NCBI GenBank assembly: GCA_963799775.1
Contig: CAWCYD010000003.1
Location: 1,472,001-1,536,000, forward strand
Length of the DNA stretch: 64,000 nucleotides
DNA from: an uncultured archaeon
GTDB taxonomy: Archaea; Thermoproteota; Nitrososphaeria; Nitrososphaerales; Gagatemarchaeaceae
Direction of reading: 5' to 3'
The notes under the pieces were generated by a model, which searched no databases, was not told the origin of the DNA, and saw only the letters and a program-made list of their open reading frames with translations. A program made the position numbers and the translations under genes. Of the stretch, positions 1 to 64,000 are shown piece after piece; position 1 is the stretch's first letter; every line of letters begins with the position of its first letter.

Positions 1-837
1 GTATGGCTGCCGCGTGAGGAAGTCGCGGTAGAGGTTCATCCCCACGACCTTCGACCCGGTGAAGGTGATGCCCGCGACGTCGGGGTTCTCCGTGAACTCG
101 GCGGAGAAGTTGGGGCCCTGGCCGGTCACGAAGTTGACCGCTCCCGCAGGGACCCCGCCGTCCCGGTAGACCTTGTAGAGCATCAGGCCCGTGAGGGGCG
201 CCTCGCTTGTCGGCTTTAGGATGACCGTGTTGCCCGTCAACAGCGCGCCCGTGGCCATCCCGTTGGCGAGCATGAATGGGAAGTTGAAGGGCGAGATGAC
301 GGGCCAGACGCCCAACGGTCTGGCGATTATTCTCCCGTGCTCCCCTGCGACCCCCTCCGTCTCCTTCGAGTATCCCTTGTTGTCCTCCATCACCTTGGCG
401 TAGAGATTGATGGCGTCGATGGCCTCCCAGGCCTCGGCGAGGGCCTCGAGCCTGTTCTTCCCAACCTCGTAGGTTATCGCCGAAGCGATCTCGAACTTCC
501 TCTCGTCGATCAGCTCTGCGACGCGCCTGAGGATCCTCACCCTCCCCCGCCAGGGCGTGGCGCTCCATCCTGGGAAGGCGCGCTTGGCTGCGTCTATCGC
601 CTGCTTCGCGTGCTCCCTCTGCCCGACGGGGAAGTAGCTCACGACGATCGAGGTGTCGATGGGGCTCCTGTGCTCGAACTCGCCCGCATCGGAGGAGACC
701 TCCTTGGAGCCGATGTGCATCTTGTGGTGCTTGCCGAGCTGGGAGGATGTGAACTTCTTGAGAGCAGCCTCGTACTTCGGATGTATGCTCTCGTCCGCGA
801 AGAGCGTCGTGTAGGTGATCTTTGGGGGCTTCGGCAC
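1..837 (-). CDS. Aldehyde dehydrogenase, probably 1-pyrroline-5-carboxylate dehydrogenase (3' end outside window)
   Basis: Manual translation from GTG 837: ...GVWPVISPFNFPFMLANGMATGALLTGNTVILKPTSEAP...FTGS, which are ALDH motifs. Confidence 0.85.
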   Translation of the reverse strand, partial: MPKPPKITYTTLFADESIHPKYEAALKKFTSSQLGKHHKMHIGSKEVSSDAGEFEHRSPIDTSIVVSYFPVGQREHAKQAIDAAKRAFPGWSATPWRGRVRILRRVAELIDERKFEIASAITYEVGKNRLEALAEAWEAIDAINLYAKVMEDNKGYSKETEGVAGEHGRIIARPLGVWPVISPFNFPFMLANGMATGALLTGNTVILKPTSEAPLTGLMLYKVYRDGGVPAGAVNFVTGQGPNFSAEFTENPDVAGITFTGSKVVGMNLYRDFLTRQPY

Positions 838-865
838 GAATTTTTTCGGCGTTCGAATGCTCTTC

Positions 866-1270
866 TTAATCTTTCCTCAGACTGATTTCCTGCGCCACGG
901 CCTCTTCGGTCCTGAGGTTCGTCGTGACCCGTTGGGCCAGATCCGCTATCCTAAGCGGCTTCTTCAGGAAACGCTTGGGATCGACTTCGGGGAAGGCCTT
1001 GTTGAATTCTGAGCGGTACTCCTCGAACGCGGTGAAGAAGAGCACCTTGATCTTGTCGTCCCTCTTCTTGATCTCCCTGAATAGCTCGAACCCGTTAATC
1101 TTGGGCATCTTGATGTCTAGTATGGCCAGGTCGTAGACCCCGGGAGTGAACTTCGCCAGAGCCAACACCGGGTCGGTGAAGGTCTGAACATTGAGGTCGT
1201 ATTGCTCGAGCCCTTTCTTGATGACAGCCGTGATATCGGGTTCGTCGTCGACGACGAGGATGTTCCTCAT
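866..1270 (-). CDS. Stand-alone response regulator receiver protein
   Basis: ILVVDDEPD, LDIKMP phospho-Asp, FFTA, KKP. Confidence 0.92.
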   Translation of the reverse strand: MRNILVVDDEPDITAVIKKGLEQYDLNVQTFTDPVLALAKFTPGVYDLAILDIKMPKINGFELFREIKKRDDKIKVLFFTAFEEYRSEFNKAFPEVDPKRFLKKPLRIADLAQRVTTNLRTEEAVAQEISLRKD

Positions 1271-1592
1271 CTAGCTGTCGGTCCTGTTATCCTCAGAGGT
1301 ATTTAGAAGTGCAAGGATTGATTCTACAGAAGATTGTTCGCGGTTGAGATACTGGGATGCAATGGCAACCATCGAGACTTGCCAGAACAGCCATAGAAGA
1401 ATCCACTTTGGGTCATTATAACCGTCTACAGATGACGTAGGTCGCTCGAATGTCCAGGCGTCTCGTCGAACGATCCTCGACAAGGAAGGCCATCACCTAC
1501 CTAGGATTCTTCTGCTTGTTAACTTCCGTGCCCCGATATGTGAGCATCATCGCATCCACTATTACAACGACGAATGGAATGGTCTGCTTACG

Positions 1593-1793
1593 ATGATGAG
1601 CCTGCAATCTGACAGCTTCACAGTCACACAGTCGGAAACCAAGGCGGTCAGGAAGTGTCCTTTCTGCGGCGGGCTCGTGGAGGACGCAGCAGGGAAGAAC
1701 ATCAATTTCATCGTTCATCTCGGGACACCGTCCGTCGAGCATCAACGAAAGCAGGAGTGGGCGGACTACCTAAGTTTCATGAACCGCATCTAG
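1593..1793 (+). CDS. Small zinc-finger-like protein (CPFCG ... H-x7-H)
   Basis: CPxCG motif plus two His in 66 aa. Confidence 0.5.
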   Translation: MMSLQSDSFTVTQSETKAVRKCPFCGGLVEDAAGKNINFIVHLGTPSVEHQRKQEWADYLSFMNRI

Positions 1794-1851
1794 ATCCTGA
1801 GTTCCACATCCTTAAAGCGGACTACATGATTTGTAGACCGCCGGTATTCAG

Positions 1852-2118
1852 TTGTCAAGCCCAGGAAGCAACCCTACGTCCATCCGGCAAGGGGTTCCTC
1901 TTGCGACAGTGGAATATCGATATCTGGTTCATCTGAGAGCAAAGGAAGATTTCGTTGACCTGATGGCTCACAAGGGTATCCGCATCCCGACAACAGGTCA
2001 TGTGGTAGGGTTCACCACCCCGCTGGCTCTGGACATGAGAGGATACAAGGAGAGGCGATTGGTCTGGTCGTATGTCGTCGTCGACGCTAACGATGGCCGC
2101 CCCCTAGAGGAAGGCTAG
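1852..2118 (+). CDS. Hypothetical protein
   Basis: ORF fills the intergenic space; no recognisable motif. Confidence 0.3.
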   Translation: MSSPGSNPTSIRQGVPLATVEYRYLVHLRAKEDFVDLMAHKGIRIPTTGHVVGFTTPLALDMRGYKERRLVWSYVVVDANDGRPLEEG

Positions 2119-2203
2119 GCAGACAGCCAATCGCTAGAGCTGACGACTTACCCAGCCGCCACGGTGAAGCTCGCGTCGCCTGCGCGACGGTCGTCTGGGC
2201 CCT

Positions 2204-2875
2204 CTAGATAGGGGAAGTCAAAGGCGATGGCCTGGGAACTCCCAGCTCGTCCACAGATTTCGACTCGAGCTGGACGTCGAAGACATCCGAGAAGTTCTTC
2301 ACGACCTTCTCCTTCACTGCTTGCATGCTGAATTGTCGGCTCGAGAGCTTTTCCATGGACGTCATCGCCTCGGGGTCGAGGCCGCACGGCTTGATGAGAC
2401 GGAAGTAGCTGAGGTCGGTGTTGACGTTGAGCGCGAACCCGTGGAAGGTCACCCAGTTCGTGACCGCGACCCCTATCGAGGCGAGCTTCTTCCCCCCTGA
2501 CCACACGCCGGTGTGGCCCTCCTTCCTACCCGCAGTGACTTCGAAATCAGTGGCAGTCCTGATGATGACCTCCTCTAGTTGCCTCACGAACTTGTGAACG
2601 TCTGGGTCGGCCAGCTTGATTATCGGATAGCCGACGAGCTGGCCCGGGCCGTGGAAAGTCGCGTTGCCACCTCTCTCCACTTGGAATACGGGGATGTCCT
2701 GGGGTCGGAAGTTCTCGGGGGTGGTCTTCCTGCCCAGCGTGATGACAGGCTCATGCTCCACGAGGACGAGCGTGTCCGAGATCTTGTCGGAGGCCCTTGC
2801 GGCGAGGAGCTGCTTCTGGATCTCCCAGACCTGGCCGTATTCCCGTCTCCCGAGGTCCAGCAGGTTGGCGACCAA
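2204..2875 (-). CDS. lipB: Lipoyl(octanoyl) transferase
   Basis: EHEPVITLG, RGGNATFHGPGQLVGYPI, KLASIG, HGFALNV, PCG; TTG start just after the lpdA stop. Confidence 0.93.
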   Translation of the reverse strand: MVANLLDLGRREYGQVWEIQKQLLAARASDKISDTLVLVEHEPVITLGRKTTPENFRPQDIPVFQVERGGNATFHGPGQLVGYPIIKLADPDVHKFVRQLEEVIIRTATDFEVTAGRKEGHTGVWSGGKKLASIGVAVTNWVTFHGFALNVNTDLSYFRLIKPCGLDPEAMTSMEKLSSRQFSMQAVKEKVVKNFSDVFDVQLESKSVDELGVPRPSPLTSPI

Positions 2876-2877
2876 GG

Positions 2878-4278
2878 CTAGAGCTTCACCTGGTGGATGG
2901 GCTTCCCGGCCGCGAGCTCCGCGGCTTCCATTATCGCCTCGGGCAGTGTCGGGTGCGGGTGCATCGTGAGCGCGAGATCCTCCACCGTCGCGCCCATCTC
3001 GATGGCGAGCGCAGCCTCGCTGATGAGGTTCGAGGCCTCGGGACCGACTATCTGGACCCCGACGACCACTCCCGTGTTCGAGTCGGAGACTATCCTCACG
3101 AAGCCGTCGGTCTCTCCCGAGGTAAGCGCTCGTCCGAGAGCTGCGAAGGAGAACCTGCTCCTCTTCACCTGCATCCCGGCCGCGGTGGCTGCGCTCTCCG
3201 TGAGCCCGACCCCGGCGATCTCCGGGTCTGTGAAGATAGCCCACGGGATGCTCTTCCAGTCGGCGGCGCTAGGCTTGCCGGCGATGACCTCGGCAGCGAC
3301 TATGCCCTCTTTCGATGCCTTGTGCGCGAGCAGCGGCTGGCCCCGGACGTCCCCGATGGCGTAGACGCCGGCCACGCTCGTCTTCATCTGCTCGTCGGTG
3401 ATGATGTAGCCCTTGGCGTCTGTCTTGACGCCGAGCTCGCTGAGCCTCATCCCCTGTGTGAGAGGCCCCCTTCCCACGCTGACGAGCACGAGGGTTGCCG
3501 CAATCTCCACGTCCCCGTCTCGCGTCGCGATCTTCGCTCTGACGCCCTTAGCGTCCTTTTGGAGCGAGGTCACTTTAGACTTTAGAAGCAACCGTGCGCC
3601 TCTCTTCTCCAGGTTCCTCTGCGCGAACCGCACGAGGTCGGGCTCTGTGCCGGGGAGGAGCTGGTCCGTGAGCTCGACGATCGTCACCTTGGTCCCGAGC
3701 TTCTGGTAGACGGTCGCGAGTTCTAGCCCGATGTAGCCGCCACCGATTACAAGCATGCTCTCGGGCACCTGCTCGAGAACTAACACTTCGGTCGAACTTA
3801 GGATGACCTTCCCATCGAATTCGATCCCGGGCAGCGGTAGAGCCCGCGAGCCTGTGGCAATAACAACGTTCTTCGTAACGACGTCCTCAATCCCCGAGCT
3901 GGTCGTCACCTTGACTCTCCTTGCGTCGATGACCTCGGCGGTTCCCTTGATGACCACTATCTTATTTGAACGACATAGGTTTGCGACTCCGCTTTCGAGG
4001 GTGGAGACAACGCCGTCCTTCCATCTTTGGAGGGCGGGCAAATCGACCCTGATTCCCTCGGCGATTATCCCAAAAGTAGCTCCCTCTTTCGCTTTCTCGT
4101 AGAGCTTGGTCATTGTGATCAGCGCCTTCGACGGGATGCAGCCCGACGCGACGCAGATTCCGCCTAGCGTTTCCCTTTCGATGAGAATTGTCTTGAGGCC
4201 TAGCTGGGCGCTTCTAATTGCACAAACGTAACCTCCAGGCCCTCCGCCTATTATCGTCACATCGGCGTCCCGCGTCAA
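2878..4278 (-). CDS. lpdA: Dihydrolipoamide dehydrogenase (E3)
   Basis: GGGPGGY, GGICVASGCIPSK redox disulfide, HPHPTLPE. Confidence 0.96.
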   Translation of the reverse strand: MTRDADVTIIGGGPGGYVCAIRSAQLGLKTILIERETLGGICVASGCIPSKALITMTKLYEKAKEGATFGIIAEGIRVDLPALQRWKDGVVSTLESGVANLCRSNKIVVIKGTAEVIDARRVKVTTSSGIEDVVTKNVVIATGSRALPLPGIEFDGKVILSSTEVLVLEQVPESMLVIGGGYIGLELATVYQKLGTKVTIVELTDQLLPGTEPDLVRFAQRNLEKRGARLLLKSKVTSLQKDAKGVRAKIATRDGDVEIAATLVLVSVGRGPLTQGMRLSELGVKTDAKGYIITDEQMKTSVAGVYAIGDVRGQPLLAHKASKEGIVAAEVIAGKPSAADWKSIPWAIFTDPEIAGVGLTESAATAAGMQVKRSRFSFAALGRALTSGETDGFVRIVSDSNTGVVVGVQIVGPEASNLISEAALAIEMGATVEDLALTMHPHPTLPEAIMEAAELAAGKPIHQVKL

Positions 4279-4581
4279 GTTACCGTCTGCGGCGCAGAAA
4301 TTGAATCGCTTAAACCTTGCTCGATGACCCTAGCTTATCGGCTCCTAACCCAATTCCCGGCTCCGAATCTTGTCTTATGAGCCGAACAGAGGTTTTGTCG
4401 AGTTGTCATTCGGCCGAATGCAGCTCACGCTAGACCAAACGAAGACTGGACAGCACCGAAGAGACAACACTCGTCATTTTGTTGGAATCCCTCGACCTTA
4501 ACGACCTCGTCACTCTTCCCGAGAAGTGCCGCTCTTCAGAACATGGAACTTAAGCCCGAAATCAGCAAGAAAAGATTCAAT

Positions 4582-4722
4582 GTGGACGCTGCTCCCACTC
4601 ACAAGAAACGACGCAGACGGCTTGTTCTGGCGGTGGTGATTATTGCCGTGCTGGTAACAGAAGGTTACACAGCCGACTATATGAGAAGGCAAACTGTGGA
4701 CCCAAGACTGGAAGGGCCGTAA
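4582..4722 (+). pseudogene. Truncated signal-anchor ORF (46 aa)
   Basis: VDAAPTHKKRRRRLVLAVVIIAVLVTEG..., then an early stop. Confidence 0.3.
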
Positions 4723-4978
4723 CGGAACGGGTTTTGAGTTTGCTTCCATCGGATCTCTCGATTGGCATCCTACGAGTTCTCGAGGTAAATTGGTTGCCAA
4801 GAGGGTGAAGCTATGATTTTGGACTTTGGCAACTACTTAGCAACCATAACTTGAGCCTTCTTGCCCCGCGTTCTTCCATAATAGAGTCGCCTATTACAGG
4901 GTATATCGTGAAGCATCGACACCCTTAGCAACCATCCGACGCAACGAAAGATGATTGCGGGACGGAATATATCTCTGT

Positions 4979-5809
4979 CTAACCTGCAGCGTCGACTTCG
5001 AAATGCAGAAGCACTGATTGACCCCATTCATCGTCAACGGCCACCGTGTACACTCCTGGGACAAATAGAGTGGTGGAAGGCGGGTGCGTATAACCTGGGG
5101 CGATGATAATTGCGGGGTTCATCTGCGCGGCGCTAGCAGTAAGGTTCCAGTAGCCGGTTGCTGTGTAAGTGTTCGATAGTTGATACGGACCATTTGTCTG
5201 ATTACTTGGTCGAGGGGAAGCAAGGGAGTCTGTAATTCCAGTAACGTTTGCGATCGAGCTTTCTGACTGAAAAATAACATGGTCCATTACGCCTGCGCCG
5301 TCGTAACAGAGCTGGGAGGGAATGAATACATTCGCAATGTTCGATATATTCTCGATTGTGTAGTATCCTTTAAGGACAGCCACGTCGGCAGGAGTGGTCA
5401 GGAAATATACAGTCCTATTGCCTCCGGGATTGCTCACTACATCTGAATTGGTGGCCAAACAATCGGGCCAGAGGGCAACAGGAATACCTCGAAACAACCA
5501 ATGAGCAGATGTTGGGATGCTATTGAGTCGGTCCAGAGTATTGTAGACTGTGACGTTGAATTCGAGAGATTGCCCCACTCTAACTAGCGTCGAATTGATG
5601 GACAACGAAAGTTCGACTCCATTCGAGCCCGTTGTCGAGTTACTTGTTGATAGTTGTGACAATGAAGACATTGTTACTGTGGAGGAATACTCACCACTCG
5701 TCGAACTAGTCGTCGCAGAATAGAGTTGTCCTATTTCGAACCCCACCAAGGCAGTGACGATGACGGCGGCGATAACGCCGGCCATTATCTGTCGTGAATA
5801 CTCTGACAC
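4979..5809 (-). CDS. N-terminally anchored extracellular Ser/Thr-rich protein
   Basis: TM segment IMAGVIAAVIVTALVGF, S/T linker, beta-rich domain ending PGVYTVAVDDEWGQ. Confidence 0.8.
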   Translation of the reverse strand: MSEYSRQIMAGVIAAVIVTALVGFEIGQLYSATTSSTSGEYSSTVTMSSLSQLSTSNSTTGSNGVELSLSINSTLVRVGQSLEFNVTVYNTLDRLNSIPTSAHWLFRGIPVALWPDCLATNSDVVSNPGGNRTVYFLTTPADVAVLKGYYTIENISNIANVFIPSQLCYDGAGVMDHVIFQSESSIANVTGITDSLASPRPSNQTNGPYQLSNTYTATGYWNLTASAAQMNPAIIIAPGYTHPPSTTLFVPGVYTVAVDDEWGQSVLLHFEVDAAG

Positions 5810-5977
5810 ATTTCGTCAATCATGATTTATCGGTCGTGGTTATATTGCTACGTTTTATCACACCCGTTCCTACAAATTTATTCATAATTTATCTTTGATA
5901 TCGATAGTTTCTATCCGAAAACCTATCCATCCGAACCGCTCGAATCCACAGAAACGGAGTAGGGTTGTCAATTCGAT

Positions 5978-6389
5978 TCAGATGCTTTCCCTAAGTGATG
6001 TAGATGTCTGAAATAGCGAAACTGTTAGTGACGCAACCAAGGTCAGAATCGAAAAGACATAGGAACCGTTCATTGCGGCCGGCCTGAGAACGGTCAGAAG
6101 CAGGGCGAGAGACGTCGCCAGAAAAGCAGAGAAAGTTGCCCATAGAGGTATGACTGTTCTTCTAATTCTTATCATGTTTTCGAACAACGTCCTGTCCGCC
6201 GTGAAGCCGTCACTTCCCTCACGAATCAGGCCAGAAAGGAGTAGCTTCTGCAAATGGTATTCGGCTACCGACGAGGAACTCATATTGAGCTCTCTCCTAA
6301 TATCAGACAAATTGATAGGCACCTCGTCTGTAAACGAGACGATAGACCCTAAGTGTGGTTCCTGAAAGAGAGATGCGCTTCGGCGGCAA
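5978..6389 (-). CDS. Membrane-tethered winged-helix protein (frameshift ~6325)
   Basis: LSGTTLRVYRLVYRRG joined to PINLSDIRRELNMSSSSVAEYHLQKLL, then two TM helices. Confidence 0.75.
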
Positions 6390-6457
6390 GCAGTAGTTCC
6401 GGAGCGGTCAGTTAGTAATGAGTTTTGGGTTCGAGTTTGGGGCTATTCAAGCATGTA

Positions 6458-7648
6458 TCAGTAGCCTCCTGCATTCTCATAGTTAATGTCGAAGTCTCCC
6501 GAACTCACGCTTCCCGGGCAGACGTTTACGTTATACGTATTGCCCAGGCAGCTCGCGGAGCCTGCATAAGTGCCATTGTAATCAAGGTAGTACGCGTTAT
6601 CGCTGCTCCCGGCAGCGCCGATCGTAACGAAGTTGTTGTAGTTGGAGTCATAATAGTACGCACCCGAGACTGAAATACTGCCGAAGTCGGGGAGACCGTA
6701 CCCTGGACTGCCGGGAGGCACTTCAGACATATACGTAGAATAATACGTTGAACTTGTGGAGAAACCGCTTGGAGAATTGGCTGAACAACCACTGCTCAAC
6801 GAGTAGTCATAGATGGAGGTAGTATAGGAGGGCGCAGTACTTCCATTGTATGTCGTATCAGCGCCTATTTGGTCGCCCCCACTTGCTGCGGAGCACTCAT
6901 TGGGGGCGCCGGAACCATTGTAGAACTCGTACCAATAGTCATAGTGGTAGTAATGCGAACTATTGCACAACGTGGAACAATATGCATCGGTGCCAGTTTG
7001 AGCGATGTAGCTACCAGTGGGCGACAAACCGACCCACATGGATATGAGGCACCAGTCATTGAGGTAGTCGCTGCAATTGTCCGAGGCCCCGCTGATAGAT
7101 GGAATATACCAATCTGCGCCCACTTCGTTAACAGCAGTGCCGTAGCTGCTGTAGTATTGGTACCCCGCCCATTTTACGCTAGAGGCAACATTAGGACCGG
7201 TTCGCGGGATATCTTGGTACACGTTCGTGCTCAATACAGAAGTTAGGGAAGGATCCTCGGCAACCTGAAGCACATAGGTAGCTCCGTTCGCCCCCTTGAG
7301 GTCATAGTCGACAGTCACTTCGACGATGGATATTGCACAGCTCATGTTCCAAGTTGTGCTGTAGAATACACTATCGAACGATTCTGAGTTGTATTCAGAA
7401 GAATACGATGCAGCAGTTGATGCCGCGAGGTCTTGGGCTGCGGACTGGTTTATGCCCGTCTCTGCAACCCTAGTCTCCCCAGTAAGCAACCTTGGGGGAC
7501 AGGTCGAAGGCGAAGTCGGCCCCTGATTGGATGTGGCCGCGTTTGATAATGGAATCCTTCCAAAGACCAATAGAGCCAGTATTCCGAGCATCACGGCCAC
7601 GTCCAAGTAGGATTTTGAGCTGTGAGGACTTCCTAAATCGAACTTCAT
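6458..7648 (-). CDS. Secreted glutamic peptidase, family G1 (Peptidase_A4-like), with signal peptide and pro-region
   Basis: SSVKWAGY, WYIP, MWVGL, AQTGT (catalytic Gln), WYEFY, GDQI, MSEVP (catalytic Glu), LPDFG. Confidence 0.8.
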   Translation of the reverse strand: MKFDLGSPHSSKSYLDVAVMLGILALLVFGRIPLSNAATSNQGPTSPSTCPPRLLTGETRVAETGINQSAAQDLAASTAASYSSEYNSESFDSVFYSTTWNMSCAISIVEVTVDYDLKGANGATYVLQVAEDPSLTSVLSTNVYQDIPRTGPNVASSVKWAGYQYYSSYGTAVNEVGADWYIPSISGASDNCSDYLNDWCLISMWVGLSPTGSYIAQTGTDAYCSTLCNSSHYYHYDYWYEFYNGSGAPNECSAASGGDQIGADTTYNGSTAPSYTTSIYDYSLSSGCSANSPSGFSTSSTYYSTYMSEVPPGSPGYGLPDFGSISVSGAYYYDSNYNNFVTIGAAGSSDNAYYLDYNGTYAGSASCLGNTYNVNVCPGSVSSGDFDINYENAGGY

Positions 7649-7698
7649 ATTCCTTCTCTCACCATTTCTGGCGTGGTTTCTTCGTATTTATGCCCTGA

Positions 7699-7887
7699 TT
7701 GCAATTGCGTATGTAATTACATGGTAGAAGCCTACAGAACCCGATTCCATCTTCACGGCTCCTCCTCAACTTGATGCCTCTTGAGCATATGGTCGATCAT
7801 GTCAAGCGTCGATTGATTCCTTATGCTGAACCTGTAGAGCTTTCGCTTCGTCTTCCCGCTCTCCGTTTCCCTTTGCTCTATCAATCC
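7699..7887. repeat. 189-bp imperfect direct repeat, copy 1 (3' end of EarA-like gene plus operator region)
   Basis: Aligns without gaps to 9765-9953; first ~43 bp identical. Confidence 0.95.
7701..7722. promoter_or_regulatory. Twin palindromes GCAATTGC and ATGTAATTACAT, putative activator site
   Basis: Perfect 8-bp and 12-bp palindromes just upstream of a TATA-like ATAAATA (minus strand) for the peptidase at 7648. Confidence 0.65.
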
Positions 7888-7890
7888 CAT
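7753..7890 (-). pseudogene. Truncated EarA-like paralog (C-terminal 45 aa, open frame)
   Basis: MGLIEQRETESGKTKRKLYRFSIRNQSTLDMIDHMLKRHQVEEEP matches the C-terminus of 9819-10172. Confidence 0.85.
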
Positions 7891-7900
7891 TGCTCTGAAT

Positions 7901-8449
7901 CTAAGGAGAAAAAACTCCCGCGACGGCTAGGCATCCATTGGATGGCGTCTCCTGTAGGCTAATGCAACCGGAGAAACTCTCACCCACTGTAGGGATGACG
8001 GAGCCTCCACCAAATGCATCCGAAGGAAACGACGCAATAAGTGTTGCATTGCTTCCATCATTTGGTATGTAGTTCGCAGGTGTCACCAGGCATCCCGTCG
8101 CTGCACTTGTCGCCGAGTTGTCACTACTGCCATAACGAATCACCAAGCATGAGAGTCCGGTGTAAATCGTGACCGGTCCTGTGAGAGGTTGTGAGACAGG
8201 TGAGGATACACTCACAATGAAAAAGCTGCAGGTCTTGTTGCTTAGACTACATCCATGTGAGTACACCCCGTAAGAAGGAGCGACATCCACCGTAGTCACA
8301 CTGGGTGGAATCGAGATCGAAGTTGACACAGTGGTAGAAGTGACTGTCTTCATGGAAACTCCTGTGGTCAACGCGACAGACAAAGCGAGCACTGCTCCTA
8401 TTATTATTCCAACAACCAACATCCCCAAGCTTGACTTTTCGAGTCTCAA
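7901..8449 (-). CDS. Membrane-anchored, Cys-containing extracellular protein
   Basis: N-terminal TM, Thr/Ser linker, six Cys. Confidence 0.75.
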   Translation of the reverse strand: MRLEKSSLGMLVVGIIIGAVLALSVALTTGVSMKTVTSTTVSTSISIPPSVTTVDVAPSYGVYSHGCSLSNKTCSFFIVSVSSPVSQPLTGPVTIYTGLSCLVIRYGSSDNSATSAATGCLVTPANYIPNDGSNATLIASFPSDAFGGGSVIPTVGESFSGCISLQETPSNGCLAVAGVFSP

Positions 8450-8535
8450 TTTTGATAGACCTTAGCATCTCTAGGAAGGATTTGATTAAGTATTACGCGA
8501 ATCTGTAACTCGCTCGAATCGCGCCGGTTGCCCTT

Positions 8536-9727
8536 CTAAGTACTACTGGAATACGTCACAGAGAAGGTACCGTAACTATACCCCGTGGGTTCAGTCATGG
8601 TAGAGGTTGTTGTAGTTCCGAAGCCGTCGTCCATGTTACTACCTAGTCCCCAGTTGTTGAGGTAATTGGGATACTGGTCAAGTTTCAATCCGCTCCCTGC
8701 TGCCATCTCAAGATCGGTGAATGTAACCGACGAGAAATTAGCCAACTCCTGGTTGCCATTGTGCGGATTTTCGACCACCGTGTCCGCGTAATGCGGCGCA
8801 CCCTCCGGACTATAGTTGTCGTTTGTGCACGCTTCATTGTTGGTCATATCCCTTACGACTACATCGTAATTGCTTCCAGACAAACCCATCTGCGAGTTCG
8901 ACCCAACCTGAGCATAGATATGGTCGCCTTGGCTTATTGATGTTGTGCCGCAAAATTGCATGCCACTATCGGAGTGAGGGTAATAGACGTGTTCAGTGAA
9001 CGCAGAGTAGGTCTTTACGCAGACAAGTGCGGTGCAGGTAATATTCCCTTGTATGCCGCCTTGAATAAGAACGTTGGTACCTGACCAAGGAATATACCCA
9101 ATGTACGTATTGTTCTGCAAACCAGTCCACACAACCACCAGGCACTGTGTTGAGCTGTCGGGGCCGCTTGTTCTGCAGTTCGTTGACCCCGTGTTAAGGG
9201 GAGGAGTAGTCCAATATGCGGCGCTATAGGTCACATCCTCACCGGTTGGTGTAGAGGCGTTTGCCACATAGTATCCGCTATTGAATTTGACAGTGGTAAG
9301 AGAAATGCCGGCGGTTGAATACCCATGTCTGGTAACGCTGTATATTACCCCCAATACGGGATTCACTGCCATTGTAAGGATGTAAAGTGGCTGACCGTCC
9401 TTTTGAAGCAGGAAATTGACAGCTGCATCCCGCCAGGTGACAGTACAGTTTGTTGGATTCGTTATCCAGTCATTGTCAAAACCAGTAAATGATGAATTAT
9501 AACCAGAAACCTCGTTTCTATAATCTGCAGAACTTGTTGCAAAATTCTGAACAGATGAGGAACTGATCGTACCTTGACCCCATCTCTGTCGCGAGTTTGA
9601 GAGACGTGCATGAAGTTGAGGTAGTTGCAGCAACTCCTGATGACGCTAGAATCGCGACGGGCGAAATCACCAAGAGAAAGAGCAATGAAAGAGCAGCCGA
9701 GCCGCTTCCAACAGCCCAGATTTTCAT
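8536..9727 (-). CDS. Second secreted G1-family glutamic peptidase (frameshift ~9575)
   Basis: Signal peptide MKIWAVGSGSAALSLLFLLVISP in ORF 9518-9727; body has NSGYY, YWTTP, VWTGL, LIQGG, GDHI, VVENP, LANFSSVTF. Confidence 0.75.
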
Positions 9728-9764
9728 ACATTGTTCTTGTGGGGATTCTGTATATAATATCTAG

Positions 9765-9953
9765 TTGCAATTGCGTATGTAATTACATGGTAGAAGCCTA
9801 CAGAACCAGACTCCATCTTCACGGCTCCTCCTCAACTTGATACCTCTTGAGAATGTGGTCAATCATGTCAAGCGTCGATTGATTCTGTGCGCTAAACCTG
9901 TAGGCCCTTCGCTTCGTCTTCCCGCTCCCTGTTTCCCTTTGCTCTATCAATCC
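9765..9953. repeat. 189-bp imperfect direct repeat, copy 2
   Basis: Matches 7699-7887. Confidence 0.95.
9767..9788. promoter_or_regulatory. Twin palindromes GCAATTGC and ATGTAATTACAT, second copy
   Basis: Identical to 7701-7722; minus-strand TTATATA box follows, ~25 bp before ATG 9727. Confidence 0.65.
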
Positions 9954-10172
9954 TAGGCTCAGCAGGGATAGCTCGGGATTGTACCTTCCTCGCGATCCTC
10001 GGATGACTCCCGACACTTGACCCAGGGGCAATTTCACGATACTAGAGACCTCCGCCTGCGCAAGCCAGCTGCTCGGTCTTTTCCGAAACACCTGGAGCAC
10101 TACGCGCCTGTCTCGACTACTAAGAGCCTCCCTCAGTCTCGATAACCTGATGTCCCGCTCATCAGATGTCAC
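9819..10172 (-). CDS. EarA/DUF1495-like winged-helix transcription factor
   Basis: ALSSRDRRVVL ... VSGVIRGSRGRYNPELSLLSLGLIE resembles the family signature RGxxxRYxxxxSLxxLGLVE. Confidence 0.72.
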   Translation of the reverse strand: MTSDERDIRLSRLREALSSRDRRVVLQVFRKRPSSWLAQAEVSSIVKLPLGQVSGVIRGSRGRYNPELSLLSLGLIEQRETGSGKTKRRAYRFSAQNQSTLDMIDHILKRYQVEEEP

Positions 10173-10475
10173 GATGCTTCAGTCATGCGGAGTGTTTTTG
10201 GGTCGGGGAGATATTTGCGCATTTGAGCATTCTCACGAAAATTGCTGTGTAATTTTCTTCTAATATCCAAGATTTTGACTTCTTCCACTCCCCGGCATGA
10301 CCAGTCAGGGAAGTGAACGCGGCGAGTCACATCCCCTAAGAAGGAAATCTGAACTCCACTTGCCATGGTCGACTAGCGGTTGCGTCCTCGCTGAGAGGGG
10401 TCGACCAAGCTCGAATTTGGTTGTTCTTTTGACCTGTCGGTGGATAAAGGGGGCTGTCAAGCACCGGGTGATGAA

Positions 10476-10604
10476 ATGAAGGTTCTGCTTGTCGCGGTAG
10501 TAGCGATTGCCTTGATTCTGCTTCCGTCCGTCTTTTGCCGCCTTGCACAAGGAAATGTTCTAAGGTATAGAACTATTAAGATAAATCCAGCAATGACAGG
10601 ATGA
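10476..10604 (+). CDS. Small signal-peptide-like ORF (42 aa) or gene remnant
   Basis: GGTGA RBS; MKVLLVAVVAIALILLPSVFC... Confidence 0.35.
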   Translation: MKVLLVAVVAIALILLPSVFCRLAQGNVLRYRTIKINPAMTG

Positions 10605-10608
10605 TAAC

Positions 10609-11157
10609 ATGCTGTCCCAGCACAATCGCGACAAGACCATTCCTATCGCCATTGTTGTTATCGCCGCTCTCATAGTTGGTGCAGTAAGCCTTGTCTTGCT
10701 TGCCCCACAGTCAAACAGATCAGCGTCATCCAGCTCGTCAACTACGGGCACAAGCTATGCGACGTGCGCGGTAAACTTCATGGGCAATGGCACATTCCTG
10801 CAAATCATCTCGGAATCGACTCAACAACCACTGACGGGCGTCTCGCTTCATGTGTCACCTGTGGCTAACGGTGACTGTTACGTTGCACAGAATCCTGCCA
10901 CGTACAACACGAACTCGTCTGGATGGGTTTCTCTGGGAGCCCTACCAGGTGGCGCCCACTTTCTGGTGTCGTTGGAATATGCAGGCACAAGCTACAACTT
11001 CTCGATACCGCAGCAATCCCTCGATGTATCTTATGCTACGCTCAGACTGCCTTCGGGAAACCTCAGTGTGACATTGTGCCTGACACTCGATACACCCCCC
11101 AGCTTTGAACCCTACAATCAGACGGGAATCGTTTCGACAACCACTGGGGTGAAGTGA
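10609..11157 (+). CDS. Membrane-anchored extracellular protein, Ig-like beta domain
   Basis: TM segment, Ser-rich linker, QPLTGVSL...TNSSGWV. Confidence 0.75.
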   Translation: MLSQHNRDKTIPIAIVVIAALIVGAVSLVLLAPQSNRSASSSSSTTGTSYATCAVNFMGNGTFLQIISESTQQPLTGVSLHVSPVANGDCYVAQNPATYNTNSSGWVSLGALPGGAHFLVSLEYAGTSYNFSIPQQSLDVSYATLRLPSGNLSVTLCLTLDTPPSFEPYNQTGIVSTTTGVK

Positions 11158-11237
11158 AGTTTCTGCTCATTATTGGAATGGCGATTCTCTCGGTACGAGC
11201 TGACATGAGGTGAATCTCAGACGATAATCTCTAGTGA

Positions 11238-11597
11238 CTAGCCGAGCTTGGCTTCAATTCTTTCCATCATTGCCCTGATGTCGGCGATGTCCCGCCCTTG
11301 ATTCAAGAGGGCCACGGCCACGACCTCCCGTCTGACTTCTCTGACCTCGCCGATGATTCTGTCCATTCCGCTCTCAATCCCTCCGATCAGTTTGTCCGAC
11401 CTATAGACTCCCATGTCAAGCTTCCCCATTCCTTTCTCGAGGTGCTCTATTCCCTTCTCCATTCTTGACATGCTGATGCCCCGCCGGTGCAGTAGGAGCA
11501 CAGTCAGGTCTTGTGAGGTCAACTTCTTTTTCGAGGCTATCCTCTGAACGCCTTTGGAGATGCGGTCCGAAACCGGTTCTTCTTTCAAGTCTGCCAT
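11238..11597 (-). CDS. Coiled-coil protein (paREP15-like)
   Basis: KKLTSQDLTVLLL followed by heptad repeats. Confidence 0.6.
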   Translation of the reverse strand: MADLKEEPVSDRISKGVQRIASKKKLTSQDLTVLLLHRRGISMSRMEKGIEHLEKGMGKLDMGVYRSDKLIGGIESGMDRIIGEVREVRREVVAVALLNQGRDIADIRAMMERIEAKLG

Positions 11598-11607
11598 CTT
11601 CCCGCGC

Positions 11608-11979
11608 CTACCCTCGCGTGAAAGCGTATTCGATGAATCTTGCAGGTTCTAGCTTCTGCGTCACTGGGTTGACCTTCAACCTGAAAATCTCGAGCGTTGT
11701 GAGACCCAAGAGCGGTTCCTCGCCATCTGGCCCAATCATTAGAGGAATTGTGTTCTCGAATCCATTTAGTTCCGCGACGGCTTCAGATACTTCACGTTCA
11801 ATGACCCTCCCATCAGCCAACTCTACTTCGGCCTTGTAGCGGGATTTGATGCCGATCTTTGTTGCTGCGGACGAAGGTATCTTCGTCAGCGTCGAACCCG
11901 TATCGACGAGCATCTCGATTTCGGCGTCGCCTTTTGGACCGAGAAGTCGCAGAGAAACGCGTGTCTCGCCCATCTTCAT
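11608..11979 (-). CDS. Retropepsin-like (clan AA) aspartic protease
   Basis: LVDTGST, LADGR, LLGLTTLE. Confidence 0.88.
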   Translation of the reverse strand: MKMGETRVSLRLLGPKGDAEIEMLVDTGSTLTKIPSSAATKIGIKSRYKAEVELADGRVIEREVSEAVAELNGFENTIPLMIGPDGEEPLLGLTTLEIFRLKVNPVTQKLEPARFIEYAFTRG

Positions 11980-12042
11980 TATCCGCGTAGAAGATTGACG
12001 GCTGATATAAGCGACTCCGTCGGAACTACACCGCTACAGCCG

Positions 12043-12996
12043 CTATGCCCTCTCTGCGGTGGTGTAGATCGACGGCGTGCTCGCGTAGGAGAGCCAAGGC
12101 TCGTACTTGGCGATCTTCCCGTGGATCGCGTCCAAGTAGGTCTGCTGGATCTTCCTCGTAATCGGGTACTTGCCGTTGCCTATCATCCTGTTGTCGACCT
12201 CCCTGATGGGCGTCACGTTCGCCGCGGTGCCGCAGAGGAAGAGCTCGTCTGCAGTGAACATGTCCTCACGCAGAAAGTCCTCTTCCTTGAACGGGATGCC
12301 GTTGTCCTTTGCTATCTGGATTATCGATTCCCTCGTGATTCCCTCTAGGACGCCTGCTGCCTTTGTGGGGGTCGTTAGGATGCCGTCCTTGACCCTGAAG
12401 ATGTTTTCCCCAGAGCCCTCGGCCACCAGGCCCCCTGTCGTCAGGAGTATCGCCTCGTCGAAGCCGGCAGAGAGCGCGTCCATCTTCGCGAGGATGGAGT
12501 TCGCGTAGTTGGCCGAGCACTTTGCATGTGGAGGAAGCGTCCTCGGGTCAATCCTGGACCAGCTGGAGACCGTGCACCTGATGCCCTTGTCCATGCCCTC
12601 GTCTCCAAGGTAGGAGCCCCACTCCCAGGCGCTTATCGCGCCGATGACCTTGTTCTTGAGCGGGTTCACGCCCATCTCGCCATAGGAGCTGAACACGATG
12701 GGGCGCACGTAGCAGTCTTTGAGGCCGTTCTCCTTCACCAAGTTCAGGCACGCCTGGACGAGCTGCTCCTCGGTGTACGGGAGATGCATCCTGTATGCCT
12801 TGGCTCCGTTCGCAAGGCGCTTGATGTGCTCCTTTAAGCGGAATATCGCAGGTTCCTTTGGCGTCGAGTTGCACCTTATTCCCTCGAAGATGGCGTAACC
12901 ATAGTGGAGGGCGTGGGTCAGGACGTGGACGTTTGCCTCGTCCCAGTCCACCAGCGCGCCGTCAAACCATATTTTCTTGGTCGGTTTCAATGCCAT
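12043..12996 (-). CDS. ilvE: Branched-chain amino acid aminotransferase
   Basis: HALHYG..FEG, AKCSANY, EGSGENIF, LEGITR. Confidence 0.95.
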   Translation of the reverse strand: MALKPTKKIWFDGALVDWDEANVHVLTHALHYGYAIFEGIRCNSTPKEPAIFRLKEHIKRLANGAKAYRMHLPYTEEQLVQACLNLVKENGLKDCYVRPIVFSSYGEMGVNPLKNKVIGAISAWEWGSYLGDEGMDKGIRCTVSSWSRIDPRTLPPHAKCSANYANSILAKMDALSAGFDEAILLTTGGLVAEGSGENIFRVKDGILTTPTKAAGVLEGITRESIIQIAKDNGIPFKEEDFLREDMFTADELFLCGTAANVTPIREVDNRMIGNGKYPITRKIQQTYLDAIHGKIAKYEPWLSYASTPSIYTTAERA

Positions 12997-13039
12997 CTAC
13001 AGTCAGCTCGAGAGGCGTGGAAAAGGCCCTAGTAGGCTA

Positions 13040-14085
13040 TTAGCGTATCGCTTCTGAGATGGCCCTTGCCACTTGGGTAGTAGTGGCCTTGCCCCCGAGG
13101 TCCGGCGTCCTTGTCCCCTTGCTGAGCACTTCGTTCACCGCCTCCCTCACTGCGGCAGCCCCTCTAGAGCAGCGGGCGACGTCCCTCGTCTTCGCAAGCC
13201 AATCCAGCATCATGGCGACTGTGAGGATCATCGCTACTGGGTTCGCAATCCCCTTCCCGGCGATGTCCGGGGCCGCCCCGTGGACGGGCTCGAATAGGGC
13301 GAAGCGCTCACCAATGTTGGCGGAAGGCGTCATGCCCAGCCCACCCACGAGCTGGGCGGCCTCGTCGGAGAGGATGTCCCCGTAGAGGTTGGTCGTGACT
13401 ATGACGTCGAAGGATAGCGGGTGCCCTGATCAGGTTCATCGCCGCCGAGTCCACCAGCATCTCGCTGAAGGAGACCTTCGGGTAGCCCTTGGAAACGTCT
13501 CTGCAAACCTGCGCAAACAGGCCGTCGCTCTTCCTGAGGACGTTCGACTTGTGGACTGCGACGACCTTTCGAGCGCCTGCCCTCTGCATGGCCATCTCGA
13601 ACGCGTACTTTGCTATCCTCTCGGAGGCTGCCTTGGTTATCGTTCTGAGTGCGACCACCCCGCCCGGGAAGTCGAACTCCTGCCCCTTGTAGAGGTCCAT
13701 CGGTGTTCTCCCTCACGATCACCATGTCGATGCCCGGCTTGAGCGAAGGGACGTTGGGAAGGCTCTTCGCAGGCCTGATGTTGGCGTAGAGGTCGAGCAT
13801 CTGCCTGAGCTTCACGATGACGTCCGCAGCCGTCTCCCCCACGGGGGCCTTGAGGCAGGCGTCAGATTCGCGGATTGATTTCAATGAGGAATCAGGAAGT
13901 GGGACTCCGGTCTTCTTCTTGCAGTTGTCTCCGGCAGGGGACTCGACGACTGAGAACCCGAGGCCCAGCTTGTCCTCGAGCGCGTCGAGGACGAGGAGCG
14001 AGGCCTTGGATATCTCGGGGCCTACACCGTCCCCCTCGATGAGGGCGATGGAGTACTTTTTCTTCGAGCCTTGCTGCTTTGGCAA
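13040..14085 (-). CDS. leuB: 3-isopropylmalate dehydrogenase (frameshifts ~13700 and ~13415)
   Basis: [37 protein letters not shown] across three frames; operon context. Confidence 0.88.
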
Positions 14086-14091
14086 GCCGTT

Positions 14092-14625
14092 CTAAGAAGA
14101 GGCCCTCATCGGCACAGCTTTTAGCTTCTGCCGGAGTCTCTCCTTGACCATCCCGAGGAACCCGCCCCTGTTCATCGACTCGATGGCCGCGTCAGTCGCG
14201 ACGATCGGATATTCGAGCCCTGTGGTGACGTCTTTGAGATTCCTCGCCTCGAGGTCTATCAGGAGCTCGTCGCCGACAGCGATCTTGCTCGTGTCGCTCA
14301 CCTGGATCGGCAGCAGGCCGTTGTTGAGGCAGTTTCGGAAGAATATGTCGGGGAAGCTCTGGGCCACGACGGCGACGACGTTGTTGTATTTTATCGCGTA
14401 GACCGCCTGCTCCCTCGAGCTGCCGCAGCCGAAGTTGTTCGCCCCCACGACGATGCTCTCCTTGTTCGCCCTGCAGGTCGGCCCGAAGGTCGGGTCGTAG
14501 CCCTCGAACGCATGGTCGGCGAAGAACTGCTTGTCCCAGCTCTCCTGGAGGATGTAGGCGGGGATGATGTAGTCGGTGTTGATGTCGTCCCCGAACTTCT
14601 TGGCCACTTTTCCCCTCATCTGCAA
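14092..14625 (-). CDS. leuD: 3-isopropylmalate dehydratase small subunit
   Basis: DINTDYIIP, NFGCGSSREQA. Confidence 0.93.
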   Translation of the reverse strand: MQMRGKVAKKFGDDINTDYIIPAYILQESWDKQFFADHAFEGYDPTFGPTCRANKESIVVGANNFGCGSSREQAVYAIKYNNVVAVVAQSFPDIFFRNCLNNGLLPIQVSDTSKIAVGDELLIDLEARNLKDVTTGLEYPIVATDAAIESMNRGGFLGMVKERLRQKLKAVPMRASS

Positions 14626-14628
14626 GTC

Positions 14629-15957
14629 TCAGTTCACACCTGATGGCAGATACTTCCTCGGGTCTGCGATCCTCCCCTCGATGGCCGTCGCGGCGGCCAG
14701 GGCGGGGACCACGAGATAGATGAAAGCCTCCGGCGAGCCCATCCTCCCCTTGTAGTTGCGGTTGCTCGTGCTCAGGCACCTGTCGCCGGGGGCGAGGATG
14801 CCCATGTGCTTGCCGAAGCAAGGGCCGCAGTTGGAGGACTCGATGTTCGCGCCCGCGTCGGCGAAGACCTTCAGGAGCCCGTTGTCCATCGCCCAGTTGT
14901 AGACGCGCCTGCTGGCGGGGATGACGATGAGGTTCGTGTTCGGGCTGACCTTCCTCCCCTTCAGGATCTTCGCGGCTATAGTGAGGTCCGCCTCGCGCGC
15001 GTTGGCACAGGAACCCAGGAAGACCGTGCTTATCGGGTCGCTCACCTCTGAGACGGGCTTTGCGTTCGCAGGGGAGTGGGGCAGGGAGACCGTGGGCTCC
15101 ACCGCGGAGGCGTCGATCTCGACGATCCTAGAGAAGTTGGCGTCGGCGTCGCTCTTGGCCATCATCCCTCGCATCTCGTCTGTCATCGGCATGCGCCTTC
15201 GCGCGAGCGCCTCGTTGACGTAAGAGAGCGTCGTGGCGTCCGGGTTGATTATCGCAGTCCTCGCGCTCATCTCCACGGAGAGGTTGCAGATCGTGAACCT
15301 CCCCTCCATGTCGAGGGCATCGATGGTCGGCCCCGTGTATTCGGCGACGCGCTTCGATGACCCGCCCTCGCCCATCATCCCGAGGATGTGTAGGACGAGG
15401 TAGTTGGCGTAGACGCCTCTCTGGAACTTGCCGCTCACCTTGAACTTGATCGTCTCCGGGACTGTAAACGAGTAGAGCTCGCCCGTCGCCAGGAGGTTCT
15501 CGCCCTCTGTGGTCCCAATCCCGAAGGCGAGGGAGCCTAGGGCGCCCTGGGTGCAGGTGTGCGAGTCGGTCGCGACAGCGATCTCCCCGGGAAGGACGAA
15601 CGCCTCCTCGGAGGCTATGGTGTGCTCGATCCCGTCGCCCTCCTTGTACATGGCTATCCCCTGGTCCTTCGCAAAGTCGGCCATCAGGCGGATGCCCTGG
15701 CTCACCTTGATGGAGCAGGAGGGGACCGTGTGGTCGGGCATGAATGCTATCCTCGAGGGGTTGAAGACCTGCATCTTCTTCCCGGACTCTGTGAAGACGT
15801 CCTCAAAGTCCTTCTCGAAGTTGAGGATGGCTGGTGGGCCTATTACCTCGTTGAAGTAGAGCTTGTCGACTGGAAGGGCCTCGATTACGTCCCCGGCCTT
15901 CGCCTTCTTCCCGATCGCACGGGAGACTATCTTCTCGGTGATGGTCGCGCCTGGCAT
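14629..15957 (-). CDS. leuC: 3-isopropylmalate dehydratase large subunit
   Basis: DSHTCT, GSCAN, CGPC, STSNRNYKGRMG. Confidence 0.93.
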   Translation of the reverse strand: MPGATITEKIVSRAIGKKAKAGDVIEALPVDKLYFNEVIGPPAILNFEKDFEDVFTESGKKMQVFNPSRIAFMPDHTVPSCSIKVSQGIRLMADFAKDQGIAMYKEGDGIEHTIASEEAFVLPGEIAVATDSHTCTQGALGSLAFGIGTTEGENLLATGELYSFTVPETIKFKVSGKFQRGVYANYLVLHILGMMGEGGSSKRVAEYTGPTIDALDMEGRFTICNLSVEMSARTAIINPDATTLSYVNEALARRRMPMTDEMRGMMAKSDADANFSRIVEIDASAVEPTVSLPHSPANAKPVSEVSDPISTVFLGSCANAREADLTIAAKILKGRKVSPNTNLIVIPASRRVYNWAMDNGLLKVFADAGANIESSNCGPCFGKHMGILAPGDRCLSTSNRNYKGRMGSPEAFIYLVVPALAAATAIEGRIADPRKYLPSGVN

Positions 15958-15978
15958 GAGATTCTTTCCTCTTTTCGC

Positions 15979-17538
15979 CTAGACCCCTTCCACCGCTGTC
16001 TGCTCTCCCTTGGCGGCGAAGGAGGTCGACGGCTGGGCCTGGAGTTTCATCGCCATGAGCGCGTTTATTCCGTTCACTATGGCTTCGACGCTGGCTACGA
16101 CGATGTCCCTCTTCAACCCGCGCCCAGAGGCGACCAAACCAGTGCTGTCCTCGACCTTGACGGAGACGTCGGCGACGGCTTGGGAGTCGCCTGTAAGCGC
16201 CTCGAGCCTGTATTCCTTGAGCTTCACTATGTCGATCGTGCTGAATATCTTCTGGATGGCGTTCACCGCGGCGTCGACAGGCCCTGACCCGACGTCCGTC
16301 GCCTCGTGCAGCTGGCCTCTGATGAGGAGCTTCACGGTGGCGCTAGGGAGGCGCTTTATCCCGGTGACGACCTCGAGGCCCTCGAGCTCGACGATGTCCG
16401 CCGTCTCTGCCTTGCCACCGCCCATTATCTGAATTGCGAGCTGGTAGAGGTCGCTGTCGGTAGTGCTCCTCCCCTGGTCGCCCATCTCCTTCACCTTCTC
16501 CACGATGAGCCTCAGGCTGTCCTCCTTCGGCTTCAGGCCCATCCCTCTCAGCTGGTAGGCGATCCCGTGCCTCCCAGCGTGCTTGCCGGCCTGGAGCCAC
16601 CTTGTCCTGCCCACCATCGCCGGGTCGAAGGGCTCGTAGGTGGACGGGTTGCTGAGTATCCCATGGGTGTGGATCCCGGACTCATGCCCGAAAGCGTTGT
16701 CGCCGACTATGGCCTTGTTCGGCTGGATCATGACGCCCGTCAGGGTTGAGACCAGACGCGACGTCTCGTAGAGAAGCGAGTAGTTGATGTTCGTCCTCAG
16801 CGCGTAGAGGTTGAAGCACCCCATCACGAACTCCTCGAGCGAGGTATTCCCCGACCTCTCGCCGATGCCGTTTATCGTGAGGTGCGCCTGGTCTGCCCCC
16901 GCGACGACACCGGCCAGGCTGTTCGCGACTGCCAGACCGTAGTCATTGTGGCAGTGGACGCTGATCATCGCGTCGGAGACGGAGCGTGCGGCCTGGACGT
17001 ATTCCGTTATCTTCTGGGGCGTCGCTATCCCGACGGTGTCGGGGATGTCGAAGCGGTCGATCCCAGCGTCGGTGACGGTCTTTACGACCTGCTTGAAGAA
17101 CGGGATCTCCGTGCGCGTCGCGTCCTCTGCAGAGAACTCGACCTTGACGCCGAAAGTCTTCGCGTAGCGGACCATGTCCGCCGACTGCTTGAGCATCTGC
17201 TCCCTCGTCATGTGGAGCTTGTGTTGGAGGTGGATGTCTGAGGATGCGAGGAAGACGTGGACGCCCTTCACGCCGCAGTTGATCGCCGTGTCGATGTCGA
17301 GCTTCTCGGCCCTTGCCAGGCCCGAGACCTCCGCCTTGAGGCCTGCCTTCGCTATCCTTCGGACGCCCTCCTGCTCGCCCTTCGATGTGATAGGGAAACC
17401 TGCCTCTATGACGTCGACGCCGAGCTTGTCGAGGGCCTCCGCTATCTCCAGCTTCTCGTCGGGTGTCAGCGAGACTCCGGGAGTCTGCTCCCCGTCTCGG
17501 AGCGTCGTGTCGAGCACGCGGATTATCCTCTCGGTCAT
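15979..17538 (-). CDS. leuA: 2-isopropylmalate synthase (citramalate synthase not excluded)
   Basis: DTTLRDGEQ, HCHND, GERSGN, C-terminal regulatory domain GPVDA. Confidence 0.88.
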   Translation of the reverse strand: MTERIIRVLDTTLRDGEQTPGVSLTPDEKLEIAEALDKLGVDVIEAGFPITSKGEQEGVRRIAKAGLKAEVSGLARAEKLDIDTAINCGVKGVHVFLASSDIHLQHKLHMTREQMLKQSADMVRYAKTFGVKVEFSAEDATRTEIPFFKQVVKTVTDAGIDRFDIPDTVGIATPQKITEYVQAARSVSDAMISVHCHNDYGLAVANSLAGVVAGADQAHLTINGIGERSGNTSLEEFVMGCFNLYALRTNINYSLLYETSRLVSTLTGVMIQPNKAIVGDNAFGHESGIHTHGILSNPSTYEPFDPAMVGRTRWLQAGKHAGRHGIAYQLRGMGLKPKEDSLRLIVEKVKEMGDQGRSTTDSDLYQLAIQIMGGGKAETADIVELEGLEVVTGIKRLPSATVKLLIRGQLHEATDVGSGPVDAAVNAIQKIFSTIDIVKLKEYRLEALTGDSQAVADVSVKVEDSTGLVASGRGLKRDIVVASVEAIVNGINALMAMKLQAQPSTSFAAKGEQTAVEGV

Positions 17539-17987
17539 CGCAACGCGCTCTCCTTTGGTAGGGCAGCCGTGCCGGTTCTCGCGATGTCGAGGACGTTCAC
17601 CCCCAACCTGTCCACGAACTCGTCAATCTGCTTGACGGACCCTACTATCTCGGCTACCACGGAGTGCTGAGACGAGTCTACTATCCTGCAACCCGAGTTC
17701 CTTTGGATCTCCGCAACGGAAATCTTGTCCGTGTTTATCTTCACAAGCGCGAGCTCTCTCGCTGTGACCTCCTCGGGGCCATAGGTGTGCGCCTCGAGGA
17801 TGTCTATGACTTTCATCAACTGCCTGGCCACGTGCTCGACGGCGGCGTCGTCCCCGCTGAGGGTCATGGTCATCCGGCATTCCTTGCCTCCGCTGCTCAC
17901 GCCTAGCGTGAGGCCCTCGATGTTGAGGCGCATCAGCCTCACTAGGTGCACCACCCGGAAAAGAGTCCCGGGCTTGTTCTCAACCAA
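17535..17987 (-). CDS. ilvH: Acetolactate synthase small subunit
   Basis: VENKPGTL ACT domain, RELALVK, IARTG. Confidence 0.92.
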   Translation of the reverse strand: MVENKPGTLFRVVHLVRLMRLNIEGLTLGVSSGGKECRMTMTLSGDDAAVEHVARQLMKVIDILEAHTYGPEEVTARELALVKINTDKISVAEIQRNSGCRIVDSSQHSVVAEIVGSVKQIDEFVDRLGVNVLDIARTGTAALPKESALR

Positions 17988-18014
17988 GGCAGATAGGACT
18001 TTCGAGGAGCATCG

Positions 18015-19742
18015 TCAAAAGACCGCCATCTCCTTTGGCGAGCCGTAGACGGTGTCCTTGATCCCCTTGCCTGGAGGGAGGAATGGGAAGACGTCCTCCT
18101 CGGGCGATACGGGGCACTCGATCACCATCGGACCGTCGAGCGTGAGGCCCTCGCGCATCGCCTTTGCGAACTCGTCGAGCGACCCCACCGTCTTCGCGTG
18201 GGCGCCGTAGGCCTCGGAGAGCTTGACAAAGTCCGGGATGTTCGGGAACTTTATCCCGATGTAGCGCCTGTTGTACATGATCCTCTGCCACTGCTCGACC
18301 ATCCCCAAGCTCCTGTCGTTGATGATCACCGAGATTATCGGGAGGTGGTGCTCTACCGCTGTCGCGAGGGCCTGCTCCGTCATGACGAAGCTCCCGTCGC
18401 CGTCGAAGTCGACCACTGGGACGTCGGGCCTGGCGAACTTGGCGCCCACTGCTGCGGGAAGACCGAACCCCATCGTCCCCAGCCCCGTGGAAGTGATCCA
18501 CGTCCTCGGCCTCAGCACCTTGTAGTGGATCTCGCACCACATCTGGTGCCTGCCGACGCCCGTGGTGAGGATGGCCTCGGGAGGCAGGATGTCCCTGAGC
18601 TTCTTGACTATCGTTGGGCCTGAGAGGTCCGCGTAGGTGTTCTTGTAGGCGGGGATCCCCTTCATCTCCTCCCTCACCTCGTTGACGCGCTTCAACCACG
18701 GGTTGTTGTTCGGGTCACTTGCTCTTGGACAGTCGCCTCGCGACCGAGTCGAAGAGCATCCCCATGACTATGTTTGCGTCGCCCAGTATCGAGAGGTCCA
18801 CCACCTTGTTCTTGTTGAACTCGGTCGGGTCGGCGTCGATGTGGATTATCTTGGCGCCAGGGGCGAACTCGGCGAAGTTCCCGGTCGAGCGGTCGGAGAA
18901 CCTCACGCCCACCGCGACCAGGAGGTCGCACTCTGAGACGAGCTTGTTCGCCTCGGCCCTCCCGTGCATCCCGATGGGGCCCAGTGAGAGCGGATGATCC
19001 TCTGGGAAGTCGCCCTTGCCTTGGAGCGTCGTGATGACGGGCGCCATCAGAAGCTCGGCGAGCGCCCCGAAGGGCTGGGCCGCGTCCGCGATCCTCACCC
19101 CGCCTCCGCCCCACAGGATGGGCCTCTCTGCCTTGACAATCATCTCGGCCGCGCGCTCCACGTCCGTCGCGTCCACGGGGACGTTGGGCCTGTAGGCGCG
19201 GACGGTGACTGAGTCGGGGAAGGTCATCTCCGCCTCTTCCTGCTGGACGTCCTTCGGAAGGTCCACGAGGACGGGTCCGGGCCGCCCGGTAGTCGCGATG
19301 TAGAAGGCCTCCTTAACGGCGAAGGGGCACTTCCGCGGGGGAGAGGGGCTGTAGAGTGTACTTGGTGACAGGCGTGGCTATCCCGATGACGTCGGTCTCT
19401 TGGAAGGCGTTCTTACCTGTCATCGCCTTGGGCACCTGGCCTGTGATCGCCACCATCGGGGAGGAGTCGGCGTACGCGGTCGCTATCCCTGTGATGAGGT
19501 TCGTCGCGCCAGGCCCTGAAGTCGCCGTGCAGACTCCCGCCTTGCGTGAGACCCTGCCGTAGGCGTCGGCCATGTGGGCGGCCAGCTGCTCGTGCCTCGT
19601 CAGGATGTGCTTGATCTTCGAGTCCCAGAGCGCGTCGTAGAGAGGAAGGCTCGCGCCTCCGGGCATGCCGAAGATGTACTCTACCTTCTCCCTCTCGAGG
19701 GGCCTCCACCGTAGCCCGTGCGCCAGACATCTTGCTTGCCAT
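18015..19742 (-). CDS. ilvB: Acetolactate synthase large subunit (several frameshifts)
   Basis: [37 protein letters not shown] across frames. Confidence 0.92.
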
Positions 19743-19773
19743 TCTATGCAATCACCAGAAATTCGAAACGCTT

Positions 19774-19811
19774 GTTGCCTCGCAAACACAAAACACCGTG
19801 TGGCGAGGAAC
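19774..19811 (-). promoter_or_regulatory. Hairpin in the ilvB leader
   Basis: Minus strand gtt-cctcgc-caca...tgtg-ttt-gcgagg-c-aac, directly after the leader ORF stop. Confidence 0.5.
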
Positions 19812-19895
19812 CTAGACTAAAACTAAGAATGCAACTGTCGAGTTGTCGAGTGAGATGCCTCCTTGACTCGAACCGAGAGTGCTAATTCGTTGCAT
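19812..19895 (-). CDS. Putative ilv/leu leader peptide [27 protein letters not shown]
   Basis: ATG ~22-30 bp downstream of TTAAATATAA (19917-19926, minus strand); ends GTT GCA TTC TTA GTT TTA GTC TAG. Confidence 0.5.
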
Positions 19896-19929
19896 TTAAT
19901 TCCCTGCAACCCAGACTTATATTTAAGAG

Positions 19930-20313
19930 TTGGTCGGCGACCGACGTAGCGACGTCAACGTGACCGTGAACCTTGCAGAAGTCATCCGCCCTTGGGGGAG
20001 CTTCCGCATCATCGGTCAGTTCTCGGGCCGGATCACGGTGAAGATTGTGAAGATCAACCCGCACGGCCGGCTAAGTCTTCAGAGGCACCACAACAGGGAC
20101 GAGGAGTGGACCGTCCTCAGCGGCCAAGTCACCGCAACCGTCGGCGACAGGGTGTACCACTTGCACGTGGGGGACAGGACGACCGCTTATCGCACCTGGG
20201 TGCACAGATTGGAGAGCGACGTCGGGGCCGAGCTCCTCGAGGTCTCGTACGGGGAGTTCGACGAGGACGACATAGTCCGCCTCAGCGACGACTACGGGCG
20301 GAAGACCCCTTGA
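19930..20313 (+). CDS. Cupin, mannose-6-phosphate isomerase type II C-terminal-like (start uncertain)
   Basis: RPWG, LSLQRHHNRDEEW, HRL, EDDIVRLSDDYGR. Confidence 0.88.
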   Translation: MVGDRRSDVNVTVNLAEVIRPWGSFRIIGQFSGRITVKIVKINPHGRLSLQRHHNRDEEWTVLSGQVTATVGDRVYHLHVGDRTTAYRTWVHRLESDVGAELLEVSYGEFDEDDIVRLSDDYGRKTP

Positions 20314-20352
20314 AATTAGAACTTCCGGATTCTGTAAAGTCTGTTGCACGGC

Positions 20353-20586
20353 CTAGGGGATGAAAAACCACTTGATAGTTTGTGGATTGCAACCAAGATG
20401 CCACCCGAAGTGCGGTGCATACACCTCTCCCAATCCAACAGTTGCACAGCCTGCGGAGCGGTAAACCGGCGACGGGGGCCCGAAGCCCGCCGAAATGTTC
20501 ACCCAAAACAGGACGGGAGCAAGGAAGAAGGCGACAATTAGGATGCACGCGATTCCCGCCAGCGCGACCTTTCTCCTTGTCTGCAT
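20353..20586 (-). CDS. Small membrane-anchored protein
   Basis: RRK followed by a hydrophobic helix; short Cys-containing tail. Confidence 0.55.
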   Translation of the reverse strand: MQTRRKVALAGIACILIVAFFLAPVLFWVNISAGFGPPSPVYRSAGCATVGLGEVYAPHFGWHLGCNPQTIKWFFIP

Positions 20587-20784
20587 CGCTTTTTCAGAGT
20601 GGAAGATTGCCTTAACTCTTGAGGGTCTTCTGAATCCCCTGGTCCCATTCCTCTTAGGTAATCAGGCGCTTCTCTTCGAGTAGGTCCGCTGGCGAAGTTA
20701 TCCTTCTCGTGCCTCACGCAAAAAACTTTGCGGAATCGACCTTCCGTCTGCCTTAAATATAACGGCCTAATATTGAGTGCCTAC

Positions 20785-21209
20785 TTGATCCACCCCTACG
20801 AAATAGTGTCAAAGTCAGCGCTTCCCGCGTTCAGGGCGATGGTCTCGAAGAGGCTCACAGAAGACTACGACATGACGCAGCAAGAGGTCGCGACGAGGCT
20901 GGGGTGACGCAGGCCTCCGTCAGCAACTACGCCAGGAAGGCCAGGGGGATGATGCTCGACCTCGAGGTCGACGACAACATCGCGAGGGCGGCGGACAAGG
21001 TCGCCGAGCTCCTCGCCTCAGAGAAGCCTGATCAAAGAGAGGCGCTGCGCCTGATGACCGAGGTCTGTGACTATGTAAGATTCAACCACACCCTCTGCTC
21101 TCTCCACCAGCACCTCGAGCCGGGCTTCAAGACGGAAGGGTGCTTCGCCTGCCTCGGGAGCCTCCCGCCAGAGAGCGGGACGATAAGGCTCTCCGCAGCT
21201 GTCAGTTAA
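20785..21209 (+). CDS. HTH transcriptional regulator, COG2522-like, with C-terminal Cys/His cluster (frameshift ~20903)
   Basis: PYEIVSKSALPAFRAMVSKRL..MTQQEVATRLG joined to VTQASVSNY...CSLH...CFAC. Confidence 0.8.
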
Positions 21210-21248
21210 GCTCAATAGCCATTCCGCAGAGGGGCATAGCAAATCGCC

Positions 21249-22160
21249 TTGATGCAACCCAAGCCCGAGTGGCTCACTGTCTTTCCCGCCACAGCGGTAG
21301 ACAAGGGCGAGAACTATCGCAGATTGAAGGGGCTCTTCAGGGAGCTCGGGCTGCACACGGTCTGCGAGGAGGCCCACTGCCCCAACGTCTCAGAGTGCTG
21401 GGGGAGCGGGACCGCGACGCTGATGCTCATGGGCGATGTCTGCTCGAGGGCGTGCAGGTTCTGCATGGTCACTCCGGGCAGGCCTACGGGCGCACCCGAC
21501 CCGCTCGAGCCCGAGAACGTTGCCCTGACGTTATCGCAGATGGAGCTCTCCTACGTGGTGCTGACATCCGTGGACAGGGACGACCTGCCCGACCAAGGGG
21601 CCGGACACTTTGCAAAGACCATCCGTGCGACGAAGGAGATGAACCCGGGGACGAGGGTCGAGGTCATCATCCCCGATTTCCAGAACGACATCGAGGCGAT
21701 CAGGACCGTGGTCGAGGCGAGGCCAGACGTGGTCGCTCACAACATCGAGACGACGATGTTCCTGAGCCAGAGGGTGAGGGGCCCGCGAGCAGGATACTGG
21801 CAGTCGCTCTCGGTCCTGAAGAACATCAAGAGGCTCGACCACTCGATGCCGACGAAGTCGTCCATCATGCTGGGGCTGGGCGAGGGGGAGGAAGAGGTGA
21901 GGCTCGCGATGATGCACTTGAGGGACGCAGGCGTGGACTTCCTCACGCTCGGGCAATATCTCAGGCCATCCATGAGGCACCTGCCAGTGCAGGAGTATGT
22001 CGCTCCAGACGTCTTCGACCACCTTAAGCGCGTGGGCGAGGAAGAGTATGGTTTCGATTACGTGGCCTCCGGCCCGCTCGTGAGGTCGAGCTACCGCGCC
22101 GGAGAGATGTTCATCGCGGCGACGTTAAAAAACAAACAACAATCAACGAAGTTTCAATAG
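21249..22160 (+). CDS. lipA: Lipoyl synthase
   Basis: CEEAHCPNVSEC, CSRACRFC, RSSY. Confidence 0.96.
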   Translation: MMQPKPEWLTVFPATAVDKGENYRRLKGLFRELGLHTVCEEAHCPNVSECWGSGTATLMLMGDVCSRACRFCMVTPGRPTGAPDPLEPENVALTLSQMELSYVVLTSVDRDDLPDQGAGHFAKTIRATKEMNPGTRVEVIIPDFQNDIEAIRTVVEARPDVVAHNIETTMFLSQRVRGPRAGYWQSLSVLKNIKRLDHSMPTKSSIMLGLGEGEEEVRLAMMHLRDAGVDFLTLGQYLRPSMRHLPVQEYVAPDVFDHLKRVGEEEYGFDYVASGPLVRSSYRAGEMFIAATLKNKQQSTKFQ

Positions 22161-22223
22161 AATACTCAGAAACTCTTATTTGTCCGAGAAAAGTTCGCTG
22201 AATCTAGCCGAGCTCGACCAAGT

Positions 22224-23314
22224 GTGGAAATGCTCCAGGTGATAAGGGCGGATGGCGAATTTGATCCTAAAGTCGAACCAGACCTAAGTCACGAGGATCT
22301 CCTCCGCATGCAGCGATACATGCTCACCGTGAGGAGGTTCAACGAGAAGGGGATGTCCCTGCAGAGACAGGGGAGGATCGGTTTCTTCATGGAGTCGACG
22401 GGGCAGGAGGCATGCCAGATCGGGATGTCTTACACCCTCACAGCGAACGACTGGGCGTTCCCGTCCTACAGGGACCCAGGCACGTGCCTCGTCAGAGGGT
22501 CCCACTCACAGCGCTCTTCGACCAGATAATGGGGAACTCTGCCGACGAGAGCAAGGGGAGGCAGATGCCCGTTCACTGGGGGTTCAGAGACTACAAGATT
22601 GTCTCGCTATCAAGCCCGATCGGCTCGAAGCTCCTACATGCGGTCGGGGTCGCGTACGCGGCGAAGTTCAGAGGCGAGAGGTCTGTCGCTCTCGCTTCTT
22701 TCGGTGAGGGAGCGACCTCCCAGGGTGAGTTCCACGCGGCGATGAACTTCGCTGGAGTGTGGAAGACTCCCGTCGTCTTCTTCTGCGAGAACAACCAGTA
22801 CGCCATCTCGTTGCCGGTCAGGCGATCGACTGCCTCAGAGAGCATCGCGATAAAGGCGGAGGCCTATGGTTTCGAGGGCGTCCAGATTGACGGGAACGAC
22901 ATCTTAGCTGTCTACAAGGCAACAAAGTCCGCGGTCGACAAGGCCCGCTCAGGCGGGGGCCCTACGCTCATCGAGGCGATCACATACAGGATGGGAGGCC
23001 ATTCCACCTCCGACGACCCCTCGATTTACAGGAGCCAGGACGAGGTCGAGATGTGGAAGAGGAGGGACCCGTTAACGAGGTTCACGGCGTACCTCATCAA
23101 GAAGGGGATAATCACGGAACAGGAGAACCAGAAGATGATGTCCGAGATAGACGCGGAGTTGGCGCGCGTGGTGAAGGAGAGAGAGGCGATCCCTCCCCCA
23201 GACCCATCGACCCTCTTCACTGAGGTCTACTCCGAGATGCCCTGGCACCTTCGGGAGGAGGCAGAGGAGTTCATGCGGGATGAAGGTAACGCCGGCCCGA
23301 GAAACGGGGAATAG
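22224..23314 (+). CDS. 2-oxoacid dehydrogenase E1 alpha, likely branched-chain type (frameshift ~22500)
   Basis: QRQGRIGF, GRQMPVH, GEGATS..NN, HSTSDD. Confidence 0.9.
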
Positions 23315-23341
23315 ACGAAGGAGATTGGTGGCTAGATCCCG

Positions 23342-24318
23342 TTGGCGGTCTCCAACATCGTCCAGAGCGTCAACGAGACGCTAAGGACCGAGATGCGGAG
23401 GAACGGCAACGTCGTCCTCCTAGGCGAGGATATCGGCAGAAACGGGGGCGTCTTCAGGGCGACGGCCGGACTGCTCAACGAGTTCGGGCCTGAGAGGGTC
23501 ATCGACACGCCCATCGCCGAGGACGGGATAATCGGGACGGCCATCGGCATGGCGATAAACGGGCTAGAACCCGTGGTCGAGATCCAGTTCCTCGACTTCA
23601 TCTATCCGGGGTTCAACCAGATAGTCAGCGAGCTCGCGAAACTCAGATACAGGTCGGCTGGTCGTTACCCTGCCCACGTAGTGATAAGGGCTCCGAGCGG
23701 CGGAGGGATCAAGGGAGGCCTCTACCACTCGCAGAGCACCGAGGCCTACTTCACGCACACACCCGGTCTCTACGTGGCGGTGCCCTCGACGCCGACCGAC
23801 ACGATGGGGCTGCTCAGGACGGCGATACGCGGCTCCGACCCGGTCGTATTCTTGGAGCCGAAGAGGGTCTACCGGACCGTGAAGGAGCAGCTTCCCTCCG
23901 ACGAGAGCTTCGAGATCCCGTTCGGCAAGGCGAAGGTCATGCGCGAAGGGACCGACGTGACGCTCATCAGCTGGGCCGCGATGGTCCATACGTGCAAGGC
24001 GGCGGTGGAGCTGGCGGCGAAGGAGGACATCTCGGTGGAGCTCATCGACATGAGGACCTGATGCCGTTCGACATCGAGACCATCCTCGCCTCGGTGAAGA
24101 AGACGGGCAGGGTCGTCATCGCCCACGAGGCGACGAAGATATCCGGGTTCGGCGGGGAAATAGCAGCTCAGATAGCGGAGCGCGCGATAGACTCGCTGCA
24201 GGCCCCGATAGTGAGACTGGGCGGGTTCGACACGCCCTTCCCCTACGCTCTGGAGAACACGTATCTTCCCAACCCGGAAAGGGTACTCAGGGCAATCAAG
24301 AAGGCCACGAGCTACTAG
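23342..24318 (+). CDS. 2-oxoacid dehydrogenase E1 beta (frameshift ~24058)
   Basis: GEDIG..GGVFRAT, DTPIAE, HSQS, KTGR. Confidence 0.9.
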
Positions 24319-24396
24319 TCCTAGTCTGTCGCTTCCAAGTCTTGACTGTCCGTGGATTTCTTTTAAGCACCCTCGGAGTCCCTCTGGCGTAAGAAA

Positions 24397-25620
24397 TTGG
24401 ATCTACGGTTGCCGGACATCGGCGAGGGAATAGCAGAGGGTGAGATTTTGAAGTGGTTAGTGAAACAAGGTGACAAGGTCTCAGAAGAACAGCCGCTCGT
24501 GGAGGTAATGACCGACAAGGTCAACGTCCAGATCCCGTCCCCATGGACAGGAACAGTTTCCAAAGTACTCGTGAAGGAAGGGGACATAGTGAAGGTGGGA
24601 CAGGTGATCGTGACGATCGACTCGGAGGGAGGCTCGAGCAGGCCTGCGATGGCGCAGACCAAGAGCGAGAGGCCCGCACCCACCGGTCCTCAGCAATCGA
24701 CGATGGCAGTTCCCCCGCAGCAGTCGAAGATTGGAGCCGAGTCCGTCATGGCCACGCCCGCGACACGCAGACTGGCCCGGGAGATGGGAGTGGACATCAC
24801 TCGCGTGCAAGGTTCGGGGCCGGCGGGAAGGATAACCGAGGAGGATGTCAAGATGGCAGCGGGTCAGGGCGCGTCGGCAAGGCCAGGGACCACGGTCAGC
24901 GTCTCGATGGCGAAACCGAACGAGGAGAGGGTCCCGGTGAGAGGCCTCAGGAAGATAGTCGCAGAGAGGATGTCAAAGTCTATCCACACGACGGCCCAGG
25001 TTACGCATGTGGACGAGGTTGACATGACGGAGCTCGTCCAACTTCGGGAGTCGATGAAGGCCGAGGGGGAGGAGCGCGGGGTCAAGCTCACCTTCCTTCC
25101 GCTCATCGTCAAGGCCGTGATTCCCGCCCTGAAGGAGTTCCCGTATGTCAACGCGTCATTGGACGACCAGGCGGGGGAGATCATCCTGAAGAAGAGCTAC
25201 AACATCGGGATCGCGACAGACACGGAGAACGGGCTCGTCGTCCCCGTGCTTAAGGACGTCGACAAGAAGGACGTCTTCCAGATCGCCTCTGAGATCCAGC
25301 AGCTGGCCGCAAAGGCGAGGTCAGGTCAGCTCACGCTCGAGGACGTCCACGGCTCGACTTTCACGATAACGAACCAGGGGTCGGTGGGTGGCCTGTTCGC
25401 CACCCCGATAATCAACTACCCAGAGTCCGCGATTCTAGGGACGCACAGGATCTCAAAGAGGCCCGTCGTCAGAGATGGGAAGATCGAGATCCGCGACGTG
25501 ATGTTCCTCTCGCTGAGCTTCGACCACAGGATCCTCGACGGGGCTTACGCGGCGAGGTTCGTCAACAAGCTGATGTCGGTGTTGCAGGACGCGAACCTTC
25601 TTCGCGCTGAATTGCAGTAG
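24397..25620 (+). CDS. Dihydrolipoamide acyltransferase E2
   Basis: Lipoyl domain TDK, PATRRLARE, DHRILDG. Confidence 0.94.
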   Translation: MDLRLPDIGEGIAEGEILKWLVKQGDKVSEEQPLVEVMTDKVNVQIPSPWTGTVSKVLVKEGDIVKVGQVIVTIDSEGGSSRPAMAQTKSERPAPTGPQQSTMAVPPQQSKIGAESVMATPATRRLAREMGVDITRVQGSGPAGRITEEDVKMAAGQGASARPGTTVSVSMAKPNEERVPVRGLRKIVAERMSKSIHTTAQVTHVDEVDMTELVQLRESMKAEGEERGVKLTFLPLIVKAVIPALKEFPYVNASLDDQAGEIILKKSYNIGIATDTENGLVVPVLKDVDKKDVFQIASEIQQLAAKARSGQLTLEDVHGSTFTITNQGSVGGLFATPIINYPESAILGTHRISKRPVVRDGKIEIRDVMFLSLSFDHRILDGAYAARFVNKLMSVLQDANLLRAELQ

Positions 25621-25626
25621 TTAGCT

Positions 25627-25851
25627 TCAGCCTTCGACCAGGGTCTCGGTGCTGCGGACACCGTTGATCTCGTTGATGAGCTCAGAGATCTTCCGAATCT
25701 CGGGATAGCCGGGTGCCTCTCCGAACGCGATGATGTCGTAGCGTCCGTAGCCGAGGAATGCTTTCCTTACCCCCTTTACCTTCCGGGTCTTCAGGAGGAC
25801 ATCGTCCGCTTCTAGTGGGGTGGTCTTGATCAGGATGCAGGTGTTCAGCAA
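25627..25851 (-). CDS. Stand-alone Lrp/AsnC ligand-binding (RAM) domain protein
   Basis: GRYDII, GVRSTETL; no HTH. Confidence 0.85.
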   Translation of the reverse strand: MLNTCILIKTTPLEADDVLLKTRKVKGVRKAFLGYGRYDIIAFGEAPGYPEIRKISELINEINGVRSTETLVEG

Positions 25852-25852
25852 T

Positions 25853-26083
25853 TCACTGCTCGACCTCCGGGAGCGTCTCGGTGAACACGACGCCGCCGAG
25901 CCTCATCGTCTTGGTGACCGCGCGGGCCAGCTGCTTGCTGTTGGCGGCCTCGACATCGGCGACGATGTCGTATCGACCAAGGACGGGGAACGCCCTCTTG
26001 ATCTCAGGGATCTGTCTGAGCTTCTTTGCGAGCTCCTCCATCCTTCCTCGCTCTGTCCTGATCAGGATGCAGGCGGAGATCAA
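25853..26083 (-). CDS. Stand-alone Lrp/AsnC ligand-binding (RAM) domain protein
   Basis: GRYDIV, GVVFTETL; no HTH. Confidence 0.85.
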   Translation of the reverse strand: MISACILIRTERGRMEELAKKLRQIPEIKRAFPVLGRYDIVADVEAANSKQLARAVTKTMRLGGVVFTETLPEVEQ

Positions 26084-26265
26084 ATTCGAAGCAGGCGCAG
26101 GGAGGGTGCTCTAGTGTAATAAAGCGTTCTCGCCCATAACAGCCGAATCGACCCACCAAATCTCGTATCCATTCGGGGGCAATTCACTAACCATTGGGGT
26201 CGTTCTTGCAAATTCGATATTACTCGACCCGCTTGTTGTCTTCTCAAGGAGGTGAAAACGAAAAG

Positions 26266-26517
26266 ATGAGTCTCAAACTGGGGAGCAACAAGAGGAACAT
26301 CCTCGCGTTCGCGATCCTTGCGATCTCGGTCGTCGCGGCGCTGACATCTGTGGGAGCCGTCTTCGCTCAGACTACGACGACAACCTCGACGAGTTCTAGC
26401 CAGAGCTCCAGCACCGCTGGTTCGCAATCGAGCACGTCGGGGTCGAGCGCCAACTGCCCCAACATGGCTGCAGCCTACGGGTCAGCGACGCAATCGGCGA
26501 CGCAAGGATCAGCATAG
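26266..26517 (+). CDS. Small secreted Ser/Thr-rich protein with a single CPNM motif
   Basis: GGAGGTGA RBS, signal peptide ending AVFA-Q. Confidence 0.75.
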   Translation: MSLKLGSNKRNILAFAILAISVVAALTSVGAVFAQTTTTTSTSSSQSSSTAGSQSSTSGSSANCPNMAAAYGSATQSATQGSA

Positions 26518-26616
26518 ATGAGCTAGCAGAGTGGCAGGCCCTGAGAGGGCCTGTCGCTCTTACCTGCTCTCCTAGAAGGGCACCGCCGCCTCACCCATAA
26601 TAACAAGCCCGACGCC

Positions 26617-27171
26617 GTGGGCGTCATGAGCGTGGGTGCGCCTGCTTCCGCCAATCGCGGGAGGCTGGTCCGCGTCGCCGTCGTGATGACATGCACCCTG
26701 ATCGTCCTGGCGGGGATCTTCGTCTTCACCCTTCAGAGCAACGCTGCCACCGCCTCCGTCACTTCTCAAGTCCACGATGCGTACGCCAAACACGCCTCTG
26801 ATTTTGCGTCAGGGAACTTGACGGTCTTGATGGGCGACTATGGTCCCGCCGCCACGGTCCTTTGGACAGGCGACACAAGGAATTGGGGAGGCGAATTCTC
26901 CAACTCGAGCGGCATACAAGCGTTCTTCACCCGCTTCTTGTCGGTGTATCCGACGATTTCTCTCCAGAACGTCACCTATTCCGTAATGTCGCAGGGTAAC
27001 GGGGCGACCGTCGAAGGCTCTGCGACCCTAATCGGCCTGAACGTCTCGAACCAGTCGCTGCGTGCCCCGATCTTGACGCAGACCGTCTACACGCGTGACA
27101 ACGGCGTGTGGGTGATCTCGAGCGAGACGTGGTCCTTCCAGAACTTCTTCATCCTGCAACCCTTCGATTGA
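26617..27171 (+). CDS. Membrane-anchored NTF2/SnoaL-like protein
   Basis: TM segment, then an alpha/beta pattern ending WVISSETW. Confidence 0.7.
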
Positions 27172-27201
27172 AAGAGGGAATTGTAATCCGCCCGATGACG
27201 T

Positions 27202-28204
27202 CTATGTGACCTGGTCGTTGGGCCACATCATGCTTCGCAGCTTCTTTCCGACCTTCTCGATCTGGTGGGCCTCGAGGGCGTCCATGTATTTCTGGAACGA
27301 CTTTTGCCCTTCCTTCTCGTAGACGCTGACCCACTCCTTCGCGAAGGTCCCCGTCCTGGATCTCCTTCAGGTCCTTCTTCATCGCCTTCTTCACCTCCGG
27401 GCCTATGGCCCTCTTCCCTCTCGTAAGGCCCCCATACCGGGCCGTCTCGCTCACCCTCCGATACATCCCTGAGATCCCATACTTTTGGACCAGGTCGACT
27501 ATCAGCTTCAGCTCGTGGAGCGTCTCGAAGTACGCAATCTCCGGCTGGTAGCCGGCTTCCACAAGAGTCTCGAACGCGTTCTTCACCATGCTCTCGACCC
27601 CTCCGCAGAGGTCCACCTGCTCGCCGAACCAGTCGCTCTCCACCTCTTCCTTGAAGGTGGTCTGCAAGATGCCAGGCCGGGTCGAGCCGATGCCCTTTGC
27701 AATCGCTAGGACGCGGTCCCATGCCCTCTTCGAGTAGTCCTGCTGGACTGCGACTAGCGACGGGGTCCCGAAGTTCTCGAGATAGAGCTCCCTCACCCTT
27801 TGCCCGGGAGACTTGGGTGCGACCATGATGACGTCGGATTTCTTTGGCGGGACGATCCACTTCCAGTGGATGGCAGCGCCGTGCGAGAACGAGAGCGCGG
27901 CTCCCTTTTGGAAGTTCGGGGCTATCTCCTCCTTGTAGACCCGGGCCTGCTCCATGTCCGGAATCAGGACGTGGACAATCTGGGCCTTCTTGACCGCGTC
28001 GGGGACGGTCGCCACTTTGTGCCCCTCGTTCTTCGCCTTCTTCCAGCTCTTTCCTCCCTCACGGAGGCCAACGACCACCTTCAGGCCAGAGTCCCTCAGG
28101 TTGCTCGCCTGGGCCGCTCCCTGGATGCCATAACCAATCACCGCTATCGTCTCGCCCTTTATCGGGTCTAGACTGACGTCGTCATCGTGCCACATCTTCG
28201 CCAT
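27202..28204 (-). CDS. ilvC: Ketol-acid reductoisomerase (frameshift ~27345)
   Basis: [35 protein letters not shown]. Confidence 0.95.
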
Positions 28205-28382
28205 GTTTCGCTACGCGCCGTCCACGCCACATGATATAAGTTTGGAAGCTGAGCTTGGAGTTGACAGCGTCCCAGAGTCTTCTGGGGATGAGATGATGAA
28301 AAAGCGGCTTTCTGAACGATAAATACTTTTGTCCAAACGTTCGGACAAATCCTCATCTCAAAAGGCGCTCCTCACTACGACC

Positions 28383-30447
28383 ATGAACTCCAGAAGGGGT
28401 GTCGGACGTGACGTGGCTGTCTTCGCAGTCGTAATCGTGCTTGTGCTCGGCGGGTTGGCGGTCCTCGCGGTCCCGTTCAGCAGTCCACCGAACAAGGGCA
28501 GCGCCACCGCACCGCCTGTCGCTCCACCTGGAGTGGTCACTTCCACCACGCAGCCGATTGTCTCGACGAGTAACAGTGATCCTCTGGCAATCCTGAATGC
28601 GACCCCAGGGACTCTTAGCTCCTTCCAGACCTTCTCAGAACTCAACGGCTTCATCACTGCGAACGCAAAGAGCGCGCAGCCGCAGAACAGGAACTACCCT
28701 GGAGTCGTCTTCGGGGGCACCACAACGGTGATGGCGGGAGGAATGGCGACCGAAACAATGACCACCACCGTCTCCTCGGTGACTTTCGCAGCGTCAACGA
28801 CAGTGAACGGGGCTGAGGCGGCAGCGTCAACATCGACGAACGGGCCTTCGTTCACGACCACCAACAACCAAGTCCAAGGGGTCGATGAGCTCGACAAGGT
28901 GAAGACGGACGGGACTTATCTCTATGTCGCGACCTCCCAATCGGTCTCGATAATCAGGGCCTACCCGGTGAACTCGACCTCGGTCGTCTCCAGGATCAGC
29001 CTGCCCGGGCTCGGCATCCTTGGGATCAGTCTCGCTCCCCAACGGCTCGCCGTCATCGGGCAGAGCGACCAGAACGCCTCCGTGGAGCTCCTTCTCTACA
29101 ACGTCTCGAACCCTGGAGCCCCCGCGCTCTTGAACTCGATACGTGAGAACGGGGATTACGTCGGCGCGAGGGTCACGCAGGGATACTTCTACTTGGTCGT
29201 CCAGCAGCCATCGTACACGGTCAACGGATACGGGAACGTGACGGCCGCCTACCCGACGGTCGTCGAGGACGGCGTCTCGTCGGTGCTTTCTCCCGGGTCG
29301 ACGTATTACACTCCCAACAGGAGCCAGATCAGCGTCTACACTATGGTCTCTAGCATGTCGATGTCGACAGGGTCAGAGCGCGCGGTGGCCGTTCTGACCG
29401 GGCCATCATCGACCATCTACGTCTCGGCCTCTAACATCTACGTGGTCTACTCGAACTTCTACTCTTGGTATGCTGACGGGATAGCGGGCGACGTCTACAA
29501 CGGCGGAGTCGTCACGAGCTATGGATACCAGGGGCCGCAGCAGAACAGCACCGTCTTCCGCGTCGCCTACGCCTCGGGGAACATCACGGTGGCGGCGGCG
29601 GGCTCGTTCCCCGGCGGCGTCCTCAACCAGTACTCGATGGACGAGTATGACGGCTACTTCAGGGTCGCGACGAGCCGCACAGGCGACGTCAACGGGAGCA
29701 CGATGCGGGTCGACGACGTCTACGTCCTCGACCAGAACCTGACCCAGGTGGGAGTCATCCGCAACATCGCCCCGGGTGAGAACATCTATTCGGTGAGGTT
29801 CGAGGGAGACAAGGGATACGTCGTCACATTCGAGCAGGTGGACCCGCTCTTCACGATATCCTTCGCCGACCCGACACACCCTGTAATCCTCAGCGCGCTC
29901 ACGGTGACCGGGTTCTCAGACTACCTCTACCCGTTCGGGAGCAACTACCTCATAGGGATCGGGAAGGACACGGTCCAAGCGACCAACGGGAACTACTCCT
30001 TCTACCTGGGCCTGAAGCTCTCGCTCTTCCAGCTCACGCCCGACGGGAACTCGAGCGAGGTGGCAAGATATGCGATAGGCGACAGAGGGACGGACTCGGC
30101 GGTCCTCAACGACCCGCTGGCCTTCACCTTCGACTCGGCAACGAACACGACGGTGATCCCGGTCGACCTATACACGATCTCCAGCAGCCAGAGCCCGTAC
30201 CCGGGAAGCCCGCCTCCGTTCGGGCAGTTCGTCTGGCAGGGCGTCTACGTCTTCAACGTCTCGCCGAGCGGGTTCAATCTCCTGGGGACGGTGTCAGCAG
30301 GACCTGCCTGGCCAGAGCCCCGGGGCCCATGAGGTCGACAGGAGCGTCATCATCGGGAACGTGCTCTACACCATCTCGCAGGACGAGGTGATGGCGAGCA
30401 GCCTCTCGGACTTTGGCACTCTGGCGACGGTCCAACTCACTCCGTAA
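28383..30447 (+). CDS. Secreted beta-propeller protein, COG4880-like (frameshift ~30300)
   Basis: TNNQVQGVDELDKVKTDG, LNQYSMDE, ENIYSVRF..YVVTFEQVDPLF; N-terminal RRG then hydrophobic stretch. Confidence 0.88.
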
Positions 30448-30654
30448 CCCAGGTCGAAGGCGAAATTACGATTCCCCTCCTCGGCACATCGGGGCTCATA
30501 GCCGAGGCGAGTTTGGATAACAGCGGCAGCATGAAGAACCTATACAGGTTAATATCGGCTCTATCTGGTTCTAACGAGTTATTCATAGCCTCTTTTGGCG
30601 TAGAAAGCCTAATATTAGCCCCGTTACCATTAGAACAAAGGAGTTTAGGCTGAA

Positions 30655-31275
30655 TTGAAGCGTTCTGGAATGATGATGCAAATGTCGATAGTCGTCTCGT
30701 TGACCGCCCTTATCGCACTGGGCGCGGGAGGCCTCTACACTTACAGCGTCACGGGCTCGACCGCATTGAATTCGGCGCCGACGAGCAACCTGACCGCTGC
30801 ACAGACTGCGGCGAATTCCAAGGCCGACCCTGGCGGAAAGTTTCTCGGTTTCATCCCAGCTGGGTACACCGTCGCGTCCCTTCTCCCCAACGCCGCCACC
30901 TATCCATGTCCGCCCGGATCAACCGCGGCGCAGTGCGCTCAGTTCAAGGCGTCTTGCGGCAACGGTGTCTGCGACCCCAACGAGACATGCGGCACGTGCC
31001 CGATAGACTGTGGGACTCCACAAGGCCTGTCTTGCGACCCATACACAGGCAGGGCCTCTGGTCTAGGAGGCATCTGTGAGATTACAATCCCGTACACGAA
31101 CGTGAACCCATCAGAGACCAACATCAATACGCCGCCGCCGACCCCTGGTCAGGCCACTCAGGGCCCTGACCAGAGCCCACTAGTCAGGCAGGGCATCGAA
31201 CCCCAGCGTAGCCTTCGAGTCTCGGCTAGTCGGCACGACTACGCTTATAACAAACCGAGAGTCGCCGGGCCCTAA
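30655..31275 (+). CDS. Secreted Cys-rich protein
   Basis: TM segment plus CGNGVCDPNETCGTCPIDCG. Confidence 0.75.
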   Translation: MKRSGMMMQMSIVVSLTALIALGAGGLYTYSVTGSTALNSAPTSNLTAAQTAANSKADPGGKFLGFIPAGYTVASLLPNAATYPCPPGSTAAQCAQFKASCGNGVCDPNETCGTCPIDCGTPQGLSCDPYTGRASGLGGICEITIPYTNVNPSETNINTPPPTPGQATQGPDQSPLVRQGIEPQRSLRVSASRHDYAYNKPRVAGP

Positions 31276-31277
31276 TC

Positions 31278-32971
31278 TTGCAAAGGACTAAGTCGCATCC
31301 TGCCAAACTGACCGCCGGGATCGACAGACCCCCCAGCGCGCAATGCTCCGCGCGATAGGCCTGACGGACGAGGACTTTGAAAAGCCGATAATCGGGATCG
31401 CCAACACCTGGGTCGAGGCCCAGCCCTGTAACTACGACCTGAGAGAGCTCGCCATCGAGGTGAAGAAGGGAGTGAGGGACGCGGGCGGGACGCCCCTGGA
31501 GTTCAACACGATAGCGATCAACGACGCCATGGCGATGGGCCATGAGGGGATGAAGGCCTCGCTCATCAGCCGCGAGGTCATCGCGGACTCCATCGAGCTG
31601 AGCGCTTCGGGGTACCAGTTCGACGGGCTCGTCACGATCGGAGGATGCGACAAGACGCAGCCAGCCTCGGCGATGGCTCTCGCGCGCGTCAACATCCCCG
31701 GAGTCTACCTCTACGGCGGGAGCATCCCGCCAGGAGAGTGGAACGGGAAGGAGGTGACGATACAGGACGTCTTCGAGGCGATGGGGCAGGTCTCCAGGGG
31801 GACGATGACCGTCGCGCAGCTCAATGGACCTCGAGTGCAACGCGTGTCCCACTTTCGGCGCATGCGGAGGGATGTTCACGGCCAACACGATGGCATCGGC
31901 GCTAGAGGCGATAGGCCTCACTGTCCCGAACTGCGCCGCGCCTGTGGCCCCGAGCGAGGCGAGGAAGAAGGTGGCGTACGACACCGGCTGGGCCGTCATG
32001 AAGGCCCTTGAGACTAACACCAGGCCCCGAGACATATTGACGAGGGACGCGTTCGAGAACGCCATCGCCGTTGTCGCCGGGATGGGCGGCTCGACCAACG
32101 CCGTGCTGCATCTCCTGGCGATCGCCTACGAGGCTCACGTGAAGCTATCCTATGACGACATAGAGAGGGTGGGCGCTAAGCGCCCACCGAGCTCGCCGAC
32201 CTCCGGCCAGCAGGGAAGTACGTGATGTCGGACGTCGACCGAGTGGGAGGCGTGAAGCTGGTGATGAAGCAGCTCCTCGATGCGGGCCTGCTCCACGGGG
32301 ACGCACGGACAGTGACGGGGGAGCCTCTCTCGGAGAGGCTGAAGGGCGTCACCCTGCCGACCGGCCAAGACGTCATCCACCCGATCTCCAACCCCGTGAG
32401 AAAGTCGGGCGGGTTCGCGATACTCAGGGGGAACCTGGCGACCGAGGGCGGCGTCCTGAAGACCGCCGGGTCGACGAGGAACTCGCACCGCGGGCCTGCG
32501 CGAGTCTTCGAGAAGGAAGAGGACGCGAGGCAAGCGATCATCGAGAAGAAGATCAACCCGGGCGACACCGTCGTCGTCCGCTACGAAGGACCCAAGGGCG
32601 GGCCAGGGATGCGCGAGATGCTCGTAGTCACCGCGGCGCTCGTGGGCCAGGGCCTGAAGGACTCGGTCGCGCTCTTGACGGACGGGAGGTTCTCGGGAGC
32701 CACCCATGGGTTCATGATTGGGCACATCGCCCCAGAGGCAGCGGTGGGAGGGACGATAGGGCTCCTCAAGAACGGAGACATCATCTCGATAGACGTCGAG
32801 AAGAGGTCGCTCAACGTGGAGCTCTCGGACCAGGAACTCGAGAAGAGAAGAAAGGCCTGGAGGCCGCCTCCCCCGAAGTATACCCACGGCGTGTTCGCAA
32901 AGTATGCGCAGCTCGTCACGTCGTCTTCGAAGGGCGCAGTCTGCCTGGTCGACGCGGAAAAGACCACCTAG
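31278..32971 (+). CDS. ilvD: Dihydroxy-acid dehydratase (about three frameshifts)
   Basis: PCN, CDKT, CGGMFTANTM, GGSTN, GPGMREM, TDGRFSG. Confidence 0.93.
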
Positions 32972-33095
32972 TCTGGTTCTGTCAAGTCTACATTTCGTCA
33001 AACGCACCCATCGAGAGTCCGCGCGAAAACCTCAGGAGACAGAACGGGCTAAAAGCAACCCCAAATCCCTCGGAACAAGGCGGTCTTAGGAAGAC

Positions 33096-36012
33096 ATGAC
33101 GAGCACCCCAGAGGCGAGTATCGCTGGCAGCGAGAGCCAGGACAACGTCTTCCAGCGGCTCTTCTCGCCTCCGCTTCTAAAGGCACTCGAGGAGAGAGGC
33201 TTTACCTCCCCGACGGACCCTCAGCGGAAGCTTGTCCCGCTCGTGGCAGAGGGACGAAATGCGCTCCTCATGGCGCCGACGGGGACGGGCAAGACGGAGG
33301 CGGCGTTCCTCCCGATCCTTGACAACATGATCAGGAACGGCCTCGCGAGGACCCCGGGATCAAGCTGCTCTACATCACCCCGCTAAGGGCGCTCAACAGG
33401 GACATGCTCGAGAGGATGCAGTGGTGGGCGAAGAGGTTCGACATCAGGCTGGGCGTCAGGCACGGGGACACGGGCGCCCAGGAGAGGGCGGGCCAGAGCA
33501 TGGTGCCCCCGGACATACTCATCACGACTCCGGAGACGCTGCAGGCCCTGCTCACGGGGAGAAGGATCCGGGAGGGGCTCCAGAAGCTCAGGTGGGTTGT
33601 CGTGGACGAGATTCACGAGCTGGCGGAGGACAAGAGGGGGAGCCAGCTCTCGATAGCGCTCGAGAGGCTCAGGCGGGCCGTGGGGAGGGACTTCCAGCTC
33701 ATCGGGCTCTCAGCGACCATCGGCTCGCCGGAGACCATCGGCAAGTTCCTCGTCGGCGAGGGAAGGGATTGCGAGATAGCGAGGGTCCCGGTGGAGAAGT
33801 CGCTCCAGCTCTCGGTTGTCAGGCCTCAGCCCACTCCCGAGGACCAGGCTCTCGCCGAGAGCATCTTCACCTTCCCGGAGGTCGCAGCGAGGCTCAGGAC
33901 CATCCGGGACACCGTCGAGCAGTTCAGGTCGGTGCTGATATTCACCAACACGAGGTCCGAGGCGGAGGCGCTCGCGAACAGGTTCAGGGTCTGGAACGAG
34001 AAGCTCCCGATAGGCATCCACCACAGCTCTCTCTCGAGGGCCACCCGGGAGGCCACCGAGAGGAACCTCAGGGAGGGTAAGCTCTCCGGCGTCATTTGCA
34101 CGAGCAGCCTCGAGCTGGGGATTGACATCGGCTTCCTCGACTGCGTGATCCAATACAACTCGCCCCGCCAGGTCTCGAGGCTCATCCAGAGGATAGGGAG
34201 GGCGGGCCACTCGATCGGCCAGATATCGAGGGGAGTGATAATCACCCAGGACTCGGACGACACTCTGGAGGCGATGGTCCTCTGCAGAAAGTCGATGCGG
34301 GGAGAGCTCGAGCCTCTCCACCCGTTCCTCAACGCGAGCGACGCGGCGATCCACCAGATCGCTGGCCTCCTCATCGAGTCGAGCTCGTGGCGACTCGACG
34401 ACATCTACGCGCTGTTGAGGAGGACGTATCCCTACTCGACGCTGACTCTTGACACCCTGAAGCAGTATCTCACCTACATGAGGGACAGGTATCCGCGGCT
34501 GCTCTTCTTCGCCGAGACCGAGGGGATCGTCAAGAGGGCGAGGGACTTCAAACCACTCTTCGAGTTCTACTTCGAGAACCTCTCGATGATCCCCGACGAG
34601 AAGCAATACGTCGTCATCGCCGAGGGCGACAGGCCCATCGGGTCATCGACGAGGCCTTCGTCTCCGAGTACGGGCAGGTGGGCGTGAAGTTCGTCGAGGC
34701 AGGGAGGTGCTGGAAGATACGCGAGATCTACGGGAACAAGGTCTACGTCACGCCCGAGGAGGACCCCACAGGCGCGGTCCCCAGCTGGGTCGGGGACGAG
34801 ATACCGGTCCCGCTCCCTGTCGCGCTTGAGGTCGGCTCGATTAGGAGGGAGTACGCCGAGGCGCTGGGAAAGGAGGGAAGGGGAGAGAAGGCGGTCATCG
34901 CGGCGCTTCGCGAGCGCTACCCCGTCGACGATGCCGCGATAACCCAGTCTCTGAGCGAGGTGAAGGAGCAGGTCTCGCTCGGGCTCCCGGTCCCATCCGA
35001 CAAGCTCGTGACGATAGAAAAGTGGGACCAGTACATCGTGATCCAGGCGACATTCGGGCACAGGGTCAACCGGCTCCTAGCGAGGGTCGTCGCGCACATC
35101 CTCTCAGAGAGGATGGGGCAGTCGGTCGCGGTCCACCAGGGCCCATACAGGATCATACTCGAGGTCGAGTCCTCGCCGCGGGCCGTGGAGGCGGTCATCC
35201 GCGAACTCGAGGGGAAGGACATCAAGGAGCTCGCGAGGGCGGCGGTGGAGCGCTCTGGGATATTCAAGAGGCGGCTCATCCACGTTGCGAAGAAGTGCGG
35301 CGCGATAACAAAGGAGGCGGACTTTGCGAGCGTCTCCATCTCTGGGCTGATGGAGGCCCTCAGGGGGACTCCCGTCTACCAGGAGGCGCTGAGCGTCATC
35401 TTCCATGACGACTTTGACTCGGCCGCGGCAGAGTCCATAGTCTCGCAGATAGCGCGGAAGGAGATCGAGATGGTGGTCCTCGAGACGGAGGGTGCGCCAT
35501 CCCCGACCGCGAGGATAGGGTTGGAAGAGGTGAGCAGGAGGGGCGAGATCGTCTCCCCCGAGAGGCTGCGTGCGATAATCCGCCAGTCTACGGAGGCGAG
35601 GATCAGGGAGAGCTTCCTCGTCGCCGCGTGCGCCAACTGCTGGGAGTATGTGGAGCTCAGGAAGGTGGGAGACGGGCCGCCGGAGAGGTGTCCTCACTGC
35701 GGGAGGAAGGACACGATTGGGTTCACCACCGAGTCATACGAGAACGTCTTCGCCGCGACCCTCAAGGCGAGGAGCAGGCTTGAGCTCCACGGCAAGGCCC
35801 AGAAGGTGCTCGAGATACTGAAGAGGACAGCGCAGTTGAGGAACGAGTTCGGGGACGACACCCTCTACCTGATGGCCGGGAGGGGCATCAGGCTCTCGGA
35901 GCTTCCGGCCCTGCTCAAGAAGAGGAAGGAGTCGGGCCAGGACCTCATCGACTGCGTGATAGAGGGAGAAAGAGAGGCCCTGAAGCGCAGGTATTTCGTG
36001 ACCGAGTCCTAG
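33096..36012 (+). CDS. lhr: Lhr-family ATP-dependent helicase with C-terminal Zn ribbon (frameshifts ~33355 and ~34640)
   Basis: APTGTGKT, TTPETL, DEIHE, GLSAT, SSLELGID, QRIGRAGH, CANC..CPHC. Confidence 0.9.
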
Positions 36013-36018
36013 TCGCTT

Positions 36019-36618
36019 CTACTTCTTCGTCGTCTGGGTCACCTGCGCGAGTATCAGGGTCATCAGCGACCTCTCGTCGATCTCGGCCCGGGTCCATCCA
36101 GCCTATCCGGATGAGGCTCTTGTCGTCCTGGTCGAGGTAGCCGCGTTTGATGTATCTCTCCACCGAGTAGTCTATCCTCCATCTCGGGAACTTTGTCTTG
36201 AGAAAGGTCTCGAGCTCCTTGCGGGAGATGCGACCCTGCTTCGAGTTGACCAAGGCGATGCTCGCTGCGAGGACCGCGAGGTCGTCAATCCTGAAGCCCG
36301 CCGTCTCGGCCTCGGTGAGCGTCGGCGGGTCCCTGAAGCGCAGGAGGAAACGTGTGGAGTCGTCTGTCCCCTCCGGGCCTAGGACCTGGTGGACCTCCAG
36401 CCCGAGCGGCTTCAGGTCGTCCGAGAGGAGCAGTCGAGTATCATCTTGTAGTCCTTCCCGAGATATCTCCGCATCTCCCATCCCTTGATGCCCGGGTTCC
36501 TCCCGCGCTGGAGGATGAGAACCTGGAAGGCCCGGCGCGTCTTGCGGTCGAGTGAGGCCCTCTCGGCGGCGGCCTCGGGCGCCGGGGCCGGGTTCAGCGG
36601 ATTGGGGCTCTCGCTCAT
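36019..36618 (-). CDS. KITE-like (Nse1/Nse3/ScpB-type tandem winged helix) SMC accessory subunit (frameshifts ~36440 and ~36095)
   Basis: Two WH-like halves ending YIKRGYL..IRIGW.TRAEI; third gene of the SMC operon. Confidence 0.6.
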
Positions 36619-37388
36619 CTTACGACTATCGCCACCGATTTCGTCTCGTCGTCAGGCTTGCCGTCTATCGTCGAGAGGAAGATCTGCTCTGTCAGAGGGT
36701 CGATGCGCAGGGTCGCCTTCCCTTCTGTGATCACAAAGGCGATGAGGTAGCCGCGCAGGGCCGTCTCCTCGGGGTCGCTGCCCTTGATGAAGTCCCGGTA
36801 GTCGATCTCCTTCCCGTTGCTGCGCTGGACGAGCTCGTCGTTTATCGCCTTGAGCCTCCCCTCGAACTCCTCCCTGGTGAAGATGCTCAGCGACTCTAGC
36901 TCCTCAAGCCCGATGCTCCCCGTCTCCTGCCCGAAGTTCCCGAACTGGTCCTTGAACCTCTCGCTGAATGGCACGAGCTCGCGCCAGTAGACGAAGGCCT
37001 TCTCCAGCCCGCGAGCTGTGAGCTGGTCGAGCTGGGCGATGGGGTGCCAGCACTTTGCGAAGCTCTCTGCGAGCTCCTCTTTGGATATCAGCTGGATCTT
37101 GAGCTCGAGGAGGAGCGGGTCGATGTAGAGCGCGGATGCCCTGTGCTTGAGCCACTGGTCCTGGAGCTTGACTATGGCGACCAGCTGCGACATCGCCTCC
37201 GAATCCTTGAGCATGACGTCTATCGCGTTCCAATCAGGGAAGTGCTGCTTGAGGACGAGGAGCTTCTCCCTGATGTCTATCTCGAAGGGATTCACTGAAC
37301 TTGACTGGACATTGCGGCATAATTCGATGAGCCTGAGGATGTCCTCGAGCTTCTTGTCCTTGTCCTTATCGCCCGACTGTGTTGGAAT
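36615..37388 (-). CDS. Kleisin (ScpA/Nse4-like); start uncertain (frame is open upstream of GTG 37295)
   Basis: NPFEIDI resembles the archaeal ScpA N-terminal DPWDIDI; C-terminal WH YLIAFVITEGKATLRIDP. Confidence 0.65.
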   Translation of the reverse strand: MPTQSGDKDKDKKLEDILRLIELCRNVQSSSVNPFEIDIREKLLVLKQHFPDWNAIDVMLKDSEAMSQLVAIVKLQDQWLKHRASALYIDPLLLELKIQLISKEELAESFAKCWHPIAQLDQLTARGLEKAFVYWRELVPFSERFKDQFGNFGQETGSIGLEELESLSIFTREEFEGRLKAINDELVQRSNGKEIDYRDFIKGSDPEETALRGYLIAFVITEGKATLRIDPLTEQIFLSTIDGKPDDETKSVAIVVR

Positions 37389-39383
37389 ATTCCTTCACCT
37401 GAGATGAGCCGTGAACCGACTGGACAGTGACCACGTGTGCGGTCCTGTCCGCGACCGTTATTATCGACGGCGTGATCACGATGTGCTGCGAGTTCGGGTT
37501 CTTCTTCCCCTGCGCGAGTATCATCTTGAAGATCGCCTCCCGGTTCCTCGGGTCCATGTGGATGTCGAACTCGTCCATCGCGCGCAGCGGCGAGATTATC
37601 CTGCTCTGGAGCGAGAGCATGAACGCCACGAGCGCGACCGACCTCTCGCCCCCGCTCTGCGTGTAGGGGTCGAGTATCGAGGGTTCGGCGCCCTTGAAGC
37701 CCACGAGCAGTTGTAGGCCCGCCTCGGCCACCGTGCCTCCCTCGTCGAGCCTTATCGCCCCTGTCGCCCCCACCGTCGAGAGAACCTGCCTGTAGATGGG
37801 GGCCACCTCGTCGATGAGGTTCTGGATGGCGTTCTTCCAGGCCTTCTTCCTCTCCTCAAGCTCCTTGAGCATCAGCTTCTTGTTCTCCTGGAGCTCCTGT
37901 AGCTTGCCCTTGAGGCCCTCAAGGTTGCCGGTGTAGTCCCTGTAGATCTTCTCCGCGTCGTCGGGCAGGTCCTGCAGCTTCTGCAGCTGGGCCGAGACCA
38001 TCTTCAGCTCCTCGGAGACCTCGTACGGCGCCCTCTGGGTCTGGATCCTCTCTCCGGCCTTCTCGAGGTCTGGCTTCATCGCCTCCAGCTCTCCCTTGAC
38101 CTCCCTCTCCGACCTCTCGAGCTCCTTGATCTCCGACTCTGTGACCTTGATCCTGTAATCGATGGACCATCGAACCTCACGCGCTGCGTGACGTAGTCCT
38201 CGGTGACCTTCCTGATCGCGTCGTCGACGCTACCGACCTCTGCCTGGAGCGATGCGACCTCCCTATCTAGCTCCGTCTTCTTCCGGCCAGCCTCTTCCGC
38301 TTCCCCGCCTGACCTCTTGGAGGCGAACTCGATGAACTCCTTCATCTTCTTCGATTTCTTTGAATCGATCCCGGCGCCAGCGCCGCTCAGAAGGTCCTCC
38401 AGCTCCTTGCTTAGGGTCTCGAGCTCCTCTCGTAGCTCCTTCATCGAGTCCCTCGCTGCCTCGCGTCCGGCCCGCTCCCTCTCCGCCCTGATTAGCGCCC
38501 CGTAGAGCTTCCTCTCCTCCACTTGCCTCTCGCCCAGGGACGTGCGGTGCTCCTCTGCTTCCTTGCCCGACTTGGCCTGCTGCTCCCTGAGGTCCGTGAG
38601 CGACTCTCGCTTGGTCTCGAGCTTCTCCCTGACAGACGCGAGGGAGCGTGATAATCTTCCCTCCTGAGCCCAGAGAAGCTCCCGCTCCAGCAGAACCCGG
38701 TGCTCTCCGAGCCTCTTCTTCTCCAGATACCTGTCGTAGATCTGCTTCCAGTATTCGATTGTCTGGTTGGCGTTGTCGATGAGCTGGACGAGCGACCCCT
38801 CCTCGCTCACCATGCTGTTCAAGTCGGCCTCTGCCGCGAGTATCCGCTCCCTGTATTCGCGGAACCCGACCGCCTCCTCGACCATGACGAGCCGCTGCTC
38901 CTGGGATATCGCGCCGAGCGCCTCTATCATGCCCTGGTGCATGATAATCAGGAGGTTGTCGGGGTTTATCCCGAATTCGCGGAGCAGGCGGACGACCTCG
39001 CTCTTGTCTATCTCCTTGTAATCGGCCTCATACCAGTAGGAGCCGTCCTTGCGGAGGTAGCGGGAGAGCATGAAGGTGTCTGCCTTTGAGTAGGGGATGG
39101 GCCTCTTGCCTTCCCTGACCTTGTTGTCGAAGATGAGCGATACCCTTGCGATGTCCTTCCCTCTCCTGATCAGGTCGCTGAGCTTCCTTGAGCGCTCGGT
39201 GTAGGCCTGCCCGAAGGCGACGGATATCGCCAGGAGGATGGAGGACTTGCCTGCCCCGTTAGGCCCCACGATGAGGTTAAGGCCCTGGTTCAGGGGGATC
39301 CTTGCATACTCGTAGCTCATGAAGTTCTCAAGGATTATCTCCTTGATGGGCGGAGAAAACGCCCTCTCTTGCTCTGTTGACAA
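37366..39383 (-). CDS. Short SMC-family ATPase, Smc5/6-like head, ~670 aa (frameshift ~38165)
   Basis: LENFMSY, GPNGAGKSS, MHQG, QSGGERS, SPLRAMDEFDIHMDPRNR, ITP; coiled-coil middle. Confidence 0.9.
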
Positions 39384-39540
39384 CTCCTCAAATGGCCTGG
39401 ACAAAGAGCCAAAATGGTTCGGACCGCGATGGTATTTTAGGCCTTGGGTCGAGGTGGCGTGAAAGTAATCCAAGGAATTCATTTGCGACGGAATTTCATG
39501 CGAATTCCTTTTGAATCACCCCCGGAGGCCCGTCCGCGTC

Positions 39541-40231
39541 TTGGTCCTTGCCGCTAAGGTCTTCTCCGTAGCAGAGGAGCGGAACCTGCCTCTCATAGCC
39601 TCGAAGCTCAAGGACTTCAAGCTGGAGCAGGAGGTCAGGGTCGAGGGCGACAGCTTCACCCTCCTGTCTGAGATAACGGACCTCGACATCTCGAAGGAGT
39701 ATCTGGAAGGGACCTTCGCGTTCGACACCGTCTTCCAGGTCAAGCAGCACGGGAAGATGGTCGCAATCGTGAGGGAACTACGAGGCCCCGTTCTCTTTCG
39801 ACCTCTACGGAAAGAACCTCTTCCTCAGCGTCTTCGACAAGAAGAGCCGCGCGAACAACATCGCCAACGAGATGAGCAAGGCCCTGTTCATGAGCCTCGG
39901 TCAGATAGTCGAAGGGAGGATTCTGCCGGAGACCCTGAAGCGGTTCCACGAGGAGAACTTCGAGGAGACCAAGATACTGTTCTTCGACGACATCGACCTC
40001 CCCAACATCTCGAAGCTCTCGCTCTATGGGGAGGGCCTGGGGTCTACGGGCCTCTACAACGACTACCTCACGCACGGCAAGATCTGGTACGCGGTCGTCA
40101 AGTCGGCGAAGTATGGCTACGTCGTGGGAGTCACGAGGAATTGCGTGGTCACCGTCTTCAGCAGGACCGACCTACCCGACTTCAAGCGCTACATGAAGAA
40201 CGAGATCCTTCCGCTCATCTCAGAAAAGTGA
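39541..40231 (+). CDS. Conserved archaeal hypothetical protein (frameshift ~39778)
   Basis: Two ORFs join into a ~230 aa globular protein, divergent from SMC. Confidence 0.75.
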
Positions 40232-40337
40232 AAGGCCCGCCTCCACCCTCGCTCCATCTGGACCGTAATCCCGACTCAGTGGGCAATGCTTTGCGAGATT
40301 GTCAGACTTTTTAAGCAAGAGACAATCCGTTTTTTTA

Positions 40338-40651
40338 TGGTCCAGGGGCCTCTCGCTGCTTACTCCTTGGCGCTTGTAGGAATCTCCTTCGCGACCTGGT
40401 TCTTCGCCTTTGAGACGAGAAAGACGTTCCGAGGGGGCATCTTCTGGGACGCGTGGCGCTTCATCGCAACGTCCTTGCTCTTCTTCGCAGCGGAGGAGGT
40501 GACGGATTTCTACCAGGCGGTCTATGGGGCCTCCGACATGGCAGCGGCGATTGACGAGAGCTTCGTCGCCCTGGGCTCGATCATGCTCTTGGTGGGCTTC
40601 TACCTATTCTACATGGCATGGAACCCAAAGAAGCCTGCAGCGAGTGGTTGA
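40338..40651 (+). CDS. Small multi-pass membrane protein
   Basis: Three hydrophobic helices. Confidence 0.7.
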
Positions 40652-40705
40652 GAGAACTGGCACAACCGGACCAGCAGGCCTTCAGCGTGATGGTAAGGGA
40701 CCTCC

Positions 40706-40990
40706 TTGAGCGACATATTGGGGGACTCGGGAGCAATGGCAATCCTCTTCTACCTCGGCGAATTCGATCCTAGCACCTTCGAGGCGAAGCTGACGTCGAT
40801 ATTGGGCCCAGGAGCTAGAATCATAATCGACGACCTCAACAAGCGCACCGGGTCCACTTCCGTCGCCCAGAAGCACCATTGGTTGGGCGGGCACGCGATG
40901 AGCGTCCTGCAATACCAGATGAGCTGGTGGTCTTGGGTACGGCTCCCTTCGATCAGGCTCTCGTGGGCCTGGCTGTGCCGCGAACGCTAG
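40706..40990 (+). CDS. Small protein, DUF3227-like N-terminus
   Basis: LSDILGDSGAMAILFYL...FEAKLTSILGPGARII. Confidence 0.5.
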   Translation: MSDILGDSGAMAILFYLGEFDPSTFEAKLTSILGPGARIIIDDLNKRTGSTSVAQKHHWLGGHAMSVLQYQMSWWSWVRLPSIRLSWAWLCRER

Positions 40991-41026
40991 AAGGATTAAA
41001 GTCCGAGGGGTCGTCCGGTTCCCCTC

Positions 41027-41783
41027 TTGCTCAAGGTCGTCCCTGACGAGTCGGCCCTCATCCACAAGGAGGGAGACTACTCCACGCTCCTGGTCTCAGA
41101 CCTGCACCTCGGGCTGGAGAAGGAGATGGCCAAGAAGGGCTTCAGGATCCCTCCCTACTCCCAGAAGATGCTGGACAGGATGAACCTGATGGCCGAGAAG
41201 AACAGGCTCAACAGGATCATCGTCGTCGGTGACGTCAAGCACTCGATAGGAAAGGTCGAGGACATCGACTGGGGCATAGTCCCCTGGTTCTTTGGGGCCC
41301 TCCTCGACGTCTTCACCGCGGTGGAGGTCGTGCCCGGGAACCACGACGCCCTGATCAAGACGCTCCTGCCCAGTCGCGTGAAGCTCCACCCATCTGAAGG
41401 GACGGTGATAGGGACACCGCAACAAGGTCGGCATCGCCCACGGGCACTCCTGGCCCTCCAAGGAGGTCATCGCGGCAAAGACGCTGGTGATGGGCCACTC
41501 GCACTTTCGCTACGAGATGAGGGACAGGTTCGGGGCCAGGAGCAAGGAGGCGGTCTGGCTCTTCGCCGAGTACGACGTCGCGAACCTTCTGAAGAAGGCC
41601 GGATATCCGCCGGGGAAGAGCCGGAGCGGGCAGCTCATCGTGATGCCCCCGTTCAACAACCTCGTCGGCGGGCAGGCGATAAACGCCAAGGGAGGGTTCG
41701 ACTTCGGCCGAATCCTCTCCTCGGGGTCCATCAAGGTGGCTGACGCCGACATCTTCCTGCTCGACGGGACGCGCGTGGGATAG
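41027..41783 (+). CDS. Metallophosphoesterase (Lhr-associated type; frameshift ~41415)
   Basis: SDLHLG, GDVKH, PGNHD, HGH, GHSH, MPPFN. Confidence 0.88.
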
Positions 41784-41788
41784 GCGGC

Positions 41789-42184
41789 CTAGCTTCCGAC
41801 TGCCTTTCTTATCCGCTGCTCGAGAGCGGCTTCTTGCATGGTCCCGATGACGGCGTCGACGGGCCTCCCGTTCCTGAACATCATGAAGGTCGGGATCGAC
41901 TGGACCTCGTATCTCGAGGAGATCCCGGAGTGCTCGTCCACGTTCAGCTTCCCAAAGTTCACGCTCCCGTCGAACTTCTTCGCGAGGCGCTCCACGACGG
42001 GCTCCATCGTCTTGCACGGGCCGCACCAGACCGCCCAAAAGTCGACGAAGGTGAGCTTCGAGCCGTTCACCATCTTGTCGAAGTTCGCCTCGTTCAGCTC
42101 CACGACGTGGTCGGCATGCGCGTGCTCTGCGAGCAGCTTCTTTGATTTGTCCGCCAAAATTTTATCGAGTTCAGAATCAGACAT
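41789..42184 (-). CDS. trxA: Thioredoxin
   Basis: WAVWCGPC, SIPT. Confidence 0.93.
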   Translation of the reverse strand: MSDSELDKILADKSKKLLAEHAHADHVVELNEANFDKMVNGSKLTFVDFWAVWCGPCKTMEPVVERLAKKFDGSVNFGKLNVDEHSGISSRYEVQSIPTFMMFRNGRPVDAVIGTMQEAALEQRIRKAVGS

Positions 42185-42238
42185 CAAACCGTCGGCGATG
42201 CAAAAGTCTATTTTAAGATTCATGGAGATTGGTTCCAT

Positions 42239-42811
42239 TTGAGCAGGCGTGAAAGCGGTTTTCTTGAGAATTTGCGTCATCGTCTGTCTAGCATAGCACC
42301 CGCAAGGCCCGTCCCCGGCCAGAGCGCGAGCGTCGCGGTGATATTCCGTGGCTCGGGACGCGATGAAGAGATCCTCCTCATCACGAGGGCGGAGAGAGAG
42401 GACGACCCCTGGTCCGGACAGGTCGCGCTTCCTGGAGGGATGGTGGGCGAAGGCGACGAGAGCTTCGAGGAGACTGCGAGGAGAGAGGCGAAGGAGGAGG
42501 TGGGGGTAGACCTCATGAAAGACGACTTTCTGGGTTACATGCGCCGTTTCAATGCCAGGACTAGAGACCTCACGGTCGTCCCTTCTGTCTTTAAGCCAAA
42601 GTCGACATCAAACGTGACCCTTAACCAGGAGGCGGCGCTCTATGAGTGGGTGAGACTAGCGGAACTGGCAAAGAGAAAGGCGCGCTCGACCTATCTCTTT
42701 CACACGGGGAACGCCGAGATACCCTTCCCCTCGTTCGTCTACCGCAAGCTGGTGATCTGGGGACTGACGGAGAGGATAATCTCGTCCGTCCTCGGAATCG
42801 ACGAGGAATGA
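42239..42811 (+). CDS. Nudix hydrolase, CoA pyrophosphatase type
   Basis: WSGQVALPGG..ETARREAKEEVG, IWGLT. Confidence 0.9.
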   Translation: MSRRESGFLENLRHRLSSIAPARPVPGQSASVAVIFRGSGRDEEILLITRAEREDDPWSGQVALPGGMVGEGDESFEETARREAKEEVGVDLMKDDFLGYMRRFNARTRDLTVVPSVFKPKSTSNVTLNQEAALYEWVRLAELAKRKARSTYLFHTGNAEIPFPSFVYRKLVIWGLTERIISSVLGIDEE

Positions 42812-42814
42812 ATT

Positions 42815-43747
42815 CTATATCCCGAGTGCTAACCGCAAGCCCTTGTAGCGGTTCCTGATCGTGACCTCGGTGACGCCCGCCGCGTCGGCGATGTCCCTCT
42901 GGGTCATGTTCTCGCCCTCGAGAATGCACGCAACGTAGAGCGCCGAGGCAGAGATTCCCATCGGGTCCTTGCCTGCCGAGATGCGGGCCTGCTCTGCTCG
43001 CAGGAGGATCTCTCGCGCCCTCTTCTGGGTCTTGCCGCTCACGTTCGCCCTTGAAGCGATCTTGGACATGCACTTCATCGGGTCGACGACGGGCATTTGG
43101 ATGTCCATCTCCTTGAGTAGGAGCCTGTATGGACCTTGCGAGGTCCTTCTTCTTGATCACGCTGACTGCCGCGACGTCCTTGAGCGTCCTTGGGACTTCC
43201 CTGTCCCTGCACGCCGCGTAGAGCGACGCAGCGAGGATCGCGGTGATGGACCTGCCTCTGACGAGGTTCCTGTCCAACGCCTTTCTGTAGATGTATGCGG
43301 CCCTCTCTGTTACAGCCTCGGAGACGGAGAGCTTCTCAGAGAGCCTTCGGAGCTCGCTGAAGGCCTGCTTGAGGTTCCTGTCCTGGGACTCGTGGACCTG
43401 GCTCCTCCTGTCCCACGTCCTCATCCTCTCGACGCTCGACTTCATGGCGCCGCTCAGGGGCATGCCGGAGGCGTCCTTGTTCTCGCCGCCGATTATCGTG
43501 GCGAGGCCCATGTCGTGAATCGCGACCGAGGTCGGCAGGCCGCTCCTGCTCCTCTCGTCCTTCTCGTCGCCCGAGAATGTCCTCCACTCTGGTCCCGTCT
43601 CTACGATGTTCTCGTGGGTGACGAAACCGCAGCTAGAGCAGTAGACCTCCCCGCGGGGGCCGTCCGAAACCATCGAGGTCTTGCCGCATCGGGGGCAACG
43701 GTCAGTCGCTCCCTCGAACTTTCTCTGTCTTCCAGGGTCTCTCGCAT
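42815..43747 (-). CDS. tfb: Transcription initiation factor IIB (frameshift ~43130; start uncertain)
   Basis: CPRCG..CSSCG ribbon, GPEWR, GRSI, GKDP, TEVTIRNRY. Confidence 0.93.
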
Positions 43748-43863
43748 AGGCGCTTGATATAACAAATCACGTATCTAGGATTAATGATGTCCTGAAAATG
43801 AAACCTGTAACGGTCCTATTTAAGGAATTGAGAGGACGATTACATCTCCACCTGGTTGCATTT

Positions 43864-44403
43864 TCACGACCTCACCACCGAGTAAGGAGAGGTCTCCAGG
43901 ACGCCGTTCAGCTTCGTCGGTATCATGATTAGGGTGGCCATGCCCGTGATGAAGAAGAGGCCGCTGATGATATCAGGGAGCCCGTTCTGCAGGTTTGCAA
44001 TCACACCTGGAGTTAGTGTAAGGTAGGACATCAGGCCTAGCAAGTAGGCGCCAATTGGAATCCAGCCGTAGAGGGCGGACCATACGTCGACCACCGTGTC
44101 CCCGTCTATCCCCTGGCTGGAGAAGACCCCCACCTCGTATCTTAACGCCTCCTCGTTCGCGTCGATGAGCGCGTACACGCCCACGACGACGAAGATCGCC
44201 GGAAGCGTGGCCAAGACGACGAGGATGGCTGAAGGACCGAAACTGGGCGACGTCGTGCCCGAGGCTTCCGCCGCGACCCAGGAGGCGTTCTCGAAGAAGG
44301 TCGCCAGGTAACCGGCGAAACCCATGGCAATGCAGCTCACCAAGACGGTGGGCAGGTGAGAAGAGAGCTCGAGCCTGAGCAGTCCCTGGGGTTTCTGTGC
44401 CAT
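43864..44403 (-). CDS. Four-TM ABC permease, FtsX-like
   Basis: Hydrophobic; RYEVGVFSSQG resembles the FtsX EIG..KALG motif. Confidence 0.65.
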   Translation of the reverse strand: MAQKPQGLLRLELSSHLPTVLVSCIAMGFAGYLATFFENASWVAAEASGTTSPSFGPSAILVVLATLPAIFVVVGVYALIDANEEALRYEVGVFSSQGIDGDTVVDVWSALYGWIPIGAYLLGLMSYLTLTPGVIANLQNGLPDIISGLFFITGMATLIMIPTKLNGVLETSPYSVVRS

Positions 44404-44409
44404 TCGAGT

Positions 44410-44928
44410 CTAACCTGCCTTGCCCCTGGAACTGCTCTCGACACCCTGGTGCGAGAAGGAGAACGAGGTGACGAACCCGAGCCAGCCTATGAGCAGGATG
44501 ACGAACGCGAGAGCGAGACCGACGGGGACGAGCGCGTTGAGCCCCAGGTTCACGTCGACGAGGGCGGTGACGACAGCGGCTCCTCCTACCCAGGCGAGCG
44601 GCCCCAACGATTGGGACCGGATGAGGCTCAGGAATGCCGAAGAGAATGGCAGGCCCATCGCCCTGTAAATGTCGACGTCTGCGGCGAGCATCTGCCGAGT
44701 GATTATGAGAACCGCCCCTGCGAACACAAGACCGAGGACCGAAGCGGCGAGGGCGAGCTCTGTGGACGTCTGCTCGATGTTGGAGAGCACGGCCTCGTTC
44801 TGGGTCTGCAAGTGCTTCGGGATGGCGGCGGAGAAGAAGTGGACGGAGATCTGCGAGAGGAGCACGAGGGTGACAAAGCCCACGAAGACGAGCGAGACCG
44901 CTCTAAGGGGCCTCCGGCTACGGGCCAT
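44410..44928 (-). CDS. Four-TM ABC permease, FtsX-like
   Basis: DVDIYRAMG motif; operon with the ATPase. Confidence 0.65.
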   Translation of the reverse strand: MARSRRPLRAVSLVFVGFVTLVLLSQISVHFFSAAIPKHLQTQNEAVLSNIEQTSTELALAASVLGLVFAGAVLIITRQMLAADVDIYRAMGLPFSSAFLSLIRSQSLGPLAWVGGAAVVTALVDVNLGLNALVPVGLALAFVILLIGWLGFVTSFSFSHQGVESSSRGKAG

Positions 44929-45652
44929 TTCTCAGGATCCTCTTCCCCTCTACCTTGACGATGTCCCCGTCGTCCATGTAGACTATGCCGTCCACGCGGT
45001 CGAGGAGCCGGACGTCGTGCGTCGCGATGAGGACCGTCTTTCCCCTCTCCTTGCTCTCCTCGACAAGGATGTCCATGACCTGGGAGCCGCGCTTGTGGTC
45101 CAGGTTTCCCGTCGGCTCGTCGGCGAGGATCACCGGGGCGTCTCCGACCACGCCGCGCGCAACCGCAGCTCGCTGGAGCTCCCCTCCTGAGAGCTCCGAA
45201 GGGAGGCGGCTCGCCTTGTCCGCGAGCCCGACCCTTGTTATAGTGTCGAGGATTCTCTTCGACTTTTCTGACCCTGACATGTGCCTCGGGATGAGCGGGA
45301 CCATGACGTTCTGGAAGACGTTCAGGTGGCTGATGAGGAAGAACTGCTGGAAGATGACGCCGACCGTCTCGTTCCTGAACTTTTGCAGGTTGTCCTTCCC
45401 TAGCCCCGACGTCAGGACGCCGGCGACCCTCACGGAGCCCTCCGTGGGAAAGTCAAGGGCCGCCGCCATGTTGAGGAGGGTAGTCTTCCCGCTCCCCGAG
45501 GGACCGACTACCGCGACCACCGCTCCCTTCTCGACGCCGAACGAGACAGCGTCGAGTGCCTTCACCGTCTCCTCCTTGGTGACGTAGGCCTTTGTGACAG
45601 ATTCGAAAGAGATTGCGGCACCGCCTTGTGGGGTCGTAGCTGGCAGTGTCAA
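44918..45652 (-). CDS. ABC ATPase, LolD/MacB type
   Basis: GPSGSGKT, LSGGELQR, ADEPTGNLD, ATHD. Confidence 0.93.
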   Translation of the reverse strand: MTLPATTPQGGAAISFESVTKAYVTKEETVKALDAVSFGVEKGAVVAVVGPSGSGKTTLLNMAAALDFPTEGSVRVAGVLTSGLGKDNLQKFRNETVGVIFQQFFLISHLNVFQNVMVPLIPRHMSGSEKSKRILDTITRVGLADKASRLPSELSGGELQRAAVARGVVGDAPVILADEPTGNLDHKRGSQVMDILVEESKERGKTVLIATHDVRLLDRVDGIVYMDDGDIVKVEGKRILRNGP

Positions 45653-45757
45653 GAGATCACTTGGAGGTAGCTTTGTCGCCCGAATGATGCCTCACTTAAG
45701 CCCTTTCAGCCCGTTTTGCGAGAATCCTGTAAAGAAACAGAGCCTCCGCTTGGTTGT

Positions 45758-45799
45758 CAAAAAAGAGAAAGTGCCCTGGCGCCCCGAAGGGCTGCCAGG
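45758..45799 (-). terminator. GC hairpin plus T-tract after the TRAM gene
   Basis: cctggc-gccc-cgaa-gggc-t-gccagg; minus strand continues ctttctctttttt. Confidence 0.6.
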
Positions 45800-45820
45800 A
45801 TGGGTGTGAGCTGCCTCTGC

Positions 45821-46195
45821 TTACGCTTCTGGCTGCTCTTCGCTGCCGCCTGCAGACTCCGCTGGTGCGGCCGCTGCTGCGCCCGCGCCTGAACCTGTCA
45901 CGACCTCTCCGGTCGCGAAGCGGTCGGTGACTCGGGTGACCTTGATCCTTGCGCTCTGGCCCTGCTTTGCGCCCGCGACAAAGATAACGAAGCCATCGAT
46001 CTTTGCGATGCCCTCGCCTCGCCTGCTGGTGTCGGAGATAGTAACGTCGTACTCCTTGCCGACCTCAACTGGCTTTGGTCTGAAGGAACTTCCGAAGCCG
46101 CCACTGCTACTTCTGGCGCCTCCGCCTCCCCCGTATCCTCCGCCTCTGCTGCTGCCGTAGCCGCCCCGTCCTCCACTACGATTTCCATAACTCAT
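45821..46195 (-). CDS. TRAM-domain RNA-binding protein with Gly/Arg-rich N-terminal tail
   Basis: KPVEVGKEYDVTI..RRGEGIAKIDGFVIFV. Confidence 0.92.
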   Translation of the reverse strand: MSYGNRSGGRGGYGSSRGGGYGGGGGARSSSGGFGSSFRPKPVEVGKEYDVTISDTSRRGEGIAKIDGFVIFVAGAKQGQSARIKVTRVTDRFATGEVVTGSGAGAAAAAPAESAGGSEEQPEA

Positions 46196-46283
46196 CCTGT
46201 TTTCACGCCCCTACTGTAAGTTCCTCAGTGAGTGTCCGCCTTCGGGCAAGCTAAATAAACGTTAGCGTTCCCGAATGGGGTAG

Positions 46284-47469
46284 CAGTATCTCCGAATGAC
46301 ATAGGGTCACCTCCGTCAGGTTGCCAATGGGATTAGGAATGTGAGGAGGAGGGAGACCTTGACCTCCAATGCGATGATATGCTCTTCATCGTCGCGTCCG
46401 TCCTCTCCATTGTCGTTGCGCTCTGAAGAGTTCAGGATGCACCATGCGTTGTATAGGCATACTGCCACCGCGTAGTAGAGTAGCCTAACCGTGAAGCTCT
46501 TCGATTTCGTCCTCGGAAGGAAGATGTTGTGCTCTCTGTAGGCGGTCTCCACTCCCCAACGGGTCTTGTAACGCTTCAGCAGGCGCTTCGGCCTGCACGA
46601 CATGTTCGTGGCGAAGAGGTAGCTGATCTTCGTCTCCTCGTCGTCGACCCTGACGAGCTTGAACGGTCTGTCGCAAGGATAGGAGACAGATTGACCGTCC
46701 TTGAGGTCGATCCTCTTCGTCAGCCGGTTGGGCGTGAAATGGATTGCATACAGGTATCCGTTCTCCTGGAGCCAAGAGGGGAGCTCGAGCGATGAGAACC
46801 CTCCATCGAAGAGGAGATACCTAACCCTGATTCCCATGTTCCTTATCCGGTTGAGGGCGTCCTCGATGTAATCCAAGAGATACTCCCTGCTCTTGATGGG
46901 CGTCAGGACGATCGTGAGCCTCCTCCCATCGGCGAGGATGCTCGCGGTGAGGTACTGGTAAGCGTAGCAAGAGCCGGCCTTTGGCCTCGTCCCGTTGACC
47001 ATGTCGGTCTCATTATCGCCATAAAACATCTGGTCGTGCCAATCAAACGCAATCGGGACCGGTCTCTTCAGCAACCCCTTTCTCTTCAGCTCGCCTACCT
47101 GCTCCTCGAGGACGATGGAGACGACGCTCTGGAGCTCGTATCTCTCGATGCTCTTGAAGCGCATAAGCGCGGTGTCGGAGTTCGGTACCCCGGCTCCAAA
47201 CTTATTGGAGACGTTGCTCATTCCTTCCGCGTAGGCATTGAGTACAGACGAGTTGACAAGGAGACGGATATAGTCCGCCTTCGTGTACAAGTAGCTGGGC
47301 TTCACCTCGAAGCACAGTAGCTGGGGCAGGCATCGCATCATGACGGTATCGAAGCCTCTGGCTAGATGATTGGAGATCATAGCTGAGGCTTCGGGGTGAA
47401 GACTCCCTACGCCCCAAAATCATAACTTGTTGAGCGACGGCTAAAATCCGCACTCATTCGGAGATACTG
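46284..47469 (-). mobile_element. ISH3-family insertion sequence, 1186 bp
   Basis: Perfect 16-bp terminal inverted repeats CAGTATCTCCGAATGA (46284-46299 and 47454-47469); no target duplication. Confidence 0.9.
46316..47380 (-). CDS. DDE transposase (IS4 clan, ISH3-like)
   Basis: IAFDWH, LFDGGF, YKTRWGVETAYR, LYNAW. Confidence 0.92.
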   Translation of the reverse strand: MISNHLARGFDTVMMRCLPQLLCFEVKPSYLYTKADYIRLLVNSSVLNAYAEGMSNVSNKFGAGVPNSDTALMRFKSIERYELQSVVSIVLEEQVGELKRKGLLKRPVPIAFDWHDQMFYGDNETDMVNGTRPKAGSCYAYQYLTASILADGRRLTIVLTPIKSREYLLDYIEDALNRIRNMGIRVRYLLFDGGFSSLELPSWLQENGYLYAIHFTPNRLTKRIDLKDGQSVSYPCDRPFKLVRVDDEETKISYLFATNMSCRPKRLLKRYKTRWGVETAYREHNIFLPRTKSKSFTVRLLYYAVAVCLYNAWCILNSSERNDNGEDGRDDEEHIIALEVKVSLLLTFLIPLAT

Positions 47470-48048
47470 TTGATAGATCGTCAAACCTTGATTCATATAC
47501 TTTAGTCTGATTTCCTGCTTCTCTGTCTCTGACAACGCTGCCAAAGTGGAGGGGCCTATTCTTTTGTATCCTTTCTTGTACACTCGCCGACCGACAATAT
47601 AGGTAAAGGGAAGCTTGGCTGTTCGAAGCTTTCCGACGCGGACTCCTTCCCTAACCTCTCGATTTAGAAATTCAATAACTTGATCGCCTGTTACTTTCCC
47701 ATCGAAATATGCCAACATGATTTCCAACTCTTTCCGCTTCTTGAACAGACATCGAGTGTCCAAGACTCCTCGTGCAAACCTGATGAGCGACTCTATTGCG
47801 GCAACTTGGAACTTCACCGCCCCCATTCCGGTCGGCCTTAGCGTGCCTACTCGGAGCCCTTGGGCCTCCAAGAATACCTTGATTTGCAGGAGTTGAGGAG
47901 GCCAATTATCTGTGAACGTCACAGCCCAATGCAACGTAAACTTCCTGACCACTACGTCAAGGCTTCCATCGCCATCGAAGAAGGCCGCCACGGCGCACCA
48001 ATTGTCATAGTGGGCCGGGGTGGTTTTCTCTTCGGGGATCAGTGGCAC
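47470..48048 (-). pseudogene. LAGLIDADG-like endonuclease with a C-terminal HTH truncated by the IS
   Basis: AVAAFFDGDGSL; ...LSETEKQEIRLKYMNQGLTIYQ then runs into the IS end. Confidence 0.75.
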
Positions 48049-48174
48049 AACCTGAACAGGATTTCACCGCCGAAGAATCACGGAAGCCTACTTAACCGCC
48101 ACATTACGTCTCTGACGTGTGCCATTTCGAAGCTATCGACAGGCATTTTAAGCCGATGTTGATTCCGAGACTCT

Positions 48175-48490
48175 TGGTGGCAGGGAAGGTAGGAAGGCTA
48201 GCCGTCTTCTCGCGCTCAAACCGGCTATAGGAGTGCCAGTAACCGTCGGGTAAAGCCATCCCCTCTCTTTCCTGCGCGCCTGGGCGAGATGATCCCACGC
48301 CGGAGCAGGCGGTCGCGAGGTGCGGGCCCCTCGAAGGAGGGGTTCTGACTCTTGATCGTCGAACCGAGTGAGATCCGGGAGGGGGCAACTCTAAGGCGAC
48401 ACGGCCACGTTGCGCCGTCTACGTGAAGGATCGCTCAGGTCGCGCGATTGGGGGAGGGCGGGGTGGTGAACTCCGGCGGGTCTGCCACCA
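48175..48490 (+). ncRNA. ffs: Archaeal SRP (7S) RNA
   Basis: 316 nt; termini pair (tggtggcag/ctgccacca); long helix 5 (cctgggcga/tcgctcagg); helix 6 GAAG loop; helix 8 AGATCC-GGGA-GGGGGCA; upstream TTTTAAG. Confidence 0.85.
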
Positions 48491-48598
48491 TTTACTGGCG
48501 AACCAGGTGTTTCTCTCGCCCCATAGGCGGCTTCGTCCTAATTGCCCCTGGTGAGCCACTCGCCCACGATCGGTCGGACCATCTCCGAATCTACAAGT

Positions 48599-48967
48599 CT
48601 ACGGGTTGAAGGAGCGTAAGAACTTGACAAGTTCCACGAAGTTGGGGTTGTTGTCTGCTTTCACGAGTCTGACAACATGGTCCCTGTTATTGAAAGTCAC
48701 CTTCTTCTCAGCCTGATAGCTCGTCTCTGAGAAAGTCACCATCGCGTAATGAATCCTGCCTTTCAGACTCTCCCCTATTGTCTCCGGAGTCGGAATAAAT
48801 TCGCCCGTCACAAAGGCAATCCCGTCAACCCAATTGATTCCAGGGGCACCTGTTGCCTTTTGCGCTTCAGCCTGGGCGACCATGGATGTCAACAGCTCGG
48901 AGATTTCGACCTTTCTCACCTCGTGAACGATTATCTTGGAGTAGGGCAGATATTCTATCTCGACCAA
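48599..48967 (-). CDS. Conserved archaeal hypothetical protein
   Basis: Clean 122 aa globular ORF (IEYLPYSKIIVHE..WVDG). Confidence 0.75.
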   Translation of the reverse strand: MVEIEYLPYSKIIVHEVRKVEISELLTSMVAQAEAQKATGAPGINWVDGIAFVTGEFIPTPETIGESLKGRIHYAMVTFSETSYQAEKKVTFNNRDHVVRLVKADNNPNFVELVKFLRSFNP

Positions 48968-49154
48968 GGACGGCTAGCGATTTGTGCTTGCTTTCGCTTT
49001 CCGTATTAAGGTTGGGCCAAGGCCGGCCTCCGCGACATTCCGCCAGAATTCGGCGCGGAACTCCGCCCTGACGATGGCTTTCGATGGAAGCAGGGGCCAC
49101 TTTTCATAACAAATTTGCAGAGTTCCAAGTCAGTGGAAGGGTCTGGCTCTCAGA

Positions 49155-50252
49155 GTGCTTACCGACTTAAAGGGTCTGTCGTGGGTAATGGCCATGCTCC
49201 AGCTTGCGCTTACGTTGGTCATGGCCGCTGCGGTGGGTGACGCTGTCTCGACAGCTTTCACGACTTTCCTGACGGGGATATTCGCTTTCATCCCCAATCT
49301 CATCGGGGCCTTGATAACGCTCGTCGTCGGCTATGTGATAATCCGCGTGGTCGTGAAGGGGCTCAAAGTCGGCTTCCAGAAGGTCGACATCGACAGGCCG
49401 ATTGAAAAGACCGATGTGGGCAAGTTCTTGGAGCGCTCCGGGCGCACCTTCAGCAGCCTAATCGTCGGCGCCGTAAGGGCCGTCCTCTGGATAATCGTCG
49501 CCGTGTATACGATCAGCGTCTTGAGCATCCCTGCTCTCACCGCGTCGATGGAGGGAATACTCGCCTGGATCCCCAACCTCGTCGGGGCGGCCATCATAGT
49601 CGTCGCGGGTGCCCTGATCGCGTCGTTCGCTGGCAAGGCGATAGGCGACACTCTCTGGCAGTATGGGGTCTCGGGGGCGAGGATCCTCGGGACGGCCGTC
49701 AAGCTCCTGATCTACGCCCTGGTCTTCGACTTTGCGATGATCCAGCTCGGGTTCGGGCAGGGAATCATCTACACGGCCACCGCGGCGCTCTCCTGGGGCC
49801 TTGCAGCAGCGCTAGCGATCGGACTCGGCGTCCCCATCGCCTATTCGCTGAAGGGAGTGATGACCTCGATGGCTTCTGGGGCCACAACGATCGCGAGCAC
49901 CCTGAAGGAGGGGCAGCAGGTGACGATCGACGGGATTGAGAACGGCGGTGACCGAGGGAGGGTCTCGGGGACGATAAGGTCCGTGGGCATGTTCAACACT
50001 GTGATAGAGAACGGGAGCAACGGAGGCGCCCCGAGCTTCCTCATCCTCCCGAACAGCCTGCTCATGGACAAGCCCATCCTCGTGAGCGGGACGGAGTGCC
50101 CACAGCTCTGGGACCACAAGATGCGCGGCAGCATGGCCGACCTCGACAACAAGTTCGACGAGCATCACGGGTCAGGGGCACCGCCGAGCGACGAGTACGC
50201 GCCTGCGCCGCCTCCCAGGAACCCGGAAAAGGTCGTAGTCCAAGCCGGATGA
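49155..50252 (+). CDS. TM-helix-repeat / MscS-related membrane protein
   Basis: Two IPNL.GA repeats; MscS-like beta domain GTIRSVGMFNT..LPNS. Confidence 0.8.
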   Translation: MLTDLKGLSWVMAMLQLALTLVMAAAVGDAVSTAFTTFLTGIFAFIPNLIGALITLVVGYVIIRVVVKGLKVGFQKVDIDRPIEKTDVGKFLERSGRTFSSLIVGAVRAVLWIIVAVYTISVLSIPALTASMEGILAWIPNLVGAAIIVVAGALIASFAGKAIGDTLWQYGVSGARILGTAVKLLIYALVFDFAMIQLGFGQGIIYTATAALSWGLAAALAIGLGVPIAYSLKGVMTSMASGATTIASTLKEGQQVTIDGIENGGDRGRVSGTIRSVGMFNTVIENGSNGGAPSFLILPNSLLMDKPILVSGTECPQLWDHKMRGSMADLDNKFDEHHGSGAPPSDEYAPAPPPRNPEKVVVQAG

Positions 50253-50309
50253 GTCGCGAACTTGGCCACCAAGGCTAATTAGCAACGGCGGGCTCTTTGC
50301 CCTCTCGCG

Positions 50310-50453
50310 ATGAGGGCCGACCAGGGAGAGAGATTCGGCTGGAAGGACTACGTCGCGCTCTTCATCGCGCTTCTCCAGACGGTGGCGCTGCCCATGCTCG
50401 TCCTCATCGTGATTATCATTGTGGTCCTCGTGGGCCTGAGCCTAGTGCACTGA
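50310..50453 (+). CDS. Small membrane protein, 47 aa (not in ORF track)
   Basis: [47 protein letters not shown]; GC3-rich codons. Confidence 0.65.
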   Translation: MRADQGERFGWKDYVALFIALLQTVALPMLVLIVIIIVVLVGLSLVH

Positions 50454-51468
50454 CTCGACCGTGAGATCTCGTTGCGTCTTCTTTGAGAAGTCGATGTCGT
50501 AGAGGCACTCCGCGAACTGGCCGGGGGCGAGCTCGACCGCAGGAGGGAAGATCTCCGCGCACCTACCCGTCGCATACTTGCACCTGGTCCTGAACCGGCA
50601 CCCCGACGGGATGTTGATCGGGCTCGGGACGTCCCCCTCGAGGACGTCCAGCTGCTTCCTCTTCGCCGGGTCCGGGAGGGGCACGGATGAGAGCAGGGCC
50701 TCTGTGTAGGGGTGCCTCGGGTTCTCGAACAGGCCCTCCGTCGGCCCCACCTCCACCAGGCGGCCCAGATACATCACTCCCGTCCTGGTGCACATCTGCC
50801 TCACCACCGCGAGGTTGTGCGAGATGAAAAGATAGGTCAGGCCCAGCTCCCTCTGCAGCCCTCGGAGGAGGTTGAGAATCTGGGCCTGCACAGACACGTC
50901 CAGCGACGACGTGGGCTCGTCGAGGACCACGAACTCGGGGTTGACCGCGAGCGCCCTCGCGACGGCAATCCTCTGCCTCTGCCCCCCTGAGAACTCGTGC
51001 GGGAACCTGTCGAGGTGGTCGGGGTTCAGGCCCACGAGCCGGACGAGCTCGGCCGCGCGCTTCCTCGCCTCCTCCTTCCCCGAGACGATGTTGTGGATCT
51101 GCATGGGCTCCATGAGCGCCGACCTCACGTTCTGCCTCGGGTCCAACGAGGCGTAGGGATCCTGGAAGACCATCTGGATCTTCCTGCGGATGGGCTTGAG
51201 ACTCCCTCCCCTGAGCCTCGAGATGTCCTTCCCCTCGAAGACTATCCTCCCCTTGGTCGGCTCGACCAGCCTGACCACCGTCCTCGCGAGCGTGGTCTTC
51301 CCGCACCCGGACTCCCCCACGATGCCCAGCGTCTCCCCCCTCCTCACCGACAGAGTCACGCCGTCCACGGCCTTCACATAGCCCTGGCTCCTTCCGAGTA
51401 TGCCTCCCTTGATGGGGAACCACTTGAAGACGTCCTCCATCTTCAGGAGGTCGGAGTCCTGCATCCCG

Positions 51469-51479
<11 letters not shown>
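50442..51479 (-). CDS. oppF: Oligopeptide ABC ATPase
   Basis: [28 protein letters not shown]. Confidence 0.92.
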
Positions 51480-52583
<1,104 letters not shown>

Positions 52584-52587
<4 letters not shown>

Positions 52588-53504
52588 CTTCTCAGCCTCG
52601 GGTCGAGAATGTCCCTGAGCCCGTCGCCGAGGAGGTTGAAGCCCAGAGAGATGAGGAGTATCGTGAGCCCGGGGAAGATGATGAGCCACGGGGCCGTGAA
52701 GAAGTACTGGCTGCCGAGGCTCGCGAGGTTGCCCAGCTCTGGGAGGAGCGGGCTGGGGCTCAGGCCTATGAAGGTCAGCGCAGAGATTGTGAGTATCACG
52801 CTCCCTATGTCGAGGGTCGCCTGGACGAGGAGAGGGTAGATGGAGTTGGGGACGATGTGCCTGAAGAGGATCCGGAACCTCCCCGCCCCTATGGACTTTA
52901 GGCTCTCAACGTAGGGCTTCTCCTTCTCGCTCAGGACCTGGGACCGGACCAGCCTCACGTAAGTGGGCCACCACACGGCGATCACGGCCCCCGTGAGGAC
53001 AGGGATGGTCCTCCCGAACACCACGAGGAAGACTATCGCAAGGAGGATCCCGGGGACCGCGAGGAATATGTCCGTGACGCGGAGTATCGCCTCGTCGACT
53101 ATGCCTCCCGCGTAGGATGCCGTCGCGCCCAGGGTTATCCCGATGACGACCGCCGAGATGACGACCTCCAGGGCGATCTGCAGGTCTATCGGGATGGCGA
53201 GGATTATCATCGAGAGGAGGTTCCTCCCGTAAGAGTCGGTCCCCAGGGGGAGAGGCGAGGGGCACGTGGCGATGTTCACGTTCCCCCAGCCGAAGAGCGG
53301 GTTGTTCCAGCAGTTCTTCAGGATGGGCTGCGTTATCTGCCAGCTCGTCGGGTCCACGAGGAGGTGGGAGAGGAGAGCGATGCCGATGCTCCCCACGGAC
53401 AGGACGAGCCCCGCGAGGACGAGCTTGTTCTGCTTGAAGTGGCGCAGTGCGTACTTGATGTCCGACGCCTGTCCTTTCTCGACGGTGGGCTCGATCTCTG
53501 TCAC
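52584..53504 (-). CDS. oppC: Oligopeptide ABC permease
   Basis: LGTDSYGR, EAA loop, FNLLGDGLRD. Confidence 0.92.
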
Positions 53505-53514
53505 TCTCTCGACC

Positions 53515-54635
53515 TCAGTAGCGGATGCGCGGGTCCAGCTTCGCGTAGATGATGTCGACCGCGAGGTTGGTGACGACTATGATGAGCGCGGTGACGAGGA
53601 CGTAGAGCTCGATGAAGTTGATGTCGAAGGCGTTGACCGCTTGGAGGGCGGTGTAGCCGACCCCGGGGAGGTCGAAGACTATCTCGATGACGACCACGCC
53701 CCCGAATAGGAACGCCGTGAGGAGGCCCGCGACCGTCACGGCGGGGAGGAGGGCGTTCCTCAGCGCGTGCCTGTAGACCACCACACGGTCCTTCAGGCCC
53801 TTGGACCTAGCCATGAGGATGTAGTCCTGCTTGATGGACCTCGAGCATGCTCGACCTGACTATTCGAGTCAGCGCCCCGATGGAAGTGATGGAGAGGGTG
53901 ATCGCGGGCAGGATCATAGCGACTATCGAGTCCCAGGAGTAGGCGAGGTTGCCTGAGAACAGGCCGTCGAGGATGGGCGCCCCCGTGACAGCCTTGGCCG
54001 TGCCCGGATTGGTGAAGCAGATGACGCAGTTCGTTGCGAGGGCACCGCTCCCCGGCAGGAGGCCCAGGCCCCCGACCCTTGCGTAGAGGACGAAGATGAT
54101 CAGGAGGACATAGCCGAACCAGAACTGGGGTATTGAGTAGCCCCCGAGCGAGACTATGCGCGAGAGGTGGTCCGGGAGCTTGTTGTTGTGGGTCGCGGAG
54201 AGTATCCCAAGCGGGATGCCAATGAGGATTGTGAGGATCGCACCCATTATCGCGAGCTCCGCGGTGTAGGGGAACCTGCTGAAGAAGACCGAGAGGGTCG
54301 TCTGGGGCCCGGCGATCCCAGGGAGCAGCGTCAGCCCCCAGTTCCCCTTCAACACGTTCGCGAGCCAGGCCGTGTATTGGCCCCAGACGGGCACCAGGCA
54401 GCTCTTGTCGAAGGCGGAGAACGCCTGATACGAGGGGCAGGAACCTCGTCGCGACTCCGAGCGACTGCGCCAGGGTGAGCTTCTGCACGTCGCTCATCCT
54501 AGGGGAGAGGTACGGGGCTAGCGCGAAGCTGGGAGGGAGGAACCCTCTCGTCAGGTAGAACATGAGCAGGCTCAGTCCAAGAAGGACGAAGCCCATCAGG
54601 ATTATCCTCCTGATGGCGTACTCATACAGCTTCAA
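53515..54635 (-). CDS. oppB: Oligopeptide ABC permease (frameshifts ~54445 and ~53835)
   Basis: RFPYTAEL, ARSKG..HALRN, LDPRIRY. Confidence 0.9.
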
Positions 54636-54645
54636 GCTGTCTGGT

Positions 54646-54688
54646 TTGGCCCCCTCTCCCCGATATTAGGGATTCGAAGGGGGCCGAA
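54646..54688 (-). terminator. Intergenic hairpin between oppA and oppB
   Basis: ttggccccct...agggggccga stem. Confidence 0.5.
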
Positions 54689-54696
54689 GAAGGGCC

Positions 54697-56865
54697 CTAG
54701 TATAGCGTCGCGAAGTACTCGGGCCCCACGCCGTTGGCCGCCGCGCTGCCCAGTGCCGGGTTCCAGTAGAGCCCCTTTACGTTCGACGTCATCGTCACGA
54801 AGTTGACGTTGTCGTAAGTCCAGAGGTACATGACCTCCTTGTTCGAGAGCACGTTCATCTGATTGCTGTCAGAGACGAGCGCCTTTAGGTTACCAGACGC
54901 GCTCGCGTTGAGGCTCGCGTGGTAGAGGTTCGTGATGGCGGCGTAGTTCATCGCGTCACCGCCTGGGTACGTACCCGGATACGCCAGCATGTTGCCTGTG
55001 AAGTCGAGCACCCACGGGTAGTCGTCGATCCACCCGAAGGAGTACATGTAGAGGTGGTTGGGGACGGAGAACGCCTCTGTGAGCTCTTGCCCGGCTGGAA
55101 TAGGATCCACTGACACCGTCAGACCCATGTTGTAGGTCGTGCTGATGTTGTTGATGGTCCCTGCGATGTCGTTGAAGATCGCCTCGTCGCTCGTGTCGCC
55201 CGTCGCGTAGGTCAGCTGGATGGTCTGCGGGGTCGGGTTGGAGCACGTTCCGGTGCTCCCGAGGCTGGAGCAGCCGAAGGCGTTGTTGAACAAGCTCGAC
55301 GGGGCAGCCGTCCCGTTCGTGAAGTGGAACGAGGTTATCGGGTGCTCCATGGCCTGCAGCAGGAGCTGCGCGGACGTGTCGGGGCTGTAGCTGTAGGCCG
55401 GGGTTATGCTAGAGTTGTACGAGCCGGCAGGGGGGAGCCCAGGAGGAATCACGTTAGGCGCCACCTGTCCAAGCTTGTCAGCGTTGCTGACCCACTCTGA
55501 GGTCATGTTGACGGCGTCCGCGAAAGCCAGACGGAATCTTTGGTCAGCGAAGGGCTGGAACGAGTAGTAGTTGCCAGTCAGCGCGCTCGTCACGTTCGTG
55601 GAGTACGGGTCGAAGGTCACGCCGAGGAACGGGTAGGGCCCGTAGACAGAGACCCCGTTCAGAGTCGACTGGAGCGTCCCATTGGCCAGCCAGGTGGCCT
55701 TGTTGGCCACGTCGTAGAGGTTGGTGCTCTCGACGTCGATCGCCATCGCGGATCCGGCGGACTTCGCCGCGTTCTGGATGTCGATCTCCCTCGTCGTCTG
55801 GTCGGCCACGAACTTGAAGACGATGGTCTTGATCTGCGGGCTGATCTTAGCGCCTGCAGGCGTCATGAACTGGTAAGGCCCGCCCCAATAGTTGGGGTTC
55901 GCCGCCAGAGTTATCGTGCTCGTCGCCGTGTCGTCGCTAGTTATCGTGTAAGGCCCAGTCCCAGCCATCGAGCCCTGCGGGGCCGTGCTGAGGTAGGTCG
56001 CCCCACATCCCGCAGGCGTCGCGGAGCCTGTGGCGTTGCAGGTCGCCGAGAGGTCGTCGAAGTACTGGGTTGCCTTTTGTGTGAAGTTGCCGCTCAAAGT
56101 GGCATAGGGCAGCTTGTAGCCCGCGCTCGAGGCAGTCCAGAGCGCCAGGTCGTGAGTCATCGTGTATCCAGGAGCCACCGGGTCGACGATGGGGTTGGCG
56201 AACAGGTATGGGAACGCAATGTTCGGGTTCATCACGTTGACGTTGAAGGTGAGCGTGCCGGTTGTCTGGATGAAGTTGGCCTTTAGCCACTCAGCCACAT
56301 AGGAGTTCCCATAGGTCTGACCAGGGTTGAAGAACGAGCTCAGCGACTGGTTCGAGAGCTGCTGGATGAGCCAGCCCGACTGGGTGCCGTGACCCACCGG
56401 GGAGCTCCCGTCGTTGATGAGCGCCCTCGTGATGGCGAACCAGACCGCCGTGGAGTTCAGGGCCTCGCCGTCCGCGAACTTGATGCCGCTGCGCAGCGTG
56501 AACTGGTATTGCGTCCCGGCCGCGTTGCCCGTGTAGCTCTGCGCGAGCCAGGGGATCACGTTCGTAGCGTTGGCCTGGTTATACCAGAGGATCGGCTCAT
56601 ACACGTTCTGCATTATGTTGTAGTCGTAAGAGTAATACGAGATCGCAGGGTCGATATATTGGATCGTCTCGGCCGACTCGTAGGTGAGGGTAGTCGGGAC
56701 GGCTCCAGTGCCCGTCCCTGTCCCCGATGACGAGGATGAAGTGGATGAGCTCGAGGAGCTCTTGGAGGAGTAATATGCCACTCCAGCCACCACCACGATC
56801 AGCAGGATGACAACCACCGCGACCGCGGCTATTGTCCTAGAAAGAGCAGCCCGTTTGCGGTCCAT
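54697..56865 (-). CDS. oppA: Family-5 solute-binding protein with class III (pilin-like) signal peptide
   Basis: RKRAA-LSR then hydrophobic stretch, S/T linker, IDPA..NVYE, F.DG, GTGPY, NPNYWG. Confidence 0.9.
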   Translation of the reverse strand: MDRKRAALSRTIAAVAVVVILLIVVVAGVAYYSSKSSSSSSTSSSSSGTGTGTGAVPTTLTYESAETIQYIDPAISYYSYDYNIMQNVYEPILWYNQANATNVIPWLAQSYTGNAAGTQYQFTLRSGIKFADGEALNSTAVWFAITRALINDGSSPVGHGTQSGWLIQQLSNQSLSSFFNPGQTYGNSYVAEWLKANFIQTTGTLTFNVNVMNPNIAFPYLFANPIVDPVAPGYTMTHDLALWTASSAGYKLPYATLSGNFTQKATQYFDDLSATCNATGSATPAGCGATYLSTAPQGSMAGTGPYTITSDDTATSTITLAANPNYWGGPYQFMTPAGAKISPQIKTIVFKFVADQTTREIDIQNAAKSAGSAMAIDVESTNLYDVANKATWLANGTLQSTLNGVSVYGPYPFLGVTFDPYSTNVTSALTGNYYSFQPFADQRFRLAFADAVNMTSEWVSNADKLGQVAPNVIPPGLPPAGSYNSSITPAYSYSPDTSAQLLLQAMEHPITSFHFTNGTAAPSSLFNNAFGCSSLGSTGTCSNPTPQTIQLTYATGDTSDEAIFNDIAGTINNISTTYNMGLTVSVDPIPAGQELTEAFSVPNHLYMYSFGWIDDYPWVLDFTGNMLAYPGTYPGGDAMNYAAITNLYHASLNASASGNLKALVSDSNQMNVLSNKEVMYLWTYDNVNFVTMTSNVKGLYWNPALGSAAANGVGPEYFATLY

Positions 56866-57027
56866 TATCATCAGAACCAGAACGCTCCAAGCGCAGAAAC
56901 GGCCTTGTCGAATATAAAAATCTTCCAAACTCTGTGCTGCGGCGACATGTGAAAGAGGGCCGGTTGGGCTAATTCAGCGAGAAGTCATTATTCTCTATAT
57001 ATCGCTGAAAAGACGGGCCGCGCTGGA

Positions 57028-57147
57028 GCAGAGGTCGCCTAGCCTGGTAGGGCGAAGGATAGGATTCGGGTGTAACAGCCCTAGTCCCCTGAGTGCTAAT
57101 CCTTTGTCCGCAAGGATTCGTGGGTTCGAATCCCACCCTCTGCGCCA
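57028..57147 (+). tRNA. tRNA-Ser(GCT) with a 33-nt intron (57061-57093) at position 32/33; CCA encoded
   Basis: GCAGAGG/CCTCTGC acceptor, G73, long variable arm, GTTCGAATC; splicing restores AAGGA-TTGCTAA-TCCTT. Confidence 0.9.
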
Positions 57148-57148
57148 T

Positions 57149-57479
57149 CTACTCTAGTTTGCTGAAGAAGCAGCTGTGTTTTCCCGTGTGGCAGGCCGGG
57201 CCTACTTGGTCGACGACGTAGAGCAGAGTGTCGTTGTCGCAGTCCACCAACACGCGCTTCACCTTCTGGATGTGGCCCGAGGTGTCCCCCTTCTTCCAGA
57301 GCTCGTTTCTGCTCCTGCTCCAGTAGGTCGCGAGCTTGGTCTTCATCGTCGTCTCGACAGCCTCTCGGTTTGCGTAGGCGAGCATCAGGCAGCTTCCCGG
57401 TCTTTGCCTCCTGGGTAACTACGGGGACCAGGCCGTTCCCCTTCTTGAAATCAATCTCGTCTATCTTTGAAGCTTTCAA
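57149..57479 (-). CDS. hisI: Phosphoribosyl-AMP cyclohydrolase (frameshift ~57390)
   Basis: YWSRSR, KGDTSG, DCDND, ACHTG..SCF. Confidence 0.93.
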
Positions 57480-57601
57480 GGTAAATCGTTGACTGCTGAC
57501 CCGTGCGAGATTGGAGGGTAATAAGGGATATCAGCCGTTTTCGCGCCCTTCAAACGTGCACATCTACCCCGGGCCTGCAGACTGGGGATGAGGTTCGTAG
57601 A

Positions 57602-58030
57602 CTAGTTTCGGACTGGCATCCGCGAGCAATGGGTCGCCAGCTGCTCAAGATAGTAGCCCCAGCCAACAAAGAGGCTGAACGCGTTCCCGCCGATTCCTGA
57701 ATGGACGAGGGTGACCAGGGTCTTCCCGTCCAAACCTTCCTCGAGGGTCCATGTGAGCAGCGACGGAGGCGAGCCTGGTGCCTCCCGGCTCGAGGCGAAG
57801 GTGTAGACGAGCTTCTTGTCGGGCACGAGTTCGACGATCTTGCCCCTAGCGGTGGTCTCGAGATTCTTCGCCGCCTGATAGAAATTGAACTCATACTCGC
57901 CGCCCACCCTTGCGTCCATCTTGGCGCTCCTCGGCATCCATTGGACGAGCTCCTTCTCGTCGGTCAGCGCCTTGAAAATCACCGAGGCCGGCGCGTCGAC
58001 CAAGATCGACTTTGTCAACTCGCCGGACAT
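57602..58030 (-). CDS. SRPBCC/AHSA1-domain protein
   Basis: DAP..IFKALTD..W, DARVGG, TLVTLVH, GW. Confidence 0.88.
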   Translation of the reverse strand: MSGELTKSILVDAPASVIFKALTDEKELVQWMPRSAKMDARVGGEYEFNFYQAAKNLETTARGKIVELVPDKKLVYTFASSREAPGSPPSLLTWTLEEGLDGKTLVTLVHSGIGGNAFSLFVGWGYYLEQLATHCSRMPVRN

Positions 58031-58035
58031 CCTGC

Positions 58036-58348
58036 CTATTCGCGCCTCCTTGCTGCTTTGGACTCTGCATGGCGTTTCAGGCTCGAGAGGGCGTCGTCCC
58101 AGAACCCCTCAAAGAAGAGCATCATCTCCGACATCTTCTCCCTGTTGACAGAGTATAGTCGGTGCTGGCCCACCTTCCTCTCCCGCACGAGGTCTGCATC
58201 TCTCAAGACCCGGAGGTGCGTAGAAAGGGCAGCCATCGAGAAGTCGAAGCTCTTCGACATCTCGGTGGGGGTCTTCTCGCCATCCTTGAGGAGCAGGAGG
58301 CACCTGCCTCCTGCTCCCGTCAGCGACGGCCTTCCAAGAGTTCCCCAA
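58036..58348 (-). CDS. ArsR/SmtB-family regulator (frameshift ~58300)
   Basis: KAVADGSRRQ, ALSTHLRVLRDADLV..G.HRLY. Confidence 0.88.
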
Positions 58349-58356
58349 CGGCGCTG

Positions 58357-58767
58357 CTACCAGGCCTGCTTCGCTGCCATCTGGAGGAGCGCGAAAGCAT
58401 TACCGTCGGGGTCAGTGAAATTGGCTTGGATGCCATAGGGGTATTCCGCAGGTTTGCTTTGGGCGAACCTGACGCCCCGAGACTTTAGCTCCTCGAAATC
58501 CTTCTTGCAGTCATTGGTCTGAAACGTCCATTGGGTTCCCCCCGCCGGCTGAACCTGGATCTGGCCTCCCTTCGGGTCTGGATACGAGCCGGCCTGGACG
58601 AGAGCGATCTCGATGTCCTGCCCCTTCGGCGCGACGGTCACCCACCTAACGCCTGTCGGGCCCGTGAAATCGGACCGCTTCTCCAATCCCAGCGATTTTG
58701 TGTAAAACTCGACCGCCTTTGCCTGGTCCTTCACAACCACGCCTACTACTGTCAGCTTCTCGATCAT
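58357..58767 (-). CDS. VOC/glyoxalase-family protein
   Basis: V.DQ.KA..FY...LG, F.DPDGN. Confidence 0.9.
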   Translation of the reverse strand: MIEKLTVVGVVVKDQAKAVEFYTKSLGLEKRSDFTGPTGVRWVTVAPKGQDIEIALVQAGSYPDPKGGQIQVQPAGGTQWTFQTNDCKKDFEELKSRGVRFAQSKPAEYPYGIQANFTDPDGNAFALLQMAAKQAW

Positions 58768-58777
58768 AACGCCTAGT

Positions 58778-58803
58778 AATATTTCAATATATATTTAACT
58801 ATT
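58778..58803. promoter_or_regulatory. AT-rich palindrome, probable ArsR operator over the TATA region
   Basis: AATATTTCAATATATATTTAACTATT, 22/26 self-complementary, directly upstream of the VOC gene. Confidence 0.65.
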
Positions 58804-58808
58804 GATGT

Positions 58809-59567
58809 TCAAGGTCTGACCACTACCCCGTTCGCTGCCAGGTAGTCTTTGACCTGCCCTACGGTGAGCTCCCTATAGTGAAAGAGCGAAGCGGCAAGCG
58901 CGGCGTCGCATCCGCCCTCTACGAACGCGTCGAGGAAGTGCCTCAGCGTCCCGGCACCCCCGCTGGCTATGACTGGGATCCGCACTTTCTCCGTTATCGA
59001 CTTCAGGAGCTCGATGTCGTATCCCTTCTTTGTCCCGTCACGGTCTATCGAGGTGACGAGGAGCTCGCCCGCGCCGAGTTTCTCCGCCTTTTTCGCCCAG
59101 ACCACGGCATCGACTTCTGCGGCCTTTGTCGCAGAGTGGCTGAAGACCTGGTATCCGTTCTTTCCTCGCCTGGCGTCGATGGCTACGACCACACACTGCG
59201 AGCCGAACACCTCCGCCAGCTTCGTGATGAGCTCCGGATTTTGAAGGGCCGCCGTGTTCACGGCCACCTTGTCAGCCCCGCTTGCGAGCGCGAGCCGCGC
59301 GTCGGCCATGCTCCTTATCCCGCCTCCCACAGTGAAGGGGATGTCTAACTTGGCAGCGACGCTCCTCACAAGCGAGCGCAGCGTCGCCCTCTTCTCAAGG
59401 CTCGCAGTGATGTCAAGGAAGACGACCTCGTCTGCTCCCTCATCCCTGTAGCGGGATGACAACTCGACCGGGTCGCCAGCGTCTCTAAGGCCCTCGAACT
59501 TGACCCCCTTCACGACCCTCCCGTTCTTCACGTCTAGGCAGGGGACGATTCGCTTCGCAAGCGTCAT
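58809..59567 (-). CDS. hisF: Imidazole glycerol phosphate synthase, cyclase subunit
   Basis: RIVPCLDV..GRVVKG, SIDRDG, ASGGAG. Confidence 0.96.
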   Translation of the reverse strand: MTLAKRIVPCLDVKNGRVVKGVKFEGLRDAGDPVELSSRYRDEGADEVVFLDITASLEKRATLRSLVRSVAAKLDIPFTVGGGIRSMADARLALASGADKVAVNTAALQNPELITKLAEVFGSQCVVVAIDARRGKNGYQVFSHSATKAAEVDAVVWAKKAEKLGAGELLVTSIDRDGTKKGYDIELLKSITEKVRIPVIASGGAGTLRHFLDAFVEGGCDAALAASLFHYRELTVGQVKDYLAANGVVVRP

Positions 59568-60289
59568 GGTCTGACTCCCACGAGCGCCCTGGCTTCCTTG
59601 AGCTTGACCCCTCCATCGTAGAGGGCCCGCCCTATGATCGCGCCTGCCGCACCTCGCTTCTCGATCTCCTTGAGGTCCTGGGCGTTCCTGATTCCTCCAG
59701 AAGCCAATATCCTCAGACTTCGGAGGGCGCAGAGCGACTCCAACGTCCCAATGTCTGGGCCTGTAGCCATCCCGTCCTGTCCCACCGACGTCGCGAGCAG
59801 GTTCACTACGCCCGCCGCCTCTAACATCGTGGCCGCCTCGAGCACCGTGATGTTCTGGCTCTGGGTCCAACCTCTCGTCACGACCTTGCCTCCCGAGTAA
59901 TCCGAGGCCACGACTATCTTCTCCGGGCCGTATTTCACGAGGAGCTTAGCGAGCGTGTCTGGGCCCTTGTAGGCCAGCGTCCCAAGGATCACCCTCTCTG
60001 CGCCGCTCTTCAGCCAGAAATCCACGTCCGCGGCCGACCTGACGCCTCCCCCGACCTCCACCGGGATCTTTGCTCCCCGGATGATTGCCAGGATGGTCTC
60101 GCGGTTGGAGCCCTTGCCGAACGCCGCGTCCAAGTCCACGATGTGCAGCCCGTCGGCGCCTTCGCGCTCCCATCGCGCCGCGACCTCCAGAGGCTCCTGC
60201 TTCCAGGTCGTCTTCATCTCTTCTTTTCCCTGCTTCAGCGTGACGGCCGACCCCCCGAGGAGGTCGATTGCAGCCCACAGTTGCAGCAA
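59564..60289 (-). CDS. hisA: ProFAR isomerase
   Basis: AIDL..G, HIVDLD, GGGVR, ASGG. Confidence 0.94.
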   Translation of the reverse strand: MLQLWAAIDLLGGSAVTLKQGKEEMKTTWKQEPLEVAARWEREGADGLHIVDLDAAFGKGSNRETILAIIRGAKIPVEVGGGVRSAADVDFWLKSGAERVILGTLAYKGPDTLAKLLVKYGPEKIVVASDYSGGKVVTRGWTQSQNITVLEAATMLEAAGVVNLLATSVGQDGMATGPDIGTLESLCALRSLRILASGGIRNAQDLKEIEKRGAAGAIIGRALYDGGVKLKEARALVGVRP

Positions 60290-60293
60290 GGTG

Positions 60294-60890
60294 CTACCTC
60301 TTCACCGAGCTCAGGAAGTTCTGGAGGATGCGCCTACCAGTGTCGCCCGACTTTTCCGGGTGGAACTGGGTTCCGTAGACGTTCTTGTCTTGGGCGAGCG
60401 CCGGGAACTCCACCCCGTACATGGTGGTCGCGACGACGAAATCCCCCTTGGTCGCAGGGTAGTAGGAGTTGACGTAGTAGACCCAGGCCTCCTCGGGAAG
60501 CCCGTCTGTCAGGTCGGTCTCCCTCTTCACCTTGAGCGTGTTCCAGCCTATCTGGGGAGCCTTCACCTCTGCAGAGCGGAACTTCCTCACGTCCCCGGGG
60601 AAGAGAGACAGCCCTCGTCCCGGGCCTTCCTCGCTCTTGGAGAAGAATAGCTGGAGGCCTAAGCAGACGCCGAGCATCGGCTTGCCGGAGCGGACGACGT
60701 CCCGTATCTTTTGCATTGGGAGCATGCCCGCGGCTTGGTTGAAGCTCCCGACACCCGGAAGGACCAGGGCGTCCGCTTGCTCCATGCCATTGCCGTCCTT
60801 GGTGAGCGACGTCTTCGCACCTTCTTTTCTGAGCGCCGCCTGGATGCTGAAGAGGTTCCCAGCACCATAGTTGAAGACCTGGATGCGCAT
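60294..60890 (-). CDS. hisH: Imidazole glycerol phosphate synthase, glutaminase subunit
   Basis: LPGVG, GVCLGLQ, QFHPEKS. Confidence 0.95.
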   Translation of the reverse strand: MRIQVFNYGAGNLFSIQAALRKEGAKTSLTKDGNGMEQADALVLPGVGSFNQAAGMLPMQKIRDVVRSGKPMLGVCLGLQLFFSKSEEGPGRGLSLFPGDVRKFRSAEVKAPQIGWNTLKVKRETDLTDGLPEEAWVYYVNSYYPATKGDFVVATTMYGVEFPALAQDKNVYGTQFHPEKSGDTGRRILQNFLSSVKR

Positions 60891-60900
60891 CGCGGGCTCC

Positions 60901-61489
60901 TCACATCGACCCTTTCGAGGAGGGTGGGGCCTTGATCTTGGCGCGGCGCGGGTCTTGCGAGGCCGCCTCCCGAAGGGCCAGCGCGAAGGCCTTCACAGCC
61001 GCCTCGAACTTGTGGTGGTCGTTGCTGCCGTCCAGCACCTTGACGTGGACGGTCGCCTCCAGAGATTGAGCGATCGAGGTGAAGAAGTGCTCGAGGTCCA
61101 TCCCTCGGCGCGTCCTCCAGCATCACCCTCTGCAGCTTGAGATTCACCGCGGAGTACGGGCGCTTCACCAGGTCCACCGCAGCAAGCGCTAGGCCGTCGT
61201 CCATGGGGACGATCGCGTCGCCGAACCTGCGGATTCCTACCCTCTCGCCCAGGGCTTTTGAGATTGCCTTGCCCAACGAGATGGCCACGTCCTCCACGAT
61301 GTGGTGGGTGAGGTCTCCCTTGGCCCTCACCGTCACGTCCATGAGGCTGTGCGTCGCGAACGAGTCGAGCATGTGGTCGAGGAAGCCTATCCCCGTCCTG
61401 GAGTCAGGCCTGCCTGTCCCGTCTATCTCTACGATGACAGTGATGTCTGTCTCCTTCGTCTTCCTCTTGATTTCGCCGTGTCTGGTCAT
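60901..61489 (-). CDS. hisB: Imidazoleglycerol-phosphate dehydratase (frameshift ~61105)
   Basis: RKTKET, FLDHML, HHIVED, NDHH. Confidence 0.93.
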
Positions 61490-62625
61490 CGTCCGCTCAC
61501 CTCGCCTTTCGGCGCAAGCAATAACCCTGACGGGACCTGGTTGACCGTCTCGACTATGACGTCTGAGCCCTCCCGCTCGAAGAACGCGGCCTGGTCGGAC
61601 TTGACGGGCGAGGTCTGGTAGACTCCCGCGAACAGGAACCCCTCGAGTCCTTGCTCTCTAGCGTTCTTGACCGTCAGGAGGTTCATCCGCTGAGTCCCCG
61701 ACGTAGAGGATGGTGTCCGAGGAGAGCTTCTCCTTCGCCCTGATGAGCGCATCGGGGTTTGGCTTCCTGAATTTGTCGTACTCGGGCCTGAGCGAGGGGT
61801 TGATGTCCGCGTCGCCGATGAACATCGACGCCTTCTTGTCGAAGAAGCTCATTATCCTCCTCCCGAGGGAGTAGTCAGTCCCCAGGAACGGTCTCCCGGT
61901 CAAGACTGCGAGCCGGCCCTCTCCGAGCTTCCTTGTGAGCGTCTCGAGCGTCTTGACTGTGACCAGGGCGCGCTCCAGCTCGATCAGGCCCCGGAAGCGA
62001 GGGTTGCTCGGCGGGACTCCGTGCATCTTGCGGAACAGGGAGTCTCCGAAGTAGAGCTCGTCGAAGATGGTCGTCATCCTCCCGTTGGGAGGCGTCTCGG
62101 GGTATCCGAGATACCTACGCGTTCGGCCGAGAGTCTTCTCGGACGACGGGAACTTCTCGTCGAGGAAGGAGTCCACTGCTTCCTGTCCTCTTCCCCTCGG
62201 GGCCGACCCGAACTCAGCGACAATGCTCGTCAGGGCCTCGATGGCTCCGGTCGCGTCCTTCTTCCCTTCGAGCGCGATGGTCGCGAACAAGGTGAGCGCG
62301 TAGCTCGTGTCCCAGTCGCTGTTGAAACCCCCCGTCCTCCTGATCGTTGAGATGAGCTTGGGGGCGGACCTCGTCAAAGCGAGCTTCACGCCCGTTATCT
62401 CCTCGACCATGGTCTCCACTACGACCCTTATCGTCACGTCGTAGGCAGCCTTCGAGCGTCTATCAGGACCCCATCGCAGTCGAAGACGACGGCGTCGACT
62501 CTTGCAAGGAGTTCCCTTGACGTGCTCCTGACCGAGAACTTCTTTCCTCCGGGCCCTTGCAGGCGCACGTAGCGTCGCGCGTCGAGGCGCCTCTGGAGAG
62601 CGCTCTTGCTACTCCGTCGCATCAT
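61486..62625 (-). CDS. HAD-superfamily hydrolase, candidate histidinol-phosphate phosphatase (frameshifts ~62445 and ~61680)
   Basis: FDCDGVL, TGR, KPNP, YVGDS; located inside the his operon. Confidence 0.8.
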
Positions 62626-63935
62626 GACTTTCGAAACCTCGACTGCGCCGACAGGTAGTGGTTGGGCAGGCCCTCTGCGAGAGCGAGCTCCTTGAGCGAA
62701 GGCAGCAGCGTCTTCAGGCCCTGCCTCGTCCCCTCGACGACCCAGCCCACCTTCACAAAGTCGAGCACGCTCAGGCCCGAGCGCAGCTTCGCCACTCCCT
62801 CGGTGGGGAGCACGTGGTCGGTCCCGATGACGTAGTCGCTCGCGGCCCCCGGCGCGTTCTCGCCGAGGAGGATGAGGCCTGCGTTCGAGATTGATTCTGC
62901 GGCCGTCCTGGGCGCATCCACCATCAACTCCAGGTGCTCGGGGGCGAGCTGGTTGACGAGCTCGATCGCAACTTCACGGTCCTTGCACACCGCCGCGAAG
63001 CCCTGCCTCAGGCATCCCATCACGAAATCCTTCCGCTGCAGTTTGGGTGAGACTTGCTCGACGACCTTCTTGACGGCTTTCGCGACCCGCTCGTCCCAGG
63101 TGACGAGGCCGCAGATGCTGTCCACGCCGTGCTCGGCCTGCCCCATCAGGTCCCACGCCATCAAGCGGGGGTCCGCATTTGCGTCCCCGACGACCACCAT
63201 CTCTGTAGGCCCTGCCAAGAAATCGATCGGGACGTCGGTGGAGACGAGCTTCTTCGCCGCAGAGACATAGAGGCCCCCGGGGCCTACGATCTTGGAGACC
63301 TTCGGGATGCTCTCCGTCCCGTATGCCATGGCGGCGATGGATTGAGCACCGCCAACTCGGTAGACCGCGTCCACGCCACAGAGCTTTGCAGCCGCCAGGA
63401 TTGCGTCGCTGACCGGCGCGCCTTTCTCCTTGGACGGAGGTGTGCAGATGACGACCCTCTTCACCCCTGCGAGCTTTGCCAGGCCTGCCGTCATGAGGAC
63501 CGTGCTCGCGTAGGAAGCCCTCCCTCCTGGGATGTAGCACCCCACCGAGTCCAGCGGGCGCACGGCGCACCTGATCACGTACCCGTCGGCGACATAGGAG
63601 AAGGGGAGCCTCGTGAGGAGCTGACCCTGCGTCCTCCTGATCCGCTGGAGCGCGAAGCGCATGGCGTCCAATAGCTTCGGACTCGCCCTGCCATAGGCCG
63701 CGGCGATCTCTTCTTTGGAGACGGCAAGCTCGTCGCTTGTGAGAGTGACACCGTCGAGCTTCCTCGAGTAGCGGAGGAGCGCGGCGTCTCCATCGTCCCA
63801 GACTGCCCGCACTATCTTCTCCGCACCTTTCAATGCCGAGTCGAGGCCAGCCGGTCTCGCCCTGATTCTTTCAGCGACCTTCTTGGCTTGTTTTTTGCTT
63901 TCGACTCGAACCAGGGGCAGTAGCTCGCTACTCAT
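62622..63935 (-). CDS. hisD: Histidinol dehydrogenase
   Basis: YIPGG, GGAQ, GPG, AGPTE, QAEH, APEHL. Confidence 0.96.
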   Translation of the reverse strand: MSSELLPLVRVESKKQAKKVAERIRARPAGLDSALKGAEKIVRAVWDDGDAALLRYSRKLDGVTLTSDELAVSKEEIAAAYGRASPKLLDAMRFALQRIRRTQGQLLTRLPFSYVADGYVIRCAVRPLDSVGCYIPGGRASYASTVLMTAGLAKLAGVKRVVICTPPSKEKGAPVSDAILAAAKLCGVDAVYRVGGAQSIAAMAYGTESIPKVSKIVGPGGLYVSAAKKLVSTDVPIDFLAGPTEMVVVGDANADPRLMAWDLMGQAEHGVDSICGLVTWDERVAKAVKKVVEQVSPKLQRKDFVMGCLRQGFAAVCKDREVAIELVNQLAPEHLELMVDAPRTAAESISNAGLILLGENAPGAASDYVIGTDHVLPTEGVAKLRSGLSVLDFVKVGWVVEGTRQGLKTLLPSLKELALAEGLPNHYLSAQSRFRKS

Positions 63936-64000
63936 TCCCGTCCCCGAACTCCTCGAGGGATAGGATGTTCTGCGGCTCGTGTATCACAAGGCCCTGGGCG
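63928..64000 (-). CDS. hisG: C-terminus of ATP phosphoribosyltransferase (partial)
   Basis: AQGLVIHEPQNILSLEE; position directly upstream of hisD. Confidence 0.6.
   Translation of the reverse strand, partial: AQGLVIHEPQNILSLEEFGDGNE

Follow-up and report, generated by a model that had tools for sequence, protein, structure and literature searches.

An EarA-family regulator gene and a duplicated composite element at two putative promoters of secreted G1-like peptidases in an archaeal genome

We propose that a winged-helix protein (wHTH) of the EarA family, encoded beside the genes of two secreted G1-like peptidases, is a locus-specific transcription factor, probably an activator, that would control secreted-protein promoters via a composite DNA element. 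On the sequence evidence, the probability of this reading is put at about one half. The locus lies within the window, which here denotes the whole 64-kb stretch of DNA that was analyzed, and it forms a compact triple of a 117-aa regulator, a conserved element of 27 to 43 bp, and the putative promoters of both peptidases and of the regulator itself. To our knowledge, there are very few archaeal transcription activators for which both the site and the target are known. In the literature we searched, neither the uncultured soil Nitrososphaerota nor the extracellular proteases of archaea had one characterized. If the proposal is true, the EarA family reaches beyond motility and beyond the Euryarchaeota, and the locus offers a handle on the control of protein scavenging by acid-soil archaea.

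The module is encoded entirely on the minus strand and reads, in order, wHTH gene, palindrome, peptidase A, membrane-anchored protein, a 3' fragment of the wHTH gene, palindrome, and peptidase B (Table 1). This order and the coordinates from 6458 to 10172 had been claimed in a sequence-only reading of the same DNA and were borne out for every gene. The locus is a low-GC island, with 47 to 52% GC versus approximately 60% in its flanks. A search of NCBIfam gave no matches for its core genes, and the Ser/Thr-rich protein matched no family in either Pfam or NCBIfam. A further helix-turn-helix (HTH) protein is encoded directly downstream of peptidase B.

Table 1. Features of the locus, with positions in the window
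Feature	Position	Strand	Basis or remark
Neighboring HTH protein, hydrophobic C-terminal half	5978..6322	-	HTH_20, 19.5 bits; weak, below cutoff
Peptidase B, G1/eqolisin-like, secreted, 396 aa	6458..7648	-	PF01828, 43.3 bits; predicted fold
TATA-like box of peptidase B, weaker, CATAAATA	7685..7692	-	Sequence reading
Composite element B, 43 nt	7699..7741	-	Identical to element A
3' fragment of EarA-family gene	7753..7890	-	tblastn-type match, repeat
Ser/Thr-rich protein, N-terminal membrane anchor, 182 aa	7901..8449	-	No family matched
Peptidase A, G1/eqolisin-like, secreted	8536..9727	-	PF01828, 38.8 bits at 8683-9246
TATA-like box of peptidase A, ATATTATATA	9751..9760	-	Sequence reading; putative promoter role
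Composite element A, 43 nt	9765..9807	-	Identical to element B (7699-7741)
EarA-family winged-helix regulator (wHTH), 117 aa, GTG start	9819..10172	-	Pfam PF07381
Partial third element copy, AATTACACAGCAATT	10240..10254	-	68-82 nt upstream of wHTH start; candidate autoregulatory site

The wHTH had been likened to EarA/DUF1495, and a profile HMM check confirmed the assignment. The protein matched the Pfam family EarA (PF07381, formerly DUF1495) with 32.5 bits against a gathering cutoff of 22 bits (E value of 7.5e-8, profile positions 7 to 80 of 90) and no other family at an E value of ≤0.1. The same match was recovered by a six-frame search of the genome. Only chance matches were returned by a single-sequence search of the PDB, and prediction of the wHTH as a homodimer scored 0.00 versus a mark of 0.42. 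In a search of 60 relatives, including 22 from the genus, the best wHTH reached no more than 39% identity, and a wHTH-based search for related loci in metagenomes yielded no relative. The 3' fragment of the regulator gene aligned with residues 69 to 117 at 76% amino acid identity (70.1 bits in a tblastn-type search), and it still contains an open frame of 45 codons that starts at an ATG.

The two proteins encoded downstream appear to be G1/eqolisin-like, judging from profile HMM matches in the genome and from the catalytic dyad, and for peptidase B also from the predicted fold, in agreement with what had been read from the sequence. Their matches to PF01828 (Peptidase_A4; gathering cutoff, 22.3 bits) derive from the six-frame genome search. 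With hmmscan of the two proteins, Peptidase_A4 was not reported and nothing was found at an E value of ≤0.1; of 41 members of the family, the same program recognizes 18. Aspergillopepsin II (1y43_B) was matched with an E value of 4e-11 by a profile of 41 homologues, which placed IAQTG and FxGE on the motifs ILQTG and EWIVE of that enzyme. The glutamine of the dyad is present in 40 and the glutamate in all 41 of the members; peptidase B has the pair Q217/E309 and peptidase A the pair Q191/E288. When the AF2 model of peptidase B (pLDDT of 82.5) was compared to the PDB by Foldseek, the top five matches were all G1 peptidases (TMt of 0.76 to 0.84), the best being scytalidoglutamic peptidase (2ifr_A; E value of 2.4e-9, TMt of 0.81) and 1y43_B (TMt of 0.84).

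The G1 family, which is known from archaea, bacteria, and fungi (PMC6154417, PMC3009609), shares the Gln/Glu dyad with both proteins and its fold with the peptidase B model. Compared to its known members, scytalidoglutamic peptidase and aspergillopepsin II, the peptidases described here are divergent, are biased in composition (Ser, Thr, Tyr, and Gly), and are missed by hmmscan; they are further set apart by being anchored at the N terminus and by an additional domain of approximately 150 aa, which in peptidase B precedes the catalytic domain. Relatives at an E value of ≤1e-3 amounted to just 64 cluster representatives among 1.84 billion. For peptidase B, a single-sequence PDB search gave chance matches only, and a word-indexed homologue search returned only the protein itself. 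Searches of genomes for related loci with peptidase A, or with its alignment, found no relative. As assembled, peptidase A is frameshifted: a signal-peptide ORF (9518 to 9727) and the main ORF (8536 to 9633) lie in two frames, with the switch located in or close to a C4/G4 run (9578 to 9581). A paralogue has a continuous frame across the position of the break. DNA contigs from the sequencing runs did not extend over 9348 to 9883.

In front of each peptidase gene, the composite element consists of CATGTAATTACATA (palindrome 1, at 9776 to 9789 in element A and 7710 to 7723 in element B), a single C, and GCAATTGC (palindrome 2, at 9767 to 9774 and 7701 to 7708). These are two adjoining palindromes of the GYAATTRC type; the first includes the EarA hexamer TACATA, and the second lies between the first and the BRE/TATA region. 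The only two copies of TATGTAATTACATG in the 64-kb window, and also in the 2.47-Mb genome, are those at 9776 to 9789 and 7710 to 7723, and none of 100 shuffles of the window attained the four strand-wise matches. The looser pattern ATGTA-N2-TACAT is confined to the same two sites in the genome, whose intergenic DNA contains TACATA at 0.012 per 100 nt. The genome-wide scan of the palindrome proposed earlier therefore found both sites of the module but none beyond the two peptidase promoters. A wider regulon was dropped as a candidate, because sites with up to 2 mismatches stood nowhere else in the genome before a plausible target.

Measured center to center, palindrome 1 is approximately 27 to 28 nt upstream of the TATA-like box; the end of palindrome 2 is 6 nt away from the box. 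In peptidase A, the box precedes the ATG at 9727 by approximately 28 nt, a spacing suggestive of a leaderless or nearly leaderless mRNA. The start of peptidase B has a short leader with GGTGAG, followed by the ATG at 7648. At the BRE position, peptidase A has AACTAG and peptidase B has ATCAGGG together with the weak CATAAATA box; both look non-consensus.

The sequence-only reading had described two identical operators. Their sequences are indeed identical and lie upstream of TATA-like boxes, but they are not independent, as both are contained in one duplicated segment of 190 nt (7699 to 7888, repeated at 9765 to 9954) in which the element is joined to the 3'-terminal part of the regulator gene. 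The two identical sites therefore count as one observation, which makes the effective sample n = 1, supplemented by a partial site and a single orthologue. Both TATA-like boxes fall outside the repeat. Such a repeat could be a footprint left by a recent segmental duplication or by gene conversion, or it could be the place where a mobile cassette recombines; in either case, it would have no role in transcription. This would fit the location of both sites in a single repeat with one boundary at the edge of palindrome 2, the low GC content of the island, and the transposase and integrase genes found in the homologous island of genome G017. However, the two copies differ at 0 of 43 intergenic nucleotides, compared with 16 differences over the 147 nt of the gene fragment, and the element matched no viral contig.

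The partial third copy of the element, which lies outside the repeat, argues against a footprint as well. It was spotted by eye and tested afterwards. The pattern AATTACA-N1-4-GCAATT occurs three times in the 2.47-Mb genome, always at this locus and on one strand: once at each peptidase promoter and once ahead of the regulator gene. Only 5 of 2602 other upstream regions gave an equally good alignment to the 27-nt operator core.

Comparison between genomes relied on the sole orthologous locus obtained, a metagenome contig (L065) retrieved in a search with P0097, in which the wHTH is 64% identical. Closer homologues are P0091 (78% identity) and P0097, the latter located on a 56.7-kb contig. In L065, the block that starts with the stop codon and runs through both palindromes has 46 to 47 of 53 nt identical (87 to 89%), whereas the adjacent coding DNA is identical at 93 to 96 of 139 positions (67 to 69%). 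Conservation spans the entire 53-nt block, palindromes and the rest alike, and L065 also preserves the TATA-like box and leader of peptidase B together with its codons 1 to 4 (MKFD). Taken together, the differences between the repeat copies, the conservation in L065, and the third copy support a function of the element, and we consider it very unlikely that the repeat is only a footprint. The gene behind the regulator-element module in L065 encodes a different secreted protein that is not a peptidase. Retention of the motif at an orthologous locus thus holds for the element, but in front of a non-peptidase gene. Likewise, a regulator-site pair dedicated to a secreted acid-protease module agrees with the G1-like nature of both proteins in the window but not with the L065 cargo; the wiring therefore appears to concern secreted cargo in general. 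With up to 3 mismatches, the composite element was absent from 80 other genomes of the family, and it was found only alongside this wHTH orthologue group, in the window's own genome and L065.

Under the proposed mechanism, the wHTH would most likely bind the composite CATGTAATTACATA-C-GCAATTGC, which abuts the BRE/TATA of both peptidase genes, and from this site beside the BRE, it would probably aid TFB and TBP onto non-consensus promoters and so activate them. The partial element upstream of the wHTH gene suggests autoregulation. Peptidase B would have gained this control through the arrival of a copy of the 190-nt segment upstream of its gene. We infer binding, the sign of regulation, the positions of promoters and transcription start sites, and an inducing signal.

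An element upstream of the BRE may be compatible with repression as well. A wHTH that is a repressor or dual regulator, silencing both peptidase promoters as long as a signal is lacking, would draw on the same binding-side evidence (repeat constraint, L065, and third copy), and a dimer bound at palindrome 2, so close to the TATA-like box, could occlude the BRE. Moreover, the closest paralogue of peptidase A has ACTGTAATACAGT downstream of the TATA-like AAATATATTT, a repressor-like position. We nevertheless regard this as unlikely: the seemingly non-consensus BRE-position sequences and the weak box fit dependence on an activator, and the characterized EarA activates from a binding site directly upstream of the BRE (PMC5512572).

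A functional element could also be bound by another factor, such as the neighboring, membrane-anchored HTH protein or a global regulator, with the EarA-family gene merely linked to it in the cassette. G017 (7.5e-45) and the window's own genome both contain homologues of the HTH protein that share such islands, and the HTH gene itself adjoins peptidase B. Related motifs of the form TGTA-T-TACA stand before TATA boxes at genes for secreted proteins without an EarA-like neighbor (in G017, loci L059 and L064, and a paralogue at C3:1409456). We rate a different binder as rather unlikely, since the composite element was found only with the one wHTH orthologue group, has a partial copy upstream of the wHTH gene itself, and includes the hexamer known for the EarA family.

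With the wHTH as the preferred binder, the locus can be compared to EarA, the euryarchaeal archaellum regulator (MMP1718 in Methanococcus maripaludis, with a homologue in Pyrococcus furiosus). Both are small, single-domain winged-helix proteins of the same Pfam family. The sites of EarA in Methanococcus contain TACATA immediately upstream of BRE/TATA (PMC5512572, PMC10665913), as does the candidate site here; the EarA site consists of four direct hexamers, whereas ours is an inverted repeat with a second palindrome. The host here is apparently a soil Nitrososphaerota archaeon (PMC4824112), in contrast to the euryarchaeal hosts of EarA. A review states that an adjacent methyltransferase gene always accompanies earA (PMC10117864), but no methyltransferase family was detected among the nine neighboring ORFs scanned (4979 to 11979). 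Unlike EarA, the wHTH has several paralogues per genome, and its putative targets are genes of secreted peptidases and surface proteins. Archaellum genes had been said to be absent from the window; in its own genome (82% complete), archaellin (PF01917) had 0 matches, and the neighbors of the wHTH gene encode secreted proteins and peptidases, not arl or che products. In mechanism, as judged from geometry, the wHTH would resemble Ptr2 and TFB-RF1, activators of other protein families that recruit TBP or TFB from sites directly upstream of the BRE at weak-core promoters (PMC5512572).

More tentatively, and with the odds against it, the EarA family may not be archaellum specific at all. In non-ammonia-oxidizing soil Nitrososphaerota, it could form portable cassettes of regulator, composite TACATA-type operator, and promoter that are copied before changing secreted cargo, such as acid G1 peptidases and surface proteins. 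Different archaeal phyla would then share a preference for TACAT-like half-sites, with the euryarchaeal archaellum role as a single specialization within an older, general upstream-activator family.

Among 30 loci of the peptidase B family in the class, 0 had an EarA-like gene beside them, so the peptidase family in general does not depend on this regulator. A palindrome common to all EarA-like cassettes of the genus was rejected, as the cassette sequences differ. Palindromes with arms of at least 6 nt occur in 402 of 1287 intergenic regions (31%), so their presence in the genus's other cassettes has no evidential value. The synteny of EarA homologues with Peptidase_A4 genes does recur in the genus. 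Across 23 genomes of the genus, 10 EarA-family genes score above the cutoff, 5 of which are followed by an A4-like gene on the same strand under default scoring; a sixth pair is visible only with composition correction switched off. In G018, a homologue of the Ser/Thr-rich protein (7.6e-25) is likewise placed after a homologue of peptidase A.

All genes considered here lie on the minus strand of the window, in the order claimed by the sequence-only reading. The GC content is 47 to 52% from ~4000 to 12000, compared with ~60% in the flanks and 59% in the whole genome (GCA_963799775.1). The hydrophobic half of the small helix-turn-helix (HTH) protein would fit a membrane-bound transcription factor; because its homologue in the related genome G017 has 23 additional N-terminal residues, the copy in the window is possibly truncated. 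A retropepsin-like aspartic protease of clan AA (123 aa) with a DTGS motif is encoded at the border of the low-GC island (11608-11979, minus strand); its TIGR03698 match (49.6 bits) is below the cut-off.

Features of the locus, in the direction of transcription
Feature	Position, length or sequence	Strand	Remark
EarA-family winged-helix (wHTH) gene	10172 to 9819	-	GTG start, 117 aa
Spacer, wHTH to peptidase A	91 nt	-	intergenic
A/T-rich box of peptidase A	ATATTATATA	-	centre ~28 nt before ATG
Peptidase A	ATG 9727, stop 8536	-	directly after 91-nt spacer
Ser/Thr-rich protein	8449 to 7901	-	182 aa, N-terminal hydrophobic anchor
Remnant of wHTH gene	7890 to 7753	-	138 nt; then spacer, then peptidase B
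A/T-rich box of peptidase B, weaker	CATAAATA	-	centre ~40 nt before ATG
Peptidase B	7648 to 6458	-	396 aa
Small HTH protein	6322 to 5978	-	C-terminal half hydrophobic; downstream of peptidase B
Another secreted protein	5809 to 4979	-	downstream of small HTH gene

The wHTH protein belongs to the Pfam family EarA (PF07381; 32.5 bits, cut-off 22), as had been proposed, and matched no other family at an E value of ≤0.1. Peptidase_A4 (PF01828) was not reported by hmmscan for either peptidase, whereas a six-frame genome search detected it at 43.3 and 38.8 bits (cut-off 22.3); the compositional bias of the peptidases probably explains this discrepancy. An exhaustive HMMER search with peptidase B yielded 64 of 1.84 billion cluster representatives (E ≤ 1e-3), 40 of which were chosen for length and aligned with peptidase A. 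The alignment profile matches aspergillopepsin II (1y43_B, E 4e-11), with the IAQxG and FxGE motifs aligned to its catalytic Gln and Glu residues. Of the 41 members, 40 have the Gln and all have the Glu (Q191/E288 in peptidase A, Q217/E309 in peptidase B), and 18 match PF01828 individually. With peptidase B modelled in AlphaFold2 (pLDDT 82.5), the top match is scytalidoglutamic peptidase (2ifr_A, E 2.4e-9, TMt 0.81), and matches 2 to 5 are G1 peptidases too. Both proteins are G1-like, in line with the proposed assignment.

The coding sequence of peptidase A is divided between two frames (9518-9727 and 8536-9633), which may reflect a pseudogene or a fault of the assembly. Its closest paralogue (own genome, C3:1408159-1409442, L009; 58% identity) is continuous and places the frame change at or close to the G4 run 9578-9581. 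This paralogue has no start codon at the expected position, and Arg replaces its catalytic Gln (VLVRGG). Both the split frame and the missing start may be homopolymer errors of long-read assembly rather than signs of pseudogenes.

The two identical operators of the earlier reading are present, at 9776-9789 and 7710-7723 (TATGTAATTACATG), with no further copy in the window or the 2.47-Mb genome. On the coding strand, each forms part of a composite element consisting of CATGTAATTACATA, then C, and then a second perfect palindrome, GCAATTGC, which is followed after 6 nt by the A/T-rich box. The distance from box to ATG suggests a leaderless mRNA for peptidase A and a short leader containing GGTGAG for peptidase B; we infer these promoters from the sequence. 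A gapless comparison revealed that the elements belong to one repeat (7699-7888 and 9765-9954, offset 2066 nt), comprising the final 147 nt of the wHTH gene and 43 intergenic nt. Its end coincides exactly with the promoter-side border of palindrome 2, leaving the TATA boxes outside. Consequently, the two operators represent a single event and do not count as independent evidence. The fragment, matching residues 69 to 117 at 76% amino acid identity, keeps an open frame of 45 codons. It differs at 16 of 147 nt, versus 0 of the 43 intergenic nt; at the gene-fragment rate, 43 unchanged positions would be unlikely (0.89^43, ~0.007, by post hoc arithmetic).

Across the genus (23 genomes), PF07381 exceeded its cut-off at 10 places. 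In default-scored searches, five of the 10 genes have an A4-like gene (resembling Peptidase_A4) directly downstream on the same strand: the window's own; one in the related genome G018, where homologues of peptidase A (7.5e-65) and the 182-aa protein (7.6e-25) form the same triad; those at 89 kb and 100 kb in G017; and C3:1740704 of the own genome, where the protein encoded downstream resembles peptidase A (1e-19) but did not reach PF01828. For a sixth gene (G017, 79 kb), the match to peptidase B appears only when composition is left uncorrected, and the remaining four genes precede other proteins with hydrophobic N termini. Three G017 regulators contain an internal stop codon. The link between regulator and secreted protein is real in the genus. 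Outside it the pairing disappears: PF07381 was found in 6 of 151 genomes of the order, and of the 30 top-scoring class loci with the peptidase-B family, one of them in the own genome, not one has an EarA-like frame in its flanks. That family occurs in 49 of 401 class genomes, a count including three unpublished ones (G400, G283, and G438).

No wHTH homologue above 39% identity was found in genus genomes, and none of 80 other family genomes contained the composite element (≤3 mismatches). A profile search recovered closer homologues from metagenomes (78%, 64%, and 59% identity), the second on the 1458-nt contig L065. There, the 3' end of the regulator gene is followed by CCATGCAATTACATATGCAATTGCAC, a peptidase-B-type TATA box, the leader, and the first four codons (MKFD). 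Compared with L065, the window copies are identical at 93-96/139 positions (67-69%) in coding DNA, at 46-47/53 (87-89%) from stop codon to palindrome end, and, for copy B, at 33/48 in the remaining promoter. The element is under constraint and tied to this regulator lineage; that it has no transcriptional role is very unlikely. The downstream gene of L065 encodes not a peptidase but a 250-aa Ser/Thr-rich secreted protein, so the conserved unit is regulator, element, and promoter, with variable cargo. The own-genome homologue of that cargo (C3:1767800, 1.9e-97) is without such an element. 

Upstream of the wHTH gene itself, AATTACACAGCAATT lies at 10240-10254, 68 to 82 nt ahead of the GTG start. 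Genome-wide, AATTACA-N1-4-GCAATT has three sites, this one and those at the promoters of the two peptidase genes, and their orientation is identical. Since the third site was first spotted by eye, a generic control was run: only 5 of 2602 other upstream regions, and only 3 of 796 of similar GC content, scored as high as this site in local alignment to the 27-nt core. No additional plausible target emerged from a search at ≤2 mismatches. The looser pattern TGTA-N0-4-TACA has 33 sites, of which nine have a 1-2-nt A/T spacer and four of those are intergenic; three of the four precede A4-like genes, namely the two window sites and the palindrome ACTGTAATACAGT, which lies ~50 nt before the point where the peptidase A paralogue is expected to start. 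In G017, CACTTGTATTACA precedes, by ~20 nt, the TATA boxes of one A4-like gene and another secreted-protein gene. These looser sites may point to a broader class of motifs at secreted-protein promoters and leave room for a factor other than the wHTH protein binding the element, which we consider unlikely. Sequences of the ATGTAATTACAT(A/T) type (G017, L060 2467, L061 2562, and L062 2479; related genome G008, L063 2540; own genome, C2:336883) occur in repeated or orthologous intergenic regions with no adjoining peptidase genes; flanks common to the three G017 copies suggest a repeated element. In the own genome, two paralogues of the peptidase-B type that have no regulator next to them (C3:1393200-1394378 and C3:1816444-1817643) have CTACGTA-N7-8-TTCAT in common, ~25-30 nt before their TATA-like boxes.

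Pfam family, hexamer, and site position are those of EarA, whereas the host phylum differs and neither archaellum nor methyltransferase neighbour is common to both. In a review (PMC10117864), earA homologues are described as widespread in euryarchaeotes, always adjoining a methyltransferase gene and often near arl/che genes. Among the literature matches listed, none linked EarA/DUF1495/PF07381 with Thaumarchaeota, Nitrososphaer-, or glutamic peptidases. Archaellin (PF01917) was not found in the genome, which is in three contigs and only 82% complete. We give a probability of about 0.5 to the wHTH protein binding the element and activating; binding with repression is quite unlikely. The original observation holds and its interpretation is supported in part: the protein families and the secreted-protein link stand, but the duplicated operator goes back to one event and the cargo is not restricted to peptidases.

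The host appears to be a member of the Nitrososphaerota from soil, and possibly not an ammonia oxidiser, because homologous loci adjoin archaeal genes (SRP54, Pus10, aIF5A, and eIF-1A), topoisomerase IB is encoded (543-aa frame, 226.7 bits), one wHTH homologue is labelled Nitrososphaerota archaeon, all sequencing runs with this DNA are labelled soil metagenome, and archaeal AmoA had no match in the genome, a weak result as the control had no match anywhere. Topoisomerase IB is named a hallmark of Thaumarchaeota among prokaryotes in PMC4824112.

Secreted-protein genes crowd a ~30-kb island in G017 (C7:72000-103300, L026 and L027), which is partly homologous to the low-GC island of the window. 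Also encoded there are four EarA-family proteins, three of them interrupted by internal stops, along with an HTH_20-like protein, a DDE transposase, and, at the end of the island, a phage-type integrase. A second EarA-like cassette lineage (L022 5125-5248, L026 5258-5470, L028 5441-5563, and G017:C7:89277-89492 and 99900-100600) has in common a conserved intergenic stretch, in which TTATCAG direct repeats flank CAGTTGA-TTAC-TCAACTG and a T-rich box follows.

Follow-up and report, generated by a model that had tools for sequence, protein, structure and literature searches.

A Leu/Val/Ile-tailed leader ORF with an adjoining hairpin ahead of ilvB in Nitrososphaerales, a candidate ribosome-mediated sensor of amino-acid supply

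Throughout the archaeal order Nitrososphaerales, the acetolactate synthase gene ilvB is commonly preceded by a short upstream ORF (uORF1) that ends in a run of Leu, Val and Ile codons and is directly adjoined by an RNA hairpin. The order-wide occurrence of this pair suggests, on comparative grounds, that ribosomes are used to gauge amino-acid supply. It is likely that the element is a translated amino-acid sensor. The more complete statement, namely that uORF1 is a translated, cis-acting leader peptide that senses charged Leu-, Val- and Ile-tRNA for the ilvBH-leuACDB operon, with a ribosome held on its last two sense codons keeping the hairpin open, is somewhat favored.

The element was studied in a 64-kb (64,000-nucleotide) stretch of DNA from a soil archaeon (the window), to which all coordinates refer; the ilvB leader and the operon lie entirely on its minus strand (Table 1). 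A sequence-only reading of the window had pointed to a TATA box, a 27-codon ORF with a V-A-F-L-V-L-V tail, a stem adjoining the stop codon, and a GGTGA motif, and all of these are present on the minus strand. The operon content that it had assigned, ilvBH-leuACDB, is confirmed by Pfam matches. Five of the final seven uORF1 residues are Leu or Val, and the tail includes two TTA codons. In hairpin P2, CCTCGC (19803-19808) pairs with GCGAGG (19778-19783), together with a GTT/AAC extension, an inner stem and a U-rich loop. Stem P1 within uORF1 encloses an inner hairpin in which GTTCGAGT (19866-19873) pairs with ACTCGAC (19845-19851). A candidate relay ORF, uORF2, has its TTG start within the 3' arm of P2, a GGTG 8 nt upstream of that TTG inside the P2 loop, and a TAG stop one base ahead of the ilvB ATG. 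No matches were returned by an Rfam search of 19000-20600 on both strands (E <= 10).

Table 1. Features of the ilvB leader and the downstream operon (coordinates of the whole 64-kb stretch).
Feature	Position	Strand	Basis and remarks
TATA box CTTAAATA	19920-19927	-	Sequence; leader promoter; first base 32 nt 5' of the A in the uORF1 ATG
uORF1, candidate leader peptide, 27 codons + stop	19812-19895	-	ATG 19893-19895; TAG 19812-19814
Control-codon tail GTT GCA TTC TTA GTT TTA GTC (V-A-F-L-V-L-V)	19815-19835	-	Final seven uORF1 codons
Stem P1 within uORF1	19829-19895	-	Sequence and fold; ATGCAAC 19889-19895 with GTTGCAT 19829-19835
Hairpin P2	19774-19811	-	Sequence and fold; begins 1 nt past the uORF1 stop
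uORF2, candidate relay ORF, 13 codons	19744-19785	-	TTG 19783-19785; TAG 19744-19746
GGTGA, Shine-Dalgarno-like site for ilvB	19752-19756	-	9 nt spacer to the ilvB ATG; kept in subgroup
ilvB, acetolactate synthase large subunit	17980-19742	-	ATG 19740-19742; Pfam TPP_enzyme_N and TPP_enzyme_M
Acetolactate synthase small subunit	17538-17987	-	Pfam and ORF list
leuA	15982-17538	-	Pfam and ORF list
leuC	14632-15957	-	Pfam and ORF list
leuD	14095-14625	-	Pfam and ORF list
leuB	13402-14085	-	Pfam and ORF list; N-terminal part only in frame
Class IV aminotransferase	12046-12996	-	Pfam and ORF list

The ilvB reading frame is broken in the present assembly and intact in relatives, where it encodes 576-592 aa and starts M(T/P)EKMSGARA. 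Short-read contigs lack a single base relative to the assembly at positions 18009, 18717 and 19328, and therefore at least three of the frame breaks look like assembly indels. For 18900-20300, the runs listed comprised no RNA run, one DNA run (share 0.33) and two further runs of the same study; the contigs of the DNA run served solely as an assembly check. One of these contigs is identical to the assembly, with zero differences, across 19848-19998, which holds the promoter and uORF1 codons 1-16.

Relatives were assigned to the order Nitrososphaerales (Thaumarchaeota) through named members, and a locus was scored as a match if it carried a uORF with at least 5 Leu, Ile or Val in its final 8 residues and a stop codon 20-95 nt before ilvB. 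The order contributed 56 loci, of which 50 carried such a uORF, a count that overstates independence because the loci are related, and the remaining six lacked the tail. Two loci (L025 and L049) share one identical leader, and therefore the count of distinct leaders with a tailed uORF is 49 of 55. Five further families yielded a clear tailed uORF in four cases and a weak one in the fifth. The element was seen in 14 of the 17 sampled families of the order, including the window's own, or in 16 of 17 if weak forms are included. Elsewhere in the same phylum, outside the order, 5 of 52 loci carried a tailed uORF. In an earlier set of 45 loci that included outgroups, 37 matched, compared to 0.8 expected from dinucleotide shuffles (1.8%) and a single match among the 45 reverse-complement controls. 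The tailed uORF before ilvB is not due to chance. The sequence-only reading had stated that it would be refuted if relatives lacked the uORF or its Leu/Val/Ile enrichment; this refutation failed, as both were found order-wide together with the hairpin.

What is conserved differs with evolutionary distance. Within the window's genus the uORF1 peptide is well kept; among families the N-terminal parts differ, and only the composition of the final ~8 residues is retained. The 28 uORFs preceded by a strict TATA box are 17 to 31 codons long, the uORF indels seen among short-read relatives are of 3 nt (multiples of 3), and the distance from the uORF1 stop to the ilvB start ranges from 30 to 72 nt across loci. 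The synteny of the uORF with ilvB is strict.

The composition of the tail was analyzed by position in the 50 loci. Leu, Ile and Val together make up 96% of residues at positions -2 and -3 and 70-88% at -1, -4, -5 and -7, and their share fades upstream to 10-19% at -15 to -17. The 400 tail residues comprise 169 Leu, 98 Val and 30 Ile. Among tail codons, the share with T is 76% at position 2, compared to 20% at position 1 and 26% at position 3. Mean T content is 41% in the tail and 29% upstream, and some families have G+C-rich tails. The constraint on the tail acts at the codon level.

Codon rarity was assessed using 1,297 long ORFs of the genome (G+C 59%), in which GTT accounts for 0.114 of Val codons and TTA for 0.011 of 46,886 Leu codons. 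The rarity of TTA that had been noted from the surrounding genes thus extends to the genome (1.1% of Leu codons), and rare tail codons recur throughout the window's genus. Specifically, in 31 of 36 loci the tail uses rarer codons than expected from synonymous usage, with rare-codon tails in 19 of 19 loci of that genus (each p <= 0.001) and in a named Nitrosopumilus record; for most other families, rare-codon use in the tail is non-significant. ARAGORN predicted 18 tRNAs (37 with introns allowed), none of which has the anticodon UAA; in an assembly that is only 82% complete, this absence carries no weight with regard to tRNA-Leu(UAA).

A strict TATA 8-mer (at least 7 of 8 matches) is present in 28 of the 50 loci, and in 18 of these 28 the uORF ATG follows its first base by 31-32 nt. 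Because of this spacing, transcription is predicted to start at or adjoining the uORF ATG. The spacing fits a leaderless uORF, and the near-leaderless ORF proposed for the window agrees with the promoter spacing of its relatives.

Within its own genome the leader stands alone. Among 152 small ATG ORFs with a tail of this type, 31 are followed by a hairpin, and the only one that also has a TATA box is the ilvB leader. Similarly, a scan for TATA, ATG and an ORF of 8-45 codons returned 26 ORFs, and a Leu/Ile/Val tail occurs in the ilvB leader alone. No comparable leader lies upstream of ilvC or ilvD, both of which are in the window, and leuA is the sole HMGL-family gene of the genome. The own-genome leader scan also returned a two-Trp ORF before a SixA-like phosphatase, which was judged to be a chance occurrence.

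In the window, the 45 nt from the uORF1 stop fold at -17.5 kcal/mol (z = -2.75), and the stability of the full 171-nt leader is unremarkable relative to shuffles (z = -0.29). Across the 50 loci, the same 45-nt interval has a mean of -11.8 kcal/mol, compared to -4.1 kcal/mol in upstream control windows (median z -1.96), and in 49 of 50 pairing begins between -3 and +6 nt relative to the end of the stop codon. The P2 arms CTCGC/GCGAG are invariant in the genus and the loop is variable. The stem arms hardly vary in the genus, which therefore offers no covariation within the family, and structural conservation is visible only between families, whose stem sequences differ. The sequence-only reading had proposed to check relatives for a conserved uORF with a covarying stem; the uORF is conserved, structure is conserved between families, and covariation within the genus is absent.

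Stem P1 is more restricted. In the second subgroup of the genus, CAACGCTAC pairs with GTAGCGTTG at the P1 position (7 pairs), and this subgroup carries two copies of the palindrome CTCTAGAG. When the 22 leaders of the genus were analyzed with MAFFT and RNAalifold, the two subgroups were misaligned and 6 P1 pairs were recovered. Run on the subgroups separately, RNAalifold recovered P1 in subgroup 2, and for subgroup 1 it returned a competing long-range pairing; in the latter subgroup (10 leaders), the uORF 5' end is paired with the 3' half of the hairpin, weakly in the window and inconsistently among members. Across the order, pairing of the uORF 5' end, by which the AUG could be sequestered, is at the level of shuffles (mean 0.47 versus 0.46, n = 48). 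As modeled, P1 is not order-wide.

The effect of a ribosome on the hairpin was modeled by partition-function folding in which the masked region extends 7, 9 or 12 nt past the first base of the A site. Free RNA has a median hairpin probability of 0.85. For these three reaches, respectively, this probability is 0.88, 0.86 and 0.72 with the A site at codon -3; 0.82, 0.70 and 0.38 at codon -2; 0.62, 0.33 and 0.04 at codon -1; and 0.15, 0.02 and 0.00 at the stop codon. With the ribosome at any codon from -8 to -3, the hairpin persists. In this model, only the final one or two codons could act via the hairpin, and a normally terminating ribosome also opens it.

Masked folding did not reveal a general antiterminator-like competing helix, and when the RNA beyond a ribosome at the stop codon is folded by free energy, the freed 3' arm has no common partner. 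Predicted accessibility of the ilvB ribosome-binding site in the 50 loci is flat with respect to ribosome position (means 0.45, 0.47, 0.47, 0.47 and 0.48). Masked folding gave no general unmasking of the site by the ribosome. In the window, the predicted accessibility decreases slightly with a ribosome at the stop (0.53 to 0.40). In one genus (g14 of family f12) the hairpin contains the ilvB GGTGA, and predicted accessibility of the site increases in all three loci with a ribosome at the uORF end (0.33 to 0.48-0.54, 0.42 to 0.50-0.66, and 0.35 to 0.39-0.48).

The second mini-ORF was compared among the 10 leaders of the window's subgroup. Nine have a uORF2 start codon at the window's position (7 ATG, 1 GTG, and the TTG of the window), which is missing in L009, and all ten have GAGGT, GGGGT or GGTG 7-9 nt upstream of that position. 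The uORF2 stop is a TGA overlapping the ilvB ATG (ATGA) in seven leaders and a TAG one base before it in three. The evidence for a relay ORF is weak because the ten leaders are close kin, and open frames of 13-15 codons are not uncommon by chance. Additionally, uORF2 is missing from the second subgroup of the genus, and since a crude scan finds a second mini-ORF in 14 of the 50 loci, it is not a general relay.

The sequence-only reading had named termination among the steps that ribosome position might control. A T-run of at least 4 within 12 nt after the hairpin occurs in 1 of 50 loci and a run of at least 5 in none, and the missing U-run rules out a bacterial-type intrinsic terminator. The leader thus differs from a classical bacterial attenuator in having neither a U-run nor a ribosome-dependent alternative structure seen in folding. 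Archaeal transcription and translation are coupled. The 400 gene ends examined in the genome lack a hairpin signal (mean -9.65 kcal/mol, compared to -10.82 kcal/mol inside genes), and because ordinary gene ends lack this signal, the hairpin is not of the local terminator type. According to PMC7515710, archaeal termination relies on uridine-rich tracts and aCPSF1 cleavage, and a hairpin is not strictly needed.

A mechanism can be proposed from these features. Transcription would start at or adjoining the uORF ATG, which would make the uORF leaderless. Its final codons are nearly all Leu, Val or Ile codons, in the window's genus rare ones such as TTA, and its stop codon is placed at the foot of the hairpin. 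When charged tRNA is scarce, a ribosome with its A site on either of the last two sense codons would occupy the hairpin foot, and by waiting there it would keep the hairpin open for as long as the wait lasts. An unheld ribosome would terminate and depart, and the hairpin would re-close; because of this closure, the hairpin would read out dwell time. The output step is, we infer, most likely translational, an assignment that is tentative and stands below even odds. In the window's subgroup, the hairpin would hold the ribosome-binding site of uORF2, whose Shine-Dalgarno-like GGTG sits in the loop and whose start codon falls in the 3' arm. As uORF2 crosses the ilvB Shine-Dalgarno site and ends one base before the ATG (or with the ATGA overlap, in most relatives), opening of the hairpin would hand ribosomes on to ilvB via uORF2. 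In relatives with shorter spacers, the hairpin adjoins or covers the ilvB ribosome-binding site itself.

The same sensor could instead have an output at the RNA level, which we regard as unlikely. A held ribosome and the hairpin would then shield the leader from an aCPSF1/FttA-type termination or cleavage factor or from a nuclease, or the hairpin would affect polymerase pausing or termination, such that under starvation more full-length operon RNA would be made or kept, closer to tnaC/Rho than to trp attenuation. Coupling of archaeal transcription and translation is in keeping with such an output, as is the distance between tail and hairpin foot, which is so short (-3 to +6 nt for 49 of the 50 loci) that a stalled ribosome would directly abut the hairpin, with no single-stranded RNA in between. 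The T-rich tail (41% versus 29% upstream), termination at uridine-rich tracts by aCPSF1 with no strict need for a hairpin (PMC7515710), and the lack of general support for a translational read-out in folding point the same way. However, runs of at least 4 T after the hairpin occur in 1 of 50 loci and of at least 5 in 0 of 50; T in the tail peaks periodically at codon position 2, as expected of codons and not of a U-tract, with some tails being G+C-rich; and the gene ends of the genome have no hairpin signal.

A hydrophobic tail could arise for other reasons. Readings without sensing are less probable still. The uORF could be translated merely as a leaderless entry cistron that loads ribosomes and is coupled to ilvB, its tail being a by-product, for instance of sequence needs near the hairpin. 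This is improbable: the promoter spacing is as in leaderless mRNA and the mini-ORF stops meet the ilvB start in the subgroup, but the account leaves unexplained the Leu/Ile/Val residues at -1 to -7 in families that share no tail nucleotide sequence, the choice of rare codons, and the restriction to the branched-chain operon, with ilvC and ilvD lacking the feature. In addition, direct reinitiation would have to bridge the 30-72 nt from the uORF1 stop to the ilvB start, a long distance for this process. A functional micro-protein with a hydrophobic, perhaps membrane-associated C-terminus that happens to be co-transcribed with ilvB would be consistent with a conserved ORF and a peptide well kept within the genus. 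However, the bases conserved within the genus also form RNA stems, and between families only the composition of the final ~8 residues is kept, the length varies (17-31 codons), and the remaining peptide is polar and unconserved. The hydrophobic run, of 4 residues in the window and up to ~9 in relatives, is too short for a membrane helix (~15-20), and the strict synteny with ilvB also argues against this reading, which is very improbable. We assign a similarly slight chance to a site that works untranslated, as RNA or DNA, for instance a hairpin or palindrome to which a regulator binds, with the ORF as a chance by-product. The invariance of the CTCGC/GCGAG arms in the genus despite a variable loop, and the two palindrome copies (CTCTAGAG) in the second subgroup, would be accounted for, but 3-nt periodicity, an in-frame start and stop and in-frame indels would be unexpected, shuffles match at 1.8% compared to 37 of 45 observed, stem sequences differ between families, and Rfam holds no match. 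The translated sensor is the preferred reading.

Control by leader peptides is a textbook bacterial mechanism. The enterobacterial branched-chain operons ivbL-ilvBN, ilvL-ilvGMEDA and leuL-leuABCD are controlled by transcription attenuation involving such a peptide. Like the present leader, these have a short ORF with clustered, partly rare Leu/Val/Ile codons in the leader of a branched-chain operon and an RNA structure directly downstream, and the presumed sensor is the speed of the ribosome on those codons. In contrast, the present uORF is predicted to be leaderless, its control codons come very last, and its stop lies at the foot of a single hairpin; there is no U-run (T5 or more in 0 of 50) and no ribosome-dependent alternative helix in folding, and the archaeal host has a different polymerase and termination. 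In E. coli, free tryptophan is sensed by way of the nascent TnaC peptide, and Rho is blocked. The tnaC-tnaA leader resembles the proposal in that a ribosome held at the end of the leader ORF occupies the RNA by the stop codon and controls downstream expression, and a tnaC-type geometry is compatible with the absence of a gap between tail and hairpin, although the signal here would be tRNA charging and not free tryptophan.

Two further bacterial systems are similar in part. In mycobacteria, leaderless sORFs encoding polycysteine are reported to undergo Cys-dependent stalling, with the stalled ribosome blocking a duplex that sequesters the next ribosome-binding site (Canestrari et al., bioRxiv 10.1101/834739). 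They share with the present proposal a leaderless sensory first cistron of a biosynthetic operon, in which an mRNA structure converts stalling into translational control of the following gene, with no intrinsic terminator; here, in contrast, no general site-sequestering duplex is predicted, the Leu/Val/Ile run is at the extreme C-terminus, and the host is archaeal. The Corynebacterium ilvBNC leader, or ilvB-II uORF, is described as a three-hairpin transcription attenuator (PMC11857589, PMC10272879). As described, it has, like the present leader, a conserved Ile/Val/Leu-rich uORF before ilvB with hairpins, whereas the order-wide structure here is a single hairpin that lacks a terminator signature.

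No description of ribosome stalling on amino-acid codons as a means of archaeal gene regulation was found in open PubMed Central papers and bioRxiv preprints. The chances are evenly balanced that the leader represents an archaeal form of its own of ribosome-mediated amino-acid sensing, in which a leaderless mini-ORF carries the codons of the pathway products last and its stop at the hairpin foot, dwell time sets expression with no intrinsic terminator, and the design is kept across Nitrososphaerales, ammonia oxidizers included. Because the order holds cultivable, environmentally important ammonia oxidizers, the order-wide element is a concrete and testable case. If the proposal is true, archaeal transcription-translation coupling or translational coupling would serve metabolic feedback, through a sensing design that works without a terminator. 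It would also add dozens of unannotated translated mini-ORFs to archaeal annotation, and would provide a lead on the control of amino-acid synthesis in organisms with few known regulators.

The leader of the ilvB operon is encoded on the minus strand, and every detail of its description in the sequence-only reading proved correct: a TATA box, a 27-codon upstream ORF (uORF) whose Val/Leu tail includes rare TTA codons, a stem adjacent to its stop codon, a GGTGA motif, and ilvB (see table). On the 3' side of the leader, Pfam assignments give the acetolactate synthase large and small subunits, leuA, leuC, leuD, leuB, and a class IV aminotransferase. At a genomic G+C content of 59%, TTA accounts for 1.1% of Leu codons and GTT for 11.4% of Val codons.

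Features of the ilvB leader and of genes discussed with it (window positions)
Feature	Position	Strand	Description
TATA box	19920-19927	-	CTTAAATA; first base 32 nt upstream of uORF ATG
uORF ATG	19893-19895	-	opens 27-codon frame
uORF end		-	GTT GCA TTC TTA GTT TTA GTC TAG
Hairpin (P2)	19774-19811	-	starts 1 base after uORF stop; CCTCGC/GCGAGG pair extended by GTT/AAC, inner stem, U-rich loop
Candidate relay ORF (uORF2)	19744-19785	-	start codon in 3' arm of hairpin; also in loci L003-L008, L060 and L061; window's subgroup of the genus only
GGTGA	19752-19756	-	between hairpin and ilvB ATG
ilvB ATG	19740-19742	-	69 nt after uORF stop
ilvB	17980-19742	-	split over several frames
leuB	13402-14085	-	appears frame-broken
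Cupin / mannose-6-phosphate-isomerase-like ORF	19930-20310	+	divergent; start within ~40 nt of leader TATA
ilvC	27149-28204	-	own TATA ~33 nt before ATG
ilvD	about 31270-33000	+	appears frame-broken; apparent start TTG

The breaks in the ilvB, leuB and ilvD frames often fall at homopolymers, and the genome assembly consists of three contigs at 82% completeness. The ilvB genes of relatives have intact frames of 576-592 aa with the N-terminus M(T/P)EKMSGARA, and the window's reading changes frame after the first 15 residues. Short-read contigs from a DNA run (depth 2.5-3.2) have one base fewer at 18009, 18717 and 19328, and one such contig spans 19848-19998 without any difference. The ilvB breaks are therefore treated as assembly indels, and the promoter and uORF codons 1-16 as reliable; beyond codon 16, the length and frame of the uORF equal those in the nearest relatives. 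Overall, the breaks in ilvB, leuB and ilvD look like long-read assembly indel error and not gene decay.

The leader TATA reads TTATATTTAAG on the plus strand, an almost symmetric sequence, and with the divergent cupin-like ORF so close by, this promoter region (19914-19961) may serve both directions. Inspection of the window sequence revealed no upstream ORF and no Leu/Val/Ile leader at ilvC, and no Leu/Val/Ile leader at ilvD, which may be leaderless because its TTG lies ~27 nt behind the TATA-like GCTTATAA.

Regions upstream of ilvB were compared from 30 genus and order relatives, 35 named records, 60 phylum-wide loci, and 9 + 5 further loci. An ORF counted as a match if it had at least 10 codons, carried at least 5 Leu, Ile or Val (L/I/V) in its 8 C-terminal residues, and terminated 20-95 nt ahead of the ilvB start. 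Because ilvB of the window is frame-broken, named records were searched with that of the same-genus locus L003; those closest to it were MAGs labelled Nitrososphaerales, Nitrososphaeria or Thaumarchaeota, and one labelled Candidatus Gagatemarchaeum stordalenia has a leader peptide identical to that of a same-genus locus. The tailed uORF is present in 50 of 56 ilvB loci of the order, or 49 of 55 distinct leaders (L025 and L049 share one; L019, with only 56 nt of upstream sequence, had been left out beforehand). The expectation that relatives would conserve a uORF with terminal Leu/Val/Ile codons was thus borne out. The six order loci without a match are L009 (tail VASTALV), L021 (tail RRFLL), L026, L068, L072 and L133. 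By family, 13 of the 16 besides the window's own are clear cases, two are weak and one is without the element; of the five sampled last, four are clear (6-7 of 8 L/I/V) and one is weak (4 of 8). The tail is present in 15 of 18 sampled loci of family f12, the family nearest in similarity to the named Nitrosopumilus record.

Elsewhere in the phylum, 5 of 52 loci match (L086, with no upstream sequence, was left out), and a strong hairpin follows the stop in only two of the five. These two, L094 and L095 of family f35, have upstream ORFs ending in ...SLVIVVILK and ...VNVVILK, with the hairpin before ilvB. Similarly, a record labelled Marsarchaeota (L047) has a 23-codon version ending in ...LGLLVVLV, then a strong hairpin before ilvB. 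None of four Thermoproteales records has such an upstream ORF. From the f35 and Marsarchaeota cases, the element is patchy outside the order.

Counting back from the last sense codon (-1), the L/I/V share over 50 loci is 70, 96, 96, 70, 88, 50 and 80% at positions -1 to -7, and it drops further upstream, to 36-42% (-9 to -12) and 10-19% (-15 to -17); the tails comprise 169 L, 98 V and 30 I in 400 residues. T occupies the second position in 76% of tail codons, and the first and third in 20% and 26%, and with the L/I/V profile this periodicity indicates a constraint on codons and not on a U-tract. The N-terminal parts of the uORF differ among families. Short-read relatives within the genus differ in length by 3 nt (an insertion in L020, a deletion in L009), the exception being a 1-nt deletion in L060, whose ilvB start region is likewise out of frame. 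Tail codons are rarer than synonymous usage predicts in 31 of 36 loci, including all 19 of the window's genus, where log2 relative usage is -1.2 to -2.35 and the expected value about +0.3 to +0.85, and also the named Nitrosopumilus record. In most other families there is no such bias. The 28 uORFs with a strict TATA are 17-31 codons long, and in 18 of them the TATA 8-mer begins 31-32 nt before the ATG, so that transcription is predicted to start at or adjoining the uORF start codon.

Across 50 loci, the mean folding energy is -11.8 kcal/mol for the 45 nt from the uORF stop and -4.1 for windows upstream of the uORF. Relative to shuffles, the median hairpin z-score is -1.96, with 40/50 loci below -1 and 24/50 below -2. 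In 49/50 loci, pairing begins between -3 and +6 nt relative to the end of the stop codon, and 0-40 nt separate the hairpin from the ilvB start. Its arms are invariant within the genus, and the stems of different families are of other sequence. In three loci of the genus's second subgroup (L013, L015, L018), a palindrome, CTCTAGAG, contains the uORF stop and recurs 7 nt downstream in the hairpin loop (in L020 the sequences are GTCTAG and CTAGAC). A protein may bind there, or the repeats may form a small alternative hairpin.

The 12 nt after the hairpin are not T-rich (32% versus 29% background, 50 loci); T-runs of at least 4 occur in 1/50 loci and of at least 5 in none. The uridine tract used in archaeal termination, as described in passages of PMC7515710, does not follow the hairpin. 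Ordinary gene ends of the window's genome give no hairpin signal. Therefore, the hairpin is not a bacterial-type intrinsic terminator.

Among the first 45 loci, outgroups included, 37 match, compared with 1.8% in 200 dinucleotide shuffles per locus (0.8 matches expected) and one of 45 reverse complements. Related loci are not independent, but tail and stem nucleotide sequences differ completely between families. Both strands of the window's own genome hold 152 ATG ORFs of 12-40 codons with an L/I/V-rich tail, 31 of which have a hairpin of -12 kcal/mol or lower within 6 nt after the stop. Exactly one of the 31, the ilvB leader, also has a TATA 15-45 nt upstream. Outside the window, on contig C3 of the genome (211561-211603, +), an ORF of 13 codons, two of them Trp, follows a TATA and immediately precedes a SixA-like phosphohistidine phosphatase gene; this was judged to be due to chance.

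Leaders were also folded with a ribosome mask, in which bases from 15 nt behind to 7, 9 or 12 nt ahead of the first A-site base were forced unpaired. The median hairpin probability is 0.85 in free RNA and remains 0.72-0.88 for A-site positions -5 to -3. For the three reaches it is 0.82, 0.70 and 0.38 at -2, 0.62, 0.33 and 0.04 at -1, and 0.15, 0.02 and 0.00 at the stop. In the masked folding, therefore, the hairpin opens only when the ribosome has reached the final one or two sense codons or the stop, and the opening positions coincide with those most consistently L/I/V. Accessibility of the ilvB ribosome-binding site shows no general change (mean 0.45 free, 0.47 at each of -6, -4 and -2, and 0.48 at the stop), with shifts above 0.1 upward in five loci and downward in six. 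The freed 3' arm has no common pairing partner in the folding, and these equilibrium calculations do not support the classical model in which two helices compete, although they are a weak test of it.

Some features are confined to particular lineages. In the window's genus, though not generally across the order, the uORF start pairs with codons just before the tail (ATGCAAC/GTTGCAT in the window's subgroup, CAACGCTAC/GTAGCGTTG in the other). The hairpin loop holds GAGGT, GGGGT or GGTG, a possible ribosome-binding site, in 10/10 leaders of the window's subgroup, and in 9/10 a start codon follows 7-9 nt later (seven ATG, one GTG, and TTG in the window), its G being the first base of GCGAGG. The resulting frame of 13-15 codons runs across GGTGA and stops at a TGA overlapping the ilvB ATG (ATGA) in 7/10 or at a TAG one base before it in 3/10, including the window. 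An open hairpin would allow this second mini-ORF to be translated and its ribosomes to be handed to ilvB; since the ten leaders are close kin and an open frame of this length is not rare, such a relay is a lead and not a finding. For the second subgroup, ilvB probably starts at an in-frame GTG located 12 nt upstream, which places the start ~7 nt past the hairpin. In one genus of f12, the ilvB GGTGA lies inside the hairpin, and its predicted accessibility rises with a ribosome at the uORF end in 3/3 loci. Six f12 leaders (L052, L071, L073-L076) have a conserved motif, TTTTAACAC(A/T)TTAAAATTATGGAG, between hairpin and ilvB. It forms a small hairpin on folding and might also act as a second, TATA-like promoter, in which case the f12 leader would need another reading.

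The ORF, its tail, the rare codons in the genus, the stop-adjacent hairpin, promoter spacing, conservation and restriction to the ilvB leader are established. The uORF is probably translated. Scarcity of charged Leu-, Val- or Ile-tRNAs would slow ribosomes on the tail, and their dwell on the last codons would keep the hairpin open. How the hairpin is read out is the least certain step. A translational output is our tentative choice, favoured because a terminator signature is absent, several lineages have the hairpin near or over the initiation site, and the window's subgroup has the candidate relay ORF. Its main rival, an output at the RNA level through exclusion of a factor, protection of the RNA or polymerase pausing, appears rather unlikely. 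Less likely readings are a ribosome-entry cistron that does not sense, a functional micro-peptide, and an untranslated site; the conservation of the tail is a constraint at the level of codons. Of the Leu/Val-tRNA-sensing attenuator originally proposed, the sensor is supported, and control of the hairpin, of termination or of ilvB initiation is a candidate mechanism.

Enterobacterial ilv/leu leader peptides share the presumed sensor, but of two of their defining features the window's element lacks one, a terminator with a U-run, and shows no general sign of the other, an antiterminator, in the masked folding. Its architecture is nearer to that of mycobacterial leaderless polycysteine short ORFs, which control translation without a terminator (10.1101/834739). 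A search of open papers and preprints, including those on Thaumarchaeota, found no archaeal case of a leader peptide, attenuation or uORF, and none appears in the examined passages of PMC13158618, PMC2965389, PMC9413887 and PMC1262725. The element is real, strongly conserved and specific, and it belongs to a domain of life, the Archaea, in which control of the leader-peptide type is not established.
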